Source of the DNA: Candidatus Omnitrophota bacterium
Lineage (GTDB): Bacteria; Omnitrophota; Gorgyraeia; Gygaellales; Profunditerraquicolaceae
Length of the DNA: 64,000 nt
NCBI GenBank assembly: GCA_028716705.1
Contig: JAQUPI010000001.1
Location: forward strand, 1,614-65,613
Direction: 5' to 3'
Shown here: positions 1 to 64,000 of the stretch, one piece after another
Layout of the letters: each line of letters starts with the position of its first letter
How positions within the stretch are numbered: the first letter of the stretch is position 1
Translations under genes and position numbers: made by a program
Notes under the pieces: generated by a model
Database searches by the model: none
What the model was told of the DNA's origin: nothing
What the model saw: only the letters and a program-made list of their open reading frames with translations

Positions 1-60
1 GTCAATAAAAAGTGGATTCAGGATATTTACATATTCTTATTGTTCTATATATTTAACTTT

Positions 61-87
61 GCGGTTTAAGAACCGCGTTTTGGTTTT
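61..87 (+). terminator. Rho-independent terminator-like hairpin (gcggtt-taag-aaccgc followed by gttttggtttt), probably ending an upstream gene outside the window
   Basis: 6-bp GC stem, 4-nt loop, T-rich tail read directly in the sequence. Confidence 0.4.
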
Positions 88-147
88 GACGTAAATCGGC
101 ATGTCTTTTTTTGTCTCCTGCCGCCCGCCATACCAATGGAGAGGAAA

Positions 148-549
148 ATGAGAAAAATTATTTTTGCGATCTTAGCGATGGCGACAACAAGTTTATTAGC
201 CCAATTCTCGATTGCCGCGGAAGGGGAAAGCATCCCTACCGTCGTCAGGAAATATATCGAAGACAAATCCAGGGCTACCGGAACGTTCGATGTATACGAT
301 CCTGAAATAGGCAAAACCCGCATGCTGTCCCTTATGCGGTTAAACAGCAATATAGGCAAAAGCGGGGAGAGATATTATTCATCCGCGGATTTCAAGGATA
401 TGGAAACAGCTGAGACGGTCGAATTGGATTTTGATGTAGACGCAAAGAACGGAAAAACTTCCGTGATCCAGGCCAGGATACGCAAGGTTGGCGGCAAAGA
501 GCGGTATACTTATGATGAAAATAATAACATGATCCCGGTTTTAAGATAA
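148..549 (+). CDS. Hypothetical secreted protein with N-terminal signal peptide (MRKIIFAILAMATTSLLAQFSIAA)
   Basis: ORF 136..549; the second in-frame ATG at 148 is preceded by GGAGAGGAAA RBS; hydrophobic signal-like N-terminus. Confidence 0.5.
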   Translation: MRKIIFAILAMATTSLLAQFSIAAEGESIPTVVRKYIEDKSRATGTFDVYDPEIGKTRMLSLMRLNSNIGKSGERYYSSADFKDMETAETVELDFDVDAKNGKTSVIQARIRKVGGKERYTYDENNNMIPVLR

Positions 550-559
550 GGAAGGTTAA

Positions 560-2974
560 ATGACGACGGAGAAACTTACTCATATAGAATTGAGGAAGAA
601 ATGCGACCTTTCCGCTTTCGATTTCAAGACAACCGATGAGCTTTCGGTCGGGCCGCAGATGATCGGCCAGGACAGGGCCTTAAAGGCCATTGACTTCGGG
701 CTTAATATTAAAAGCGAAGGTTTCAATTTATATGTTTCCGGGGCGCTCGGGACCGGCAGGAATACGTCGATCATCCGCGCAGTTGAGGCGATCGCCGCCA
801 AAGAAAACGCTCCGGAAGATATCTGCTACCTCTACAACTTCCAGAAAAAAGACGAGCCCAAGGCCCTCAAGCTTCCGGCAGGCAAGGGATGCGCCTTAAA
901 AAAAGACATGGAAGAATTGAGCAATGACCTTGAGCAACGGATCATCAAAGCCTTTATGAGCGAAGAGTATGAAGAGCACAAAAAGTCCATTTTGAGTAAA
1001 TTCGAAGAGAAAAAGACGGTCCTGCAGAGCGAAACCGAGGAATTCGCCAGGTCAAAAGAGCTTGCTATTCAACAGACCTTGACCGGATTCGTCGTTGCCC
1101 CGGTGCATAAGGGAAGGGTCATTTCCGAGGAAGATTACGGGAAAATGCCGAAAGACAGGAAGAAAAGGGTCTCGAAAGACGAGGAAGAGGTTTACCAGAG
1201 AATAGAGGAGGCTATAAGGCGGATAAATTCCATGAACAGGGAGATGAAAGACGAGATTAAAAAATTAGACGAAGAGATAGGCCTTTACGCGGCGGAACAC
1301 TTGATACACGAATTAAAGAAAAAATACGGCCAATACGAGCTGATCATAAAACATCTTGGGGATATCCAGGATGATATTTTGAAAAATATCGAGGCCTTTA
1401 AAAAAGATAACGAGCCTGCCGCGTTACCTTTCTTGCAGGAAAGGCCGCAGAAACAGGAAATACTGAATAAATACAGGGTAAACCTTTTAGTGGATAACTG
1501 CGATACTAAAAAAGCGCCGATAATCGTCGAAGAGAACCCCACTTATTACAACCTTAACGGCTACATAGAATACCGCCCGCAATTTGGGACGCTTTTAACC
1601 GATTTCACGATGATAAAGGCGGGCGCGGTGCATAAGGCAAGCGGGGGCTACCTGATCCTCCAGGCGGAACAGCTCTTAAGGGATTATATCTCCTGGGATT
1701 CGCTGAAAAAGGTCATCCGTTACAAGAAGGCAAAGATAGAAGACGCTTATGTCCGTTATGGTTTCGCGCCTACCACCGGACTAAAGCCGGAGCCCGTATC
1801 CGTGGATTTAAAGGTGATCATCGTGGGTAATCCTTTATTTTATCATTTGCTTTATGTATATGATGAAGAGTTCAAGAAACTCTTTAAGATAAAGGCGGAT
1901 TTCGACGCCTCTTCGAAAAAGTCGGATGAACTTATCAAAAAGTACGTGTTTTTTATCGCCGGTAAGGTGAAAGATGAGAATCTCCTCCCATTTGAGAAGG
2001 AAGCGGTCGCGGATATCATAGATTACAGCTCGCGGATAATCTCGCACAAAGAGAAACTCAGCGCCAGGTTCTCGGATATCGTCGACATCATGCGCGAAGC
2101 CGATTCATGGGCGAGAAAAGACGGTCAAATACAGGTAAGCGCGGAGGATGTAAAGAGGGCGCTTGAGGAAAAAGTATATCGTTCAAACGCGATCGAGAAA
2201 AAGATCCAGGAATTGATAGAGGAGGGTGTCCTGTTCATAGACACGCAAGGCGCTGAGATAGGGCAGTTAAACGGTTTGGCCGTGATCGATCTGGGGGATT
2301 ATATGTTCGGCCATCCCTCTAGAATAACCGCCCGGACTTATGTCGGCAGAGGCAACATCGTGAATATAGAGAGAGAAGCAAAATTGAGCGGAAGGATACA
2401 CTCTAAAGGCGTTTTGATCTTAAGCGGGTACCTGGGAGACAAATTCGCCCAGGATAAGCCGCTGGCGCTTTCAGCAAGCATATGTTTTGAGCAGCTCTAC
2501 GAGGAAGTAGAGGGCGACAGCGCCTCCAGCGCTGAATTGTATTGCCTGCTTTCCAGCCTTTCAGAGTTTCCTCTCAGGCAGGATATCGCGGTGACCGGAT
2601 CTGTCGATCAGAGAGGAAGGATCCAACCCATTGGCGGAGTTAACCAGAAAATAGAAGGGTTTTTTGACGCCTGCAAGGTAAAGGGTTTGACCGGCAAGCA
2701 GGGCGTAATGATCCCTCAGGCGAATGTGCAGCACCTTATGCTCAGGGAGGAGGTCATTCAGGCGGTCAAAGAGAATAAATTCCATATTTATCCGGTAAAG
2801 ACAATAAACGACGGCATAGAAATACTTACCGGTAAACCAGCCGGCGTAAAACAGGCTGACGGCGGATATCCCGAAGGCTCGGTAAATTACAGGGTAAATC
2901 AGCGGTTGAACGAATACGCCAGGATAGCCGTTGATTTCGGTAAAGCCCGCACCGCTGCCAACGCCGCTCCCTGA
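560..2974 (+). CDS. Lon-like ATP-dependent protease of the YcbZ/LonH type, with a divergent AAA+ N-terminal part and a C-terminal S16 protease domain
   Basis: The C-terminal region (IGQLNGLAVID...GDSASSAELY...AVTGSVDQRGRIQPIGGVNQKIEGFF...TGKQGVMIPQANV) closely resembles the E. coli YcbZ Lon proteolytic domain, including the catalytic Ser/Lys context; RBS AAGGAAGG. Confidence 0.85.
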   Translation: MTTEKLTHIELRKKCDLSAFDFKTTDELSVGPQMIGQDRALKAIDFGLNIKSEGFNLYVSGALGTGRNTSIIRAVEAIAAKENAPEDICYLYNFQKKDEPKALKLPAGKGCALKKDMEELSNDLEQRIIKAFMSEEYEEHKKSILSKFEEKKTVLQSETEEFARSKELAIQQTLTGFVVAPVHKGRVISEEDYGKMPKDRKKRVSKDEEEVYQRIEEAIRRINSMNREMKDEIKKLDEEIGLYAAEHLIHELKKKYGQYELIIKHLGDIQDDILKNIEAFKKDNEPAALPFLQERPQKQEILNKYRVNLLVDNCDTKKAPIIVEENPTYYNLNGYIEYRPQFGTLLTDFTMIKAGAVHKASGGYLILQAEQLLRDYISWDSLKKVIRYKKAKIEDAYVRYGFAPTTGLKPEPVSVDLKVIIVGNPLFYHLLYVYDEEFKKLFKIKADFDASSKKSDELIKKYVFFIAGKVKDENLLPFEKEAVADIIDYSSRIISHKEKLSARFSDIVDIMREADSWARKDGQIQVSAEDVKRALEEKVYRSNAIEKKIQELIEEGVLFIDTQGAEIGQLNGLAVIDLGDYMFGHPSRITARTYVGRGNIVNIEREAKLSGRIHSKGVLILSGYLGDKFAQDKPLALSASICFEQLYEEVEGDSASSAELYCLLSSLSEFPLRQDIAVTGSVDQRGRIQPIGGVNQKIEGFFDACKVKGLTGKQGVMIPQANVQHLMLREEVIQAVKENKFHIYPVKTINDGIEILTGKPAGVKQADGGYPEGSVNYRVNQRLNEYARIAVDFGKARTAANAAP

Positions 2975-3048
2975 GGGCGCAGAATGTGATTGCGGGGCTC
3001 ATAATTTAGCGGTAAAATAACTCAAGCAACGCTTTATGGAGAAAAACG

Positions 3049-3792
3049 ATGCCCGAAAAGATACTTATTGTGGATGACGACGCTGAATTCAGGCAGGAAT
3101 TGAGGGATTACCTGCAAGATTACCAAGTAGTGGAAGCGGCGAACGGGATGGAGGCCTTAAGGATAATAAACCGGGCAAATGAAATAGGAGTCGTCATTTT
3201 AGACGTGATGATGCCGAGGATAAGCGGTACGGAGGTATTAAGCGAAATCAAGAAAATAGAGCCCGATCTCGGTATAATTATTTTAACCGGCCACAGCTCC
3301 AAGGATGTTGCTATTGAAGCCCTGAAGAACCGCGCCGATGAATATCTCGAGAAACCGTCAAGCATAGAAAGCTTGAAAGAGATTATTGAAAAGCTGTTGT
3401 CCAAGAGGAACGGCGAGGCTGAGATAGACACGGCGAATACCGAAGGCAAGGTCCTTAAGGTAAGGCGTTTTATAGAGAAAAATTGTTTTAAAAAGACCAC
3501 CTTGAAAGAAGCCGCGGAAGCCGTCTGCCTAAGCCCAAAATACTTAAGCCGTGTATTCAAAGAAGAAACTGGCGCCGGGTTCAACGAATATAAATTGAAA
3601 ATAAAAATAGGCAGTGCCAAAGAGCTATTGGGCAAAAGCGGATGCAACGTGAATCAGATCTCGGACAAATTAGGTTATGAGAACGCGGAAAGCTTTATCA
3701 GGCAATTTCGTAAATTGACCCGCCAAACCCCCAGCGAATTCAGAAGAAAGCTGCAAGGCAAAAGGAAGAAAAAGGCCCCCCGCACCAGGTAG
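3049..3792 (+). CDS. Response regulator with receiver domain and AraC-type HTH output domain
   Basis: N-terminal KILIVDDD...ILDVMMP receiver motifs; C-terminal AraC-like helix-turn-helix (LSPKYLSRVFKEETG...FRKLTRQTPSEFR). Confidence 0.85.
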   Translation: MPEKILIVDDDAEFRQELRDYLQDYQVVEAANGMEALRIINRANEIGVVILDVMMPRISGTEVLSEIKKIEPDLGIIILTGHSSKDVAIEALKNRADEYLEKPSSIESLKEIIEKLLSKRNGEAEIDTANTEGKVLKVRRFIEKNCFKKTTLKEAAEAVCLSPKYLSRVFKEETGAGFNEYKLKIKIGSAKELLGKSGCNVNQISDKLGYENAESFIRQFRKLTRQTPSEFRRKLQGKRKKKAPRTR

Positions 3793-3798
3793 AAATAA

Positions 3799-3880
3799 GT
3801 CAATAAAAAGTACCTTTCAGTCAATCAAGATCCCGGCATTTATAGTAAGATAAATTTGTTCCGCCAGCTGTCAATACGCT
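3799..3880 (+). promoter_or_regulatory. Three GTCAAT-containing direct repeats (at 3799, 3820 and 3870; first two spaced 21 bp) between the AraC-type regulator and the histidine kinase; candidate regulator binding sites
   Basis: AAGTCAATAAAAAG / CAGTCAATCAAGA / CTGTCAATACGC read in the sequence; the first copy is part of a 13-mer also found at window position 1..13. Confidence 0.3.
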
Positions 3881-4012
3881 GTAATAAAACAGGTTTATAA
3901 ATTATGGGTATTGCTTTTATTTTGCCGTCGAAGGTTTTGCCAGTTAAAAGCATACATGTGGAATAAAGCGGTTGATAAAAAGCGCAGAACAGAACCCTTA
4001 AGGTCTAAGAGG

Positions 4013-6628
4013 ATGGAAGATAATTGGCGCCAGCTCGATAGCCTGAGGAAGTACATCGATATTTTGAACGATATAATAGTCGTTACCGGAAAGGAAAAAA
4101 AGGTAACATTTATAAATAAAAAGGGCGCACAGTTATTAGGGTATAAAGAAAAGGAGATTGTCGGCAAAGAGCTGTCCGATTTCTTTCCTGAGGCGGCAAA
4201 AGAGGGCATAGGAAAAACCCTAAACGCATTGATCATCAAGAAGGCAAAGCCGGCGCATTACGAGCAGGGAATACTCGCAAAGAACGGCAGCCTCCGGCTT
4301 ATCAGTTGGCACAGCACGCTCTTAAAGGACGTAAACGGCAGGATAACCGGCGTGATAAGTTCCGGGAGGGACATTACAGAAAACAAACGCGCGGAAGAAA
4401 AAGAGCGCCATTTAGCGGGTTTCCCGCGGTTCAATCCTCACCCTGTGATGGAGCTGGACGCCGCAGGGAATTTGATCTACGCCAATCCCAGCGCTATCGC
4501 CTCACTAAAGAAATTAGGAAAGGGCAAAGACGCGACATGCTTTTTGCCTTCTGATTTCAAAGAGATCCTGAAATGCCTCTCCTCACAGAAAAACACGAAG
4601 TTTACGCGGGAAGTATGGATAAAAGGAAAATTCTTCATTGAGACGATAATTACCATCCCGGAATTAAGGGTAGCCCGCATTTACGCCCGCGATATCACGC
4701 CGAGCAAGATCTCAGAAAACATCTTGAAGAAGACAAGGGACTACCTGGAAAACCTGATCGATTACGCGAATGTGCCCATTATTGTATGGGATAGCGAGCT
4801 GTGTATAACCCGCTTTAACCGCGCCTTCGAAATACTTACCGGATACAAGGCCAAAGAAGTGCTGAGGAAAGATCTAAGTTTTCTTTTCCCGGCGAAAACA
4901 AAAGAGGAAACGCTCTTCTGGGTCCGCTGCACCCTTTGGGGCGAGCGTTTGGAATCCCAGGTTCTACCCATACGCTGCAAGGATAAATCGGTCAAATCCG
5001 TTATCTGGAGTTCGGCGACTATTTATGATGATAAAACGCATGAGATGCTTTCTGTCATCGCTCAGGGAAGGGACATTACCCAGGAAAAGGCGGCCCGCGA
5101 GGCGCTGCAAAAGCTTAACAGCGAACTGGAAGTAAAAATAGCCGAACGTACCGCTGAATTGACCGAGTCCTACCGGTTGACTGAAGCCCGCAACAAAATA
5201 CTTAATTTGATCGGTACGCAATCTTCGCGTAAAGAGTTCCAGGATTCTCTGCTTCTCCTGTTAAAGGAATGGTGTGGATGCGGAGCGGCCGAAATACGGA
5301 TAATAGCGGATGAGGAGAAAGAAAGCCCGCTCAAAAGGCGCGGGTTTCTTTCATCAGCGATAATACCCATACGCAATAATAAAAAGACTATCGGACACAT
5401 CATGCTCCGCGATGAAAAAGAAGGGGTTTTCTCTTTTAAAAGGCGGAAATTCCTTGAAACCCTTGTTCCTTTAATCGCGGAAGGCATCGGCAAATTTAAT
5501 ATGGAAGACAAGATCAGGCGCGATCATGCTATTCTCGAGGCGTTCTTCAAGCATACGGTCACGCCGCTGGTCTTTTTGAATACCCAGTTTAATTTTATCA
5601 GGGTTAATGAAGCTTACGCCAAGGCGTGGAAGAGAAAGGTTTGCGACTTCCCGGGCCGCAATCATTTTGAGTTATTCCCTCATGCCGAGACGCAAGAGAT
5701 TTTCGCGAACGCGCTGAGAGATAAAACGCCGTATCAGGCGTTCGCTCAGCCCTTTGTATTACCTGACCGGCCCGATTGGGACCTGAACTACTGGGATTGG
5801 ACGCTGGTGCCGGTAACGGATAATAAGGGGGATGTTGAGTTCCTGGTTTTTTCCTTGATGGATGTAACCGAACGCAAGTTAGCGGAAGAAAGCCTTATCT
5901 TAGCGCAGAAGGAACTGGAATCCGCCAAGCGGCTCTCGGATATAGGGGTGCTCGCGGCAACCGTCGCGCATGAACTGCGTAACCCGCTGGGGGTTATCCG
6001 CACAGCGGCTTATAACATAAAAAGAAAGACCTGCGAGCCGCTCCTGGACAATCACCTGCATAACATTGAGAAGAAGATAATCGAATCGGACCAGATCATC
6101 AATAATCTTTTATTTTATTCGCGTATTAAATCGCCCCACTATGAAAGGGTAAAGATTTACGAAATAATTAACGAATGCGTTATCGCGGCGGCGACCAGGT
6201 TTAAGGCCCGCGATGTCGCGCTTGTTAAAAAAATCAGCTCCCTCAAGGCGGATTACGTTGACGCCGATCCCTTGCAGATCGCCGAGATCATCAACAATAT
6301 CCTGAATAACGCCTATGATGCCTTACCGCAAGAAAATGGACGCATAGAAATAACCGCCCAAAAAGACGGCCAAGGCAATATTGAAATGGCCTTTAGCGAC
6401 AATGGGGAAGGTATAGGGGATGATGATATAAAGAAAATATTTGAGCCGTTTTTCACGACCAAAGCAAAAGGGACCGGGCTTGGTTTGACCGTGAGCCGTC
6501 AAATAGTAAGCCTGCACGGAGGAAAGATCTCCGCGGAAAGCAGGCGGAACGAAGGCACAACGGTCAAGGTGACCATACCGGCCAGGCGCTCAGGCGGACT
6601 AAATGAAAAAGAAACTTCTGATCATTGA
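4013..6628 (+). CDS. Multi-PAS sensor histidine kinase (HisKA + HATPase_c)
   Basis: Several PAS-like segments; H-box LAATVAHELRNPLGVI; ATPase G-boxes DNGEGIGDDDIKKIFEPFFTTKAKGTGLGLTVSRQIV. Start set at ATG 4013 (RBS AAGAGG), which is in frame with the tracked ORF 3911..6628. Confidence 0.85.
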   Translation: MEDNWRQLDSLRKYIDILNDIIVVTGKEKKVTFINKKGAQLLGYKEKEIVGKELSDFFPEAAKEGIGKTLNALIIKKAKPAHYEQGILAKNGSLRLISWHSTLLKDVNGRITGVISSGRDITENKRAEEKERHLAGFPRFNPHPVMELDAAGNLIYANPSAIASLKKLGKGKDATCFLPSDFKEILKCLSSQKNTKFTREVWIKGKFFIETIITIPELRVARIYARDITPSKISENILKKTRDYLENLIDYANVPIIVWDSELCITRFNRAFEILTGYKAKEVLRKDLSFLFPAKTKEETLFWVRCTLWGERLESQVLPIRCKDKSVKSVIWSSATIYDDKTHEMLSVIAQGRDITQEKAAREALQKLNSELEVKIAERTAELTESYRLTEARNKILNLIGTQSSRKEFQDSLLLLLKEWCGCGAAEIRIIADEEKESPLKRRGFLSSAIIPIRNNKKTIGHIMLRDEKEGVFSFKRRKFLETLVPLIAEGIGKFNMEDKIRRDHAILEAFFKHTVTPLVFLNTQFNFIRVNEAYAKAWKRKVCDFPGRNHFELFPHAETQEIFANALRDKTPYQAFAQPFVLPDRPDWDLNYWDWTLVPVTDNKGDVEFLVFSLMDVTERKLAEESLILAQKELESAKRLSDIGVLAATVAHELRNPLGVIRTAAYNIKRKTCEPLLDNHLHNIEKKIIESDQIINNLLFYSRIKSPHYERVKIYEIINECVIAAATRFKARDVALVKKISSLKADYVDADPLQIAEIINNILNNAYDALPQENGRIEITAQKDGQGNIEMAFSDNGEGIGDDDIKKIFEPFFTTKAKGTGLGLTVSRQIVSLHGGKISAESRRNEGTTVKVTIPARRSGGLNEKETSDH

Positions 6629-6962
6629 CGACGACGCGGAATTGTGCAAGGAATTAATCGAGATCTTTGATTCCGAAGGATATAATGTTACCTGTATCTT
6701 TAACGGCGATGATATAGAAAAAACCATTGCGCAATCCGAATTCCATATAATACTTCTTGATTTCAAAATGCCCGGCCTTAATGGGATCGAGGCCTTAAGG
6801 GCGATAAAAGAGAAAAGCCGGGAAAGCAAAATCCTCATCGCGACGGGCAGGCCCTATATTGAGGATCTTTTAAAGAGAGAAGGCCTCTTTGGGGCAGTCG
6901 GAGGTATTTTTGTAAAGCCTTATAAACCAGAGCTGCTTATTGAAAAGATCAAAACTTTTTGA
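6603..6962 (+). CDS. Stand-alone receiver-domain (CheY-like) response regulator, overlapping the end of the histidine kinase gene
   Basis: KKLLIIDDD...ILLDFKMPGLNG...FVKPYK receiver motifs; no output domain. Confidence 0.8.
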   Translation: MKKKLLIIDDDAELCKELIEIFDSEGYNVTCIFNGDDIEKTIAQSEFHIILLDFKMPGLNGIEALRAIKEKSRESKILIATGRPYIEDLLKREGLFGAVGGIFVKPYKPELLIEKIKTF

Positions 6963-7082
6963 GAAAAAAGTCAAAAAAAAGCGGAATCCGCCGATTTACT
7001 GGGGGCTTAAATTACAATATCATACGTTTAAATAAAGGCTAAATTTCAATCCTGAACAGATTCTTAAAAGGAGGTAAGTGAA

Positions 7083-7256
7083 ATGGCCAACCAAAAAAGA
7101 AGCGAAAGAACACAGAAGGGATCTGCCAATACCAATATTCATGAGATGATCGAACGCAAAGCCTTTGAGCTTTATAATAATAGAGGGGCTAAGCCCGGGA
7201 AAGAGCTGGACGATTGGCTTGAAGCTGAGAAGCTCGTGACTCAAAGGTCATCCTAG
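7083..7256 (+). CDS. Small DUF2934-like protein (57 aa)
   Basis: AAAGGAGG RBS; ERKAFELYNNRGAKPGKELDDWLEAEKL matches the DUF2934 signature (AYxxW/YxxRGxxxGxxxxDWxxAE). Confidence 0.5.
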   Translation: MANQKRSERTQKGSANTNIHEMIERKAFELYNNRGAKPGKELDDWLEAEKLVTQRSS

Positions 7257-7275
7257 TCTTTGTCAGGAGGGAAAA

Positions 7276-7380
7276 ATGTGCCAAACTTGCGGATGTACTC
7301 CATGCAGGAAATGCGGTAAGCCGGTCAAAAAAGGGGTTTGCAGCGGTTGTGGAAAGAAGACAGAAGACTGTACTTGTTAA
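7276..7380 (+). CDS. 34-aa cysteine-rich peptide (9 Cys: MCQTCGCTPCRKCGKPVKKGVCSGCGKKTEDCTC); metallothionein-like or zinc-ribbon-like small protein
   Basis: Strong RBS AGGAGGG 6 nt upstream of ATG; multiple CxxC/CxC motifs; not in the ORF track (<60 aa). Confidence 0.35.
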   Translation: MCQTCGCTPCRKCGKPVKKGVCSGCGKKTEDCTC

Positions 7381-7456
7381 GAATAACCCAATAAGGTATT
7401 GATAAATGAACTACGTCTGCGTTTTTAACAGCAGGAACAGGACAGGAGAATATTTA

Positions 7457-7828
7457 ATGGGCAGAAAGGTTATGGTTATCGATGACGATAAGGAATTTCT
7501 ACAAGAGCTGAGAGAGACTCTGTCTTTAAGCGGATATGAATTAATAGCGGTGAACGATGCCAGTAACGCGGTAGAGATGGTCCATGCCACCAAACCCGAC
7601 GTTATACTGCTTGACCTTAAGATGCCTCAAAAGAGCGGATTCCAGATCGCTGATGAATTACGCCATCTTTCGGAGGTTTCCAATATACCGATCATAGCGA
7701 TGAGCGCGTATCTGAAGGACGATTATTCCCCCCTATTGAACATCTGCGGCATTAAAGAGTGCCTTAGAAAGCCCTTTAACCCGCTGGATGTAATCGCGAA
7801 GATAGAAGAGGTCTTAGCAGCGAAATAA
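7457..7828 (+). CDS. Stand-alone receiver-domain response regulator
   Basis: RBS ACAGGAGA; KVMVIDDD...ILLDLKMP...KPF receiver motifs; ORF track 7406..7828 trimmed to ATG 7457. Confidence 0.8.
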   Translation: MGRKVMVIDDDKEFLQELRETLSLSGYELIAVNDASNAVEMVHATKPDVILLDLKMPQKSGFQIADELRHLSEVSNIPIIAMSAYLKDDYSPLLNICGIKECLRKPFNPLDVIAKIEEVLAAK

Positions 7829-7928
7829 GGCAGGAACATAATCCTTGACATTCCCGCTGAAAGAAACTATAAAATTGTCAGGATCAGCTTCTTACCTAAT
7901 CGTCCCATTTACTAAGGAGGGAAAGGCA

Positions 7929-8324
7929 ATGACGGACATAAAAGATCTGTTTCAGAGCGCGGATTGGAAAACAGAAAAGCATGTTCCTGTTATAGATGTT
8001 CCTGGGAAGGTCAAAAAGGGGGTTTTTACGCCTGTTTCCATAATGATCGGGAAAGAGATCCCGCATCCCAATACCACCGCACACCATATCCGCTGGATCG
8101 AAGTTTATTTCTTGCCGCAAGGCGAAACTTTTCCGTATGAGCTCGGCAGGGCGGAATTCAGTTCCCATGGAGAATCGGTCCAGGGGCCGGATACCAGTAC
8201 CATATATACGCATTCTGAAATGTTTTTGAAATTCAAAACTGATAAGCCGGGAACGTTGTTGGCCTCTTCCTATTGCAACATCCACGGGCTTTGGAAGAGT
8301 TCTAAAGAGATAGCGGTCGAATAG
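7929..8324 (+). CDS. Superoxide reductase (1Fe-SOR / neelaredoxin-desulfoferrodoxin family)
   Basis: RBS AAGGAGGG; EKHVPVI motif plus His-rich iron-binding context (HHIRW, CNIHG) typical of SOR; ORF 7845..8324 trimmed to ATG 7929. Confidence 0.75.
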   Translation: MTDIKDLFQSADWKTEKHVPVIDVPGKVKKGVFTPVSIMIGKEIPHPNTTAHHIRWIEVYFLPQGETFPYELGRAEFSSHGESVQGPDTSTIYTHSEMFLKFKTDKPGTLLASSYCNIHGLWKSSKEIAVE

Positions 8325-8339
8325 CGCGAGGAGAATAAT

Positions 8340-8783
8340 ATGGCTGATCTAAAGAAAGAATTGGTTGAAATGTTAAATAAAGCGCTTGAGCTTGAACATG
8401 CCGCGCGCATTCAATACCTGGCGCACGCGCAGTTAGTGGAGGGCATTAACGCCGAAAAAATCGTGGAACGGCTTGAAGAGATAGCCTCCGATGAGGATAA
8501 ACATGAAAAGAAATTCAGGAACCTTATTGGCGCCTATCTCGGGGGCGAACCCAGCATGGGAATTTCCGAAACCAGGACCGCCAGGAAGATCGAGGACATA
8601 CTCCAGGCGAACCTGGAACAGGAGAAAGAAGCAATAGACTTCTATAAGGGGATTTACAGGAAAGTCAACGAAAACAAGGACTCCCTGCATTATGAGTTCG
8701 AGACGCTGGAGCATGATCTGCGGCATATCATAATCGATGAAGAGGAGCACGTAATCGAACTTTCTCTTTTGCTTGGATTATAA
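8340..8783 (+). CDS. Ferritin-like diiron protein (rubrerythrin/bacterioferritin-like four-helix bundle)
   Basis: Two ExxH motifs (ELEH, EEEH) in predicted helices. Confidence 0.6.
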   Translation: MADLKKELVEMLNKALELEHAARIQYLAHAQLVEGINAEKIVERLEEIASDEDKHEKKFRNLIGAYLGGEPSMGISETRTARKIEDILQANLEQEKEAIDFYKGIYRKVNENKDSLHYEFETLEHDLRHIIIDEEEHVIELSLLLGL

Positions 8784-8797
8784 AAAAGGCGGGAAAA

Positions 8798-8875
8798 ATG
8801 ATGGGTTGCGGTGCCTGCGGGCCGATGAAGCCGAAAAAGAAGGCGAAAAAGAAAAATAAGAAACCTTCCAAATGA
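8798..8875 (+). CDS. Putative 25-aa peptide MMGCGACGPMKPKKKAKKKNKKPSK (CxxC + poly-Lys tail), start/stop-overlapping (ATGA) with the ferredoxin gene
   Basis: Short ORF with weak RBS AAGGCGGG; the overlap suggests translational coupling; could be non-coding. Confidence 0.2.
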   Translation: MMGCGACGPMKPKKKAKKKNKKPSK

Positions 8876-9057
8876 CTGCGAGAGTTGACCCGAATATATG
8901 CATAGGATGTACGCTCTGTACGCAAATCTGCCCGCAAGTCTTCAGGATGGAAGGCGATAAGGCGGCGGCGTTCATAAACCCGGTTCCAAAAGATATCGAA
9001 GATGCCTGCCGGCAGGCGGCGGACGATTGCCCGGTAACGGCAATATTTGTTGAATGA
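8872..9057 (+). CDS. Small single-cluster 4Fe-4S ferredoxin
   Basis: CIGCTLCTQICP ... CP motif; 61 aa. Confidence 0.8.
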   Translation: MTARVDPNICIGCTLCTQICPQVFRMEGDKAAAFINPVPKDIEDACRQAADDCPVTAIFVE

Positions 9058-10847
9058 TCATGGAACCCGAGTTGCAACTTCCGCTGAATTCCATTAAGGT
9101 ATTGGAAAGGCGGTATCTCGAAAGGGACGACACCCGTAAGATAATTGAGAGTCCTTCACAGCTTTTTAGAAGAGTAGCCAAGGCCGTCGCCAGGGCAGAG
9201 GATAATTTCCCGGATAAACGCGATAAGCGCGAAATAGAAGAAAAGTTTTTCGGCATGATGGCCGGTTTAGAGTTTATGCCGAACTCCCCCACCCTAATGA
9301 ACGCCGGGACCGGTATCGGCCAGCTATCCGCGTGCTTTGTTATCCCTGTAGAAGACTCTATCCCCCAAATATTTGAGGCCTTGAAAAACATGGCGGCAAT
9401 TCACCAAACCGGCGGCGGCACCGGCTTTGATTTTTCCAGGCTTCGTCCTAAAGGCGACCTCGTTTACTCGACTAAGGGCGAGGCTTCGGGCCCCGTATCT
9501 TTTATGAGCGTCTTTGACAGCGCGACCGGGGTGATAGTACAGGGCGGAAGAAGGCGCGGGGCTAACATGGGTATCCTGCGTGTAGATCACCCGGACATCG
9601 AAGAATTCATCGACGCAAAGCTCAAAGAAGGCCTTTTCTCGAATTTTAATCTTTCCGTGGCAGTGACCGATAAATTTATGGCGGATTTTTATAAGGACAG
9701 GGAGTATGCCTTGGTCAATCCCCGCACTAAGAGGCAGGTAAAGAAAGCCAAGGCCAGGAGGATATTCCTTAAGATCTCGGAGTCCGCATGGAAAAGCGGA
9801 GACCCCGGGTTGGTTTTTATTGATGAGGTGAACCGCCGCAATCCTACTCCGGAGGCGGGCCGTATCGAAGCCACCAATCCCTGCGGAGAGTTGCCACTTT
9901 TGCCTTATGAAAGCTGCAACCTGGCCTCGATCAATTTAGCTAAATTCATAACCGAACAGCGGACAATCGACTGGGATAAGCTTGCCGACAGGATCAAGCG
10001 GGGGGTGCGGTTCCTGGATGACGTTATTGAAGTGAACAAATTCGCCCTTCCGCAAATCAGGAAGATGACCTTCGCCAACCGAAAGATCGGTCTTGGTATA
10101 ATGGGATTTGCGGATTTGCTCTTGGCGCTGGGTATACCTTATAATTCTGAATCCGCGGTTAAGCTGGCAAAGGCGCTTATGCGGTTTATGCGCGGAGAAT
10201 CTGTTAAGGCTTCGATCGCGCTGGCGGAAAAACGCGGAGTCTTCCCAAATCATAAGAGGTCAGTTTACGTTAAGAAAGGTTTAAGTATGCGTAATGCCAC
10301 GGTGAATACCATCGCTCCCACAGGCACTATTAGCATTATCGCGGGTTGTTCCAGCGGGATAGAGCCTCTGTTCGCGCTCAGTTTTACCCGCAACGTGCTT
10401 TCCGGGACTAAGCTTTTCGAAGTCAACCCTTTATTTGAAAGGACAGCCAGGCAGCGCGGATTTTACAGCGATGAGTTGATGCTTGAGATCGCCAAAAGAG
10501 GGTCCCTGCAGAGGATAGGCGGCATACCGCGTGATGTAAAAAGACTATTCATCACTGCCTTTGATGTAACCGCCCTGGACCACCTGCGCATTCAGGCCGC
10601 GTTCCAGGAATATTGCGATAATTCCGTTTCGAAGACGGTAAATCTGCCGGAAGAATCCCGGCCGCAAGACGTAAAAAGCGTATATCTGGCCGCGCATAAA
10701 TTAAAATGCAAAGGGATCACCGTTTACCGGTACGGCACAAAAAAAGAGCAGGTTCTTTCATTTTCAGGCCGGGCGGAAACCGGGCCGAGAATGGTTACGG
10801 CGGCCTCGGAGTATTCCGGCGGCTGCGCGAAAGAGGTTTGCGCGTGA
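9054..10847 (+). CDS. nrdJ: Ribonucleotide reductase, class II (adenosylcobalamin-dependent) type
   Basis: Active-site ATNPCGELPLLPYESCNLASINL motif, C-terminal Cys pair (CAKEVCA), about 600 aa; class assignment by motif only. Confidence 0.7.
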   Translation: MIMEPELQLPLNSIKVLERRYLERDDTRKIIESPSQLFRRVAKAVARAEDNFPDKRDKREIEEKFFGMMAGLEFMPNSPTLMNAGTGIGQLSACFVIPVEDSIPQIFEALKNMAAIHQTGGGTGFDFSRLRPKGDLVYSTKGEASGPVSFMSVFDSATGVIVQGGRRRGANMGILRVDHPDIEEFIDAKLKEGLFSNFNLSVAVTDKFMADFYKDREYALVNPRTKRQVKKAKARRIFLKISESAWKSGDPGLVFIDEVNRRNPTPEAGRIEATNPCGELPLLPYESCNLASINLAKFITEQRTIDWDKLADRIKRGVRFLDDVIEVNKFALPQIRKMTFANRKIGLGIMGFADLLLALGIPYNSESAVKLAKALMRFMRGESVKASIALAEKRGVFPNHKRSVYVKKGLSMRNATVNTIAPTGTISIIAGCSSGIEPLFALSFTRNVLSGTKLFEVNPLFERTARQRGFYSDELMLEIAKRGSLQRIGGIPRDVKRLFITAFDVTALDHLRIQAAFQEYCDNSVSKTVNLPEESRPQDVKSVYLAAHKLKCKGITVYRYGTKKEQVLSFSGRAETGPRMVTAASEYSGGCAKEVCA

Positions 10848-10857
10848 GGAGGTTACA

Positions 10858-11376
10858 ATGCGTAAAATATTAATTAACGCGTTCTTTACCTTATTTTTAT
10901 TCCTTTTAACTTTTCCGGTAAATGGTCAGGAGGTACCCATGAGAATAATCAGCAGCGCGTTCCCGATCAACGGTATTATCCCCGAGAAATACACATGCGA
11001 AGGCCAGGATATCAATCCGCCGCTCTCTATCGAGCATATTCCCGGGAACGCCAAGAGCCTGGCTTTGATCGTGGACGATCCTGACGCGCCAATGGGAACA
11101 TGGGTGCATTGGGTTGCGTATAATATTCCCATCACTTCGCGCATAGAAGAGAACAGCGTTCCCGGGGAACAGGGCCGTAATAGTTTTGGCCGGCAAAATT
11201 ACGGCGGCCCCTGCCCTCCCTCGGGCACGCACCGCTATTTCTTCAAGATTTACGCCTTGGACTCAAGCCTGAATCTTAAGCCGGGCGCCACAAAAAATGA
11301 TTTGGAAGATGCCATGAAGGGGCATATACTAGATAGGTCGGAATTAATGGGGTTGTATAAGAAAACAGGCCGCTAA
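10858..11376 (+). CDS. YbhB/YbcL (PEBP / Raf-kinase-inhibitor-like) family protein with signal peptide
   Basis: N-terminal hydrophobic leader; DPDAP...HWV...GPCPPSGTHRYFFKIYALD PEBP signature. Confidence 0.75.
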   Translation: MRKILINAFFTLFLFLLTFPVNGQEVPMRIISSAFPINGIIPEKYTCEGQDINPPLSIEHIPGNAKSLALIVDDPDAPMGTWVHWVAYNIPITSRIEENSVPGEQGRNSFGRQNYGGPCPPSGTHRYFFKIYALDSSLNLKPGATKNDLEDAMKGHILDRSELMGLYKKTGR

Positions 11377-11377
11377 A

Positions 11378-13048
11378 ATGGTTGATTTTTCAATTATTAT
11401 CGGAGGGAAAGCCGGGTTCGGGATAGACAGGGCCAGCGTGATCATCGGCCGGTTATTCAACCAACTCGGTTACAGGATATACATCTACCGCGACTATCCA
11501 TCGCTCATACGCGGGGGCCATACCTTTTCCGTCATCCGCGTCTCCAGCGATAGGATAGCGGCACATCGCAGCAAGATCGACTTTTTGCTCGCGTTGAATC
11601 AGGATACCCTGGACCTGCACAGGGATAAATTGAAAGACGGGTGTTTTTTCCTCTATGACCCTGAACTGGTTAAAGTCCCCGGACAGGCATGCGGCGTCGG
11701 TGTCGCCATAGGAAAAATACTTAAAGAAGAGAACGCTCCTGAAATAATGCGCAATACCTGTATTATCGGCGCCTTATGTAAGGCCGTGGGGATAGACGCG
11801 AAAACCATGGAGGATGTGCTGAGAAAAGAAATTCCCAGGGAATTGGAGCTGAATTTAAAAGTCGCCTCAAGAGGGTTCGGTGAATCCAGGGAATTAACCC
11901 GCGTCGAGCCTTTGGTCCGGGAAAGATTGCCGGTGGTTTCCGGCAACGAAGCGATAGGCCTGGGCCTGGTCAAAGGGGGATTGAATTTCTATGTCGCCTA
12001 TCCGATGACGCCTTCTTCGCCTATACTGCATTTTTTGGCTGAAAAAGCTACCGAATTCGGGATAAAGGTCATCCACCCCGAAAGCGAGATCGCGGTGATC
12101 TTGATGGCGTTGGGTTTCGCTTACATGGGCAAGAAAACCGCGGTAGGCACTTCCGGAGGCGGATTCTGCCTGATGACGGAAGGCCTGAGCTTCGCCGGCA
12201 TGGCGGAATTGCCCGTGGTCATCGTAATGGGCCAGAGGCCGGGGCCTTCGACGGGGCTGCCCACATATTCCAGCCAGACGGAGCTGCATTTTGTTTTGAA
12301 CGCAGGGCAGGGCGAATTTCCCCGTTTTGTAGCGGCTCCCGGAGACGCCGAAGAAGCCTATTATTGGTCGGCCGCGGCGATGAATATCGCCTGGAAATAC
12401 CAGATACCCTCTTTTATCCTATCCGATAAAAACCTGGCGGAAGGTATATTCAATTTCGACATTAATTCCGTAGAGCCCATAAAGGAGGAAAACCCTCTTT
12501 TATGGGATAAGACGTCCCCTTACAAAAGGTATTTAAATACGGAAAGCGGGGTATCGCCGCTGGCTTTTCCTCCTGAGCAGGGCGCGCCGATCAAGGTAAA
12601 CAGCTATGAGCATGACGAATCGGGAATAACGACGGAAGAACCCGCCATGGCAAAGACGATGACAGAAAAGCGCCTGCGGAAAGAGAAATATTTATCCGGG
12701 GAGCTTGAAGGTTATAAGACAATAAACGTCTACGGAAATAAGGATTCCTCTACGGCGATCCTATGCTGGGGTTCGAATAAGGGCGTATGCGTCGAAGCGG
12801 CGAAGAATACGGACCTGAAAGTTATACAGCCGGTAGTCTTATGGCCTTTTCCCGCTGACCGGTTCAGGGACGAGCTAAAAGGCGTGAAAACATTGATCAG
12901 CGTTGAAGACAACGCCACGGGCCAGTTGGCAAGGTTAGTAAAGGCGTTCGGGTTCGATGTGGATGAACAGATATTGAAATACGATGGCAGGCCGTTCTCT
13001 GTGGATGGGCTGGAAGAGGAGCTTAAAAAATGGACCAGAAAAACTTAG
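11378..13048 (+). CDS. 2-oxoacid:ferredoxin oxidoreductase, fused gamma-alpha subunit
   Basis: N-terminal gamma-like domain (IIGGKAGFGI) followed by an alpha-subunit-like region. Confidence 0.8.
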   Translation: MVDFSIIIGGKAGFGIDRASVIIGRLFNQLGYRIYIYRDYPSLIRGGHTFSVIRVSSDRIAAHRSKIDFLLALNQDTLDLHRDKLKDGCFFLYDPELVKVPGQACGVGVAIGKILKEENAPEIMRNTCIIGALCKAVGIDAKTMEDVLRKEIPRELELNLKVASRGFGESRELTRVEPLVRERLPVVSGNEAIGLGLVKGGLNFYVAYPMTPSSPILHFLAEKATEFGIKVIHPESEIAVILMALGFAYMGKKTAVGTSGGGFCLMTEGLSFAGMAELPVVIVMGQRPGPSTGLPTYSSQTELHFVLNAGQGEFPRFVAAPGDAEEAYYWSAAAMNIAWKYQIPSFILSDKNLAEGIFNFDINSVEPIKEENPLLWDKTSPYKRYLNTESGVSPLAFPPEQGAPIKVNSYEHDESGITTEEPAMAKTMTEKRLRKEKYLSGELEGYKTINVYGNKDSSTAILCWGSNKGVCVEAAKNTDLKVIQPVVLWPFPADRFRDELKGVKTLISVEDNATGQLARLVKAFGFDVDEQILKYDGRPFSVDGLEEELKKWTRKT

Positions 13049-13872
13049 GTACCTACGCCCTAAACACCTGGTGCCCCGGCTGCGGCAATTTCGCCATCTT
13101 AAACGCCGTCAAAACGGTCATCGCGGAATTAACCCAGGAGGGCCTTCCTCTTGAGAAGGCCGTGCTGGTTTCGGGTATAGGCTGCCACGGGAAGATCGTC
13201 GATTATATAAATACAAACAGCTTCTATTCCATTCACGGAAGGGATATCCCTCCGGCAGAAGCCATAAAGATATCTTCGCCCGATGTAAAAGTCATTGTCT
13301 TCGCGGGAGACGGCGACGCTTACGGGGAGGGTATTGAACACCTGATATTCGCGGCAAAGAGAAATATCGACATTACGATGATCATACACAATAACCGGGT
13401 TTACGGCCTGACGACCGGCCAATATACTCCCACTTCGCCTTTTGGGTTTAAAGGCCGTTCCACGCCGCGGGGTACAAAGGAAGCGCCGATCAACCCGTTG
13501 GAATTGATGCTGGCCAGCGGCGCTACTTACCTTGCCCGGGGGACTTCGCATGGGATAGAATTGCTTAAAAAGATCTTTAGGGAAGCGATCGCGCATAAAG
13601 GGTTTTCACTGGTGGATGTGCTGCAGGTATGCGTGACATATTATAATATGTACGATTATTATGATAAGCGCGTTTACGAGTTAAAAGACCATAATCCCGC
13701 GGATATAAACCAGGCGCTGGCTAAGATCCGGGAATGGGATTACAATAAGGACGCTCCTATCTGCCTGGGGGAATTATTTAAAAAAGAAAACGTTGCCGGC
13801 CAGGAAGACAGTGCGCAGGGCCCGGTAGACAGGGAAAATAAAATAAAGGAATTCTTAAGCAGTTCTATTTAA
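13030..13872 (+). CDS. 2-oxoacid:ferredoxin oxidoreductase beta subunit (TPP-binding)
   Basis: GDGD TPP motif (VIVFAGDGDAYGEG); N-terminal Cys (CPGCGNF); overlaps the alpha gene. Confidence 0.85.
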   Translation: MDQKNLGTYALNTWCPGCGNFAILNAVKTVIAELTQEGLPLEKAVLVSGIGCHGKIVDYINTNSFYSIHGRDIPPAEAIKISSPDVKVIVFAGDGDAYGEGIEHLIFAAKRNIDITMIIHNNRVYGLTTGQYTPTSPFGFKGRSTPRGTKEAPINPLELMLASGATYLARGTSHGIELLKKIFREAIAHKGFSLVDVLQVCVTYYNMYDYYDKRVYELKDHNPADINQALAKIREWDYNKDAPICLGELFKKENVAGQEDSAQGPVDRENKIKEFLSSSI

Positions 13873-13888
13873 AGGTTCTTCCTATAGA

Positions 13889-14701
13889 ATGACCAGCCCA
13901 TTTGATATAGGAGAGATATTTAACGCTTATAATAATAAGGTATACCGGCTCGCGTTAAGTATAACCAGGAACGAAAAAGACGCCGAAGACGTCATGCAAA
14001 ATACATTTTTCAAAATATTAAAAAATTTAAAGTATTTCCGGAGAAAGTCGCAGCTTTCAACCTGGATCTACAAGATCGCGTATAACGAAGCATTAATGAA
14101 TTTACGCAAAAGAAAAAGCCAATTTAAACTCTCGGGAAGCCTTAAGCTCTCAAGCGAAAAAGGCACTTCCGGCCTTTTTGTGAACTGGGCGAAACTGCCC
14201 GATGAATATTTGCTGGATGAAGAACTGAAAGAAAGGATACAAAATGCCATAAAGCGCATGCCTATCCGGTACAGGATGGCCCTGCTTTTGTGCAACGTCG
14301 AAGGGATCGCCCTCAAGGAAAGCGCCGTCATATTGGGGCTTAAGATAAATTCGCTGAAAACAAGGCTCCACCGGGCGCGCCTTTTATTAAAATCCAGCAT
14401 AGCGGGCTATTTGAGGGACCGGGAAGAGGAAAAAGGGCCGGCGATGCCCAGAAGGTGCGGTATATGGACAGGCTTTGTTTATAATTACGCGCGCGGGAAT
14501 TTAAATCCGAAACGCAGCGATGCCTTCGGAAGACATATAAAGTCCTGCGTAAGCTGCAACTCTTTTTTAAATAGCTACCGCAAGGCGATAGATATAACCG
14601 GAGCCGTGCAGTGCCACGATCTTCCGGATGAATTAAAAGAAAGAGTTGAAAGTTTCATCTTGAAGGCAGCGCTTGAGAAGAAAAAATCCCCTTACAATTA
14701 A
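13889..14701 (+). CDS. ECF (sigma-70 region 2/4) sigma factor with a C-terminal extension carrying a ZAS-like HxxxCxxC zinc motif
   Basis: Region 2 (FFKILKNLKYFRRKSQLSTWIYKIAYNEAL), region 4 HTH (ALKESAVILGLKINSLKTRLHRAR); C-terminal RHIKSCVSCNSF. Confidence 0.7.
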   Translation: MTSPFDIGEIFNAYNNKVYRLALSITRNEKDAEDVMQNTFFKILKNLKYFRRKSQLSTWIYKIAYNEALMNLRKRKSQFKLSGSLKLSSEKGTSGLFVNWAKLPDEYLLDEELKERIQNAIKRMPIRYRMALLLCNVEGIALKESAVILGLKINSLKTRLHRARLLLKSSIAGYLRDREEEKGPAMPRRCGIWTGFVYNYARGNLNPKRSDAFGRHIKSCVSCNSFLNSYRKAIDITGAVQCHDLPDELKERVESFILKAALEKKKSPYN

Positions 14702-14708
14702 GGAAATT

Positions 14709-15350
14709 ATGTTAACGGACAATTTACGGTGGCTGGGTCACGCCGCTTTCAGGTTTGACGGATCGAAGAGGATTTACTTTGATCCCTATCGATTGCCTAA
14801 AAAACCACCCAAGGCGGATATCATACTGGTGACTCATGAGCACTCCGACCATCTTTCTTTGGGCGACATAAAGAAAATCAGTTCCAAGGCCTGCGTTATA
14901 GTCACCGATGGCGCCTCAAGCAGGCAATTGCTGGCGGAGAAAACAACATGCAAAGAGATAAAAACAGTTTGCCCGGGGCAGAATCTTGACCTGGATGGGG
15001 TAAAAATCCACGCCGTTGCAAGCTACAATACTAATAAGCATTTTCATACCTGCAGTTCGGCAAAACTCGGATTCATTATTTCCATAGACGGAATAAAAAT
15101 TTATCACGCCGGAGATACTGACTTTATCCCGGAAATGGAGGATTGCAAGTGCGATATCGCGCTTTTACCTGTAAGCGGGACATACGTGATGACGGCTGAA
15201 GAAGCGGCTGAGGCTGCTTTGACCATCAGGCCGAAGCTAGCCGTCCCCATGCATTACGGCAGCATCGTCGGTTCTCCGGACGACGCGGAAAAGTTCCGGA
15301 GCCTGTTAAGGGGGAAGATCGAGGTTTATATCCCAAAAAAGGAGGTTTGA
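14709..15350 (+). CDS. Metallo-beta-lactamase-fold hydrolase
   Basis: THEHSDH metal-binding motif; ORF 14673..15350 trimmed to ATG 14709 (AAGGA RBS). Confidence 0.7.
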
Positions 15351-15352
15351 GC

Positions 15353-15511
15353 ATGGATAAATACAGATGCAAAGTTTGCGGATACATTTACGACCCCGCG
15401 GCGGGGGATCCCACGCAGGGGATCGCTGCCGGAACTTCCTTTGAAAGTTTGCCTGACAGCTGGACATGCCCCGAATGCGGAGTTGATAAAAGCCAGTTCG
15501 AAAAAGTGTAG
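15353..15511 (+). CDS. Rubredoxin (52 aa)
   Basis: RBS GGAGG; two CxxC pairs (CKVCGY...CPECG) with rubredoxin spacing; not in the ORF track (<60 aa). Confidence 0.85.
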
Positions 15512-15529
15512 CCGGAGCCGGAGATCCAT

Positions 15530-16378
15530 ATGGCGATAAAAGTGGCTTTTAAGGGTACGTCCATGACCCTTGTCGGCAGGAGAATAAAAGAAGGCATGCC
15601 TGGTCCGGATTTTAAGGTCGTGGACGGTGATTCAAAAGAAGTAACCCTTTCAGATTTTAAGGGAAAAACCAAGCTTATAACTACTTACCTTTCGCTGGAT
15701 ACCCCGGTCTGTGACGGGCAGCTGAAGGAATTTAACAAGCAGATCCGGGGGGCTTTTGAAGACGTGCTGGCCATAGGGATCAGCAAAGACCTTCCCTTTG
15801 CCTCAAAAAGGTTCTGCGCGATGAACGAAATAGAGGACATCAAGGCGTTTTCTGATTACAAGACATCTTCCTTCGGGATAAATTACGGCCTTCTGATAAA
15901 AGAGGCGAACCTTCTGGGAAGGAGCGTCATTATTCTGGATAAAAATGACGTGATCCGGTACATTCAGGTCGTCAATGAAATGACCCGCGCCCCTGATTAT
16001 GATGACGCCTTAAAGCGCTTATCCGAAGTGGAAAAAATCCAGAAAGATGAAAAGGTCCAAGAAGCGCCGCGTTGCAAAGCCTGCGCTGGTTTTACTGAAC
16101 CTCTTTCCGGAAAAGAACTGGAAGATTTTCGCTCAAAAGTAACCGGTTGGGAACTGCTTGAAGGCAAAAAACTGGTCAAGGAATTTAAATTCGCGGATTT
16201 TGCGGAGGCCAAGTATTTCCTGGACCTGCTTTGCGTTATCGCGCAAGAGCAGGGGCATCATCCGAATTTCAACCTGATCTATAATAAGCTCAGGGTCAGC
16301 CTGACTACGCACGCGGCCGGCGGCCTGACTGAAAACGATTTTATCATGGCAAAGATCATAGACGAGGTAAATTTATGA
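15530..16378 (+). CDS. Thiol peroxidase (Tpx-type peroxiredoxin) fused to a C-terminal pterin-4a-carbinolamine dehydratase (PCD/DCoH)-like domain
   Basis: N-terminal SLDTPVCDGQ Tpx peroxidatic-Cys motif; C-terminal EQGHHPNFNLIYNKLRVSLTTH matches the PCD signature E-x3-HHP-x6-Y-x3-V-x3-TH. Confidence 0.7.
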   Translation: MAIKVAFKGTSMTLVGRRIKEGMPGPDFKVVDGDSKEVTLSDFKGKTKLITTYLSLDTPVCDGQLKEFNKQIRGAFEDVLAIGISKDLPFASKRFCAMNEIEDIKAFSDYKTSSFGINYGLLIKEANLLGRSVIILDKNDVIRYIQVVNEMTRAPDYDDALKRLSEVEKIQKDEKVQEAPRCKACAGFTEPLSGKELEDFRSKVTGWELLEGKKLVKEFKFADFAEAKYFLDLLCVIAQEQGHHPNFNLIYNKLRVSLTTHAAGGLTENDFIMAKIIDEVNL

Positions 16379-16878
16379 AAAAAATAGCGGTGTTGGTCGA
16401 AGATCATTACCAGGTGCTGGAAGTATGGTATCCGTATTTAAGGTTAAAGGAGGAAGGGTTCCAGACAGTGCTTGTAGGTACGGGTAGGAAGGAATATAAG
16501 AGCAAAGAGGGTTACCCTGCCGAAGAAGAAATCCCGATAAAGAAGGCCGATCCAAAAGAATTTGACGCGGTCATCATCCCCGGAGGTTACGCGCCGGATA
16601 TTTTAAGGAGGCATAAAGAGGTCAATGAATTCGTGAAGAAGATCTTTGAAGGCTCCAGGCTCGTGGCGGCGATTTGCCACGGGGGATGGGTGCTGGTTTC
16701 CGCGGGGATCCTGAAAGGAAAAAGGGTAACCGGCTTTTCGGCGATAATGGACGACCTGAAAAACGCGGGGGCCCAGTATTTTGATGAAGAAGTCGTGGTT
16801 GACGGGAACCTGGTTACCTCGCGCAACCCCTATGACCTGCCCGCATTTTGCAGGGAGATAATCAAAAAATTAAAATAA
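16375..16878 (+). CDS. DJ-1/PfpI family protein (intracellular protease/glyoxalase-like)
   Basis: AAICHGG nucleophile-elbow Cys; about 167 aa. Confidence 0.8.
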   Translation: MKKIAVLVEDHYQVLEVWYPYLRLKEEGFQTVLVGTGRKEYKSKEGYPAEEEIPIKKADPKEFDAVIIPGGYAPDILRRHKEVNEFVKKIFEGSRLVAAICHGGWVLVSAGILKGKRVTGFSAIMDDLKNAGAQYFDEEVVVDGNLVTSRNPYDLPAFCREIIKKLK

Positions 16879-17585
16879 TGCCGAAAGAACTGGAAGCGAA
16901 GATCATCGAGATCATCCCCCGGACATCCAACGTAAAGAGCTTCCGCCTGGATACCGGGGAAGAAATAGACTACAAGGCCGGGCAGTTTCTTTGCGCGTCG
17001 CTGAGGGATGAAAGGGATTGCAAGAGGTATTTATCCATATCCAGTTCACCCACAGAAAAAGGCTACATTGAATTCACCAAGAAGATCACGCAGAGCGATT
17101 TTTCCAGCGCGCTGAACAATTTTAAGACAGGTGATTCCCTTATAGTTAAATATCCCATGGGTAATTTTATCTTAAGGGACGAGGAGGCATCAAATATCGC
17201 CTTCCTTTCCGGAGGGATAGGGATAACCCCGATAAGGAGCATTTGCAAATACGTTGTGGATAAGCGGTTAGATAAGCGAATAGTGCTGCTTTATGGCAAC
17301 CGTTCGATCAATGACATCGTTTTTAAGGACGATTTCGAAATAATGCAGAAAGAGTACCCGGGTCTAAAAGTTACCCATGTCCTCTGCGAACCTGCCGTCG
17401 GATTCGAATGCATCCCCGGGCTTATAAATGCCGGAGTGATCAAGGAACAAATCCCCGATTACTCTCAAAGAAAATTTTATCTCTGCGGACCGCCCGGAAT
17501 GATCGACGCCATGCAGAAGACCCTTATTGATGAGCTGTTTCTGGCCAGGGAAAATATCATTACGGAAAAATTCATAGGTTATTAA
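16878..17585 (+). CDS. Ferredoxin-NADP(+) reductase-like FAD/NAD(P)-binding oxidoreductase
   Basis: RxYS (RYLSISS) FAD motif and GGIGITP NAD motif; TAATG overlap with the preceding gene. Confidence 0.65.
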   Translation: MPKELEAKIIEIIPRTSNVKSFRLDTGEEIDYKAGQFLCASLRDERDCKRYLSISSSPTEKGYIEFTKKITQSDFSSALNNFKTGDSLIVKYPMGNFILRDEEASNIAFLSGGIGITPIRSICKYVVDKRLDKRIVLLYGNRSINDIVFKDDFEIMQKEYPGLKVTHVLCEPAVGFECIPGLINAGVIKEQIPDYSQRKFYLCGPPGMIDAMQKTLIDELFLARENIITEKFIGY

Positions 17586-17603
17586 AGTGCTAAGGAGGAA
17601 GCG

Positions 17604-18803
17604 ATGCCCGTATTGAAGATATTACCGGACATTTATTCGGTCGGGGTTATAGATTGGAATGTGCGCAGCTTTCACGGCCACACTTACAGTACGAACCGGG
17701 GGACGACTTATAATGCCTACCTTATATTGGATGACAAGACAGCTTTGGTGGATACCGTATTCGGCCCTTTCTCTGAGGAATTGATAGCGAATATAAGGCA
17801 GGTTATTCCTGTCGAGAAGATAGATTATATCATCGCCAATCACGTGGAAACCGACCACAGCGGCGGCCTTCCCGCGCTGATGAAACTTTGCCCGAGAGCC
17901 AAGGTTTTAGGCACTGCAAAATGCAAGGAGGGCTTATACAGGAATTATTACGGCAACTGGGATTTTCAGGTAGTGAAAACCGGGGATAAACTCAGCCTGG
18001 GCAAGAAGGCCTTAAATTTTATCGAAGCGCCGATGATCCATTGGCCGGACAGCATGTTTACTTATTGCCCCCAGGAAGAGCTGCTCATGCCCAATGATGC
18101 CTTTGGCCAGCATTATGCGACATCCATCCGTTTTGACGACGAGGCAGATCCCTGCGAGCTCATGGACGAGGCAGCCAAGTATTACGCGAATATACTCCTG
18201 CCCCTGGGCGCCGTTATATTAAAGAAGATCGAAGAGATACAAAAAATGAACATTCCCATAAAAATGATCGCGCCCAGCCATGGGATCATCTGGCGCAAAG
18301 ACCCCATGAAGATCATAAACGCCTATCTCTCCTGGGCCAAAAATGAAACCAAACCGAAGGCCGTGGTCATGTATGAGACAATGTGGGGCGCGACTGAAAA
18401 GATGGCCGGAAAGATCGCGCAAGGCATAATGGACAGCGGGATCAACGTGAAGATTTTCAATATCGCGGTAACCGACCGCACGCAGATGGTCAAAGAGATG
18501 CTCGACGCTAAGGGCCTTATTTTCGGCTCATCTACACATGACAACGGCATGCTGCCGAATATCGCCGGCTTCCTGCAGTTCGTGAAGGGGCTTACCCCAA
18601 AGAACAGGATCGGTTGCGCGTTTGGTTCGCACGGATGGGCGGGAGGAGCGGTAAAAGAGATAGAAGGGGTATTGCGGGAGGCCGGGATAAACTTAACCCG
18701 GGAAGGCCTGCTTGTAAAGTACGCTCCCGATGAGGATGAATTAAAGCGCTGCTATGAATACGGAAGGGATTTCGCTCAGAAAATCTCATCCTCTGTGATA
18801 TAA
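17604..18803 (+). CDS. Flavodiiron protein (rubredoxin:oxygen/NO oxidoreductase, FprA type)
   Basis: HVETDH diiron motif in an MBL-like N-domain plus a flavodoxin-like C-domain; RBS AAGGAGG. Confidence 0.85.
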   Translation: MPVLKILPDIYSVGVIDWNVRSFHGHTYSTNRGTTYNAYLILDDKTALVDTVFGPFSEELIANIRQVIPVEKIDYIIANHVETDHSGGLPALMKLCPRAKVLGTAKCKEGLYRNYYGNWDFQVVKTGDKLSLGKKALNFIEAPMIHWPDSMFTYCPQEELLMPNDAFGQHYATSIRFDDEADPCELMDEAAKYYANILLPLGAVILKKIEEIQKMNIPIKMIAPSHGIIWRKDPMKIINAYLSWAKNETKPKAVVMYETMWGATEKMAGKIAQGIMDSGINVKIFNIAVTDRTQMVKEMLDAKGLIFGSSTHDNGMLPNIAGFLQFVKGLTPKNRIGCAFGSHGWAGGAVKEIEGVLREAGINLTREGLLVKYAPDEDELKRCYEYGRDFAQKISSSVI

Positions 18804-18815
18804 TATGCGCTAAGG

Positions 18816-19277
18816 ATGAAAAGACTGAGCGAAGAGATTATCCGTTTTTTTTACAGCCAGGGATTCGTTATCGTATCGACCATTGACAAAGAAGGATTAG
18901 CGCATAATTCCTGCAAGGGGCTGATCGAGATAAACCATAACGGCATGGTTTATCTCTTGGACCTTTACAGGGCGCGCACCCTTGAGAACCTGAAAAATAA
19001 CCCTTCCATTGGCGTTACCGCCGTCGATGAGCATAAGTTCGTCGGATACAGTCTGGTAGGTAAAGCGAAGGTCCTGCATGAGGAGCAACTTAAACCCCAT
19101 ATCATCAAGGCATGGGAAAGCAGGATCTCCAGCAGGCTCACCCAGAGGCTCCTGAGGAACATTCGGGAGGAAAAGGGGCACCCCAGGCACCCGGAGATTC
19201 TGCTGCCGAGGCCGGAATATATGATCGCCATGGAAGTGGAAAGGGTAATCGACCTTACGCCGCATCATTTAAAATGA
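18816..19277 (+). CDS. Pyridoxamine 5'-phosphate oxidase-like FMN-binding split-barrel protein
   Basis: Overall fold-family resemblance only. Confidence 0.5.
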   Translation: MKRLSEEIIRFFYSQGFVIVSTIDKEGLAHNSCKGLIEINHNGMVYLLDLYRARTLENLKNNPSIGVTAVDEHKFVGYSLVGKAKVLHEEQLKPHIIKAWESRISSRLTQRLLRNIREEKGHPRHPEILLPRPEYMIAMEVERVIDLTPHHLK

Positions 19278-19291
19278 AGAGGGGGAAAGAA

Positions 19292-19789
19292 ATGGGTAAC
19301 ATATTCGCGGGAAGCGAAATTGTGGAAATAGGTATCCAGATCGAAAAAAATGGCAGGGATTTTTATAAGGTTCTTTCCGGAAAATCTAAAGACGGGAAAG
19401 CGGCGGGGGTCTTCGGGTTCTTGGCCGGGGAAGAAGAGAAGCATATTAAAGCCTTCCAGGATATTCTGGATAAAACGGATAAATATGAGCCTGCCGGGAT
19501 CGGGGCGGATGATTATTTCGCTTATATGAACGCCTTGGCCGGCGAATATGTTTTCACGCAGAAAGACAAAGGGGCGGAGATAGCCGAAAGCATAAAAAGC
19601 GATGAAGAAGCCGTGACTATGGGTATAGGTTTCGAGAAGGATTCAATCATATTTTATGAGGGGATGAAAAAAACCGTTCCGGATTTCGATATTAAATTGA
19701 TCGATTCGCTTATCGCGCAGGAGCAGAGCCATTTAACGCAGCTTTCGGATCTAAAGGCGAGTATTTTACAAGGAGAAAAGAATGGATAA
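19292..19789 (+). CDS. Rubrerythrin/ferritin-like diiron protein
   Basis: RBS AAGAGGGGGAAAG; two ExxH motifs (EEKH, EQSH); ORF 19112..19789 trimmed to ATG 19292. Confidence 0.5.
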   Translation: MGNIFAGSEIVEIGIQIEKNGRDFYKVLSGKSKDGKAAGVFGFLAGEEEKHIKAFQDILDKTDKYEPAGIGADDYFAYMNALAGEYVFTQKDKGAEIAESIKSDEEAVTMGIGFEKDSIIFYEGMKKTVPDFDIKLIDSLIAQEQSHLTQLSDLKASILQGEKNG

Positions 19790-20018
19790 AAAGATATTGG
19801 TTTACAGCACGCCGACCTGCCCTTATTGCGTCAGGGCAAAACAGTTCCTGAAAGACAATAATGTAGCTTTTGAGGACATAGACGTTTCCCTGAACCAGGC
19901 TGCCGGAGATGAAATGGTACGCAAGTCCGGCCAGATGGGCGTTCCGGTCCTGGATATTGAAGGAGAGATCATTATCGGGTTTGACAGGGAAAAAATAAAG
20001 ACGGCGTTAGGCTTATAA
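19782..20018 (+). CDS. Glutaredoxin-like protein (CPYC)
   Basis: YSTPTCPYCVRAK active site; 78 aa. Confidence 0.75.
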   Translation: MDKKILVYSTPTCPYCVRAKQFLKDNNVAFEDIDVSLNQAAGDEMVRKSGQMGVPVLDIEGEIIIGFDREKIKTALGL

Positions 20019-20036
20019 CAAAATTATAAACTATAG

Positions 20037-20109
20037 ATCCCAAATCCCAGATCCCAGTGGCCGGAATCCAAATTAAACTAAGGTCATTCGGTAATTTTGA
20101 ATTTGGGAT
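20037..20109 (+). promoter_or_regulatory. Structured element upstream of trxB: three tandem ATCCCA heptads (20037-20056) and an imperfect inverted repeat ATCCCAAATCC / GAATTTGGGAT (20037-47 / 20099-109)
   Basis: Read directly; could be a terminator for grx or a regulator site. Confidence 0.25.
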
Positions 20110-20124
20110 TTATTTTGTAAAATT

Positions 20125-21039
20125 ATGCACGACCTGATTATTATCGGAGCCGGGCCCGCGGGGATCACCGCGGCGGTCTACGCGGCGCGCAAAAACATGA
20201 ATCTCCTGGTCATAAGCAAAGACGTCGGCGGCCAGGCGGCGATCAGCGGCGATGTGGAGAATTATACCGGCTACCAGTTCATTACCGGCCCGGAGCTTGC
20301 GTTGAAATTCGAAGAGCATATGCGGGGATTTGATATCGCCTTGAAGGAAAACGAGGAAGCGGTCGCGGTTGAGAAAACAGGCGATAAAGTAACCGTCAAG
20401 ACGAATAAAGCTGTTTATGAAGCGAAAAGCGTGATCATAGCCTCGGGTAAAAGGTCGCGCGAGCTGAATGTTCCCGGGGAAAAAGAATTCAGGAACAGGG
20501 GGCTTACCTATTGCGCGACTTGCGACGCGCCTTTATTCAAAGGTAAAGAAGTCGCTGTTATAGGTGGAGGCAATTCCGCCCTTGACGCCGGCTTGCAGCT
20601 GATCAAAATCGCAAGCCGGGTGTATATGATCAATATCGGCCCGGATTTCACCGGTGATGCCGTGATGCGGAAGAAGGTCGGCGAGAGCGGGATGGTCACA
20701 GTGTTTTCCGATTCAAAGATCACAGCGATCCTGGGGGATAAAATGGTGACCGGGATACGGATTAACAGGCAGTCAAAAGAGCAGGAATTAGCCGTGCAGG
20801 GCGTATTCGTAGAGATAGGGCTTATACCCAATTCTGAATTTGCCGAAGACATAGAAAAGAACAGATACAAAGAAATTAAGATAAATTCAAGCAATGAAAC
20901 CAATATTCCCGGTATTTTCGCGGCGGGGGATGTTACCGATATCCCGGAGAAACAGATCATCATTGCCGCGGGGGAAGGCGCTAAAGCCGCGTTAAGCGCG
21001 TTTGGATATATGGCGAGGACGTCATGGCCGGCAAAATAA
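20125..21039 (+). CDS. trxB: Thioredoxin-disulfide reductase
   Basis: GAGPAG FAD motif, CATCDAP redox-active disulfide, GGGNSA NADPH motif. Confidence 0.85.
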   Translation: MHDLIIIGAGPAGITAAVYAARKNMNLLVISKDVGGQAAISGDVENYTGYQFITGPELALKFEEHMRGFDIALKENEEAVAVEKTGDKVTVKTNKAVYEAKSVIIASGKRSRELNVPGEKEFRNRGLTYCATCDAPLFKGKEVAVIGGGNSALDAGLQLIKIASRVYMINIGPDFTGDAVMRKKVGESGMVTVFSDSKITAILGDKMVTGIRINRQSKEQELAVQGVFVEIGLIPNSEFAEDIEKNRYKEIKINSSNETNIPGIFAAGDVTDIPEKQIIIAAGEGAKAALSAFGYMARTSWPAK

Positions 21040-21836
21040 AGCTCGACGCTTACAGCTTGTTGGCGAAAATAAGGCAAGAAAATCCGGTTGTGCACCATTT
21101 GACTAACTGGGTCACGATCTATGACTGCGCGAATATCACAAAGGTCCTTGGGGCGTCTCCGGTGATGGCTCACGCTCAGGAAGAGTCCGCCGAAATGGCG
21201 TCAATCGCCTCGAGTTTAGTACTTAATATCGGCACACTAACGGTGGATTTTGTCGAGGCGATGAAGCTCGCCGCGAAAAGCGCCAATAAAAAAGGCATAC
21301 CCGTGATCCTTGATGTTTGCGGAGCGGGAGCTACGCAATTAAGGGACAAAAAATGCCTTGAGCTCCTTGATGAAACAACGATAAATGTGGTTAAAGGCAA
21401 TGCTTCCGAGATCGCCAGGGTGAGCGGCGAAAAAGTATTGACAAGGGGCGTTGATACGGGGCATGTGAGCAAGGATGTGATAACGATATCCCGCGGCCTT
21501 GCCCTAAGGCGGGGCTGTACCGTGGTAGTAACGGGGAGAGAAGATACCGTTACGGACGGCAAAGAAATTTATATCATCAAGAACGGACACCCGATGATGA
21601 CCCATGTTGTGGGTACCGGGTGCATGGCCGCCTCTGTCATAGGCGCATTCTGCGCGGTGGAGAAGGATCTGGCTTACGCGGCAGCCGCGGGCTTAATATG
21701 TTTTGAGATCGCCGCGGAGTGCGCGGTAAAATCCTCTTTGGGCCCCGGCTCTTTTAAAGAGAGGCTTTTTGACTGCGCCTTTAACCTGGATAAAAAGACA
21801 ATAACAAAGATGCAGAAGGTGGAATGTTCAAGTTAA
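21024..21836 (+). CDS. thiM: Hydroxyethylthiazole kinase
   Basis: ThiM-like sequence (VTNWVTIYDCAN...GTGCM). Confidence 0.8.
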   Translation: MAGKIKLDAYSLLAKIRQENPVVHHLTNWVTIYDCANITKVLGASPVMAHAQEESAEMASIASSLVLNIGTLTVDFVEAMKLAAKSANKKGIPVILDVCGAGATQLRDKKCLELLDETTINVVKGNASEIARVSGEKVLTRGVDTGHVSKDVITISRGLALRRGCTVVVTGREDTVTDGKEIYIIKNGHPMMTHVVGTGCMAASVIGAFCAVEKDLAYAAAAGLICFEIAAECAVKSSLGPGSFKERLFDCAFNLDKKTITKMQKVECSS

Positions 21837-22438
21837 ACGGTTATTATTTTATAACCGAATCCAGGCTCAGCCGCTCAGGGAATATAAGCGACGTAAGGGA
21901 TGCTCTGGCGGCAGGAGTAAAAGTAGTGCAGTACAGGAACAAGCATTCCTCGACTGAAGAAATGTTCGAAGAAGCCTTGAAAATAAGGAAGATCTGCCGG
22001 AATATCATTTTTTTGGTTAACGACCGCGTAGACATAGCGTTAGCCGTGAAAGCCGATGGGGTGCACATAGGCAAAGGCGACCTTCCTTACAACGCCGCGA
22101 GAAGACTCCTGGGGAAGAACAGGATCATCGGCCTCACGGTGCATAGCGTCGCGGAGGCAAAGCAAGCGCGAGGATCGGGCGCGGATTATGTCGGCGTGTC
22201 CCCCATATTTATTACAAAGACTAAACCGGATTCCGGCAAGCCCCGGGGAGTATCTTTGATAAGAAAAATAAAAAAAAGCGTTTCCATCCCCGTCGCCGCT
22301 ATCGGCGGAATAGATCTAACGAACGCAAAAGAGGTGATCGATGCCGGTGCGGACGCGATTTGCGCCATATCCGCGGTGGTAACAAGGCCGGATGTAAGTA
22401 AAGAAATAAAAAAGTTCCAAGCGTTATTCGGCGCTTGA
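21824..22438 (+). CDS. thiE: Thiamine-phosphate synthase
   Basis: ThiE-like (VQYRNK...IGLTVHS...GADYVGVSPIF). Confidence 0.85.
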   Translation: MFKLNGYYFITESRLSRSGNISDVRDALAAGVKVVQYRNKHSSTEEMFEEALKIRKICRNIIFLVNDRVDIALAVKADGVHIGKGDLPYNAARRLLGKNRIIGLTVHSVAEAKQARGSGADYVGVSPIFITKTKPDSGKPRGVSLIRKIKKSVSIPVAAIGGIDLTNAKEVIDAGADAICAISAVVTRPDVSKEIKKFQALFGA

Positions 22439-22463
22439 CAAAAACCAATATTCTTGATTTAAT

Positions 22464-22489
22464 GTTGTAGAAGACAACACACCAATCCA
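22464..22489 (+). repeat. 26-bp direct repeat copy 1 (GTTGTAGAAGACAACACACCAATCCA), containing the small hairpin GTTGT-agaag-ACAAC
   Basis: Identical 26-mer also at 22700..22725; the two copies flank the TPP riboswitch. Confidence 0.8.
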
Positions 22490-22495
22490 TCCGCC

Positions 22496-22656
22496 CCGCG
22501 CGGGGGGCACTGGGCAATCATTTATGCCAAGGTGCGACAGGATTGGGTGTAAGCAGTTGAAACGGGGAGGCCGTTGGCCGGCCTGAGAGTTCCGCAAAGT
22601 AAGCGGATTACCCGATGAACCTGATCTGGATAATGCCAGCGGAGGGAAAGGAGGAT
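22496..22656 (+). ncRNA. TPP (THI-box) riboswitch in the leader of thi4
   Basis: Conserved THI-box elements GGGGCAC...CUGAGA...ACCCGAUGAACCUGAUCUGGAUAAUGCCAGCGGAGGGAA read in the sequence. Confidence 0.8.
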
Positions 22657-22666
22657 GAATTGAAGG

Positions 22667-22699
22667 CGCCCTTTATGCAGTTGGCATAAAGGGTTTTTT
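22667..22699 (+). terminator. Riboswitch expression-platform intrinsic terminator (CCCTTTATGC-agttg-GCATAAAGGG + TTTTTT)
   Basis: 10-bp perfect stem followed by T6. Confidence 0.7.
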
Positions 22700-22725
22700 G
22701 TTGTAGAAGACAACACACCAATCCA
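22700..22725 (+). repeat. 26-bp direct repeat copy 2
   Basis: Identical to 22464..22489. Confidence 0.8.
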
Positions 22726-22760
22726 ACGGATAGGATTAGGTGCAAAGACAGGAGGCTAAG

Positions 22761-23573
22761 ATGTTCGCGAAGATCAAAGAATCACAAATAAGCCGGGCAA
22801 TTGTCGGCGAGTTCAACAAGTGGTTTGACGAGTACATAGTTTCAGACGTGATCATCGTCGGCGCCGGGCCAAGCGGGCTTATCGCCGGACGCGATCTGGC
22901 AAACGCGGGTTTTAAGACCCTGATAATCGAGAGCAACAATTATATCGGGGGAGGTTTCTGGGTGGGCGGTTATTTTATGAATACGCTGACTTTCCGCGCG
23001 CCCGGCAATGAAATGCTGGATGAGCTGAGGATCCCCCATAAAGAAATTGAGGACGGGTTGTTTGTTTCTGATGGGCCGAGCGCCTGTTCGAAGCTCATAT
23101 CCGCTGCCTGCGACTCGGGCGTAAAGATACTCAATCTCACGAAGTTTGACGATGTTGTCTACCGTAACAATAAAGTAGAAGGCACGGTGATCAACTGGTC
23201 CCCTGTTTCCGCGCTGCCCAGACAGATCACCTGTGTTGACCCGATCGCCCTGGAATCGAAATTCGTTATCGATGCTACCGGCCATGATGCCTGGGTCGCT
23301 AAAAGCCTGGAAAAAAGAGGGCTCTTAAAAATACAAACCTACGGCCCCATGGATGTAAACAGCTCAGAGGATCTGGTAGTTGAGAAAACAGGCGAAATAT
23401 TCCCTGGATTATACGCGACCGGGATGGCCGTGTCCACAGTTTACGGCATACCCCGGATGGGCCCTACTTTCTCAGGGATGTTGTTTTCAGGAAGAAAAGC
23501 CGCTAAAGAGATAGCCCAAAGACTATCGCAAGCAGGATCGTTTACTACCAAAGAAACAGCAGCTGTTTGCTAA
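22761..23573 (+). CDS. thi4: Thiazole synthase, Thi4 family
   Basis: RBS AGGAGG; VIIVGAGPSGL dinucleotide-binding motif and Thi4-like body. Confidence 0.8.
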   Translation: MFAKIKESQISRAIVGEFNKWFDEYIVSDVIIVGAGPSGLIAGRDLANAGFKTLIIESNNYIGGGFWVGGYFMNTLTFRAPGNEMLDELRIPHKEIEDGLFVSDGPSACSKLISAACDSGVKILNLTKFDDVVYRNNKVEGTVINWSPVSALPRQITCVDPIALESKFVIDATGHDAWVAKSLEKRGLLKIQTYGPMDVNSSEDLVVEKTGEIFPGLYATGMAVSTVYGIPRMGPTFSGMLFSGRKAAKEIAQRLSQAGSFTTKETAAVC

Positions 23574-23602
23574 ATTCTAAGTATCTAGAATAGCGCTTAA
23601 AA

Positions 23603-23641
23603 AGTGCCCCCTCCTTTGAATTATTAACGGGGGCACTTTTT
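23603..23641 (+). terminator. Intrinsic terminator after thi4 (AGTGCCCCC ... GGGGGCACT + TTTTT), A-tract upstream makes it potentially bidirectional
   Basis: 9-bp GC-rich stem and T-tract. Confidence 0.7.
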
Positions 23642-23654
23642 ATTTAAAAAAACC

Positions 23655-23706
23655 TTGACAAAAGGATGTTTCTATGTATACTCTACTATATTAATAGGAA
23701 TAGTAG
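23655..23706 (+). promoter_or_regulatory. Sigma70-like promoter (TTGACA-N16-TATACT) immediately followed by a 24-bp palindrome CTACTAT-N10-ATAGTAG; candidate Rrf2 (CymR/IscR-like) auto-operator
   Basis: -35 23655-60, -10 23677-82, inverted repeat 23683-23706, all upstream of the Rrf2 ATG at 23757. Confidence 0.5.
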
Positions 23707-23756
23707 ACATAGAGAAAGAGGCCAGTTGGGAGACGGCTTGCGAACAAGAAGATAAA

Positions 23757-24197
23757 ATGAGAGTGACATATAAAGGCGATTACGCATTAAAAGCAGTTCT
23801 GGATCTGGCGCTGCATTACGACGCGGCTTTGGTCACCAGCCATGACATTGCCCGCCGCATAGACGCTCCTGTAAAATTTTTAGAACAAGTCCTTTTGGAT
23901 CTGAAAAAAGGCGGCCTCGTGGAAAGCAGGCGCGGGAATATCGGGGGCTATTTGTTGTCCAGGCCGCCGGCTGATATTACCATCGGGGAGGTGTTAAGGA
24001 TCATTGATGGCCCGACTGAGCCGATATCCTGCGTAAACGAGAGCTATTCTAAGTGCGTGGATATAAGAAAATGCGTGTTTAAGAATATCTGGAAGAAAGT
24101 GAGCCAGGCTACCTCGAATATTGTCGATAATATAAATTTTCAAGACCTGGTTTTTCAGGTCAATTCCGCGAAGGAAGCGCTGATGTATTCAATTTAG
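23757..24197 (+). CDS. Rrf2-family transcriptional regulator (CymR/IscR-like)
   Basis: N-terminal wHTH ([26 protein letters not shown]), about 146 aa; the tracked ORF start 23655 is rejected because it overlaps the promoter. Confidence 0.8.
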
Positions 24198-24228
24198 CTA
24201 TTTGCATAAAACGCGAAAGGAGAAAGTA

Positions 24229-25524
24229 ATGGCAAAAAATGAGAATCAATTGAAATTAGAGACTATCCTTTTACACGGGGGCCAGGAGCCCGACCCAACC
24301 ACAGGTTCCAGGGCGGTCCCCATTTACCAGACCACATCATATCAATTTAAGAGCACCGAACACGCGGCTAATTTGTTCGGTCTGAAGGAATTCGGGAATA
24401 TTTATACGCGCCTGATGAATCCGACTACCGATGTCCTTGAGAAAAGGGTCGCGCTTCTGGATGGCGGCGCCGGGGCCCTGGCGGTAGCCAGCGGCCAATC
24501 CGCGATTACGCTCGCCTTGCTCAACATCGCCCAGGCGGGGGACGAAATAGTTTCCGCGGATAATCTTTACGGAGGCACATACACTCTCTTCCATTATACT
24601 TTCCCGCGCTTAGGAGTTAAGGTAAGATTTGTCCCTTCTAATGACCTGGCCGCGTTTCAAAAAGCTATTACATCTAAAACAAAGGCGATTTACTCCGAAT
24701 CGATCGGAAATCCCAAGCTCGATGTGGCGGATTTAGAGGGCATATCCAAAGTAGCTAAAAAAAACGGCATACCCTTTGTATTAGATAATACAGTCTCCCC
24801 ATATTTATTACGGCCGATCGATTTCGGGGTAGATATCGTTGTTTATTCAGCGACTAAATTTATCGGCGGCCATGGCACAAGCCTGGGAGGGTTAATAGTC
24901 GATTCCGGGAAATTCGATTGGACCAACGGAAAATTTCCCTTAATAGCCGAACCCGATCCGAGCTATCATGGCATTAATTTCGTGGAAGCGTTAAAGCCCC
25001 TTGGTAATATCGCTTATATCATTAAGGCGCGGGTAAGCTTATTAAGGGATCTGGGTCCCGCGCTTTCACCTTTTAATGCCTTTTTATTCCTGCAGGGCCT
25101 GGAAACACTGCATCTGAGGATAACCCGTCATTCTGAAAATGCTCTTGCAGTCGCAAAATATCTAAAAAAACATAAATTGGTTAGCTGGGTAAATTATCCC
25201 GGCTTGGAAGACAGCCCGGAAAAGGAAAGGGTCAAAAAGTACCTGCCGCGGGGGGCAGGGGCTATCATAGGTTTTGGAATCAAGGGTGGACTGGAGGCGG
25301 GCAAAAGGTTCATTGATTCGCTGCAATTAATATCGCATCTGGCTAACATAGGAGACGCCAAGACCCTGGCCATCCATCCAGCAACCACGACTCACCAGCA
25401 GTTATCCCCCGGCGAGCAGTTATCCACCGGGGTGACCCCCGATTTTATCCGGTTGTCCATAGGCATTGAGAGTATAGATGATATTCTCGCTGATATTGAA
25501 CAGGCATTGAAAAAGGCTGCATAA
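24229..25524 (+). CDS. metY: O-acetylhomoserine sulfhydrylase (PLP-dependent Cys/Met metabolism enzyme)
   Basis: PLP-lysine context [15 protein letters not shown]; Met-gamma-lyase/OAH sulfhydrylase family. Confidence 0.8.
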
Positions 25525-25541
25525 CTCCCTTGGAGGATGGA

Positions 25542-26477
25542 ATGGCAAAGATATTTTCGGACCTTACAAAAACAGTAGGTAATACTCCCTTGGTCAAGCT
25601 TAATCATATCACTGAGGGCCTGGAGGCGGAGATATTGGTGAAATTGGAGTCGTTCAATCCCCTTTCCAGCGTCAAGGACCGTATCGGGGTAGCGATGATA
25701 GAGGACGCGGAGAGAAGAGGTATCCTAAAAAAGAACACCACGATTATCGAGCCTACCAGCGGTAACACCGGTATCGCCCTGGCGTTTGTGGCGGCAGCTA
25801 AAGGCTACAAATTGATCCTGACCATGCCTGACACCATGAGCGTAGAAAGGCGGCAACTGCTCGCCATTTTCGGGGCAGAGCTGGTTTTGACCCCGGGAGC
25901 CGAAGGCATGAAGGGGGCTGTAAAAAAAGCCGAGGATTTGGCGAAGGAAACACCCGACTCGGTCATCTTGCAGCAATTCAATAATCCGGCTAATCCTGAG
26001 ATCCATCGCAAGACTACAGCCGAAGAAATATGGAATGACACAGACGGGAAAGTGGATGTCTTGGTTTCCGGAGTGGGCACGGGCGGCACCATTACGGGGG
26101 TCGCGGAAGTGATCAAAAAAAGGAAGCCCTCTTTTAAGGCCATCGCGGTCGAGCCTGACGCTTCGCCAGTTCTGTCCGGCGGAGCTGCCGGTTCCCATAA
26201 GATCCAGGGGATAGGGGCGGGGTTTGTGCCGCAGGTATTGAATAAGGACATCATCGATGAAGTCATCCGCGTGACTAACGAGAATGCCGCGGAGGCCGCG
26301 AGGCGCCTGGCAAGAGCGGAAGGGATACTCGCCGGCATTTCGAGCGGGGCCGCTTTATGGGCGGCTTTACAGGTGGCCAAACGCAAAGAGAGCGAAGGAA
26401 AGGTTATTGTCGTGATCCTGCCGGACACCGGCGAAAGGTACCTCACGACATGGCTTTTTCAAGAGGTAAAAGCATGA
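25542..26477 (+). CDS. cysK: Cysteine synthase (O-acetylserine sulfhydrylase)
   Basis: PLP motif [27 protein letters not shown]. Confidence 0.85.
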
Positions 26478-27634
26478 CAAAAGAAAAAATTATTTTACCG
26501 GAAAACAACGTTGGAATAGTCAAGACCGAGTATTTCTCGTTTAACGGGATCACCCTTGAGAGCGGCGAAAAGTTCGGGCCGATCACTCTTGCTTACGAAA
26601 CCTACGGCAAGTTAAACGCGAGCAAGTCCAACGCGGTTTTGATCCTCCACGCGCTCTCCGGAGACGCGCACGCCGCCGGCCTTCACGCGGAGCAGAACGC
26701 TATTGGCTGGTGGGATTCCATGATCGGACCCGGAAAGGCCTTTGATACGAACAAGTATTGTGTCATCTGTTCGAATGTCATTGGCGGGTGTAAAGGTTCA
26801 ACCGGGCCGTCGAGCGTAAACCCCAAGACAAACAAGCCTTACGCGCTGGATTTCCCTCTTATTACCATAGGCGATATGGTCACGGCGCAAAAACATCTGA
26901 TTGAATCTTTGGGTATAGAGAAACTGCTGACCGTAGTTGGAGGCTCGATGGGCGGGATGCAGGTTTTATCCTGGCTGGTCAAATATCCCAGGAAGGTCCG
27001 CAGTGTCATCCCTATCGCCACGGCTATAAAACACTCGCCGCAGCAGATCGCCTTTAATGAAGTAGGCAGGCAGGCGATCATGGCTGACGCGTATTGGAAA
27101 TCAGGGAATTATTATGAAGGCCCTGTGCCCGCAAAAGGCCTGGCAGTGGCCCGGATGATCGGGCATATAACATATATGAGCGATATATCGATGGCGGAAA
27201 AGTTCGGCAGGCAAAAGAAAAACTACGCCGAGCCATTTAAATTTACCGCTGATTTTGAAGTTGAAGGGTATCTGCGTTATAGAGGCGATAATTTTGTCAA
27301 GCGCTTTGACGCCAATTCTTACCTTTATATCACTAAGGCGATGGATAACTTTGACGCTTCCAAAGGCAAACCGTTCTATGAGGTTTTAAAAGATGTAGAA
27401 GCAAAAGCGCTGGTAGTTGCCTTTAAATCAGACTGGCTTTATCCGGCTTACCAATCGAAAGAGATAGCCAAGGCCTGCAAGCTTTCCGGGATCGACGCGA
27501 CTTACTGTGAAATTGATTCCACTTACGGCCACGACGCGTTTCTTTTGGAGGTAGCGGAGGAAACACACCTTATTTCGCATTTCTTAAAAAAGGTGGTTTT
27601 TGAGTATGAGGCGAAAGGAAGACATGATAAATAA
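26474..27634 (+). CDS. metX: Homoserine O-acetyltransferase
   Basis: Alpha/beta hydrolase fold with GGSMGG nucleophile elbow; MetX-like N-terminus; ATGA overlap with cysK. Confidence 0.85.
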
Positions 27635-28217
27635 AGGTGTACGTCTTGACCATGAAATAATACTGGAACTGGTCGGGCCGCAGTCTACGGTACTGGACCT
27701 TGGCTGCGGTACGGGCGAGCTTTTGGATATCCTGGCCAAAGAAAAAAAGACCAGGGGGCAGGGTATAGAGATAGACGAGCAGGCGATATATGAATGTGTC
27801 GCCAGGGGGGTGAGTGTTTTCCATGGCGACGTGGACAGCGGCCTGGCCGAATACAATGACAGTTCGTTTGATTATGTAATATTGAATCAGAGCCTGCAGC
27901 AGATAAGGCATGTGGATACGGTCCTTAACGATGCTTTGCGTGTCGGGAAGAAGGTGATCGTAGGCATACCTAATTTCGCTTTTTACAAAGCGAGGGTACA
28001 GATGTTCTTCAGGGGCAGGGCTCCTGTTACCGGATCTCTCCCCTACCAATGGTATGAAACGCCGAACCTGCATTTTTTAAGCATACTTGATTTCATATAC
28101 TATTGCCGCGAGAAAAAGATCAATATTGAGCAGAGCAAGTATATTAACGAGAAAAAACGCGTAATCCTGTTCCCTAACCTGTTCGCGCTGGTGGGGATAT
28201 TCCTGATTTCAAGATAA
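27624..28217 (+). CDS. metW: Methionine biosynthesis protein MetW
   Basis: SAM-MTase-like [10 protein letters not shown] motif; canonical metX-metW pairing; start at ATG 27624 (AAGGAAG RBS). Confidence 0.75.
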
Positions 28218-28246
28218 AAGCGAGTAAGGCTAGGATCCGTGCAAGG

Positions 28247-28285
28247 GGGCCCGGAGACGAAGATATCCGGGCCTGTTTGTTCTTT
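28247..28285 (+). terminator. Terminator-like hairpin after metW (GGCCCGGA...TCCGGGCC + T-rich tail)
   Basis: 8-bp GC stem read in the sequence. Confidence 0.45.
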
Positions 28286-28308
28286 AGGCCTGAACATAAG
28301 GAGGTAAT

Positions 28309-28488
28309 ATGCCGTATATCAATCTGAAATTAGTGGGAAAGTTAAGTAAAGAGCAAAAGGGAAAGATAGCGAAAGAATTCTCGGATACGCTTCTTAAGGT
28401 CGCAGGCAAGCCCAAAGAAAGCCTGTATCTGGTTATCGATGAAGTTTCCGGGGAGAATTGGGCGCAGGGTGAGAAGTTTTTCGGATAA
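28309..28488 (+). CDS. 4-oxalocrotonate tautomerase family protein (59 aa, N-terminal Pro1)
   Basis: RBS AAGGAGG; starts MPYINLKLVGK (Pro after the initiator Met) and is of tautomerase-family length; not in the ORF track. Confidence 0.6.
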   Translation: MPYINLKLVGKLSKEQKGKIAKEFSDTLLKVAGKPKESLYLVIDEVSGENWAQGEKFFG

Positions 28489-28504
28489 TAAACAATAATT
28501 AAGG

Positions 28505-29251
28505 TTGGGCGTAAAGGAGAAACAGATGAGTTTGTTGTCGAACAAAGATGATTTAAAAGAATTAGTTGAAAAGCTGAACTTTAAAGAAAAAGTTGAGCGC
28601 TCTAAGGAGCTCCTCAGGGAGTCCTATGCGAAATACGGCGATTTTTTGGTTGTGGCTAACAGTTTGGGGAAGGATTCGGTGGCCGTTTGGGACCTGGCAA
28701 AGAGGGTAAACCCGAAGATCCGCGGTTTTATTGTTACCACAAGATATAAGCCCCCGCAAACCGTACGGTTTATGAATGATGTTGTTTCCAGGTATCCTGA
28801 ATTAAAAGTTTACAAAAATGATGACCCCATAGGCGAAAGGCTTTATGAAAACGAGCCTGATAAGTGCTGCGATATCTTGAAAGTCATCCCGGTTAAGCAG
28901 GCGATACAAGAAATGCATGTGAAATGCTGGGTGACGGGCCTGCGCTGCACCGAAGGGCGCACGCGCACGGATTTTAAAGAAGTCGAAGAAAGGGACAAGG
29001 GCCTTATCAAGCTAAATCCCATACTTATCTGGAAAGAGAGGGAAGTCTGGCAGTATTTGGCTCTTTATCAGGTTCCTGTTAACCCTCTGTATGCCGAGGG
29101 TTACCGTTCTTTGGGCTGCGCTCCCTGCACCAAAATTACCAATGACGATAATGAGCGCGCCGGCCGCTGGATAGGCACGAGCAAGTGCGGCGGAGAATGC
29201 GGGATCCATACCAGGCCCTTAAAAACTAATGTAGCGGGAGACGGGATTTGA
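28505..29251 (+). CDS. cysH: Adenylyl-sulfate (APS/PAPS) reductase, thioredoxin-dependent, Fe-S (CC...CxxC) type
   Basis: PAPS-reductase PP-loop-like N-terminus; KCCDILKV and SLGCAPCT cysteine motifs typical of 4Fe-4S APS reductases. Confidence 0.75.
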   Translation: MGVKEKQMSLLSNKDDLKELVEKLNFKEKVERSKELLRESYAKYGDFLVVANSLGKDSVAVWDLAKRVNPKIRGFIVTTRYKPPQTVRFMNDVVSRYPELKVYKNDDPIGERLYENEPDKCCDILKVIPVKQAIQEMHVKCWVTGLRCTEGRTRTDFKEVEERDKGLIKLNPILIWKEREVWQYLALYQVPVNPLYAEGYRSLGCAPCTKITNDDNERAGRWIGTSKCGGECGIHTRPLKTNVAGDGI

Positions 29252-30213
29252 TCGGATATTTCTTCTTAGCCGTGCTTGTTGTTTTTTTCGCCTTTAATAT
29301 GGGCGCGAGCGGGATCGCCCCCTCCTTCGCTTCTGCTTATGGCGGAAGATTGATCAAGAAAAGGAGCGCCCTTTTATTATTCGCGATCTTTGTAATCCTG
29401 GGAGCGGTTACTTTGGGCAGGAATGTAGCCCTTACCCTGGGCAAGGGTTTATTGCCCCAGGAATTTGTGAGCTTTGATGTAGTGTTGGTTATACTTGTCG
29501 CGGCGACTGCCGGGCTTTTCTTAGCCAACCTGTTGAAGATCCCGCAGTCAACCAGCCAGGTTACTGTAGGGGCAATTTTAGGAGCGGGAATGTATTTTAA
29601 TGATTTGAATCAGAGGACTTTTTTTCTGAAAATACTTCCCGTGTGGATCCTCTTACCCTTATTGTCCTATCTATTCACATGGCTGATCTACCGGAAGGTC
29701 TATCCTCCGGAACACGATAACCTGCATATCTATCAAAAATTATTCGCTAATGAGAAGAAATTAAAATTACTTGCTTTGATAGCGAGCTGTTATGTCGCTT
29801 TCGCTATCGGCACAAATAACGTTGGGAACGCTGTCGGGCCTTTATTCGGGGCAGGCATCATGGGGATCAATATAGGCTTGATCCTGGTCTCGCCGCTTTT
29901 TGGCATCGGCGCTTTGATCCTGGGAAAAGGAACCCTTGAGACAGCAGGCAAGGAGATAATACCGCTGGGATTATTCTCAAGTACTTTGGTCTCATTTGTT
30001 ACAGCTACCCTGTTAATAATCGCCTCGTCCTTGGGGATACCGCAGTCGCTGGTGCAACTCAATATACTTTCTATTTTCGCGGTAAGTTGCCTGAAAGACG
30101 GGCATAAATGTACATTGGACCGGCAGTTAACCAAGAAAACATTCCTTATTTGGGCAATTACGCCTTTAATTTCTCTAGTCTTATCTTATTCGTTGTTGTT
30201 TATGATAAAATAA
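29248..30213 (+). CDS. PiT-family inorganic anion permease; by context a CysP-like sulfate permease
   Basis: Multi-TM protein with duplicated GANDVANA-like motifs (GTNNVGNAVGP); cysH-cysP adjacency as in the Bacillus cysH operon. Confidence 0.65.
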   Translation: MIGYFFLAVLVVFFAFNMGASGIAPSFASAYGGRLIKKRSALLLFAIFVILGAVTLGRNVALTLGKGLLPQEFVSFDVVLVILVAATAGLFLANLLKIPQSTSQVTVGAILGAGMYFNDLNQRTFFLKILPVWILLPLLSYLFTWLIYRKVYPPEHDNLHIYQKLFANEKKLKLLALIASCYVAFAIGTNNVGNAVGPLFGAGIMGINIGLILVSPLFGIGALILGKGTLETAGKEIIPLGLFSSTLVSFVTATLLIIASSLGIPQSLVQLNILSIFAVSCLKDGHKCTLDRQLTKKTFLIWAITPLISLVLSYSLLFMIK

Positions 30214-30271
30214 GAGAACGTTTACGGAGAAAAAACCCCAAACCTTACCTGGCCTTATCGGATAGGCCAGT

Positions 30272-30352
30272 ATGCGTTGCTGCGCAATCGGATGGTGCGC
30301 ACTTTCTGTGCAGCACCCGATCCTATCGGATGAATCGATGTGCATTTTCTAA
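30272..30352 (+). CDS. Candidate 26-aa Cys-rich upstream ORF (MRCCAIGWCALSVQHPILSDESMCIF) ending 14 nt before the cysK2 start
   Basis: 5 Cys codons in 26 including a CC pair; preceded by hairpin GGCCTTATCGGATAGGCC; no clear SD; speculative. Confidence 0.2.
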   Translation: MRCCAIGWCALSVQHPILSDESMCIF

Positions 30353-30365
30353 GCAAGGAGAAGAT

Positions 30366-31301
30366 ATGTCTTTTTCGGACAAGATCATTAATAATGTTAC
30401 TGAATTGATCGGCCATACTCCGCTGGTAAGGCTAAACCGCATGGTCAACGATAAGATGGCGGATATTTTGGCGAAATTAGAATCCTTTAACCCCAGCGGA
30501 AGCGTAAAAGACAGGATCTGCCTTGAGATGATCGAAGACGCGGAGAAAAAAGGCCTGCTTAAGGCAGGCTCAACCATAGTTGAGCCTACTTCAGGCAATA
30601 CCGGAATCGGCCTGGCCATGATCTCCGCCGTGAAAGGATATAAATGTATCCTGGTGATGTCTGAAGCCATGAGCCTGGAAAGGATATACATACTCAAAAC
30701 TTACGGGGCCCAGATCGTGCTTACGCCTGCTTCTGAGGGCATGCAGGGAGCGATCAACAAGGCGCAAGAAATCATAAGAAAGACCCCGGATAGTTTTATG
30801 CCGCAGCAATTTAAGAACGCGGCTAATCCCGAAGCGCACCGTAAATCTACCGCTTTGGAGATACTCGAGGCGACAAAGGGCGATCTTGACGCTTTTGTTT
30901 CGGGAGTCGGCACCGGAGGAACCATTACCGGCGTGGGCGAAGTCCTCAAGAAACATGATAAGAATATAAAGATCATTGCCGTCGAACCAAAAGGGAGCGC
31001 GGTTTTGTCCGGACAAAAAGCGGGTTTTCACAGGATCCAGGGTATCGGGGCCGGCTTTATCCCGGATATCTTAAACCGGGGCATTATCGACGAGGTGATC
31101 CCCGTGGAAGATAAAGACGCTTTCAGGATAGCAAAATCGCTGGCTAAGGAAGAAGGGCTCTTCGCCGGTATTTCAGCGGGAGCCGCTGTATGGGCCGCTT
31201 TAAAAGTTGCCGGGGAAATGGGCAAAGGTAAGCGCATTGTGGTAGTGTTGCCGGATACGGGAGAAAGGTATTTTTCCATGCAGCAGTATTTTGAGGCATA
31301 A
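30366..31301 (+). CDS. Cysteine synthase paralog (CysK/CysM-like)
   Basis: RBS AAGGAGAAG; [26 protein letters not shown] motifs; tracked ORF 30108 trimmed to ATG 30366. Confidence 0.85.
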   Translation: MSFSDKIINNVTELIGHTPLVRLNRMVNDKMADILAKLESFNPSGSVKDRICLEMIEDAEKKGLLKAGSTIVEPTSGNTGIGLAMISAVKGYKCILVMSEAMSLERIYILKTYGAQIVLTPASEGMQGAINKAQEIIRKTPDSFMPQQFKNAANPEAHRKSTALEILEATKGDLDAFVSGVGTGGTITGVGEVLKKHDKNIKIIAVEPKGSAVLSGQKAGFHRIQGIGAGFIPDILNRGIIDEVIPVEDKDAFRIAKSLAKEEGLFAGISAGAAVWAALKVAGEMGKGKRIVVVLPDTGERYFSMQQYFEA

Positions 31302-31303
31302 AC

Positions 31304-31795
31304 ATGAGAAGGCGGCCATTTATTCCCTATTACCCGGTGGCTTTGAACCTCTCCGGCAGGCTTGTCGCGGTTGTTGGTGGAGGCAAGGTCGCCGAACGCA
31401 AGATAAATAAACTCCTTCGCGCGAAAGCGCGAATAAAAGTAATTTCGCCTGTTATCACGCCCGCCTTAAAGCGTTTAGTTTCTAAAAAGAAAATAACCTG
31501 GGTTTGCCGTTCCGTGCGCAGCCGGGACCTGCGCGCCTCAACTCTTGTTATAGCGGCTGCTTCTAATTCCGCGGTGAATAAATCGGTGAGCAGATGGTCA
31601 GAAAACGGGAAAATATGGGCCAACGTAGTGGATGACCCGGAACTGAGCGATTTTATTTCACCCGCGTCCTTCCGTAAGGGAAAAGCGGTCATCAGCGTTC
31701 ATACGGACGGAAAGGATCCGGTCCTGTCCCGGGATTTAAAAAATTTCTTAAAGGAAGAATGGGATGATTTTTTATCTTATCGGCGTAAATCATAA
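31304..31795 (+). CDS. Precorrin-2 dehydrogenase / sirohydrochlorin ferrochelatase N-terminal-type protein (SirC/Met8-like)
   Basis: VVGGGKVAERK Rossmann motif; CysG-N-like. Confidence 0.7.
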   Translation: MRRRPFIPYYPVALNLSGRLVAVVGGGKVAERKINKLLRAKARIKVISPVITPALKRLVSKKKITWVCRSVRSRDLRASTLVIAAASNSAVNKSVSRWSENGKIWANVVDDPELSDFISPASFRKGKAVISVHTDGKDPVLSRDLKNFLKEEWDDFLSYRRKS

Positions 31796-32741
31796 GACCG
31801 CCCCTATCGGCGCGCGTGAAGCGTTGTATCGTAAACGCCAGGAGATAGCCGGGTATTCGACTGGGTATATTGAGGGCGCGGCGGTTCTTTGCACTTGCAA
31901 TAGAATCGAACTTTACGGCTTCGCCGCGGACCTTCCTCAGGCGGACATATCCATAAGGCATTTCCGGGGGAAGTTCAGGGAGTTTTCCCGTTATGGTTAT
32001 GTCATATCGGGACAAGCCAATGTATTCCGTCATTTATTGCGCCTGGCAACAGGGCTTGAATCGCAGGTCAGGGGCGAACAGCAGATTCTGCGGCAGTTAC
32101 ACAATTGGAAACTGCGGGATCCTTTTCACGCTCCATTCCAGTTACTGGTAAATAAGGCGCTGTCATGCGCAAGGGTTATTCGCATGAACGCGGGCCTAGA
32201 CCGCGAAGAATATAACATCGCTGATTTAGTTTCAAAAGAATTAATAAGGCTTCTTTGGGACCGTGAACGCCCTGAGGTTGTCATTATCGGGACGGGAAAG
32301 ATCGCCGAGCTTTTTGCTTCCATTGAAAACGCGCCTCTTTATTTACATTTTGCGGGCCACAAAAATTATCCTAAAGCGCAAGAATTGGCAAGAAGGTCAA
32401 AAGGGCAGGCATTGATGCTTGAAGACCTTCCGGGAGCCCTTCTAAGGGCTGACGCGATGATAAGCGCCACTTCCAGCCCGCATTTTTTGTTCAGCCGGGA
32501 TTATTTCCGGAAGGTTTTGAGCGTCCGGGAGAAGCCGCTTTATATTTATGATCTGGCAATACCCAGGGATATAGACCCCGAAGTTAAAGGGATGAAGGGG
32601 GCCGTTTTGTATGATCTGGACAATTTAGGGGAAGTATTTAACGAGCATCATAAAGCGCTGAGCGTTAATCTGCTTCAGGCTGAATATATGATAGAAGAGG
32701 CTATTCGAATTCAAGGGGATATATTATGCGCAAGATCTTAA
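31764..32741 (+). CDS. hemA: Glutamyl-tRNA reductase
   Basis: N-terminal LIGVNHKTAPIGAREAL and CNRIELY catalytic Cys motif. Confidence 0.85.
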   Translation: MIFYLIGVNHKTAPIGAREALYRKRQEIAGYSTGYIEGAAVLCTCNRIELYGFAADLPQADISIRHFRGKFREFSRYGYVISGQANVFRHLLRLATGLESQVRGEQQILRQLHNWKLRDPFHAPFQLLVNKALSCARVIRMNAGLDREEYNIADLVSKELIRLLWDRERPEVVIIGTGKIAELFASIENAPLYLHFAGHKNYPKAQELARRSKGQALMLEDLPGALLRADAMISATSSPHFLFSRDYFRKVLSVREKPLYIYDLAIPRDIDPEVKGMKGAVLYDLDNLGEVFNEHHKALSVNLLQAEYMIEEAIRIQGDILCARS

Positions 32742-33391
32742 GGATGGGCATACGGCCGAGCCGGTTAGCTTTAAAACAGGCTGAAGAAATAAAAAGTAGT
32801 TTTCCTTCCGCCTCCTTCAAGATAATTGCTATCAAAACCGCGGGCGATAAAGACAGGATAACTCCCTTAAGCGACGTAGAAGGCTCGGATTTCTTTACCA
32901 AAGAGATCGACGACGCGCTTTTGTCCGGAGAGATCGATCTGGCAGTGCACAGCAGCAAGGACCTGCCGGATATTATCCCGCCAGGTTTAAGGGTTATTCT
33001 CGAGACAGAATCGATCAGCCTTTTTGACGCGCTGGTATCGCGTGACGGCCTTAAGCTTATGGATCTGCCCGGAGGCTCTAGGGTCGGTTCAAGCAGCTTA
33101 AGGAGAAAAAGCCAGCTTAGCCGGATCAGAGACGATCTGGAGGCCGTGGATATCCGGGGAACGATAGAAGAACGCCTGGCTTTGGTTGATTCCAAAAGAA
33201 TCGACGCCTTGATCGTCGCGCACGCGGCATTGATCAGGTTAGGGCTTGAGGAAAGAATAACCGAAGTCTTTCCGTTGAAAATTTTTCAAACGCATTCCAA
33301 GCAGGGAAGGTTGTCCTTATTGGTAATGGAGGATAGGTGCGAAAGGGTAAAGTTTATATTATCGGGGCAGGCCCGGGTGACTGGGAACTGA
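32726..33391 (+). CDS. hemC: Hydroxymethylbilane synthase (porphobilinogen deaminase), apparently C-terminally truncated (221 aa; lacks domain 3 with the cofactor-binding Cys)
   Basis: Aligns to HemC domains 1-2 (GTRGSRLALKQ...AVHSSKDLP...GSSSLRRKSQL) then stops; overlaps cobA by 55 nt. Confidence 0.7.
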   Translation: MRKILRMGIRPSRLALKQAEEIKSSFPSASFKIIAIKTAGDKDRITPLSDVEGSDFFTKEIDDALLSGEIDLAVHSSKDLPDIIPPGLRVILETESISLFDALVSRDGLKLMDLPGGSRVGSSSLRRKSQLSRIRDDLEAVDIRGTIEERLALVDSKRIDALIVAHAALIRLGLEERITEVFPLKIFQTHSKQGRLSLLVMEDRCERVKFILSGQARVTGN

Positions 33392-34044
33392 TCAGCGTAA
33401 AAGGCCTTGAAAGGTTGAAAGAGGCGGATGCCATCGTCTATGATTTTCTGGCCTCGAAGGATCTTCTGGCCTTCGCGAAAAAAGGCGCGCGAGTAATTTG
33501 CGCCGGAAAAGCCGATGGGCTGCATATATTAGAGCAGGGGCAGATCAATAAACTACTCTACGAAGAAGCAAAGAGGGGCAAAACTGTCGCCAGGCTTAAG
33601 GGGGGAGACCCCTTTGTGTTCAGCCGGGGCATCGAAGAAGCGCTTTATTTAAAGAAAAAGAAGGTCGACTTCGAGGTCATCCCCGGGATAACTTCAGCCT
33701 TTGCCTCGGCGGAGAGTTTTGGGATCCCCTTGACCAGAAGAGGAAAGTTTTCTTCGGTCGCGGTTTTGACAGGAAGAAAGAGCAGTGGCAAAAGCCTGGA
33801 TGCCCCGGATTGCGATACTTTGGTTTATCTGATGGCTGTCGGAAATATTAAGAAAGTTGTCGAGAAGATACTGGCATCAGGAAGGCCGGAATCAACACCA
33901 TGCGTTTTCATCGAGCGCGCGACTACAAAAGACAAGCGGATCGTTAGAGGTAATTTAGGAAATATCGAGCGCCGCGCTCAGAAATACTCAGTGCGTGCCC
34001 CCGCGGTATTTATAGTCGGTAAGATCGTAAATTATGGAAAATAA
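33337..34044 (+). CDS. cobA: Uroporphyrinogen-III C-methyltransferase (SUMT)
   Basis: GTG start; VYIIGAGPGDWELISVKG SUMT N-terminal motif. Confidence 0.8.
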   Translation: MRKGKVYIIGAGPGDWELISVKGLERLKEADAIVYDFLASKDLLAFAKKGARVICAGKADGLHILEQGQINKLLYEEAKRGKTVARLKGGDPFVFSRGIEEALYLKKKKVDFEVIPGITSAFASAESFGIPLTRRGKFSSVAVLTGRKSSGKSLDAPDCDTLVYLMAVGNIKKVVEKILASGRPESTPCVFIERATTKDKRIVRGNLGNIERRAQKYSVRAPAVFIVGKIVNYGK

Positions 34045-34939
34045 TATTATCTACCCCTATTTTGTCGTTGAAGGAAGGAACAAAAAGCAAGAAATAAAGA
34101 ATTTTCCCGGTATTTATAGATTCTCTGCCGATACGCTGCTTAAGGATGTTTCTGAAGCCGGATCGCTGGGTTTGAGCAAGATTCTATTATTCGGCATACC
34201 ATCGAGAAAGGACAGCGAAGCCGTTTCCGCCTGCGGCCCCGGCAGTATCGCGGCAAAAGCGGTAAAGAGCCTGAAGAAAGAATTTAAGGATTTGACGGTA
34301 TTTACCGATGTCTGCCTGTGCGCGTATACTACCCACGGCCATTGCGGTTTGTTTAAGGAAGGAAAGAGAGAAATAGATCCTAAACGCACATTAAGCAGGC
34401 TGGCGGACGTTGCTTTATCCCACGCGGAGGCGGGGGTAGATTTTGTGGCTCCTTCCGCCATGGCCAAAGGACAGATCTTGGCCATAAGAAACGCTTTGGA
34501 TAAAAGAGGTTTCCGGAATGTCAAGATCATGGGTTATTCCGCCAAATTCGCCTCAAACTTTTATGGGCCTTTCCGCGAGGCGGCGGATTCAGCGCCCGCT
34601 TTCGGTGATAGAAGCGGCTACCAGCTTAATTATACGGATCCGGCCGCCGCCTTAAGAGAGATCACCCAGGATATAAAAGAGGGAGCGGATATAGTCATGG
34701 TAAAGCCGGCGCTAAGCTATTTGGATGTGATCAAGCAGGCAAGCCTCAAATTTGACCATCCTCTTGCTGCTTTTAACGTAAGCGGAGAATACGCATTGGT
34801 GAAGTACGGCGCAGGAAGAGGCCTTTGGGATGAAAAAAAGATGACTTTAGAGATTATCTCTTCTATAAAACGCGCCGGAGCGGATTTAATAATTACCTAT
34901 CACGCTAAGGATATCGCGAAATGGTTAAAGAAAACCTGA
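34034..34939 (+). CDS. hemB: Porphobilinogen synthase (ALA dehydratase)
   Basis: HemB-like body with active-site Lys regions (MVKPAL). Confidence 0.85.
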   Translation: MENNIIYPYFVVEGRNKKQEIKNFPGIYRFSADTLLKDVSEAGSLGLSKILLFGIPSRKDSEAVSACGPGSIAAKAVKSLKKEFKDLTVFTDVCLCAYTTHGHCGLFKEGKREIDPKRTLSRLADVALSHAEAGVDFVAPSAMAKGQILAIRNALDKRGFRNVKIMGYSAKFASNFYGPFREAADSAPAFGDRSGYQLNYTDPAAALREITQDIKEGADIVMVKPALSYLDVIKQASLKFDHPLAAFNVSGEYALVKYGAGRGLWDEKKMTLEIISSIKRAGADLIITYHAKDIAKWLKKT

Positions 34940-36174
34940 TGACTTTTAATAGGGCAAAAAAATACCTTGTGGGCGGAGTGAATAGCCCTGTGCGCAGTTT
35001 TTCTTATGTGGGCGGCCAACCGCTGTTGATCAAAAAGGGGAAGGGCGCGAGAATATACGATTACGATTCTAAAAGGTACATCGATTATGTGCTCTCGTGG
35101 GGCAGCCTGATCTTAGGGCATGCGCACCCGGCAGTCATGGGCGCTTTAAAGAAGAGGATCGATCAGGGATTGAGTTTCGGTGCTACTAACGCCCTGGAGA
35201 TAGAATTAGCAGCGGCTATCCTAGAAGCAATACCGGCTATGGATAAAATTAGATTTGTGAATTCCGGGACCGAGGCGGTTATGGCAGCGCTGAGGCTGGC
35301 TCGCGGATATACGAAGCGGGACAGGATAATAAAATTCGAGCATTCTTATCACGGCCATGCCGATTACCTCCTGGCCGCTTCCGGATCAGGCTTGGCAACC
35401 CTGAGTATCGCGCGAAGCCGGGGAGTCCCGGAGGAGTTTATAAAGAATACTTTAGTCGCGCCTTATGGAGACAGTGAATATTTAATCCGGACATTCAGAA
35501 AATACGGCAGTAAGGTCGCGGCTGTAATATTTGAGCCTGTGGGAGGCAATTACGGAGTGATCCCCCCGGATATTTCTTTTTTGAGGTTTTTGAGGTCGGT
35601 TACCAGCAAGTACGGCGCCTTGCTGGTCGCTGATGAAGTGATCACGGGTTTTCGTTCCCGCTTCGGTTCGCTCAGCGAAGAATTCGGCATAACCCCGGAT
35701 TTGATCACTTTGGGCAAGATCATAGGAGGCGGCTTACCGGTCGGCGCCTGCGCCGGGAAAGAAAAAGTAATGCGTTATTTGGCGCCGCTGGGAAAAGTTT
35801 ACCAGGCATCTACTTTCGCCGGTAATCCTATTGTGATGCAGGCCGGAGTATCCACCCTCTTAACTTTAAAGAAATTACAAAAAAAATATCCAAATTTACG
35901 CGATCTGACCGTTGAGCTGACCGGTTTTATCCGGGAGCAAGCCGGGGAATACGCGGTGCCTCTTGAGGTAAACAGTTATGGTTCGATGTTCAGCCTGAAG
36001 TTCAAGAGCAGGGAAGGCTTTAAAAAATTTTATAAAGGAATGCTTGACGCGGGGGTTTTCCTGGCGCCCTCCGAATACGAGTCGAATTTTTTATCTTTCG
36101 CGCATACCGGCAAGGATATCGAAGAAACAAAGAAAGCGGTTAAATCCGCTTTATCCAGGGTAAGAGAAAGGTGA
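34939..36174 (+). CDS. hemL: Glutamate-1-semialdehyde 2,1-aminomutase
   Basis: Class III aminotransferase; VNSPVRSF N-terminus, PLP-Lys context LGKIIGGG; TGATG overlap with hemB. Confidence 0.85.
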   Translation: MTFNRAKKYLVGGVNSPVRSFSYVGGQPLLIKKGKGARIYDYDSKRYIDYVLSWGSLILGHAHPAVMGALKKRIDQGLSFGATNALEIELAAAILEAIPAMDKIRFVNSGTEAVMAALRLARGYTKRDRIIKFEHSYHGHADYLLAASGSGLATLSIARSRGVPEEFIKNTLVAPYGDSEYLIRTFRKYGSKVAAVIFEPVGGNYGVIPPDISFLRFLRSVTSKYGALLVADEVITGFRSRFGSLSEEFGITPDLITLGKIIGGGLPVGACAGKEKVMRYLAPLGKVYQASTFAGNPIVMQAGVSTLLTLKKLQKKYPNLRDLTVELTGFIREQAGEYAVPLEVNSYGSMFSLKFKSREGFKKFYKGMLDAGVFLAPSEYESNFLSFAHTGKDIEETKKAVKSALSRVRER

Positions 36175-36177
36175 GAT

Positions 36178-36900
36178 ATGGAAAATATCGATTATGATGC
36201 CTTGAAAAAACGCGGTTTTTTAAGACAAAAACAGGAAGGCTTTTTTGTGTTGAGGACCAGGATGTCAGAAGGCGTATACAAAAAAGAACACCTTGAGAAA
36301 ATAAGCGAAATAGCCCAAAAGTTCGGGCGCGGTTTCGCGCATATTACCGTACGCCAGGGCATAGAAGTCCCTTTTATCAAATTCGAAGACATTCCCCAGG
36401 TTGAAGCTGAACTTAAGCTGGCGGGAATAGAAGCGGGGACTTCGGGCCCCAGGCTGCGCGCAACTACCTGCTGCCCCGGAAATAATTGGTGCAAGCAGGG
36501 CTTGATCGACACATTTTCATTGGCTGAGAGGATCGAGAAGGAATTAGGGATAAAGTGCGGCCTGGACCTGCCGCATAAATTCAAGATAGCTGTTTCCGGA
36601 TGCCCCAACGCGTGCACGCGGCCGCAGTGGTCTGAGATCGGCATTCACGGGCAAATAGATACGGATTCTCCCGATAGACGTATAGGGTATGCCGTATATT
36701 TAGGCGGCTGCGGGGGAAGGGACCCAAAAAGCGGATTTAAGCTGGATAAAATCTTTACGGATGAGGAAGTGTTAGCTCTTTTAAAACGGGTTGTTGATTA
36801 TTACAAAGATAAGGCCAGGCCGAGGCAGAGGTTGGGGTTATTGATCGAAGAGGGCGGTAAAGACAAGTTTCTGCGGGGGATAGGCCTGGCTCCCGGATAA
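36178..36900 (+). CDS. Small (240 aa) siroheme/4Fe-4S nitrite-sulfite reductase-like protein (Dsr-LP-like minimal sulfite reductase)
   Basis: CPGNNWC (C-x5-C) and SGCPNAC (C-x3-C) siroheme-Fe-S binding cysteine pattern; adjacent to siroheme synthesis genes. Confidence 0.65.
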   Translation: MENIDYDALKKRGFLRQKQEGFFVLRTRMSEGVYKKEHLEKISEIAQKFGRGFAHITVRQGIEVPFIKFEDIPQVEAELKLAGIEAGTSGPRLRATTCCPGNNWCKQGLIDTFSLAERIEKELGIKCGLDLPHKFKIAVSGCPNACTRPQWSEIGIHGQIDTDSPDRRIGYAVYLGGCGGRDPKSGFKLDKIFTDEEVLALLKRVVDYYKDKARPRQRLGLLIEEGGKDKFLRGIGLAPG

Positions 36901-36940
36901 TTTTATTGCCTCGTTTCAGCATTCAGGATATAATGATTTT

Positions 36941-37891
36941 ATGGATCATAAAGCCATAAAAGAAAAGATCGCCCATGCGAAAAGCATAGTGATCGCCGGG
37001 CATATTAATCCCGACGGAGATTCGATAGGATCGCTTTTGTCTCTGGGCCTGGGCATGGAGAAGCTGGGTAAGCGGGTATACATGCTCAGCGCTGACGCGG
37101 TACCCGCGAAATACAGGTTCCTCCCAGGCGCGGACCGCATCATAAGCGATACCCGGAAGAACGCGGACCTGGCTATTTCGGTGGACTGCAGCAATAAAGA
37201 GATGCTGGGAAGCGCGTATAATGTGATCAAAAGGGCTAAAGACATACTGGAAATAGACCACCATGAATTTAAGCGCCCTTTTGGCAACCTTTTTTTAATA
37301 GATTACAAGGCTGCCGCGGTTGGGGAATTGGTTTACCGGCTCCTCCAGGAATTGGGTATCGATATAGACAGGGATATAGCCCAGAACCTATTGACCTCTA
37401 TAATCGTAGAGACAAATTCATTCCGTCTGCCTAACGTCAGGCCCCTGACCTTTAAGATATGCGCGGAGCTGATAAAAAAAGACGTGGATTTCTATAATTT
37501 AGTGGATATGGTTTTTTGGTCCAGGACCAGGGAATCCGCGGTCTTAACCGGTATCTGCCTGGCAAGGTGTAAGTTCCTCGAAGAGGGGAGGCTGGCCTGG
37601 TCCATAATAAGAGAAAAAGATTTTAAGCTTGTAAACGGCAAAGACGAGGACATAGACGCCGTTGCCGATGAAATACGCGCGATCCAGGGCGTGGAAATAG
37701 TTGTTTTATTCAGGGAAAAAAGCAAAAAGGTCCTGAGGGTCAGCTTGAGGTCTAAAGGAAGGATAAATGTAGCGGCCGTTGCCGAATATTACAAGGGAGG
37801 CGGGCACTTCGATATCGCCGGATGCACCATACCCAATAACCCGGAATCTATCCGGGAGCTATTGGTTATTTCAAAGAGCATCTTGCGTTAA
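36941..37891 (+). CDS. nrnA: DHH/DHHA1 phosphoesterase, NrnA-like (oligoribonuclease / pAp phosphatase)
   Basis: AGHINPDGDSIGS DHH motif I; DHHA1-like C-terminus (GGGH). Confidence 0.75.
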   Translation: MDHKAIKEKIAHAKSIVIAGHINPDGDSIGSLLSLGLGMEKLGKRVYMLSADAVPAKYRFLPGADRIISDTRKNADLAISVDCSNKEMLGSAYNVIKRAKDILEIDHHEFKRPFGNLFLIDYKAAAVGELVYRLLQELGIDIDRDIAQNLLTSIIVETNSFRLPNVRPLTFKICAELIKKDVDFYNLVDMVFWSRTRESAVLTGICLARCKFLEEGRLAWSIIREKDFKLVNGKDEDIDAVADEIRAIQGVEIVVLFREKSKKVLRVSLRSKGRINVAAVAEYYKGGGHFDIAGCTIPNNPESIRELLVISKSILR

Positions 37892-37981
37892 GAAAATACA
37901 AGGGGAGGGAATTAACTCCACTTGACATTTCCGGGAAATTGGATAAGAATAAAATCAGTTAGTTTATTAGAGGAGCTTAAA

Positions 37982-38203
37982 ATGAGAGAAAAGGTGGAAC
38001 AGGCTTTGGATAAAATAAGGCCCATGCTTATGGCTGACGGCGGAAACGTGGAATTGGTGGAAGTCACAGCCGATGGGATAGTGAAACTGAAGCTTACCGG
38101 AAGCTGCGGATGCTGTCCGATGAGCCAGATGACCTTAAAAAACGGCATCGAGAGGCTGTTGAAAGAGGCAGTTCCGGAAGTAAAGGAAGTCGTTTCCTTA
38201 TAA
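37982..38203 (+). CDS. Nfu/NifU C-terminal-domain Fe-S cluster carrier
   Basis: RBS AGGAG; GSCGCCPMS CxxC motif in an Nfu-like 73-aa protein; tracked ORF 37922 trimmed. Confidence 0.6.
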
Positions 38204-38257
38204 ATCCTCTAGTCAAGATCTTCCCTTATCCATGCCGCTCGAAGCGTAATTCTCCAA

Positions 38258-39064
38258 ATGAATTCAGAGAAGAAACTACGGCGCCTTAAAAGCATTATCT
38301 CGGAGATGAATTCCATGCTGATCGCTTTTTCCGGCGGGGTAGACAGCACTTTCCTACTTAAAGTAGCCTCTACAGTTTTACCCGGGGAAAAGATCATCGC
38401 GGTTACAGCCGATTCGGAGACTTATCCCGGAAAAGAATTATTGTCAGCGAAAGAAACCGCCCGCTCTTTCGGGGTCAGGCATAAAATAATAAAGACTTTT
38501 GAGATGCGCGATAAAAGGTTCACGCGCAATCCTGTTAACCGGTGTTATTTCTGCAAGAAAGAGTTATTCGCGAAGCTGGCAGTTTTGGCAAGGTCTTTAA
38601 AACTGGATTTTGTGGCGGACGCGAGCAACGCTTCGGATAAGCAGGATTTCCGGCCGGGGAATAAAGCGAAAGATGAGCTAAAGATACGTTCTCCGCTGCA
38701 GGAAGCGGGGATCAGTAAAAAAGAGATAAGGTCGTTAAGCAAAAAATTGGGCCTTTTGAACTGGGATAAACCCGCCGCCGCCTGTCTTGCGTCGAGGGTC
38801 CCCTACGGCACGAAGATCACGGGCGCCTTATTGGCCAGGATCGATGAGGCGGAGGGTGTTTTGGGCCGATTTGGTTTTAAACAGGCCAGGGTCAGGCACT
38901 ATAACGGCCTCTGCCGGATAGAAGTACGCAAGGAGGATATACCCGGGCTGTTGCGCAGGCGCGATTTGATAGTAGAAAGATTCAAGAAATTGGGCTATAA
39001 TTATGTCACGGTAGATTTGGAGGGATACCGGACAGGAAGCTTGAACGAGGTGATCAGGAAATGA
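38258..39064 (+). CDS. PP-loop ATP pyrophosphatase of the LarE/TIGR00268 type (ATP-dependent sulfur transferase-like)
   Basis: SGGVDS PP-loop; conserved Cys in CYFCKK context. Confidence 0.7.
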   Translation: MNSEKKLRRLKSIISEMNSMLIAFSGGVDSTFLLKVASTVLPGEKIIAVTADSETYPGKELLSAKETARSFGVRHKIIKTFEMRDKRFTRNPVNRCYFCKKELFAKLAVLARSLKLDFVADASNASDKQDFRPGNKAKDELKIRSPLQEAGISKKEIRSLSKKLGLLNWDKPAAACLASRVPYGTKITGALLARIDEAEGVLGRFGFKQARVRHYNGLCRIEVRKEDIPGLLRRRDLIVERFKKLGYNYVTVDLEGYRTGSLNEVIRK

Positions 39065-40227
39065 CGAAGAGGATATATTTAGATTACGCGGCTACGGCGC
39101 CCTGCGACCCGCAAGTCCTAAAAGCTATGGAGCCGTACTTTTTCGAGAAATTCGGCAATCCTTCCAGCATTCACGCTGAAGGCCAGGAGGCGAGGGCGGG
39201 CATCGAGGAGGCGCGCGAAAAGCTGGCCTCCCTCTTAGGGGCAAAGAAAGAAGAGCTCATTTTTACTTCAGGCGGGACAGAGTCGAATAATTTCGCCGTA
39301 AAAGGAACCGCTTTTGCCCTCAGCCAAAAAGGCAACCACATTATCACCACCGCCATTGAGCATCACTCTGTGAGCGAGCCCTGTAAATTCCTCGAAAAAA
39401 AAGGATTTAAAGTAACGTATATCGGTGTTGATAAGTATGGCCAGGTTTCTCCTTCCGATATAAAGAAGGCGGTTACCGATAAAACCATCCTCATTTCCGT
39501 TATGCACGCGAATAACGAGATCGGCACGATACAACCTATCGCCGAAATCGGGAAATTCGCCAGAGAAAAAGGCGTGTATTTTCACACAGACGCGGTCCAA
39601 ACCACGGGTCATATCCCTGTGGACGTAAATGAATTAAACGTTGACCTTTTATCTTTATCGGCGCATAAGTTCTACGGGCCGAAGGGTGTAGGCGCCTTGT
39701 ACATAAGAAAAGGCACTCGCTGGGAAAGATTCCTGCACGGCGGAGATCAGGAAAGGGGGATGCGCGCGTCCACCCATAATACCCCGGGCATCGTGGGTTT
39801 AGGCAAGGCGGCGGAATTGTGCCGGGAAAAAATGGCCGATGAGGCGAAATTCCAGTCCGGCTTACGCGACAGGCTGATCAAAGAGATCAAAGATAAGATC
39901 CCGGACGTGTATCTTAACGGCCACCCCGCGCAAAGGCTCCCCAATAACGTGAATTTTTCCATCAAATATATAGAAGGAGAATCGATCCTTTTGAATTTAG
40001 ACATGCTGGGCATCGCAGCCTCAACAGGATCCGCCTGCACCTCCTCTTCCCTCGAGCCTTCCCACGTATTATTAGCCATCGGCCTGCCGCATGAGATCGC
40101 CCACAGTTCGCTCAGGCTTACCATGGGCAGATGGACAAAGCAGGAAGATATAGATTATCTTCTCGAACAGCTGCCGCAGGTGGTCGGTAAATTGCGCCAG
40201 ATGTCTCCTCTCTATGAAAATAAGTGA
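39061..40227 (+). CDS. Cysteine desulfurase (NifS/IscS class)
   Basis: PLP-Lys SAHKFYGPKGVG; catalytic Cys in SGSACTS loop. Confidence 0.85.
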   Translation: MTKRIYLDYAATAPCDPQVLKAMEPYFFEKFGNPSSIHAEGQEARAGIEEAREKLASLLGAKKEELIFTSGGTESNNFAVKGTAFALSQKGNHIITTAIEHHSVSEPCKFLEKKGFKVTYIGVDKYGQVSPSDIKKAVTDKTILISVMHANNEIGTIQPIAEIGKFAREKGVYFHTDAVQTTGHIPVDVNELNVDLLSLSAHKFYGPKGVGALYIRKGTRWERFLHGGDQERGMRASTHNTPGIVGLGKAAELCREKMADEAKFQSGLRDRLIKEIKDKIPDVYLNGHPAQRLPNNVNFSIKYIEGESILLNLDMLGIAASTGSACTSSSLEPSHVLLAIGLPHEIAHSSLRLTMGRWTKQEDIDYLLEQLPQVVGKLRQMSPLYENK

Positions 40228-41183
40228 TGCAGGAAAAAATCCTCGATCTTCTTAAAAAAAGCCCCGAATACGTTTCTGGAGAAGAAATAAGCAGCCATTT
40301 AAAGATCAGCCGCCAGGCGTTATGGAAGCATATCCACGCCCTGATTGACGCCGGTTATGACATAGCGGCTGTGCCGCACCTGGGTTACAGGCTGGTCTCT
40401 TCCCCTGACAGGCTTTTTCCTTCGGAAGTTACAAGGCGCTTGAACACAAGGTTCGTCGGGAAAAAGATCCATTATTTCGATACTGTTTCATCCACGATGG
40501 ATGATGCTTTACGGCTGGCTTTAAGCGGCTCTCCGGAAGGGACGGCGGTAATAGCGGAATCGCAGACCAAGGGCAGGGGAAGGCTGGGCAGGGATTGGTA
40601 TTCGCCTAAATATAAAGGCGTATATTTTTCCCTGATCTTAAGGCCTTTGATCCCGCCTAACCAGGCGCCGCTATTGACTTTAATGAGCGCTGTGAGCCTT
40701 TGCGAAGCCATAAAAGAGAATACCGGCTTAGCGTGCCAGATAAAGTGGCCAAACGACATACTGCTTCACAATAAGAAGGTAGGGGGCATCCTTACCGAAT
40801 TAAACGGCGAAACCGACGTAAGCCGCTTCATGGTTATCGGCATCGGCATAAACGTCAATAATGACAAAAGGTCCATGCTTCCGCAGTCAACCTCATTAAA
40901 AGAGATCAAAAAACAGGATATAAGCCGCGTGGAATTACTGCAGGAAATCTTCCGCAGGCTGGAGTCGAATTACCTCGCCTTTCAGAAAAAAGGAAGCGCC
41001 TACATTACCGGGGAATGGCGGGAGTGGAACATCACGCTCGGCAGGAGAGTAAAAGTAACCTGCCATAAAGAGCATATCGAGGGGGAAGCCGTAGATATAG
41101 ACGCGGACGGCGGCCTTCTCGTAAGGAATGATCCCGGTCTTATCCGCAAAGTCCTCGCCGGGGATGTCACTCACTGCCGCTGA
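40224..41183 (+). CDS. birA: Bifunctional biotin-protein ligase / bio-operon repressor with N-terminal HTH
   Basis: N-terminal wHTH (ISGEEISSHLKISRQALWKHI); GRGRRGR biotin-binding motif (QTKGRGRLGRDW). Confidence 0.85.
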   Translation: MMQEKILDLLKKSPEYVSGEEISSHLKISRQALWKHIHALIDAGYDIAAVPHLGYRLVSSPDRLFPSEVTRRLNTRFVGKKIHYFDTVSSTMDDALRLALSGSPEGTAVIAESQTKGRGRLGRDWYSPKYKGVYFSLILRPLIPPNQAPLLTLMSAVSLCEAIKENTGLACQIKWPNDILLHNKKVGGILTELNGETDVSRFMVIGIGINVNNDKRSMLPQSTSLKEIKKQDISRVELLQEIFRRLESNYLAFQKKGSAYITGEWREWNITLGRRVKVTCHKEHIEGEAVDIDADGGLLVRNDPGLIRKVLAGDVTHCR

Positions 41184-41210
41184 CGGTACGCTTGCCTTTT
41201 TCCTTGCCAA

Positions 41211-41248
41211 AGTAAACCCGATATAATAAAATAGTTGACGGTTCGACT
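41211..41248 (+). promoter_or_regulatory. Candidate BirA operator: degenerate inverted half-sites GTAAACCCG ... CGGTTCGAC overlapping a TATAAT hexamer (41222-27) upstream of bioB
   Basis: 6/9 match between half-sites; reminiscent of E. coli bioO TTGTAAACC architecture; weak. Confidence 0.2.
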
Positions 41249-41278
41249 AATGCTCTAACGTGATTCAAAGGATTGACA

Positions 41279-42196
41279 ATGGACAAACAAGAATTGATCA
41301 GGCTCTCGCGGCTGCCTTTACTGGAGCTGATAGCCATGGCTGATGAGGCCAGGCGCGAGTTTCAAGGCTTGAACCTGGAATTATGCAGCATAATGAACGC
41401 CAAATCAGGAGCCTGCGGCGAGGACTGTAAGTTCTGCGCCCAGGCCGGCCGCCACGCGACGCGGATATCATCCTTCCCGTTGAAAAGTAAAGAAGAAATG
41501 ATAGAGCGGGCCTGGCGCGCGAAGGACATAGGCGCTGAAAGGTTCGATATCGTTACCAGCGGGGATAACCTTTCGGAAAAAGAACTGAATGCCGTCGCGG
41601 AGGCGATCAGGGAAATAACCGGTAAAGTTAAAATAAAAATGTGCGCCTCTTTAGGCACGCTTGATAAAGACGCCTTTGAATTATTAAAAGATTCGGGGCT
41701 TTCCCGTTATCACCATAATATCGAAACCTCCCCGGGGTACTTCCCGCGCATTGTCACCACGCATACCTTCCAGCGGAGGATAGAAACCATCAAGCAGGCG
41801 AAAGCCGCCGGCTTGCAGGTTTGCAGCGGAGGCATAATCGGCATGGGGGAGAGCATGCAAGACAGGATAGAGATGGCCGCCTGCTTGAAAGAGCTGGACG
41901 TCGACTCCGTCCCGCTCAACGTGCTCGTCCCTATAAAAGGTACGCCTTTCGAGGATCTTAAGCCGCTTTCCTGCGAAGAGGCTGTCAGGACGATAGCGGT
42001 ATTCCGGGTGATATTAAAAGATAAGATCATCAAAATAGCGGCGGGCAGGGAATCCATCCTCAAGGATTTTCAGGCGATGGCTTTTATGGCGGGGGCTAAC
42101 GGCATGCTGATCGGCGGATATTTGACCATAAAGGGGCGGGAGGCCCACGAAGACCAGAAACTTGTTGAGGAAGTCAAGAGGGCATGGCGGAGATAA
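41279..42196 (+). CDS. bioB: Biotin synthase (radical SAM)
   Basis: CGEDCKFC radical-SAM motif; RBS AAGGA. Confidence 0.9.
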   Translation: MDKQELIRLSRLPLLELIAMADEARREFQGLNLELCSIMNAKSGACGEDCKFCAQAGRHATRISSFPLKSKEEMIERAWRAKDIGAERFDIVTSGDNLSEKELNAVAEAIREITGKVKIKMCASLGTLDKDAFELLKDSGLSRYHHNIETSPGYFPRIVTTHTFQRRIETIKQAKAAGLQVCSGGIIGMGESMQDRIEMAACLKELDVDSVPLNVLVPIKGTPFEDLKPLSCEEAVRTIAVFRVILKDKIIKIAAGRESILKDFQAMAFMAGANGMLIGGYLTIKGREAHEDQKLVEEVKRAWRR

Positions 42197-43335
42197 GGCA
42201 ATTCCTCGAAAAAAGAAAAGCACAAGGCTTGTTGAGGGCCTTAAGCCCGGCGTCTATGCGGCGGGAAGGGAAAATTTATTTTGGCAAAAAGGAATTTGTC
42301 GATCTTTCCTCCAATGATTATCTGGGTTTATCGGGCCATCCCAGGATTATTGAAGCGGCAAGAAAAGCGCAGGATAAATTTGGGAACTCATCTTCCGGCT
42401 CGCGCCTTTTAAGCGGGGACTTGAACTTGCACCATGAGCTCGAAGAGTCCGTAGCCCGCTTCAAGAATAAAGAATCCGCCCTGGTTTTTAATTCCGGTTA
42501 CCACGCGAATATAGGAGTATTAAGCTCCCTCTACGGAAAGGACGATTGTATATTTTCGGACCGTTTGAATCATGCCAGCATTGTCGACGGGGTTATTCTT
42601 TCCAGGGCGCGTTTTTTCCGTTTCCGGCATAATGACACCGCCCATCTTGAGTCGCTCCTCAACGAACAAAGAGGAAGGTTTAGAAAAGCGCTGATCGTTA
42701 CCGAAAGCGTCTTCAGTATGGACGGCGATAAAGCGCCTTTAAAGGGATTAGTCCGGCTCAAAGATAAATATGATTGCTCGATGATGATCGATGAAGCGCA
42801 CGCCACCGGAATATTCGGAAAGAACGGAAGCGGCCTGGCTGAGGAGGAAGGGCTGGCAGGTAAAATAGAGTTGATTATGGGGACTTTTGGCAAGGCGCTG
42901 GGCAGCTTCGGTGCTTACGTGGCTTCTTCGCGCGAGATAATCGAATATTTGATAAACACCTCCAGGAGCTTTATTTATTCCACGGCGCTTCCTCCCGCGG
43001 TAATCGCGTCGGATTTAGCTTCCATAGGATTAATAGAGCAAGAGCCCTTTCGCAGGTTAAAACTCTTGGAATCGGCGGCAAACCTGCGCGGCGCATTAAA
43101 GGAGAAGGGATTTGACGTCAAGGGGGAGTCCCAGATCGTCCCCTTGATCACCGGCGATAACTTAAGGACCGTAAAATTGGCCAAAAGGCTTCAGGAAAAA
43201 GGCTACTGGGTATTACCCATCAGGCCTCCGACTGTCCCTCAAGGGGAAGGCCGGCTCAGGTTTTCATTATCCTTTTGCCATAATAAAGATACTTTAGAGA
43301 GGCTTATCGATGATATCTCAGGAATCGAAGTTTGA
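42184..43335 (+). CDS. bioF: 8-amino-7-oxononanoate synthase
   Basis: Alpha-oxoamine synthase family; PLP-Lys context TFGKALGSFGAY. Confidence 0.85.
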   Translation: MAEIRQFLEKRKAQGLLRALSPASMRREGKIYFGKKEFVDLSSNDYLGLSGHPRIIEAARKAQDKFGNSSSGSRLLSGDLNLHHELEESVARFKNKESALVFNSGYHANIGVLSSLYGKDDCIFSDRLNHASIVDGVILSRARFFRFRHNDTAHLESLLNEQRGRFRKALIVTESVFSMDGDKAPLKGLVRLKDKYDCSMMIDEAHATGIFGKNGSGLAEEEGLAGKIELIMGTFGKALGSFGAYVASSREIIEYLINTSRSFIYSTALPPAVIASDLASIGLIEQEPFRRLKLLESAANLRGALKEKGFDVKGESQIVPLITGDNLRTVKLAKRLQEKGYWVLPIRPPTVPQGEGRLRFSLSFCHNKDTLERLIDDISGIEV

Positions 43336-44011
43336 ATTAATTGACCGGGGTTTTGACAGAAAGATACTTCTCATACCCGGATGGGCGGTGGATTACCGGG
43401 TTTTTGGCGGCCTGGAATTAGGTTATAACTATTTATTGCCTACCGAACTAAATCCTCTTGATTTTGAAAGCGCGTTGAGCGGCGCATTGGAAAAAGAAAA
43501 TACCGGGAAGATCTCGCTTTTGGGCTGGTCAATGGGCGGGTTTCTGGCTTCGGATTTTGCCTCTAAGAACCCGGATAAGGTAGACGAGCTTATACTGGCG
43601 GGCATACGCAGGAAATACAGCCCGGAATTATTGAACGAGGTGAAGCGTTTAGTTACCCAGAATAAAAGGGCGTTCCTTTACAAGCTCTATCTCAATTCTT
43701 TTTCAGAAACGGACCAGGAAGGCCTGAAGTGGTTCAGGGAGCATTTATTGGATATATATGTCAATGAATTGGATTTAGACGTGCTTCTATCGGGGCTGGA
43801 TTATCTCTCTAAAGCCGAAATTAACCCCGCCTCGCTGGGGAAGATCAAAAAGATAAAGATAATCCATGGAGAAGAAGATAAGATCGCTTCGCTTGATGAG
43901 GCGTTAAAGGTCAAGTCGGAATTGCCTCAGGCGGAATTTATCGCCTTGCGGAAAATGGGGCACTTCCTGTTTTTGAACCGGCAGTTTACGAAAAGCCTAA
44001 GTAATGAATAA
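43310..44011 (+). CDS. Alpha/beta-hydrolase, BioH-like pimeloyl-ACP methyl ester esterase
   Basis: GWSMGG nucleophile elbow; position between bioF and bioC. Confidence 0.6.
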   Translation: MISQESKFELIDRGFDRKILLIPGWAVDYRVFGGLELGYNYLLPTELNPLDFESALSGALEKENTGKISLLGWSMGGFLASDFASKNPDKVDELILAGIRRKYSPELLNEVKRLVTQNKRAFLYKLYLNSFSETDQEGLKWFREHLLDIYVNELDLDVLLSGLDYLSKAEINPASLGKIKKIKIIHGEEDKIASLDEALKVKSELPQAEFIALRKMGHFLFLNRQFTKSLSNE

Positions 44012-44768
44012 GGAAATAATCGCCAGGAATTTTTCCAGATACGCGCATCTTTATGACAGGTTCGCCGATATCCAGAAGAGGGCTGCTTTGGAAATTATAG
44101 GCGGCATGGAAAATGACGGTTTTAGCGACATTCTGGAGATAGGATGCGGCACAGGGAATTACACTTTACTTTTGCGCGATAAATTCAAGGAAGCCAGCCT
44201 TACCGCGGTAGATATATCCCCAAGGATGATCGATATCGCCCGGGATAAGCTGGGAGGCAAGAGGATAAATTTTCTCGCGGCTGACGCGGAAGTGAAGGAT
44301 CTGACCGCCGAAAAATATGACCTTATTACTTCCAATGCCTGTTTCCAATGGTTTGAGGACCTCGGGAAGGCCATACAGACCTACAGGCTAATGCTTAAAG
44401 AAAAAGGCACGATCTTATTTTCCATTTTCGGGCCGCTTACCTTTTGGGAATTAAACGCGGCTTTAGGGGAAACGATGAAAAGGAATATTCCGGCAGAGAA
44501 GTTTTTAAATAAAGATAAGATAATCGAAATTCTCAGGGAGAATTTCCGCAGCGCGGGTATAGAGGAGGCGGTATATGAGGAATCATTCGCCAGCCTGCGG
44601 GACCTATTAATGAAAATAAAATACAGCGGCATAAATGGCGGCGGCTTGGCGGGAAAAGTCCAGTTTAGCCGGAGAAGCTTGAGGGATTTGGAAAGGACAT
44701 ATTTGGATAAATTTCAAAGGATGAAGGCGACCTATCAAGTCTTCTTTTGCCGCGGGCAGGCAGGATGA
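44004..44768 (+). CDS. bioC: Malonyl-ACP O-methyltransferase
   Basis: SAM-MTase motif ILEIGCGTGNYT; bio-operon context. Confidence 0.75.
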   Translation: MNKEIIARNFSRYAHLYDRFADIQKRAALEIIGGMENDGFSDILEIGCGTGNYTLLLRDKFKEASLTAVDISPRMIDIARDKLGGKRINFLAADAEVKDLTAEKYDLITSNACFQWFEDLGKAIQTYRLMLKEKGTILFSIFGPLTFWELNAALGETMKRNIPAEKFLNKDKIIEILRENFRSAGIEEAVYEESFASLRDLLMKIKYSGINGGGLAGKVQFSRRSLRDLERTYLDKFQRMKATYQVFFCRGQAG

Positions 44769-45448
44769 AAAGTGTATTCATTACCGGCACCGATACGGGC
44801 GTAGGCAAGACAACGGTTACGGCGTTGTTAGGCAGGTATCTTGCCGATAAAGGTTATAAAGCCGCAACCCAAAAATGGATTGAAACCGGGTGCAGGGAAA
44901 AATTGGAAGGAACGCCTGCCGCGCCGTACAGGTTCAGGGTTCCTTGTTCTCCGCATTTGGCCTCCGGGATAGAGAAAAGATCGATCGATCCGGATAAGAT
45001 CGTAAAGAGCTTCAGGTCTTTGGCGGGAAAAAACGACTTTGTTATCGTGGAAGGGATAGGCGGAGCTCTGGTGCCTTTCAATGAAAAAGATCTGGTGATA
45101 GATATCGCGGTGAGGTTGAAATTGCCGGTATTGGTAGTCGCGCAGAATAAATTGGGCGCGATCAACCATACCTTATTGACCGTCGAGGCCCTGAGAAAAA
45201 GAAAGCTGAATATTATGGGAATAATTTTTAATGATATAAAGGGAGAAGACAGCCGGATAGCCAGGGATAATCCTTCGATCATCAGGTCTTTAACCGCAGA
45301 AAGGGTTCTTGGGATCTTGCCTTGGACAAAGGATTGGGAGAAATTATACGGAAGCTTTTGTAATATAGGAGATAAGATATTAAGCGGATTTATCGATGCC
45401 GCAACTCTTTATAAGCCAAAGAGTTATAAGCTAAGGGAGCGTCCCTGA
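44765..45448 (+). CDS. bioD: Dethiobiotin synthetase
   Basis: P-loop ITGTDTGVGKT; ATGA overlap with bioC; start moved to ATG 44765. Confidence 0.85.
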   Translation: MKSVFITGTDTGVGKTTVTALLGRYLADKGYKAATQKWIETGCREKLEGTPAAPYRFRVPCSPHLASGIEKRSIDPDKIVKSFRSLAGKNDFVIVEGIGGALVPFNEKDLVIDIAVRLKLPVLVVAQNKLGAINHTLLTVEALRKRKLNIMGIIFNDIKGEDSRIARDNPSIIRSLTAERVLGILPWTKDWEKLYGSFCNIGDKILSGFIDAATLYKPKSYKLRERP

Positions 45449-45463
45449 TATGGAGGATATTCG

Positions 45464-46816
45464 ATGGATTTACTGAAAAAAGACGCTGAATTCATCTGGC
45501 ATCCTTACACGCAAATGAAGGATTGCCGTAAATTCCCTCCCATATTGATAAACAGGGCAAAAGGGGTAAAGCTTTACGATAAGCAGGGGAATTTTTATTA
45601 TGATACCATATCCAGCTGGTGGTGTAATGTGCACGGCCACAATCATCCGAAAATAAAATCCGCGGTTAAAAAACAATTCGACGCGCTGGAGCATGTGGTT
45701 TTTGCCGGTTTTACCCATGAGCCCGCCATACTCCTCGCTGAGAAACTTATCTCGATCGCACCCGGAAAATTAAAAAAGATATTTTTTTCAGACAATGGAT
45801 CTACGTCAGTTGAAGTAGCGCTTAAAATGTCGTATCAATATTGGCAGAATACAGGTAAGGCCAAAAAGAAAAACTTTATTTCCCTGGACTACGGATATCA
45901 TGGGGATACTATCGGCACTATGAGCGTCAGCGGGGTGGACCTTTTTAATAAAGTGTTCTCGCCTTTATTCTTCGAGTCTTTTAAAGCGCCTTCCCCGTAT
46001 TGTTATCGCTGCCCCATGGGTAAGGACATTTCCCATTGCGGTATGGATTGCGTAAACGCGCTGGAGAGATTGCTGATAAAAAGATCGGATACTATCTGCG
46101 GGATCATCCTTGAGCCGATGGTCCTTGCCGCGGGAGGGATGATCGTGTATCCGAAAGAGTACCTATCGAGGGCAGCGGCGTTGGCCCGCAAATACGATGT
46201 CCACCTTATACTGGACGAGGTAGCCACGGGTTTCGGCAGGACGGGTAAGATGTTCGCCTGCGAACACGCGGATAATATAGAACCAGACCTGTTTTGCCTT
46301 TCCAAAGGCATAACCGGAGGCTGCCTGCCTTTAGGGGCCACGCTTACGACAAAAAAGATATTCAACGCCTTTTACGCGGATTATAAGAAAAAAAAGACTT
46401 TCTTTCACGGCCATACCTATACCGCGAATCCTTTAGCCTGTTCCGCCGGGGTAGCCAGCTTGGAAGTTTTCAGAGAAGAAAAAACATTAGATAGAATGAA
46501 GGAAATGATCCCTTTATTTCACAGGGGTATGGAGAAATTCCGTGATCTGACGCTGGCGGGAGATGTAAGATATCTAGGTATGCTCGGCGCCGTGGAATTA
46601 GTCAAGGATAAGCCTTCCAAAAAGGGTTTTCCTTTCGAAAAGCGGATAGGGCTGGAAGTTTATAAGAGGGGATTAAGGAAGAATATTGTGTTAAGGCCGC
46701 TGGGAAACGTCATTTATCTGTTCCTGCCGCTTTGCATAAGAAAAAAAGAACTTGAAGAAATACTGGACAGGACATACGCGATAATTAGGGACAGCGACTA
46801 TTTTTTAAATAAATGA
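45464..46816 (+). CDS. bioA: Adenosylmethionine-8-amino-7-oxononanoate aminotransferase
   Basis: Class III aminotransferase; PLP-Lys context CLSKGITGG. Confidence 0.85.
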   Translation: MDLLKKDAEFIWHPYTQMKDCRKFPPILINRAKGVKLYDKQGNFYYDTISSWWCNVHGHNHPKIKSAVKKQFDALEHVVFAGFTHEPAILLAEKLISIAPGKLKKIFFSDNGSTSVEVALKMSYQYWQNTGKAKKKNFISLDYGYHGDTIGTMSVSGVDLFNKVFSPLFFESFKAPSPYCYRCPMGKDISHCGMDCVNALERLLIKRSDTICGIILEPMVLAAGGMIVYPKEYLSRAAALARKYDVHLILDEVATGFGRTGKMFACEHADNIEPDLFCLSKGITGGCLPLGATLTTKKIFNAFYADYKKKKTFFHGHTYTANPLACSAGVASLEVFREEKTLDRMKEMIPLFHRGMEKFRDLTLAGDVRYLGMLGAVELVKDKPSKKGFPFEKRIGLEVYKRGLRKNIVLRPLGNVIYLFLPLCIRKKELEEILDRTYAIIRDSDYFLNK

Positions 46817-46834
46817 AAAATAGTCGCTGTCCCT
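46787..46834 (+). terminator. Perfect 18-bp-arm palindrome AGGGACAGCGACTATTTT-N12-AAAATAGTCGCTGTCCCT overlapping the bioA stop; bidirectional terminator-like; followed by tandem CCCTATTAAATT x2 (46831-46856)
   Basis: Read directly. Confidence 0.55.
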
Positions 46835-46856
46835 ATTAAATTGCCCCTATTAAATT

Positions 46857-47939
46857 ATGGAAAGAGTAGTCGTGGCCATGAGCGGAGGCGTGGATTCATC
46901 TGTTGCCGCGGCCCTTTTAAAAGACAAGGGTTACGAGGTTATCGGGATCACTATGTGTTTTAACCTTCCGGATTCTTTCGGGAAAAGGCCTTCGTGCTGC
47001 GGCTTGCAAGGAATTGATGACGCCAAAAAGGTCGCGCGCAAACTGGGGATCAGGCATTATGTATTGAATTTTCAGAAGGCCTTGCAGGAGAAAGTGATCA
47101 GTGAATTCCGGGACGAATATTTGCGCGGGCGCACGCCTAATCCCTGCGTAAGATGCAACCAGTTCATAAAGTTTGACGCCTTGCTAAAGAAGGCGCTGGC
47201 CCTGGGCGCTGAATATCTGGCAACCGGGCATTACGCCAGAGTAAAGAAGGGGCTAAGGACAAAAGGAAGCAAGCGGGCAAGTTATATCCTGAAAAAGGCG
47301 AAAGATAAGAAAAAGGATCAATCCTATTTTTTGTACCGTTTAAATCAGAACCAGCTCAGGCATACGCTTTTCCCGCTGGGAAATTATACTAAAGACGAGG
47401 TAAGAAAAATGGCTAAAGGTTTTGGCTTATCGGTGGCAGATAAGCTAGCCAGCCAGGAGATATGTTTTCTCCCCGGGAACGATTACCGCGCGTTTTTAAG
47501 GGCTATTAAAAAGGGGATCAAGCCCGGAGATATAGTCGACAGCGAGAATAATGTGTTGGGCAGGCATAAGGGTATCCCTTTCTATACTATCGGCCAGCGC
47601 GAAGGGTTAGGCATCGCTATGGGTTATCCGGTATACGTGATCAAAATAGACCCTAAAAATGACCGCATAACCGTAGGCGGAAAAGGAGAGGTTTACGCCA
47701 GGGAATTCCTGGTTACAGACATACACCTGGCTTTACCGGTCCTAAAAAAGAGAATTGCCCTAAAGGTAAGGATAAGGTATAATCATCCAGAAGCGGCGGC
47801 AGAGGCTGAATTTTTGGGGAACAAAGCGAAAATTTCGTTTAAATCGCCGCAGTTTGCCGTAACCCCGGGCCAGTCAGCTGTCTTTTATGACAAAGGATCG
47901 GTATTAGGAGGCGGTATTATTGACGAGGTCTTAAAATGA
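46857..47939 (+). CDS. mnmA: tRNA-specific 2-thiouridylase
   Basis: PP-loop VAMSGGVDSSVAA; conserved catalytic Cys regions. Confidence 0.85.
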   Translation: MERVVVAMSGGVDSSVAAALLKDKGYEVIGITMCFNLPDSFGKRPSCCGLQGIDDAKKVARKLGIRHYVLNFQKALQEKVISEFRDEYLRGRTPNPCVRCNQFIKFDALLKKALALGAEYLATGHYARVKKGLRTKGSKRASYILKKAKDKKKDQSYFLYRLNQNQLRHTLFPLGNYTKDEVRKMAKGFGLSVADKLASQEICFLPGNDYRAFLRAIKKGIKPGDIVDSENNVLGRHKGIPFYTIGQREGLGIAMGYPVYVIKIDPKNDRITVGGKGEVYAREFLVTDIHLALPVLKKRIALKVRIRYNHPEAAAEAEFLGNKAKISFKSPQFAVTPGQSAVFYDKGSVLGGGIIDEVLK

Positions 47940-48859
47940 TGAATAAGAAGTTTTCCGACGAATTGCTAAGCAAGATCGTCGCGCTTAAAAAACAACGCAA
48001 CGCCATAATCCTGGCGCATAACTATCAGCTTCCCGAGGTCCAGGACGCAGCTGATTTTCACGGGGATTCCCTGGAATTGAGCCGCGCGGCGGCAAAGACC
48101 GACGCCGAAGTGATCGTTTTCTGCGGAGTGCACTTTATGGCGGAGACGGCTTCTATCCTCTGTCCCCAGAAAAAAGTGATCATGCCCGACTTATCCGCCG
48201 GATGCCCGATGGCGAACATGATGTCTGCCGCGCAACTCAGGGATTTAAAGAAGGCGCACCCAAACGCGGCGGTGGTTGGTTATGTCAACACTTCCGCTGA
48301 GGTTAAAGCCGAATTGGACGTATGTTGTACTTCCACCAACGCGGTAGCGGTGGTCAATGCCCTTAAAGACAAGGAAGAGATCATCTTTGTCCCGGATAAA
48401 TACCTGGCGGACTACGTGTCAAAAGTAACAGGCAGGCAGCTTATTTCCTGGAACGGTTTCTGCCCCACCCACATAAAGATCCTGCCCGAAGATATCAAGC
48501 GCGAAAGAAGATTCCATCCCTTCGCCAAAGTAATGGTGCATCCGGAGTGCCTGCCGCAGGTAGTCTCGATAGCTGACGCCGTTCTTTCCACGAGCAGGAT
48601 GTGTAAATTCGCCAAGGAAAGCGACGTAAAAGAGTTCATCGTCGGCACAGAAGTGGGTTTAATATACCGCTTGAAGCAGGATAACCCCAAGAAAGAATTT
48701 TATCCCGCTTCCGAGAGGGCGGTCTGCCCGAATATGAAGCGCACCACCCAGGAGAAAATTCTCTGGGCTTTGGAAGAGCTCAAAGAAGAAGTGAGGGTTT
48801 CTGATGACATCCGGGCGCGTTCGAAGAAAGCCATAGACAGGATGCTCGAGATAGTTTAA
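47936..48859 (+). CDS. nadA: Quinolinate synthase
   Basis: NadA-like three-repeat body with conserved Cys (FCGVHFMAE...CPTH...CPNMKRT). Confidence 0.85.
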   Translation: MMNKKFSDELLSKIVALKKQRNAIILAHNYQLPEVQDAADFHGDSLELSRAAAKTDAEVIVFCGVHFMAETASILCPQKKVIMPDLSAGCPMANMMSAAQLRDLKKAHPNAAVVGYVNTSAEVKAELDVCCTSTNAVAVVNALKDKEEIIFVPDKYLADYVSKVTGRQLISWNGFCPTHIKILPEDIKRERRFHPFAKVMVHPECLPQVVSIADAVLSTSRMCKFAKESDVKEFIVGTEVGLIYRLKQDNPKKEFYPASERAVCPNMKRTTQEKILWALEELKEEVRVSDDIRARSKKAIDRMLEIV

Positions 48860-49489
48860 GTGAATATCCCCATCGTCTTCGAAGATGAATGGCTTTTGGT
48901 ATTGAATAAACCTTCCGGACTGCTTACCGTACCCACCCCCAAAATGGAATCCCGCACACTGAGCAGTATCCTTAATGATGACCTGAAAGAAAGAGGCATC
49001 GCCTACCGCTTATATCCCTGCCACCGCCTGGACCGGGAAACATCAGGCCTGATCATTTACGCTAAAGGAAAATCCATACAGAAAAAAATGATGGATGAAT
49101 TCAGGGGGAAAACGATAAAAAAAACATACATCGCTTTCTTACGCGAAAGCCCCCCCAAAGATAAAGGGAGGATCGTTTGTCCCATAGAAGGCCAAAACGC
49201 GCTTACCGAATACAGGGTTATCGAAAAGCGCAAAGGCTTCAGCGTGGCTGAAGCGATGCCGTTGACCGGCAGGACCAATCAGATAAGGATACATTTTAAA
49301 CAGATAGGGCATCCTTTGATAGGCGAGTCAAAATTCGCCTTCCGGAGGGATTTTAAGATCAAGGCAAAGCGCGCCATGCTGCATGCTAAAAAACTGGAGT
49401 TTATCCATCCAGTAACGCGTAAATTGTTATCTCTTAAGTCGCCTTTGCCGACTGATATGCTGGATTTTCTAAAAAGACATGAAAATTAA
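48860..49489 (+). CDS. RluA-family pseudouridine synthase
   Basis: GTG start; HRLDRETSGL catalytic Asp motif. Confidence 0.75.
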   Translation: MNIPIVFEDEWLLVLNKPSGLLTVPTPKMESRTLSSILNDDLKERGIAYRLYPCHRLDRETSGLIIYAKGKSIQKKMMDEFRGKTIKKTYIAFLRESPPKDKGRIVCPIEGQNALTEYRVIEKRKGFSVAEAMPLTGRTNQIRIHFKQIGHPLIGESKFAFRRDFKIKAKRAMLHAKKLEFIHPVTRKLLSLKSPLPTDMLDFLKRHEN

Positions 49490-50735
49490 TTCCGGGAAAA
49501 CGAAAAGGGGATTTTTGATATTTTCCTGGGCTCTGTATGACCTGGCGAACCAGTTTTTTGCCCTGAATATCGTAAGCCTGTATTTTGTGCGCTGGATAAC
49601 CCTTGAGATGGGGGCTCCGGAGATTTTTTACAGCATAGCGTTCGGAGTGTCTACGCTTTTCGTGGCTTTAGCGGGCCCAATCCTCGGGACGATCTCAGAC
49701 ATGACAGGCAGGCGCAGGTTCTTTCTGGTGAGCCTTACCCTTTTATCCGTCCTTTTTACCATGATGCTGGGTATGTATCAAAACATCATATACGCTTTAT
49801 TGATATTTATCATAGCCAATTTCGGATGCCAGACGGCGATCGTTTTCTATAATGCCATTCTTGTAAATATCACTCCCCGGCGCAGGGTCGGGCTGGTATC
49901 GGGATTCGGCAAGACCATGGGATATACGGGGGCCATAGCGGCGTTATACCTCATAAAGCCGTTCGTTTTAAAGAGCGGATACCGGGCTACATTTTTTCCC
50001 ACCGGGGTCTTATTTTTGCTCTTCGCTTTACCCTGCATGCTTTTTATAAAAGATAGGCCGCCCACTCAGGCGCTGGCGTGGAGTTATTTCGGGAAGAAAA
50101 AATTAGCCGAGATCTTTTCGATCCTGAAAACAACCGCGTTTGATACATATAAATTCCCGGGGCTTTTGGATTTTCTGAAGGCCTCATTTTGCGGTTTGTG
50201 CGCGGTGAACGCGGTCATTCTGTTTATGTCGATATATGCCACGCGCGCCTTTGGTTTAAATGAGGCCGGGGTGATCGCTTTGGTTTCTTACTCGACGCTC
50301 TTTGCCATCGGCGGAAGCTTCCTCTCCGGTTTCATCAGCGACTATTTCGGCCACAAACGCAGCCTGATAGCGGTATTTATCCTGTGGGGTATTTCTTTTA
50401 CGCTGGGGGCGTTTGTCAGGGATCCGCGCTGGTATTTGGCCATAGGCGCGCTGACCGGCGCCTCTTTGGGTTCGACATGGGTGGTTTCGCGCGCCATGGC
50501 AATAAATATCGTGCCCGCGCACAAGGTAGGAGAAGTATTCGGGCTCTTTAACCTTGTGGGTTACTTTTCGGCTATCATAGGCGCTTTCTTCTGGGGAGCG
50601 ATCATCTTTTTCCTTTCCCGTTTCGGCGAATCAGGGTACCGCATCGCGCTTGTCAGTTTAAATCTGTTCCTTGTCCTGGGGGTTCTCTTCCTTTTGCGCA
50701 TACCTGAAGATAGAAAAAAACCGGATGAGCCATGA
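49479..50735 (+). CDS. MFS transporter, LplT-like (lysophospholipid transporter) by context
   Basis: About 12 TM segments; ATGA overlap with the downstream Aas-like gene, mirroring E. coli lplT-aas. Confidence 0.6.
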   Translation: MKINSGKTKRGFLIFSWALYDLANQFFALNIVSLYFVRWITLEMGAPEIFYSIAFGVSTLFVALAGPILGTISDMTGRRRFFLVSLTLLSVLFTMMLGMYQNIIYALLIFIIANFGCQTAIVFYNAILVNITPRRRVGLVSGFGKTMGYTGAIAALYLIKPFVLKSGYRATFFPTGVLFLLFALPCMLFIKDRPPTQALAWSYFGKKKLAEIFSILKTTAFDTYKFPGLLDFLKASFCGLCAVNAVILFMSIYATRAFGLNEAGVIALVSYSTLFAIGGSFLSGFISDYFGHKRSLIAVFILWGISFTLGAFVRDPRWYLAIGALTGASLGSTWVVSRAMAINIVPAHKVGEVFGLFNLVGYFSAIIGAFFWGAIIFFLSRFGESGYRIALVSLNLFLVLGVLFLLRIPEDRKKPDEP

Positions 50736-53392
50736 ATAAAACATTAACGATCCCCGCCATCTTTAATGAAGTCGCTTCCAAGTTTTCCGATAAGACAGCC
50801 CTGAAGATCAAGCGCGACGGAGATTGGTTCAAACTTAGATACAGCCAGGTCAGGGAAAACGCCTTAAAAGTAGCGGCGTTCCTGATTAAGGAAGGTTGCA
50901 GGAAGAATGACGCCGCCTGCATTATTCTAGAAAATTGTCCGGAATGGCCGGTGATTTATCTGGGTATCGTCTACGCGGGCTTGACCTGCGTCCCCCTTGA
51001 CGCGCACTTAACCGGCCAGGAAGTAAAAAGCCTTGCCGCCGATAGCGGGGCAAAGATATTATTTTGCTCACGCGAGATATATTCAAGTAAAATTGAAAAA
51101 AATATCGGAGACGATAGAATTAAGCCCTTTGTCCTGGAAAACTTTTCCGATATAGAAAACATCACGGCTCCGCCGGCCTTTTTGCCGGAGGTCGATCCGG
51201 ATGATATAGCCTCTTTAATTTATACCTCAGGAACTACCGCGCTTCCCAAAGGGGTCCTATTAAGCCACAATAACATATGCTCAAACGCCATGAGCCTTCT
51301 AAAACTGGATATCTGCCTGGAATCGGATAGCACGCTTTCCATTCTGCCGTTACATCATACTTACGCCTTTATGGTTGCCTTGGTCGTGCCTCTTTTCTTA
51401 GGGGCGACAGTCACATATTGCCCCAGTTTTAAGGCTGAAGACATAAGCCGGACCATAAGAGAAGGCCGGATCTCTATTTTTCCGGGCGTGCCGCAGCTTT
51501 TTTCCATGCTGCATAAAGCAATATCCGAACGCGTGAAGAAAATCCCTCGCGTCCTCCTATTCTTTTTATTGCCTTTTATCCGGCCAAAGATACGCCAGGA
51601 GCTCGGTAACAGCTTGAGGCTTTTGGTCAGCGGCGGAGCAAGGCTTGACCCGCGAACCGGCCGCGGCTTATCGCGCTTACTTGGCATCAAGATGGTCGAG
51701 GGCTACGGCTTGACGGAAACTTCTCCTGTCGTGACTTTAAACCCGGTCAAGAAAATAAAATTCGGCTCTGTGGGCTTACCTATTCCGGATGTCCAGATCA
51801 GGATTTTGAACCCGGATAGATCGGGAGTGGGGCAGGTGCTGATCAAGGGCCCGAATGTAATGCGCGGATATTTTAAGCATCCTGAATGGAGCCGGGCTGT
51901 GATAAAAGACGGCTGGTTTTATTCCGGGGACCTGGGCTATATCGACGCGGAGGGCTACCTTTTCCTTGTCGGCCGGGAGAAGGACGTGATCGTATTGAGT
52001 TCAGGGAAGAATATTTATCCTGAGGAATTGGAAGAATATTACGGTAAGAGCCCGTTCATAAAGGAAATTTGTATTATGGACGTAAAGCAGGAGCGGTTCG
52101 GCCAATTGATCGATACCCTTCAGGCGGTAGTGGTCCCGGACCTGGAATATTTCAAGCGCAAGAAAATGTCTGATGTGCAGGGAAAGATCCGCTGGGAACT
52201 GGAAAACCTCGCCAGCGCCCTGCCCTCCCACAACCACATTATGGGGTTTATCCTCACCAAGGATGAATTGCCGCGGACGGCACTGAGGAAGATCAAAAGA
52301 TATAAGGTTAAGGAGAAATATTTTTCCAGAGGAGAACCCAACGGGAAACCCAATGGCGAAGGCCGCCTTGAAGCCGCGCAGGAGGCGGTTTTTTCCGAAG
52401 AAGACGCCAGGCTCCTGGATAAAGAGGTCGCCAGAAAGACCATTGATTATATTTCCAGAGAGATAAAAAGACCAGTAAATCTCAACAGTCATCTTGAGAT
52501 AGACCTGGGAATAGATTCCTTGACCAAGGTGGACCTGGCGCTGGGGCTGGAAGAACTTTTTAAGGTCAAACTCCCTGAAGAATTATTCTATAGCATCTCC
52601 ACCATCAAAGAACTTATTATAAAGCTCTCCGAAATAACCGGCGAAGGCCGGCATAAAGCCGATGAAACACGAAAAACCTGGAGCCAGATCCTTTCCAAGC
52701 CTTCGGATAAGAAATTACAGGCGGAGCCGCGTTTCGCGGATAAGTTATTCACCCTCGCGTGCAAAATTTCATTTACAATTATTTTAAAAGTCTTTTGGCT
52801 GTTGAAGGTAAAAGGGAGGGATAATCTGCCCGCATCCGGGCCTTATCTGGTTTGCCCCAACCACGCCAGCTATTTAGACGGATTTTTTGTTTTTATCGGC
52901 CTTTCCCGCAGGCTTACTGACCTATTCTTCCTGGGTTATAGCGACATTCTGGAACATCCCCTTTTAAAATGGGCGATCAAGCCGGCAAGGCTTATCCCGA
53001 TCGACCCAAATACAAACTTAACAGACGCCATGCAGGCGGTATCTTATCTGCTTTCACAGGGGAAGATCGTTTGTATCTTTCCCGAAGGAAGGCGCTCTAT
53101 AAATGAGAACATAGGAAAGTTCAAAAAAGGAATAGGGATATTGATCAGGGAGCTGAATATTCCCGTCGTTCCGGCCTATATTAAAGGTTCGTATAAGTCT
53201 TGGCCCAGGACGAAGCGGTTCCCGCGTTTTTATCCGGTAAAGGTAATTTTCGGGCGGCCGAAGACAGCGAAAGACCTGTTAGAAGGAAAGGCCGGCAAAG
53301 ACGATTATGAGACCATTGCGGCTAATTTAAGGGAAGAGGTCATAGGATTGGCGGATCCACAAAATTTACAGAAAGTAGACTCAAACCATTGA
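50732..53392 (+). CDS. Tri-domain acyl-AMP ligase (FadD-like) / acyl-carrier (phosphopantetheine-binding) / PlsC-type lysophospholipid acyltransferase fusion (Aas-like with permuted domain order)
   Basis: AMP-binding motif YTSGTTALPKGV; carrier DLGIDSLTKVDL; acyltransferase HxxxxD (CPNHASYLDG) and FPEGRRS blocks. Confidence 0.75.
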   Translation: MNKTLTIPAIFNEVASKFSDKTALKIKRDGDWFKLRYSQVRENALKVAAFLIKEGCRKNDAACIILENCPEWPVIYLGIVYAGLTCVPLDAHLTGQEVKSLAADSGAKILFCSREIYSSKIEKNIGDDRIKPFVLENFSDIENITAPPAFLPEVDPDDIASLIYTSGTTALPKGVLLSHNNICSNAMSLLKLDICLESDSTLSILPLHHTYAFMVALVVPLFLGATVTYCPSFKAEDISRTIREGRISIFPGVPQLFSMLHKAISERVKKIPRVLLFFLLPFIRPKIRQELGNSLRLLVSGGARLDPRTGRGLSRLLGIKMVEGYGLTETSPVVTLNPVKKIKFGSVGLPIPDVQIRILNPDRSGVGQVLIKGPNVMRGYFKHPEWSRAVIKDGWFYSGDLGYIDAEGYLFLVGREKDVIVLSSGKNIYPEELEEYYGKSPFIKEICIMDVKQERFGQLIDTLQAVVVPDLEYFKRKKMSDVQGKIRWELENLASALPSHNHIMGFILTKDELPRTALRKIKRYKVKEKYFSRGEPNGKPNGEGRLEAAQEAVFSEEDARLLDKEVARKTIDYISREIKRPVNLNSHLEIDLGIDSLTKVDLALGLEELFKVKLPEELFYSISTIKELIIKLSEITGEGRHKADETRKTWSQILSKPSDKKLQAEPRFADKLFTLACKISFTIILKVFWLLKVKGRDNLPASGPYLVCPNHASYLDGFFVFIGLSRRLTDLFFLGYSDILEHPLLKWAIKPARLIPIDPNTNLTDAMQAVSYLLSQGKIVCIFPEGRRSINENIGKFKKGIGILIRELNIPVVPAYIKGSYKSWPRTKRFPRFYPVKVIFGRPKTAKDLLEGKAGKDDYETIAANLREEVIGLADPQNLQKVDSNH

Positions 53393-53416
53393 CAAATTTC
53401 GGCTTAGTAGTAGAAT
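53389..53416 (+). promoter_or_regulatory. Sigma70-like promoter TTGACA-N16-TAGAAT upstream of the rhs gene
   Basis: -35 53389-94 (overlaps the upstream stop), -10 53411-16; RBS GAAAGGA before ATG 53472. Confidence 0.45.
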
Positions 53417-53471
53417 GCTGACAAATTAAGAGATTGTTCTTGGTTATTTATTAAAACTCAGAAAGGATCCA

Positions 53472-56400
53472 ATGTCTGAGATAAAAGCCAAGGAAATAAG
53501 AACAAAACTCAGGGTCATATTTATGACCCTATTTTTTTGCCTGTTTAGTAAGCTTGCATTTGCAGAAACCACAGCCAGTATATCCGTATCCGGAAGCAGA
53601 GGCGTCATTGATATTTCAACATCCACTTTTTTTTCTGTGGACCCGGATACCGGAAGGACCGGCGGGACTGTAGCCATATACAGGGACAGTTCCAAGATCT
53701 ACGAAGCCTCTACTACAAAATATCCCTCTTGGGCTTATTCTTTTAGATACAGCACGATAGAGTTTATTGATGGCTCCCATACTTTTTCGGTCGTCGCTAC
53801 TTCGTGGGACGGCTCCTCTGCTTCAGATTCGCAAGCAATTCAGACAGATAATTCCCCCCGAATAAATATAATCTCTCCGCAAGGCGAAACGCGAGGAGTA
53901 GTAGACGTTAACATATCCTACAGCTACCCAAGCAGTCATAACACTTCTCCCAATATGTACCTTGATTTATACACAAATCCCGCTAATCCGAATCCAAGCT
54001 ATACCATGTATCTTGCCCTGAGCAATACCGCTGAAACGCAAGGAAACTGGATTCTTAAAATCGATACCACTGCTTGGAGAGACGGGGCCAGGACCATAAG
54101 GGCTGTTACCAGGAATATCAGAAACGCGGTGACTGCCACCTCGGATGTCGTGAGTAATAACACCCCTTATGTCATTTTATCTCCCGGAGACGGAAAAATA
54201 ACGAGAGGGATAATTCCCGTCAATGTAACTTACAGCTTTCCCAGCACTGCTTCAGCTGTAGGTATTCCCAATGCATATTTGACTTTTTATATCGATAATG
54301 TCGCGAAAAGCGCATATTGGTTCGCTTTAAGCGATACTTCCGAGACTACGGGCATTTGGAGCTTTAATATAGATACGAGTAATTGGGCGGAAGGCAGCGC
54401 TCATACTTTAAAAATTACAACACTGACGCACCCCAACCAGGCTATCATGGTCTCGAATGTAATAGTCGCAAAGAAAACTACCGAAGTCCCGCTCACCCGT
54501 CTTCTTTCCAAGGATAAGGGCACGGTTGTGGGCGAGCCAATCAATGTGGCTACCGGCAATATGTTCACTTCGCAAACCGATATCCTCATTCCTGGCCGCG
54601 AGATCCCGCTTGAGCTCTCCCGCACCTATAACAGCCAGGATGACTTTGGAGGGCAATTCGGTTATGGCTGGCGCTCTAATTTTGATATCGTTTTAACCGA
54701 TGAATCCGACCGGGTCATTGAGGTGGATGAAACAGGGGTCTATACCATTTACGATAAGGATTCCGATGGAACCTATAAACCCTCAGCCGGGAAATATTCT
54801 GTTTTAACCAAGAATCCCGAAGGAACCTATACGATATTAAGGAAGAGCGGCCGTAAACTCTACTTTGACAGCCAGGGTTGGCTTATAAAAATAGGAGGCA
54901 GGAACGGGAACTTTATCAATATCCTGCGCGACTCCAACGGCACGATAACAGAGATCAGCGACGCCTCAACCAGGAAATTATTATTTACCGCTGACAGCCA
55001 GGGAAGGATTGTCCGGGTAACTGACCAGCAGGAAAGAACCTTTAAATACGAATATGACACAAACGGCGATCTCATCAAAACCATTGACCCCTTAAATCAG
55101 GAGACTCTTTATCAATACGATAGTAATCACAACCTCATCCGGCAAACCGATGCCAATAGCCATTCGTTATACTTTGAATACGATTCCTCTGATCGCGCCT
55201 ATCATTCCTGGCAGGATGAGCATAATAATGAGGTGACTTTATCCTTTGACCCGGAAAATAAGACTACCATTACAACCGATTCTTTAGGCAATGCTACTAA
55301 ATACGAATATGACGATTACGGCTTAGTTACCAAAATCACCGACAGCCAGAATAAGGTCCAGAGTTTTATCTGGGATAGCGACTTAAATAAAACCGCATCC
55401 ACTGACCAGAATGGGAACACCGCTCTTTTCACCTATGACTCAAGGGGCAACCTCTTGACCGTAAAAGACCCGCTCAATAACACCGCCGCCTTTACCTATG
55501 AGCCGGATTTTGACCTGGTAAGCTCTATTACGGATGCCCTGGGAGCTGTCACGCAGTATACCTACGATGCCAGAGGTAATTTAATTAAAATAAAAGACGC
55601 CCTGGATAATGCCACTGACTGCATTTACAATGTGCAAGGAGACCTTATCCAGCTAAAAGACGCGAACAATAATATTACTAATTTTACCTATGATGCTTTT
55701 GGCAATCTCGCCCAGGCAGTTGATGCCCTGAATAACCCTACAAGCTTTACTTATGATATACTTGGCAACCTCGTTCGGACTACGGATGCCGTAGGCAACG
55801 CTACTCAATTTACCTACGATGCGTTAAACCGGCTTATCCGGATAACTTACCCGGATAATTCCCAGGCAGCCAGGGCTTATGATCCCGTAGGTAATTTGAT
55901 AACCTCTACTGATCCTAACAACCAAATCACCAGCTATGCCTATGATACAGTCAACCGCCTCATCCAGGTAACCGATCCTCAAGGCAATATTACTCAATGT
56001 GCTTATGACAGCGAAGGAAACCGCACCTCTGCCGTTGATGCCGCGGGAAACGTTCAGAGGTATTTCTACGATAGTTTAAACCGGCCAATCCGCACCCTTG
56101 ATGCTTTAAATAACCAGGCCAATTTTGTTTACGACCCTGCGGGAAATCTTATTTCCCGGACCGATGCCAATGGCAATACCATAAACTATACCTATGATTC
56201 CCTGAACCGTCTGCTCAAAAAACAATACCCGGATTCAACCGAGGAGGCTTTCGACTATGATCCCCGGGGAAATATGCTCAGCTGTTCTGATCCTGAGATC
56301 TCCTATAATTTGAGCTATGACGCGTTAGGCAGGCTAATCGATCTAACCGATTCGAATAACGCGAAGCTTTCCTACGCCTATGATCCCGTGGGAAATAAGA

Positions 56401-57965
56401 TCAAAACGACCACTCCCGAAGACAGAACTATCAGTTACTATTACGACGGATTAAATCAGCTGGCTTCTCTTGTGGATATCTACGGAAAATCCACCACCTA
56501 TACCTATGACAGCTTGGGCAGGAGGATAAAAACCACGCTTCCTAACTCAACTACCGCATCCTATACTTATGATGCCTTAAGCCGGCTGCTTAGTTTAACC
56601 AATAAAACCAGCTCAGGCGCGATCATCTCAAGCTATACCTATACTTATGATAGTGTGGGTAATCGCCTCACCAGAGTAGAGCCGCATTTAAAGACCTCCT
56701 ATGCCTACGATGATCTATATCAGCTTACCCAAAGCTCCTTCACCAGGCTTAAAGGCCACAAAAGCGATATAGAGGAAGATCTCGAGGAGGATGACGATGA
56801 AGATGATGACGAAGAAGAAAAAGACAGCCGCAAAGAGCCAAAAGAACGCTTGACTGAAGCCTATACCTATGATGTTCTGGGCAATCGTCTCACCTCCTTG
56901 AAAGATACCTACACTTATAATCCCCTGAATCAGCTCTTGGCCACAGATAAATATGCCTACGAATACGACCATAACGGCAATCTCATCCGTAAGACCGAGC
57001 TTGACGAAAACGAAGCCCCGGTTACCTTTAATTATGAATACGATTACGAGAACAGGTTAAAGCAGGTCCGGATCGAAAAAGAAGACGAAAGTAAGATAAT
57101 CTCCTTTGGCTATGATCCTTTCGGAAGAAGAATAAGAAAAACAATACAAAAAGAAGATAAGACAGAGACCACAACCTACATATATGACAACGAGGATATC
57201 ATCCTGGAATACCGCAGGGATGGTTCAAAGCCGTCCAAACAAGAAGTAGTCCGCTACACCCACGGTCCGGGCACGGATGAGCCGATTTCGATGGAGCGAA
57301 AGAAAAAACGCTTCTACTACCACTATGACGGCTTAGGCAGCGTCACTGAATTTACCAGCCAGAAACAAAAGACAGCTGAGCGCTACGAATATGACTCCTT
57401 TGGCAATCTCTACCGCCAAGGCAACCGCACCAAAAACACATACACCTTCACCGGCAGGGAATTCGATAAAGAAACCGGCCTCTACTACTACCGCAACCGT
57501 TACTATGATCCTAAAGTAGGCAGGTTCATTACCCAGGATCCATTGGGCATGGTCGACGGTCCGAATATGTATGCGTATGTCAGGAATAATCCAATTACTT
57601 TTGTAGATCCGTGGGGATGGTGTAAAAAAACTGGATGGTGGCCAAGATGGTTAAATTTAATTGTGCCTGGCTATAGAAATTATGGTGGTCCATCTAGAAG
57701 TGGGCCTTTGCTACCAGAAGACTTATTGGATGCTGCATTTCAAAGGCATGATATTGGTTATAGGGAAGGAAATTTAGATTTTGCTGATTTGCAATTATTA
57801 AATGATCTTTCTAATCTTCCGCCGGATCCTCGAAACTGGGGAGAAGGAGTAAATCCTATTTATGCTAGACTATACCGGAAAAGTGCATTTATTATTTTTG
57901 CGACTCGACAAACAATCCGACAAGGTACAAAAGAACTAGAACGATTAGAATATCTTGCAGTGTAA
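53472..57965 (+). CDS. rhs: Rhs/YD-repeat polymorphic toxin (1497 aa): Sec signal peptide, three tandem ~105-aa N-terminal repeat domains, RHS shell with YD repeats, DPxGL/PWGW autoproteolysis motif, C-terminal PLA2-like toxin domain
   Basis: Signal MTLFFCLFSKLAFA; RHS hallmark VATGNMF...GYGWRSNFD; dozens of YxYDxxGNL repeats; FITQDPLGMVDGPNMYAYVRNNPITFVDPWGW core end; then a 114-aa AT-rich tail. Confidence 0.9.
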   Translation: MSEIKAKEIRTKLRVIFMTLFFCLFSKLAFAETTASISVSGSRGVIDISTSTFFSVDPDTGRTGGTVAIYRDSSKIYEASTTKYPSWAYSFRYSTIEFIDGSHTFSVVATSWDGSSASDSQAIQTDNSPRINIISPQGETRGVVDVNISYSYPSSHNTSPNMYLDLYTNPANPNPSYTMYLALSNTAETQGNWILKIDTTAWRDGARTIRAVTRNIRNAVTATSDVVSNNTPYVILSPGDGKITRGIIPVNVTYSFPSTASAVGIPNAYLTFYIDNVAKSAYWFALSDTSETTGIWSFNIDTSNWAEGSAHTLKITTLTHPNQAIMVSNVIVAKKTTEVPLTRLLSKDKGTVVGEPINVATGNMFTSQTDILIPGREIPLELSRTYNSQDDFGGQFGYGWRSNFDIVLTDESDRVIEVDETGVYTIYDKDSDGTYKPSAGKYSVLTKNPEGTYTILRKSGRKLYFDSQGWLIKIGGRNGNFINILRDSNGTITEISDASTRKLLFTADSQGRIVRVTDQQERTFKYEYDTNGDLIKTIDPLNQETLYQYDSNHNLIRQTDANSHSLYFEYDSSDRAYHSWQDEHNNEVTLSFDPENKTTITTDSLGNATKYEYDDYGLVTKITDSQNKVQSFIWDSDLNKTASTDQNGNTALFTYDSRGNLLTVKDPLNNTAAFTYEPDFDLVSSITDALGAVTQYTYDARGNLIKIKDALDNATDCIYNVQGDLIQLKDANNNITNFTYDAFGNLAQAVDALNNPTSFTYDILGNLVRTTDAVGNATQFTYDALNRLIRITYPDNSQAARAYDPVGNLITSTDPNNQITSYAYDTVNRLIQVTDPQGNITQCAYDSEGNRTSAVDAAGNVQRYFYDSLNRPIRTLDALNNQANFVYDPAGNLISRTDANGNTINYTYDSLNRLLKKQYPDSTEEAFDYDPRGNMLSCSDPEISYNLSYDALGRLIDLTDSNNAKLSYAYDPVGNKIKTTTPEDRTISYYYDGLNQLASLVDIYGKSTTYTYDSLGRRIKTTLPNSTTASYTYDALSRLLSLTNKTSSGAIISSYTYTYDSVGNRLTRVEPHLKTSYAYDDLYQLTQSSFTRLKGHKSDIEEDLEEDDDEDDDEEEKDSRKEPKERLTEAYTYDVLGNRLTSLKDTYTYNPLNQLLATDKYAYEYDHNGNLIRKTELDENEAPVTFNYEYDYENRLKQVRIEKEDESKIISFGYDPFGRRIRKTIQKEDKTETTTYIYDNEDIILEYRRDGSKPSKQEVVRYTHGPGTDEPISMERKKKRFYYHYDGLGSVTEFTSQKQKTAERYEYDSFGNLYRQGNRTKNTYTFTGREFDKETGLYYYRNRYYDPKVGRFITQDPLGMVDGPNMYAYVRNNPITFVDPWGWCKKTGWWPRWLNLIVPGYRNYGGPSRSGPLLPEDLLDAAFQRHDIGYREGNLDFADLQLLNDLSNLPPDPRNWGEGVNPIYARLYRKSAFIIFATRQTIRQGTKELERLEYLAV
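56893..57505 (+). repeat. 613-bp segment of rhs (RHS core end) that is 100% identical to 58375..58987 in the orphan cassette
   Basis: Nucleotide identity checked by eye at both ends and in the middle (offset 1482 bp); identity breaks at 57506/58988, then decays. Confidence 0.85.
57621..57962 (+). other. C-terminal toxin domain 1 of Rhs: phospholipase A2-like (parvovirus VP1u/PLA2 motif)
   Basis: YRNYGGPSRSGPLLPEDLLDAAFQRHDIGY aligns with the viral PLA2 consensus YxGPG...DAAAKEHDEAY (Ca loop + HD catalytic dyad with the same about 18-aa spacing). Confidence 0.55.
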
Positions 57966-57978
57966 AGGAGGGATAAGA

Positions 57979-58212
57979 ATGAAACTCAAAGATAATCAAA
58001 TAATTAAAATATTTGTATTGTCGTTTCTCCTTATGGAATTTATGTTAATTAGTTTTTGCTTCGTTTCATGCGAAAATGCTCCTCTATTAATTCGCTTGAT
58101 AATTATCTTATTAGTTATAATTTGTTGTTTATGCCTATTTTATTTTATTTTTAGATTTTTAATCTGGATTATAAAAAAAATTGTAATTGTGAAGAATAAA
58201 TTAACACGATAA
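57979..58212 (+). CDS. Putative cognate immunity protein 1: 77-aa hydrophobic (2-3 TM) membrane protein
   Basis: RBS AAAGGAGGG; Cys/Ile/Leu-rich TM helices; immediately downstream of the toxin; AT-rich. Confidence 0.5.
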   Translation: MKLKDNQIIKIFVLSFLLMEFMLISFCFVSCENAPLLIRLIIILLVIICCLCLFYFIFRFLIWIIKKIVIVKNKLTR

Positions 58213-58256
58213 GAATAATAATGGAATTCCGGGGAGGTACCAATTCCGGGTAGAAG

Positions 58257-58320
58257 ACGCTCTTTATAATTTTTTCTTGATTTCATTAGATATGAAATAA
58301 TTCCTTCCGCCTTCTAATCA
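58257..58320 (+). repeat. Junction repeat R1 (about 65 bp) downstream of immunity gene 1; imperfect copy at 59873..59940
   Basis: CGCTCTTTATAA...AATAATTCCTTCC...TTCTA shared blocks; about 75% identity. Confidence 0.6.
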
Positions 58321-58328
58321 AATCTGCG

Positions 58329-59453
58329 ATGAAAATAGAAATATCCAAAATCACCCCCTTAGGTAACCGTTTAACCTCCTTGAAAGATACCTACACTTAT
58401 AATCCCCTGAATCAGCTCTTGGCCACAGATAAATATGCCTACGAATACGACCATAACGGCAATCTCATCCGTAAGACCGAGCTTGACGAAAACGAAGCCC
58501 CGGTTACCTTTAATTATGAATACGATTACGAGAACAGGTTAAAGCAGGTCCGGATCGAAAAAGAAGACGAAAGTAAGATAATCTCCTTTGGCTATGATCC
58601 TTTCGGAAGAAGAATAAGAAAAACAATACAAAAAGAAGATAAGACAGAGACCACAACCTACATATATGACAACGAGGATATCATCCTGGAATACCGCAGG
58701 GATGGTTCAAAGCCGTCCAAACAAGAAGTAGTCCGCTACACCCACGGTCCGGGCACGGATGAGCCGATTTCGATGGAGCGAAAGAAAAAACGCTTCTACT
58801 ACCACTATGACGGCTTAGGCAGCGTCACTGAATTTACCAGCCAGAAACAAAAGACAGCTGAGCGCTACGAATATGACTCCTTTGGCAATCTCTACCGCCA
58901 AGGCAACCGCACCAAAAACACATACACCTTCACCGGCAGGGAATTCGATAAAGAAACCGGCCTCTACTACTACCGCAACCGTTACTACGACCCTGCGATC
59001 GGCCGCTTCATCACCCAGGACCCGCTGGGGATGGTCGATGGGCCGAATATGTATACGTATGTAAACAATAATCCGGTGAATTTTGTGGATCCGTGGGGAT
59101 TGTGCGGGACAGATAAAAGTAAGCATTGGGGTCCAGAATGGTTAGAAAAATTAATTCCTGATTATGAAGGATATGGCGGGCCTGATAGAACAGATCTAAC
59201 TTTTAAAACAAGACCAACAGATAGCATGGACGAGATATTTATGCAACATGATTTCTTATGGTTTAAGGGATATGGAAAACAAGCAGATACAATAATATTT
59301 TCTAATCTTGTTAATCTACCTTTAAATCCCTATAACTGGGAAAATAAACCGAGAAATCTTATTTGGGCTGTGTTATATCGTGAAAGCGCTATTATATATT
59401 TTGGATATAAGGAGATAATAAAAGGAGAAGCGAATGATAAAAAAACCAACTAG
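58329..59453 (+). CDS. Orphan rhs C-terminal cassette: truncated RHS core fragment (homology from about 58363) plus alternative diverged PLA2-like toxin domain (59103..59450)
   Basis: The N-terminal MKIEISK is not homologous and lacks an RBS; from LGNRLTSLKD onward it is identical or near-identical to Rhs residues about 1134-1376, then ends DPWGLCG + 116-aa tail with YEGYGGP...DEIFMQHDFLW. Confidence 0.7.
   Translation: MKIEISKITPLGNRLTSLKDTYTYNPLNQLLATDKYAYEYDHNGNLIRKTELDENEAPVTFNYEYDYENRLKQVRIEKEDESKIISFGYDPFGRRIRKTIQKEDKTETTTYIYDNEDIILEYRRDGSKPSKQEVVRYTHGPGTDEPISMERKKKRFYYHYDGLGSVTEFTSQKQKTAERYEYDSFGNLYRQGNRTKNTYTFTGREFDKETGLYYYRNRYYDPAIGRFITQDPLGMVDGPNMYTYVNNNPVNFVDPWGLCGTDKSKHWGPEWLEKLIPDYEGYGGPDRTDLTFKTRPTDSMDEIFMQHDFLWFKGYGKQADTIIFSNLVNLPLNPYNWENKPRNLIWAVLYRESAIIYFGYKEIIKGEANDKKTN
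58375..58987 (+). repeat. Second copy of the 613-bp identical rhs segment
   Basis: See 56893..57505. Confidence 0.85.
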
Positions 59454-59793
59454 AGTTATTTTAATTTCAGGTCTAGGTTTAATTATTGGAATTTTTAATA
59501 TTTTTGTATACTCTAATCATAATAGTCCGATTTTTCTTACTATCGGAGTTACATGTTTTATACTAAGTATAGGTTTATTTAAATTAAATAATTGGGCACG
59601 TATGCTGACTATAATTATGGCTAGCGTGTTCATTATAATTTATGGTGCATTGCTAATATATACATTTGCATATTACGAGCAACATCATGGGTTTGCCGGA
59701 ATCGCTCTTATTTTTCACTTGCCTTTATTATTGCTATCCATTTGGTCTTTAGATTGTTTGAATAACCCAGGTATTAAAACATTATTTCATTGA
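59434..59793 (+). CDS. Putative cognate immunity protein 2: 119-aa polytopic membrane protein
   Basis: RBS AAAGGAGAAG; 3-4 predicted TM helices; overlaps the orphan toxin stop; AT-rich. Confidence 0.5.
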   Translation: MIKKPTRVILISGLGLIIGIFNIFVYSNHNSPIFLTIGVTCFILSIGLFKLNNWARMLTIIMASVFIIIYGALLIYTFAYYEQHHGFAGIALIFHLPLLLLSIWSLDCLNNPGIKTLFH

Positions 59794-59872
59794 AACAACC
59801 AATTATGGGAATTCTAGGGACACAATACTTATTTTAATTAAGTAATTGTGGAAAAATAACAAAAATAGCAAG

Positions 59873-59940
59873 GCGCTCTTTATAAGTCTTTCTCATCCGT
59901 TTAGGTATAAAATAATTCCTTCCATCGATTCTATTAAACT
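59873..59940 (+). repeat. Junction repeat R2 (imperfect copy of 58257..58320) downstream of immunity gene 2
   Basis: See R1. Confidence 0.6.
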
Positions 59941-60002
59941 TTCATTAACCTTAAAGAAAGGGGGCGCTTCTATATTTCGCATCCTTTTCTCCAAACCAAC
60001 CC

Positions 60003-60030
60003 TTTACTAATCCGTAAATTATTGTATAAT
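60003..60030 (+). promoter_or_regulatory. Sigma70-like promoter TTTACT-N16-TATAAT upstream of the PfkB kinase gene
   Basis: Read directly; 10 nt before ATG 60041. Confidence 0.4.
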
Positions 60031-60040
60031 ACCTGCTAAT

Positions 60041-60940
60041 ATGAGCATAATCGTATTGGGAACAGTGGCATTGGACACGGTAAAGACGCCGTTTGGCAGC
60101 AAAAAGCATATGCTGGGCGGCTCTGCGGCGCATTTTTCCATGTCGGCGCGCCTGTTCGCCAAGGTGAATTTAGTCGCGATCATCGGAGAGGACTTTCCTC
60201 CTAAATATATCGAATTTCTGCGTAAAAAAGGCCTGATCCTGACTTCATTGATCAAGGAAAAGGGAAGGACTTTTAAATGGCAGGGGGAATACAGGGGAGA
60301 CTTGAATACCGCCCTTACCTTAAATACAGAGCTGGGCGTGCTTTCGGCGTTCCGTCCTTGCATTTCCAAAGAACAGAGGAAGATAAAACATATTTTCCTG
60401 GCCAATGTTGACCCGGATATCCAGAGGCACCTGCTTTCCAGCATGCAGTCCCCGCAGCTGGTGGGGTTGGACAGCATGAACTACTGGATACACCATAAGC
60501 GTCAGGGGCTGGTACGCCTTTTAAAGAAGGTGGATATCTATGTCGCCAATGATCAGGAAGCCAGGGATCTATCGGGAGAAACGAACTTGATCAAAGCGGC
60601 TAAATGTTTATCCAGCTACGGCCCGAAGATGGTCCTGATCAAAAAAGGCGAGCACGGCGTAATTTTTTACACCGATAAATTCATCATCGCCATACCCGCC
60701 TACCCCACGGATAAAGTGATCGACCCGACGGGAGCCGGGGATACCTTTGCCGGAGGGTTTATGGGTTATTTGACCAAGGCAAGGAAGATAAATTCTGAAA
60801 CACTTAAGCAGGCGATCGCCTTCGGCACGATCGCGGCTTCCTTCAATGTGGAGGGTTTCGGCCTGGAAAGGACTTCCAGGCTTAGTTTAAGCGAATTGGA
60901 GCGCAGGCTTTCCCGTTTCAGGGAGCTTGTTGTTTTTTAA
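60041..60940 (+). CDS. PfkB/ribokinase-family sugar kinase
   Basis: DPTGAGDTFAGGF PfkB signature 2; GG N-terminal motif. Confidence 0.8.
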   Translation: MSIIVLGTVALDTVKTPFGSKKHMLGGSAAHFSMSARLFAKVNLVAIIGEDFPPKYIEFLRKKGLILTSLIKEKGRTFKWQGEYRGDLNTALTLNTELGVLSAFRPCISKEQRKIKHIFLANVDPDIQRHLLSSMQSPQLVGLDSMNYWIHHKRQGLVRLLKKVDIYVANDQEARDLSGETNLIKAAKCLSSYGPKMVLIKKGEHGVIFYTDKFIIAIPAYPTDKVIDPTGAGDTFAGGFMGYLTKARKINSETLKQAIAFGTIAASFNVEGFGLERTSRLSLSELERRLSRFRELVVF

Positions 60941-60956
60941 TAAACCGGAGAATGAC

Positions 60957-61418
60957 ATGCTAGAAGAGAAGATCTTTAATGATTACAAAGAAGCGATGAA
61001 GAATAAGGATACCTTAAAGAGTTCGGTCCTGAGTTTTCTGCGCGCCGCGATGATCAACTCCGCCATAGAGAAAAAGAAGAAGGCCCTGGATGATCCCGAG
61101 GTGGTAGCGGTGATAAAGAAACAGGTAAAACAGCGCCAGGATTCCATCGAACAGTTCCAAAAAGGCAACCGCCAGGACCTGGCGGACAAGGAAATAAGGG
61201 AATTAGAGGTGCTCAAGGCGTATTTGCCGGAAGAACTTCCCGAGGAAGAGGTCAAAAAGGTGGTCGAAGAGGCCATTTCTTTGACTTCTGCTTCAGGGAT
61301 CAAAGATATGGGCCTGGTAATGAAGGAAGTTAACGCGAAGATAGCCGGCCGGGCAGACGGCAAGCTGGTAAGCGGGTTGGTCAGGGAACGGCTAATTTTC
61401 CTTGACAACAAAAAGTAA
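60957..61418 (+). CDS. GatB/YqeY-domain protein
   Basis: YqeY-like N-terminus (IFNDYKEAMKNKDTLKSSVLSFLRAA); start at ATG 60957 with GGAGA RBS. Confidence 0.7.
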   Translation: MLEEKIFNDYKEAMKNKDTLKSSVLSFLRAAMINSAIEKKKKALDDPEVVAVIKKQVKQRQDSIEQFQKGNRQDLADKEIRELEVLKAYLPEELPEEEVKKVVEEAISLTSASGIKDMGLVMKEVNAKIAGRADGKLVSGLVRERLIFLDNKK

Positions 61419-61460
61419 TTGTAGTATTCTTGTAATTTCTAATAGTTTTTAGGGCTATTA

Positions 61461-61475
61461 TGTGATTTTTTCACA
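61461..61475 (+). promoter_or_regulatory. TGTGA-N5-TCACA palindrome (CRP/FNR-family-like site with a 5-nt rather than 6-nt spacer) 30 bp upstream of an Fe-S oxidoreductase gene
   Basis: ATGTGATTTTTTCACAT read directly. Confidence 0.25.
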
Positions 61476-61505
61476 TATCCCGCCATAAATTCTTCTATAA
61501 AATCA

Positions 61506-62570
61506 ATGGGTGCGATATATTATAGCGAATCCGGCCAGTTAAATTCCTTCTATAATGATTTAAAAAAGAAGTTCCGGGTTTTTTCGCCTGTAATAAAAGA
61601 GCAGAATTATACTAAGAAGACGGATTATTCTTTTCAAGACCTTCCTGAAGGAGAAACCCTCGTATACAATCCCTACCGCGCAGTTGAGCCCCTGAAATCT
61701 TTTTTTACATACCCACAAGAGAAAGCGGCGAAATACTTTAATCCCGATGAGCCTTCACCTGAATCCAAACAGGTGGTGATCTTTGGGGTTAAAAGCTGCG
61801 ATATAGCCGGCCACAAGGTCCAGGATTTCATTTACCTGGAAGGAGTGGAAGTCGATGAGCAGTACCGGTTTAGGCGCGAGAATACAATATTCATTTCCAG
61901 CGACTGCACTGATTACAAGGAAGTCTGCCATTGCCTTGCCTGGGATATACTGCCTCATCCTACATGGGGCTTTGACCTGAATCTTTCTCCCCTAAATGAG
62001 GGGTATCTGGTGGAAGTCGGCTCCGAAAAAGGCGAGGGCCTGATAACGCGGTTTAAAGAGTATTTTGTCCTTGCCAAAGAGTCGCAAATAGCGGCGCGCA
62101 AAGTAAAAAGGGAGAACCTCATTAATCGCCTAAGTGCGGACCTTTTGCCGAAACGCCTGGTTAAAAAAGATACCGTCCAGAAGCTGATGAGGCAGGGATA
62201 CGACCTGGATACATGGCAGCAGTTCATGCTGACCTGCGTTGAATGCGGCGGATGCAATTTGATCTGCGACACTTGCCATTGTTTCCTTTTAGCGGATAAA
62301 AAAGAAAAAAACAGCGTCAACAGCAAGCTCAAGCTCTGGGATTCCTGTTTATACGCCAATTACGCCAGGGTGGCCGGCGGGGCTAATCCCAATAAAAGAA
62401 GGGCGCAGAGGCTAAGGTTCCGTTTTACGAAAAAATTCGATTTCTTTGTGGATAATCTCGGCATGCAGGCCTGCTGCGGCTGCGGAAGGTGCATCGAGGT
62501 TTGCCCGGGAAAGATCGACATAAGGGAGGTCTTGAAGGACCTGGCCAAGAAACTTAATATAAATCAATGA
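61506..62570 (+). CDS. Cys-rich Fe-S protein resembling anaerobic sulfite reductase subunit A / sulfhydrogenase beta subunit
   Basis: Multiple Cys clusters (CVECGGCNLICDTCHC, CCGCGRCIEVCPG); pairing with a downstream AsrB-like flavoprotein. Confidence 0.55.
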   Translation: MGAIYYSESGQLNSFYNDLKKKFRVFSPVIKEQNYTKKTDYSFQDLPEGETLVYNPYRAVEPLKSFFTYPQEKAAKYFNPDEPSPESKQVVIFGVKSCDIAGHKVQDFIYLEGVEVDEQYRFRRENTIFISSDCTDYKEVCHCLAWDILPHPTWGFDLNLSPLNEGYLVEVGSEKGEGLITRFKEYFVLAKESQIAARKVKRENLINRLSADLLPKRLVKKDTVQKLMRQGYDLDTWQQFMLTCVECGGCNLICDTCHCFLLADKKEKNSVNSKLKLWDSCLYANYARVAGGANPNKRRAQRLRFRFTKKFDFFVDNLGMQACCGCGRCIEVCPGKIDIREVLKDLAKKLNINQ

Positions 62571-63382
62571 AAAATATATACCAGCCTAAAGAGGCGATAC
62601 TCGAAGATATAATTACGGAAAGCCCGACGATAAAAACCTTTGTCATAAGGCCGAAAGAGGCTTTTGAATTTAAGACCGGCCAGTTCATTGAATTGACGCT
62701 GCCCGGAGCGGGCGAGGCTCCTTTTACTCCGTCATCCGACCCGAATGTGAAGGATAAGATCGATGTGACCATTATGAACGTGGGGAAAGTCACCTCTCTT
62801 TTACACTCGAGCGGCAAGAATATACCCTTAGGGATACGCGGGCCGTTCGGGAAGGGATACCCCCTTGAGGATTTTAAAGGAAAAGATATTTTGATCGTTG
62901 GCGGAGGCGTGGGGCTGGCGCCTTTACGCTCTTTGCTTTTCAGCCTGTTTTCGAAGATCGACGATTATAATAAGGTTGTGCTGCGTTACGGGGCCAGGAC
63001 CGCGAATGACATAATATATAAAGGGTCCATCCCCGAATGGGGCAAGAAGAAAAAGGTTGATGTGGTGACTACCGTTGACGTGGGGACACCGGATTGGAAG
63101 GGCAATGTCGGACTGGTGACCACGATATTAAAAGACCTGCCCGTAGATATGAAAAAGGCGATTTCGATCGTCTGCGGCCCTCCTATAATGATGAAATTCG
63201 TCACCTTAAAATTACTGGACATAGGTTTTAAGCCGAAAGACATATACCTTTCCATGGAGAAGAACATGTCCTGCGGGCTGGGTAAGTGCGGGCATTGCCG
63301 CCTTGGCAGTTATTTTATCTGCAGGGACGGCCCGGTATTCACTTATGAGCAGTTAAAGGATACTCGGGATATATGGGATTAA
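62567..63382 (+). CDS. FAD/NAD-binding oxidoreductase with C-terminal 2Fe-2S site (AsrB / sulfhydrogenase gamma / PyrK-like)
   Basis: GGVGLAP NAD motif; C-terminal CGLGKCGHCRLG...C cluster. Confidence 0.7.
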   Translation: MKNIYQPKEAILEDIITESPTIKTFVIRPKEAFEFKTGQFIELTLPGAGEAPFTPSSDPNVKDKIDVTIMNVGKVTSLLHSSGKNIPLGIRGPFGKGYPLEDFKGKDILIVGGGVGLAPLRSLLFSLFSKIDDYNKVVLRYGARTANDIIYKGSIPEWGKKKKVDVVTTVDVGTPDWKGNVGLVTTILKDLPVDMKKAISIVCGPPIMMKFVTLKLLDIGFKPKDIYLSMEKNMSCGLGKCGHCRLGSYFICRDGPVFTYEQLKDTRDIWD

Positions 63383-63383
63383 A

Positions 63384-63875
63384 ATGAAACGTTTATTTGT
63401 TGATCTGGATATTTGCAATGAATGCGAAGAATGCCGGGTATGCTGCGATTATTTTTATCACCCGCAGAATAACGGAATCACGTCTCTGCGCGAGTACGCC
63501 ACTTTTGCCACCATATGCCGTCATTGCGACGAGGCGCCGTGTGTCAACTCCTGTTATCATAACGCGCTTGAGCGCGCCGCGGACGGCCATATCAAGCGTT
63601 ATAAGATGCGCTGCACAAGCTGTAAATCCTGTTCGGTGGCCTGCCCGTTCGGGATAATCTTCCAGGATTTTATACCGTACCTGGATTCAAAGTGCGATTA
63701 TTGCGTCGGTGTTTCCGGCAAGCTTCCGAAGTGCGTCACCAGCTGCCCCCAGAAGGCGCTTGAGGTCAAGGAAGTAGAAGAGAGTGTCGAAAATAATATC
63801 TACTTTGTCGGAGAACACCTGGCGGTTCATTCGAGGAAATGGTTCAGAGAGGACCTGCACCCGAAGAAGAAATGA
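63384..63875 (+). CDS. 4Fe-4S dicluster ferredoxin-domain protein
   Basis: CRHCDEAPCVNSC and CTSCKSCSVACP motifs. Confidence 0.65.
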   Translation: MKRLFVDLDICNECEECRVCCDYFYHPQNNGITSLREYATFATICRHCDEAPCVNSCYHNALERAADGHIKRYKMRCTSCKSCSVACPFGIIFQDFIPYLDSKCDYCVGVSGKLPKCVTSCPQKALEVKEVEESVENNIYFVGEHLAVHSRKWFREDLHPKKK

Positions 63876-64000
63876 AATTATTATTTAATTATCTATTATT
63901 CCCGGGTTTTCTTTTCAGCGCCTGCGTGGGGCTGATCGCCGGCTGGGTGGACAGGAAAGTGACCGCGCGCATACAATGGCGGAAAGGGCCTCCCTGGTAC
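63872..64000 (+). CDS. 5' part of a NuoH/HycD-like membrane subunit (complex-I/energy-converting hydrogenase-type), continues beyond the window
   Basis: ATGA overlap with the ferredoxin gene; VDRKVTARIQWRKGPPW is the NuoH-family signature. Confidence 0.6.
   Translation, partial: MKLLFNYLLFPGFLFSACVGLIAGWVDRKVTARIQWRKGPPWY

Follow-up and report, generated by a model that had tools for sequence, protein, structure and literature searches.

The window analysed here, a 64-kb stretch from a short-read metagenome bin of Candidatus Omnitrophota, carries a full-length ('main') rhs gene that is followed by a 5'-truncated orphan rhs cassette, and the two share an exact repeat of 614 bp at the 3' end of the sequence coding for the Rhs shell. 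We consider it probable that this repeat is the tail of an old orphan, a tail whose (near-)identity to the main gene has been maintained by conversion and which serves toxin switching by homologous recombination. Diverged edges on both sides of the repeat, strain-specific substitutions common to both copies and alternative arrangements of the same locus in other metagenomes point to this reading.

Organisation of the locus

The main Rhs protein comprises, from N- to C-terminus, a signal-like sequence, DUF6531, YD/RHS repeats, the Rhs-associated core domain and a variable C-terminal domain, CT1 (Table 1). Judged by eye the N-terminus resembles a Sec-type signal, and domain searches returned PF20148 (E=6e-22), PF05593 (E=5.9e-100, 13 stretches of RHS repeats), TIGR01643 (E=2.6e-82) and the core domain TIGR03696 at aa 1307-1382 (E=2e-27). 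The core is closed by PITFVDPWG (57591-57617), fitting the motif PxxxxDPxG(L), and resemblance to other tails ends directly after DPWG. No PAAR domain was found in the 1497-aa protein by Pfam and NCBIfam and no T6SS genes within about 6 kb upstream and 10 kb downstream, so that the protein is not classed as a T6SS-delivered effector; the neighbours in that range are housekeeping genes (NadA, pseudouridine synthase, MFS, acyl-ligase/acyltransferase, PfkB, YqeY and complex I-like genes).

In the orphan ORF the last ~243 core residues are joined to a different C-terminal domain, and the domain search returned TIGR03696 (aa 182-258, E=1.3e-27) and one YD repeat only, with neither DUF6531 nor a signal sequence. 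Core 3' sequence is thus kept and combined with a distinct CT and its own small membrane-protein gene, and export and delivery regions are absent, as defines an orphan module; the assignment of main and orphan gene in the original prediction was borne out. GC content is 22-37% in the CT/imm regions versus ~45% in the core, as expected for imported cassettes. The conserved element behind each immunity gene had no match in Rfam.

Table 1. Features of the rhs locus, in positions of the window.
Feature	Position	Strand	Description
LplT/Aas-like lysophospholipid-repair operon	49479-53392		directly upstream of main rhs
Full-length ('main') rhs gene	53472..57965	+	1497 aa
Diverged left edge	56877..56891	+	LGNRL; orphan counterpart 58359-58373
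Repeat copy 1 (R)	56892..57505	+	614 bp; Rhs core residues 1141-1345; 100% match to 58374-58987
Diverged right flank	57506..57617	+	ends at PxxxxDPWG demarcation motif; counterpart 58988-59099
CT1	57618..57962	+	predicted 115-aa C-terminal toxin domain, PLA2-like: YGGP loop and HD dyad
imm1	57979..58212	+	77-aa hydrophobic membrane protein; presumed CT1 immunity protein
Conserved intergenic element, copy 1	58254..58308	+	~55 nt; one after each immunity gene
Orphan rhs-CT2/imm2 cassette	58329-59793		5'-truncated
Orphan rhs-CT2 ORF	58329..59453	+	374 aa; truncated 5' at core residue ~1136
Repeat copy 2 (R)	58374..58987	+	614 bp; at head of orphan cassette
CT2	59100..59450	+	predicted 117-aa PLA2-like toxin domain
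imm2	59434..59793	+	119-aa multi-pass membrane protein; presumed CT2 immunity protein
Conserved intergenic element, copy 2	59861..59925	+	between imm2 and pfkB

Extent and origin of the repeat

Two segments of 613 bp (56893..57505 and 58375..58987) had been predicted to be identical; exact pairwise comparison found no mismatch between them and extended the maximal tract to 614 bp (56892-57505 and 58374-58987), of which the window holds two copies only, separated by 868 bp. Since the offset of 1482 equals 3 x 494, the repeat is in frame in both ORFs. A chance origin is excluded, because the homologous flanks are merely 60-78% identical. At the left edge 9/15 nt agree (60%), and LGNRL is encoded by both copies with four codons differing synonymously; in the right flank 87/112 nt agree (78%), and 13 of the 19 differing codons are synonymous. 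Exact identity breaks off within the Tyr codon of RYYDP (57504-57506), 31 nt upstream of DPLG (57537-57548) and 100 nt upstream of DPWG (57606-57617), and not, as originally claimed, exactly at the DPxG-encoding region. Positions 57506-57560 form a 55-bp patch with 16 SNPs relative to the equivalent junction in two related metagenome contigs, L003 (JGI 3300029288) and L090 (ENA ERZ27247363).

The same two contigs bear on the age of the orphan. Compared with their strain, the window differs at 57351, 57353 and 57415 in the main copy and at exactly matching sites, 58833, 58835 and 58897, in the orphan copy; main and orphan copies therefore co-vary within each strain. A very recent tandem duplication or cassette displacement, in which the identity would be due to a young orphan without any conversion, is unlikely, even though 614 bp pass without a mismatch and displacement is the standard model of orphan formation for Rhs loci (PMC3150448). 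A fresh duplication is expected to stay identical until homology stops abruptly, whereas here both edges are homologous yet strongly diverged at mostly synonymous sites, which argues that the orphan is old. L003 and L090, from another strain and sample, also contain the CT2 orphan with its long tail and this same left edge, and the orphan hence predates the strain split; moreover, every strain's orphan copy bears the alleles of that strain's main copy. Diverged edges together with strain-specific SNPs in both copies favour gene conversion inside an old repeat; of the two origins first proposed, conversion agrees better with the data than recent duplication.

Assembly of the repeat

As the window derives from short reads, zero mismatches and the co-variation of the paralogues may partly have been forced by assembly, since SNP bubbles are popped by de Bruijn assemblers and a collapsed repeat is walked through twice. 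The assembly-collapse hazard that had been pointed out is real, as other assemblies fragment at the repeat: read-level Logan contigs at k=31 branch exactly at its borders, with L091 (SRR22315508) covering window positions 57476-58403 and L087 and L089 both beginning at 58958. Because these independent assemblies break or branch there, the borders are not specific to the present MAG assembly. The whole structure could be an artefact, in which strain variants core-CT1 and core-CT2 were joined via a shared graph node, or two similar copies were collapsed and written twice; the origin from a metagenome bin whose sister records carry SPAdes NODE names, the fragmentation elsewhere and an ENA sample with more than one arrangement (L002, L090) would fit this. 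We nevertheless regard it as quite unlikely. The junction of imm1, spacer and repeat, which comprises a unique spacer of 161 bp and the diverged LGNRL edge, was independently assembled in L003, L090 and L091, the last of which is 100% identical to the window; simple concatenation should have left a sharp junction without diverged homology; and no linear path other than core-R-CT1-imm1-spacer-R-CT2 makes use of every graph edge. Identical main and orphan proteins also occur in two NCBI MAG records. A few SNPs may still have been collapsed in the repeat. We infer that the absence of mismatches is due to conversion and not to collapse in assembly.

Alternative arrangements in other metagenomes

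The locus is arranged differently elsewhere. L003 displays the order main-CTa-imm-641aa-[tail]CT(abhydrolase)-imm-[236-bp tail]CT1-imm1-[long tail]CT2, so that CT1-imm1, which belongs to the main gene in the window, is placed downstream as an orphan after two other cassettes. In L090 a main-type core (57415A) is fused to a CT1-orphan-type tail, a recombinant of main core and CT1 orphan with its crossover within 57416-57512. L002 is devoid of CT1-imm1 and reads as a deletion between two orphans: it is identical to L003 through tail offset 151, and to the CT2 tail starting at offset 18, which puts the crossover in a 134-bp stretch of shared tail. L002 and L090 were both assembled with MEGAHIT from a mixed metagenome, the ENA sample evidently containing more than one arrangement; their crossover stretches measure 134 and 97 bp and so fall below k=141, an argument, if not a decisive one, against graph-walk chimeras. 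From the contigs the direction between arrangements could be read either way, as deletion or as cassette insertion.

The anatomy of the locus, the mosaic make-up of its tails and the occurrence of other arrangements are seen directly in the sequences. These other arrangements of the same locus identify the tails as used recombination substrates, and the role predicted for the shared tract gained support from the three variants with junctions inside the shared tail. Going by the contig sequences, they suggest that cassette shuffling via tails operates in natural populations. That the 614-bp tract itself recombines we likewise infer, the main-CT2 fusion being a predicted product that short contigs would not reveal; among the contigs and reads at hand, none joins unique core from upstream of 56892 to CT2.

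Putative toxin domains and presumed immunity proteins

CT1 and CT2 share 38% aa identity (E=9e-22) and are homologous; the toxin tails are divergent, as first described, but not unrelated. They appear to be divergent members of one rare, cysteine-poor PLA2-like family. A profile of the family matched more than 60 PDB sequences of secreted PLA2 (E~1e-5), aligning the Ca2+-loop (YGxYxGxG) and the catalytic His-Asp dyad to PLA2 residues ~23-60 (E=1.4e-5), and Y14, G19, H42 and D43 are invariant across 35 family members. PLA2s were also the best fold matches in Foldseek, albeit weak ones (E=0.18, TM 0.35-0.5). Pfam gave no match for CT1 and CT2 even at E<=10, and sub-threshold matches in relatives only. 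The family thus resembles the secreted PLA2 superfamily (PF00068 / PF08398; bovine pancreatic PLA2, 1bp2; rice PLA2, 2wg7) in Ca2+-loop and His-Asp dyad and differs from it in having no disulfide-forming cysteines, CT1 and CT2 themselves lying below the Pfam threshold. Other members form the C-termini of 1228-, 1431-, 1465- and 3805-aa proteins (P0141, P0144, P0155, P0159), as expected of orphan CTs, which recur on full-length delivery proteins.

The start of imm1 lies 14 nt beyond the rhs stop codon and is preceded by a strong ribosome-binding site (AGGAGG), and in L092, an unrelated contig, a homologue sits directly behind a related CT. The start of imm2, which is not similar to imm1, overlaps the end of CT2, and the pair co-occurs in seven contigs. 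The linkage of toxin and small membrane protein seems conserved, and CT1 and CT2 are presumably active phospholipases neutralised by these membrane proteins.

Proposed mechanism and role of the orphan

In the explanation we prefer, rhs-CT2/imm2 would be a promoter-less and export-less cassette with the 614-bp tract as its 5' tail, and intrachromosomal gene conversion would maintain the (near-)identity between the interior of the orphan and the main gene. RecA-type homologous recombination could then act on the in-frame direct repeat: a crossover would remove a unit of 1482 bp (end of the core, CT1, imm1 and spacer) and fuse the delivery-competent Rhs to CT2 in a predicted in-frame product of 1499 aa, with imm2 staying downstream, while unequal exchange would duplicate the unit. 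A strain could thereby switch the PLA2-like toxin it deploys, the array acting as a store of alternative toxin/immunity pairs. A point against this is that a deletion which removes imm1 should be selected against among siblings armed with CT1.

Alternatively, the orphan might be an independently expressed, intracellular toxin-antitoxin-like module, as has been reported for the Salmonella orphan rhs, and the shared sequence would then be incidental to its function; a role of Rhs orphans as type II TA modules has been described (PMC7043789). The frame of 374 aa is uninterrupted and begins with an ATG of its own (58329), and the orphan is probably co-transcribed, since no + strand terminator was predicted between imm1 and the orphan. 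However, no obvious Shine-Dalgarno sequence was seen by eye before this ATG, in contrast to the AGGAGG of imm1, and the long ORF is not conserved, as the frame is disrupted or the tail shorter in the equivalents of L002 and L003. Selection at the protein level also leaves identity at every synonymous site unexplained, and such a module would in any case be compatible with recombination; we give this alternative little credence.

A further reading, which combines a self-contained, RecA-driven cassette system with operon-based tolerance to phospholipase A2 damage, appears very improbable. Each unit would consist of tail, PLA2-like CT, membrane immunity gene and the conserved ~55-nt element, would be excised as a circle and re-inserted by tail-tail recombination, and conversion would keep the tails recombination-competent. 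If the LplT/Aas-like operon conferred generic tolerance to phospholipase A2 damage, cells could survive the loss of cognate immunity at a toxin switch, so that the duplication step of Salmonella would be bypassed.

Comparison with known systems

Toxin switching by homology between main and orphan genes, as preferred here, was experimentally demonstrated in Salmonella (Koskiniemi et al. 2014, PMC3967940). The rhs locus of Salmonella enterica Typhimurium LT2 has the same order, a full-length rhs with immunity gene and then a 5'-truncated orphan with CT/immunity, and there too several hundred bp of core are common to both, recombination fusing the main gene to the orphan CT. The region through which they recombine in LT2 measures 522 bp at 95% identity (PMC3967940), compared with 614 bp at 100% in the present locus. 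Unlike LT2, the host is an uncultivated member of the Omnitrophota, there is no T6SS context, the N-terminus is Sec-type signal-like, both CTs are paralogous within one PLA2-like family, and the rearrangements are read from metagenome contigs and not from experiments. The orphan rhs-CT/rhsI and cdiA-CT/cdiI arrays of Enterobacteriaceae (Poole et al. 2011, PMC3150448) likewise possess CTs demarcated by PxxxxDPxG(L) and a variable length of retained core, and modules that are orphans in one strain occur as part of full-length genes in another (PMC3150448), as is the case here; in contrast to them, L003 interleaves a 641-aa non-Rhs gene and an alpha/beta-hydrolase CT, and the ~55-nt element follows each immunity gene. 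Homologous recombination among repeats is likewise reported to reshape toxin/immunity arrays with tandem paralogues in T7SS immunity arrays (PMC9484751) and in the sequential displacement of T6SS effector/immunity genes in Vibrio (PMC5361080), although secretion systems and repeated units are different.

Because the repeat fragments or collapses short-read assemblies, MAG-derived toxin repertoires at such loci can be wrong. The locus shows the known architecture of main and orphan gene in the uncultivated and poorly understood phylum Omnitrophota, and it is unusual that several alternative arrangements were caught in environmental data. The locus may furthermore define a rare, cysteine-poor PLA2-like toxin family with candidate membrane-embedded immunity proteins.

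Structure of the rhs locus

Direct comparison of the two repeat copies gave 614 bp without a single mismatch, and a repeat search returned the same pair. The identical segments of 613 bp claimed in the original prediction fall inside this exact tract, and no scattered mismatches appeared in the pairwise alignment of the two copies. A BLAST search of the entire window with the tract as query found these two copies and no others. They are offset by 1482 bp, i.e., 494 codons, separated by 868 bp, and start at codon phase 0, each in its own ORF.

Features of the rhs locus (positions in the window unless another contig is named)
Feature	Position	Length	Remarks
Main rhs ORF	53472-57965	1497 aa	holds repeat copy 1; DUF6531, PF05593, TIGR03696
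N-terminal region before DUF6531	53560-54500	Rhs residues ~30-345	no Pfam match
Acidic low-complexity insert	56772-56830		EEDLEEDDDEDDDEEEKD; Rhs shell, just upstream of repeat
Repeat copy 1	56892-57505	614 bp	
55-bp patch	57506-57560	55 bp	main gene; 16 SNPs vs same junction in L090 and L003
DPLG motif	57537-57548		
Demarcating PxxxxDPWG	57606-57617		
imm1	57979-58212	77 aa	small ORF after main gene, preceded by AGGAGG
~55-nt element	58254-58308; 59861-59925; L003 4860-4924	~55 nt	GCTCTTTATAA...TTAGRTATRAAATAATTCCTTCC
Orphan rhs-CT2 ORF	58329-59453	374 aa	holds repeat copy 2
Repeat copy 2	58374-58987	614 bp	
imm2	59434-59793	119 aa	small ORF overlapping orphan end
641-aa ORF	L003 1668-3593 (= L002 1163-3088)	641 aa	signal-like N-terminus, no Pfam match, between toxin cassettes
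P0072	L003 3683-4396		orphan with alpha/beta-hydrolase CT (lipase-like, GHSWGG), not PLA2-like

The main ORF displays 13 RHS-repeat matches (PF05593, E=5.9e-100) in addition to DUF6531, and its residues 1307-1382 match the model of the Rhs-associated core domain (TIGR03696). Judged by eye, its N-terminus (MSEIKAKEIRTKLRVIFMTLFFCLFSKLAFA/ET) resembles a Sec signal peptide, and the region before DUF6531 contains two internal repeats of ~110 aa (INIISPQGETRGVVDVNISYSYPS... and YVILSPGDGKITRGIIPVNVTYSFPS...), which are possibly Ig-like surface domains. A D/E-rich insert similar to the acidic insert occurs at the equivalent place in a distant homologue, P0013. PAAR or VgrG features were not detected in the 1497-aa protein, nor were T6SS genes among the neighbours of its gene.

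The 374-aa ORF retains only the last ~243 core residues (TIGR03696 at 182-258), in front of a C-terminal domain other than that of the main gene, and is hence a 5'-truncated orphan. Judged by eye, its ATG lacks a Shine-Dalgarno-like sequence, in contrast to the small ORF imm1. GC content is ~45% in the core and lower, at 22-37%, in the segments of C-terminal toxin domains (CTs) and immunity genes. The products of imm1 and imm2 are both strongly hydrophobic and showed no relationship to each other. Exact-protein lookups matched the 77-aa version of imm1 and imm2, and returned nothing for the orphan ORF or an 85-aa version of the imm1 ORF. Counts from a promoter and terminator scan were no better than in shuffled sequence, and Rfam had no match on 53000-60500. 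Across the 64 kb, almost all gene-like long ORFs (at least 150 aa) lie on the + strand, a strong co-orientation.

Edges of identity and origin of the tract

On the right, identity ends within the Tyr codon of RYYDP, 31 nt before DPLG and 100 nt before the demarcating PxxxxDPWG, and not exactly at the DPxG-encoding region as had been claimed. Homology continues from 57506 to 57617, where only 87 of 112 nt are identical and 13 of the 19 differing codons are synonymous. In the 15 nt before the tract both copies encode LGNRL with four synonymously different codons. The perfect tract is thus embedded in older homology. Recent duplication or gene conversion had been proposed for its origin. Recent duplication would yield identity up to a sharp non-homologous boundary, instead of the diverged homology found at the edges. 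Constraint at the protein level was rejected, since the flanks, as constrained but unconverted sequence, encode nearly the same protein and yet carry many synonymous differences, so that constraint does not account for identity at every synonymous site. Gene conversion fits the sequence pattern, as it cannot reach the extreme ends of a homology block.

Compared with the strain represented by the metagenomic contigs L003 and L090, the window differs at 57351, 57353 and 57415 in the main copy and at the corresponding 58833, 58835 and 58897 in the orphan copy; main and orphan copies hence agree within each strain. In de Bruijn assembly, however, repeats that are nearly identical are merged and their consensus is output twice, and since the source, a Candidatus Omnitrophota MAG, is a short-read bin, the zero mismatches and the co-variation of the copies may be partly forced. 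This assembly hazard, foreseen in the original prediction, was indeed seen, as L003 stops and L004 starts inside the long tail, tail meaning Rhs core 3' sequence kept in front of a CT. Three observations argue against an outright artefact: three independent assemblies contain the junction of imm1, spacer and tail, in which the spacer is unique and the edge diverged (L003, L090 and L091, the last 100% identical to 57476-58403 of the window); k=31 contigs start or stop exactly 30 nt inside the repeat borders; and the main and orphan proteins are the same in two NCBI MAG records.

The same locus in other samples

The locus recurs at 97-100% identity, upstream of the same pfkB-yqeY genes as in the window, on contigs from JGI 3300029288 (L003, L004), ENA ERZ27247363 (L002, L090) and Logan assemblies; the Logan contigs that match the window exactly derive from SRR22315506, SRR22315507 and SRR22315508. 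The DNA scan of metagenomes gave matches solely from contigs of JGI sample 3300029288, and the scan of genome contigs contained no close relative of the source MAG (best 53% identity).

In L003 the main core is followed by CTa (another PLA2-like CT), a 132-aa membrane protein and the 641-aa gene, then by a tail with the alpha/beta-hydrolase CT (protein P0072), a 113-aa membrane protein, a 236-bp tail with CT1, imm1, the spacer and the long tail. Whereas the window has CT1 on its main gene, L003 thus carries it as a downstream orphan. With a lipase-like CT beside PLA2-like ones, the array as a whole seems to be given over to toxins that target lipids and have membrane proteins as partners. The 641-aa ORF of the L002 and L003 arrays is absent from the window.

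L090 begins with a main-type core including the L003-main allele 57415A and has switched to a CT1-orphan-type tail by one of two sites: 57506, at which no other tail agrees with the window, or 57513, the first site separating the L003-main from the L003 CT1-orphan tail; CT1, imm1, the spacer and the long tail follow. Judged from these sites, L090 is what recombination of the L003 main gene with the CT1 orphan of L003 should produce, and the crossover falls inside 57416-57512. L002 shows no difference from L003 as far as tail offset 151 and none from the CT2 tail from offset 18 onward; it is therefore a recombinant between two orphans that has lost CT1-imm1, with the crossover in a shared stretch of 134 bp. 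Both crossover stretches are below the assembler k of 141, which argues against simple graph-walk chimeras. Nine tails, when aligned, showed short shared blocks in a mosaic pattern. The tails of this locus are thus in use as recombination substrates, where each change could be a deletion or an insertion. What the original prediction observed is confirmed, and its view of the repeat as such a substrate is supported, with some details corrected.

Over CT1, imm1 and spacer (813 bp) the window and L090 do not differ. The 55-bp patch, by contrast, is unlike all four tail types known; it is a short foreign patch that determines where the 614-bp identity stops on the right in the window genome, and with the L090 allele in its place, identity would extend to 57538. 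Because of this unique patch, an origin of the window's main-CT1 junction as a simple recombinant of the L003 main gene and the L003 CT1 orphan was rejected; L090 is such a simple recombinant.

A conserved ~55-nt element, with a GAATTCCGGGGA-like motif shortly upstream, occurs after each immunity gene and before each orphan tail or pfkB. It was found nowhere else in the window and had no Rfam match; it may be a regulatory site or what remains of a cassette end.

Toxin domains and immunity partners

The toxin tails, taken as divergent in the original prediction, are homologous: CT1 (115 aa) and CT2 (117 aa) share 38% identity (E=9e-22). An exhaustive phmmer search of 1.84 billion proteins yielded only 51 cluster representatives related to CT2 at E<=1e-3, several of which form the C-termini of proteins 1200-3800 aa long. 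Alignment of 35 family members revealed the consensus YGNYGGP...D.(M/L)D..F..HD with invariant Y14, G19, D36, H42, D43 and F93. Against the PDB, the family profile matched >60 distinct secreted PLA2 sequences at E~1e-5, pairing the Ca2+ loop and the catalytic His-Asp; CT2 as a single sequence gave chance-level matches only. A confident AF2 model (pLDDT 93) had PLA2s as top Foldseek PDB matches, although weakly (E=0.18, TM 0.35-0.5).

Pfam had no match for CT1, CT2 or imm1, and only sub-threshold ones for imm2 (membrane-protein DUF models) and CT relatives (PLA2). NCBIfam matches of imm1 and imm2 were sub-threshold and at chance level, and PADLOC returned nothing for imm1, imm2 or the orphan ORF. 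An imm1 homologue directly after a related CT on an unrelated contig supports the toxin/immunity pairing. The CTs are probably cysteine-poor PLA2-like phospholipases, an activity deduced from these comparisons, with membrane-embedded immunity proteins.

Directly upstream of the rhs gene with its PLA2-looking toxins, an 886-aa gene with AMP-binding, PP-binding and PlsC-acyltransferase domains overlaps at its start with an MFS transporter gene (49479-53392). The product of the 886-aa gene matches acyl-[ACP]--phospholipid O-acyltransferase below threshold. The pair resembles lysophospholipid repair of the LplT/Aas type, which is described as shielding E. coli against phospholipase damage (PMC11416262).

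Comparison with known systems

The layout matches the rhs-main/rhs-CT-orphan system of Salmonella LT2, where recombination through 522 bp at 95% identity joins the orphan CT to the main gene (PMC3967940), as well as the orphan arrays of Poole et al. (PMC3150448). If crossover took place in the 614-bp tract, 1482 bp would be lost, imm1 among them, and an in-frame Rhs-CT2 protein of 1499 aa would result; in Salmonella, loss of the immunity gene in such a crossover is thought to require prior duplication. The genome-contig scan served to gauge the frequency of main/orphan repeats: of 79 related Rhs loci from other genomes, 14 have direct repeats that reach 150 bp and 85% identity or more, typically 300-2400 bp long at 88-97%. 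Such homology is thus common, and only the perfect identity is unusual in the window. The main/orphan layout itself was already known, and what the window adds to it is modest: a series of natural rearrangements, the conversion signature and a rare PLA2-like toxin family in Omnitrophota.
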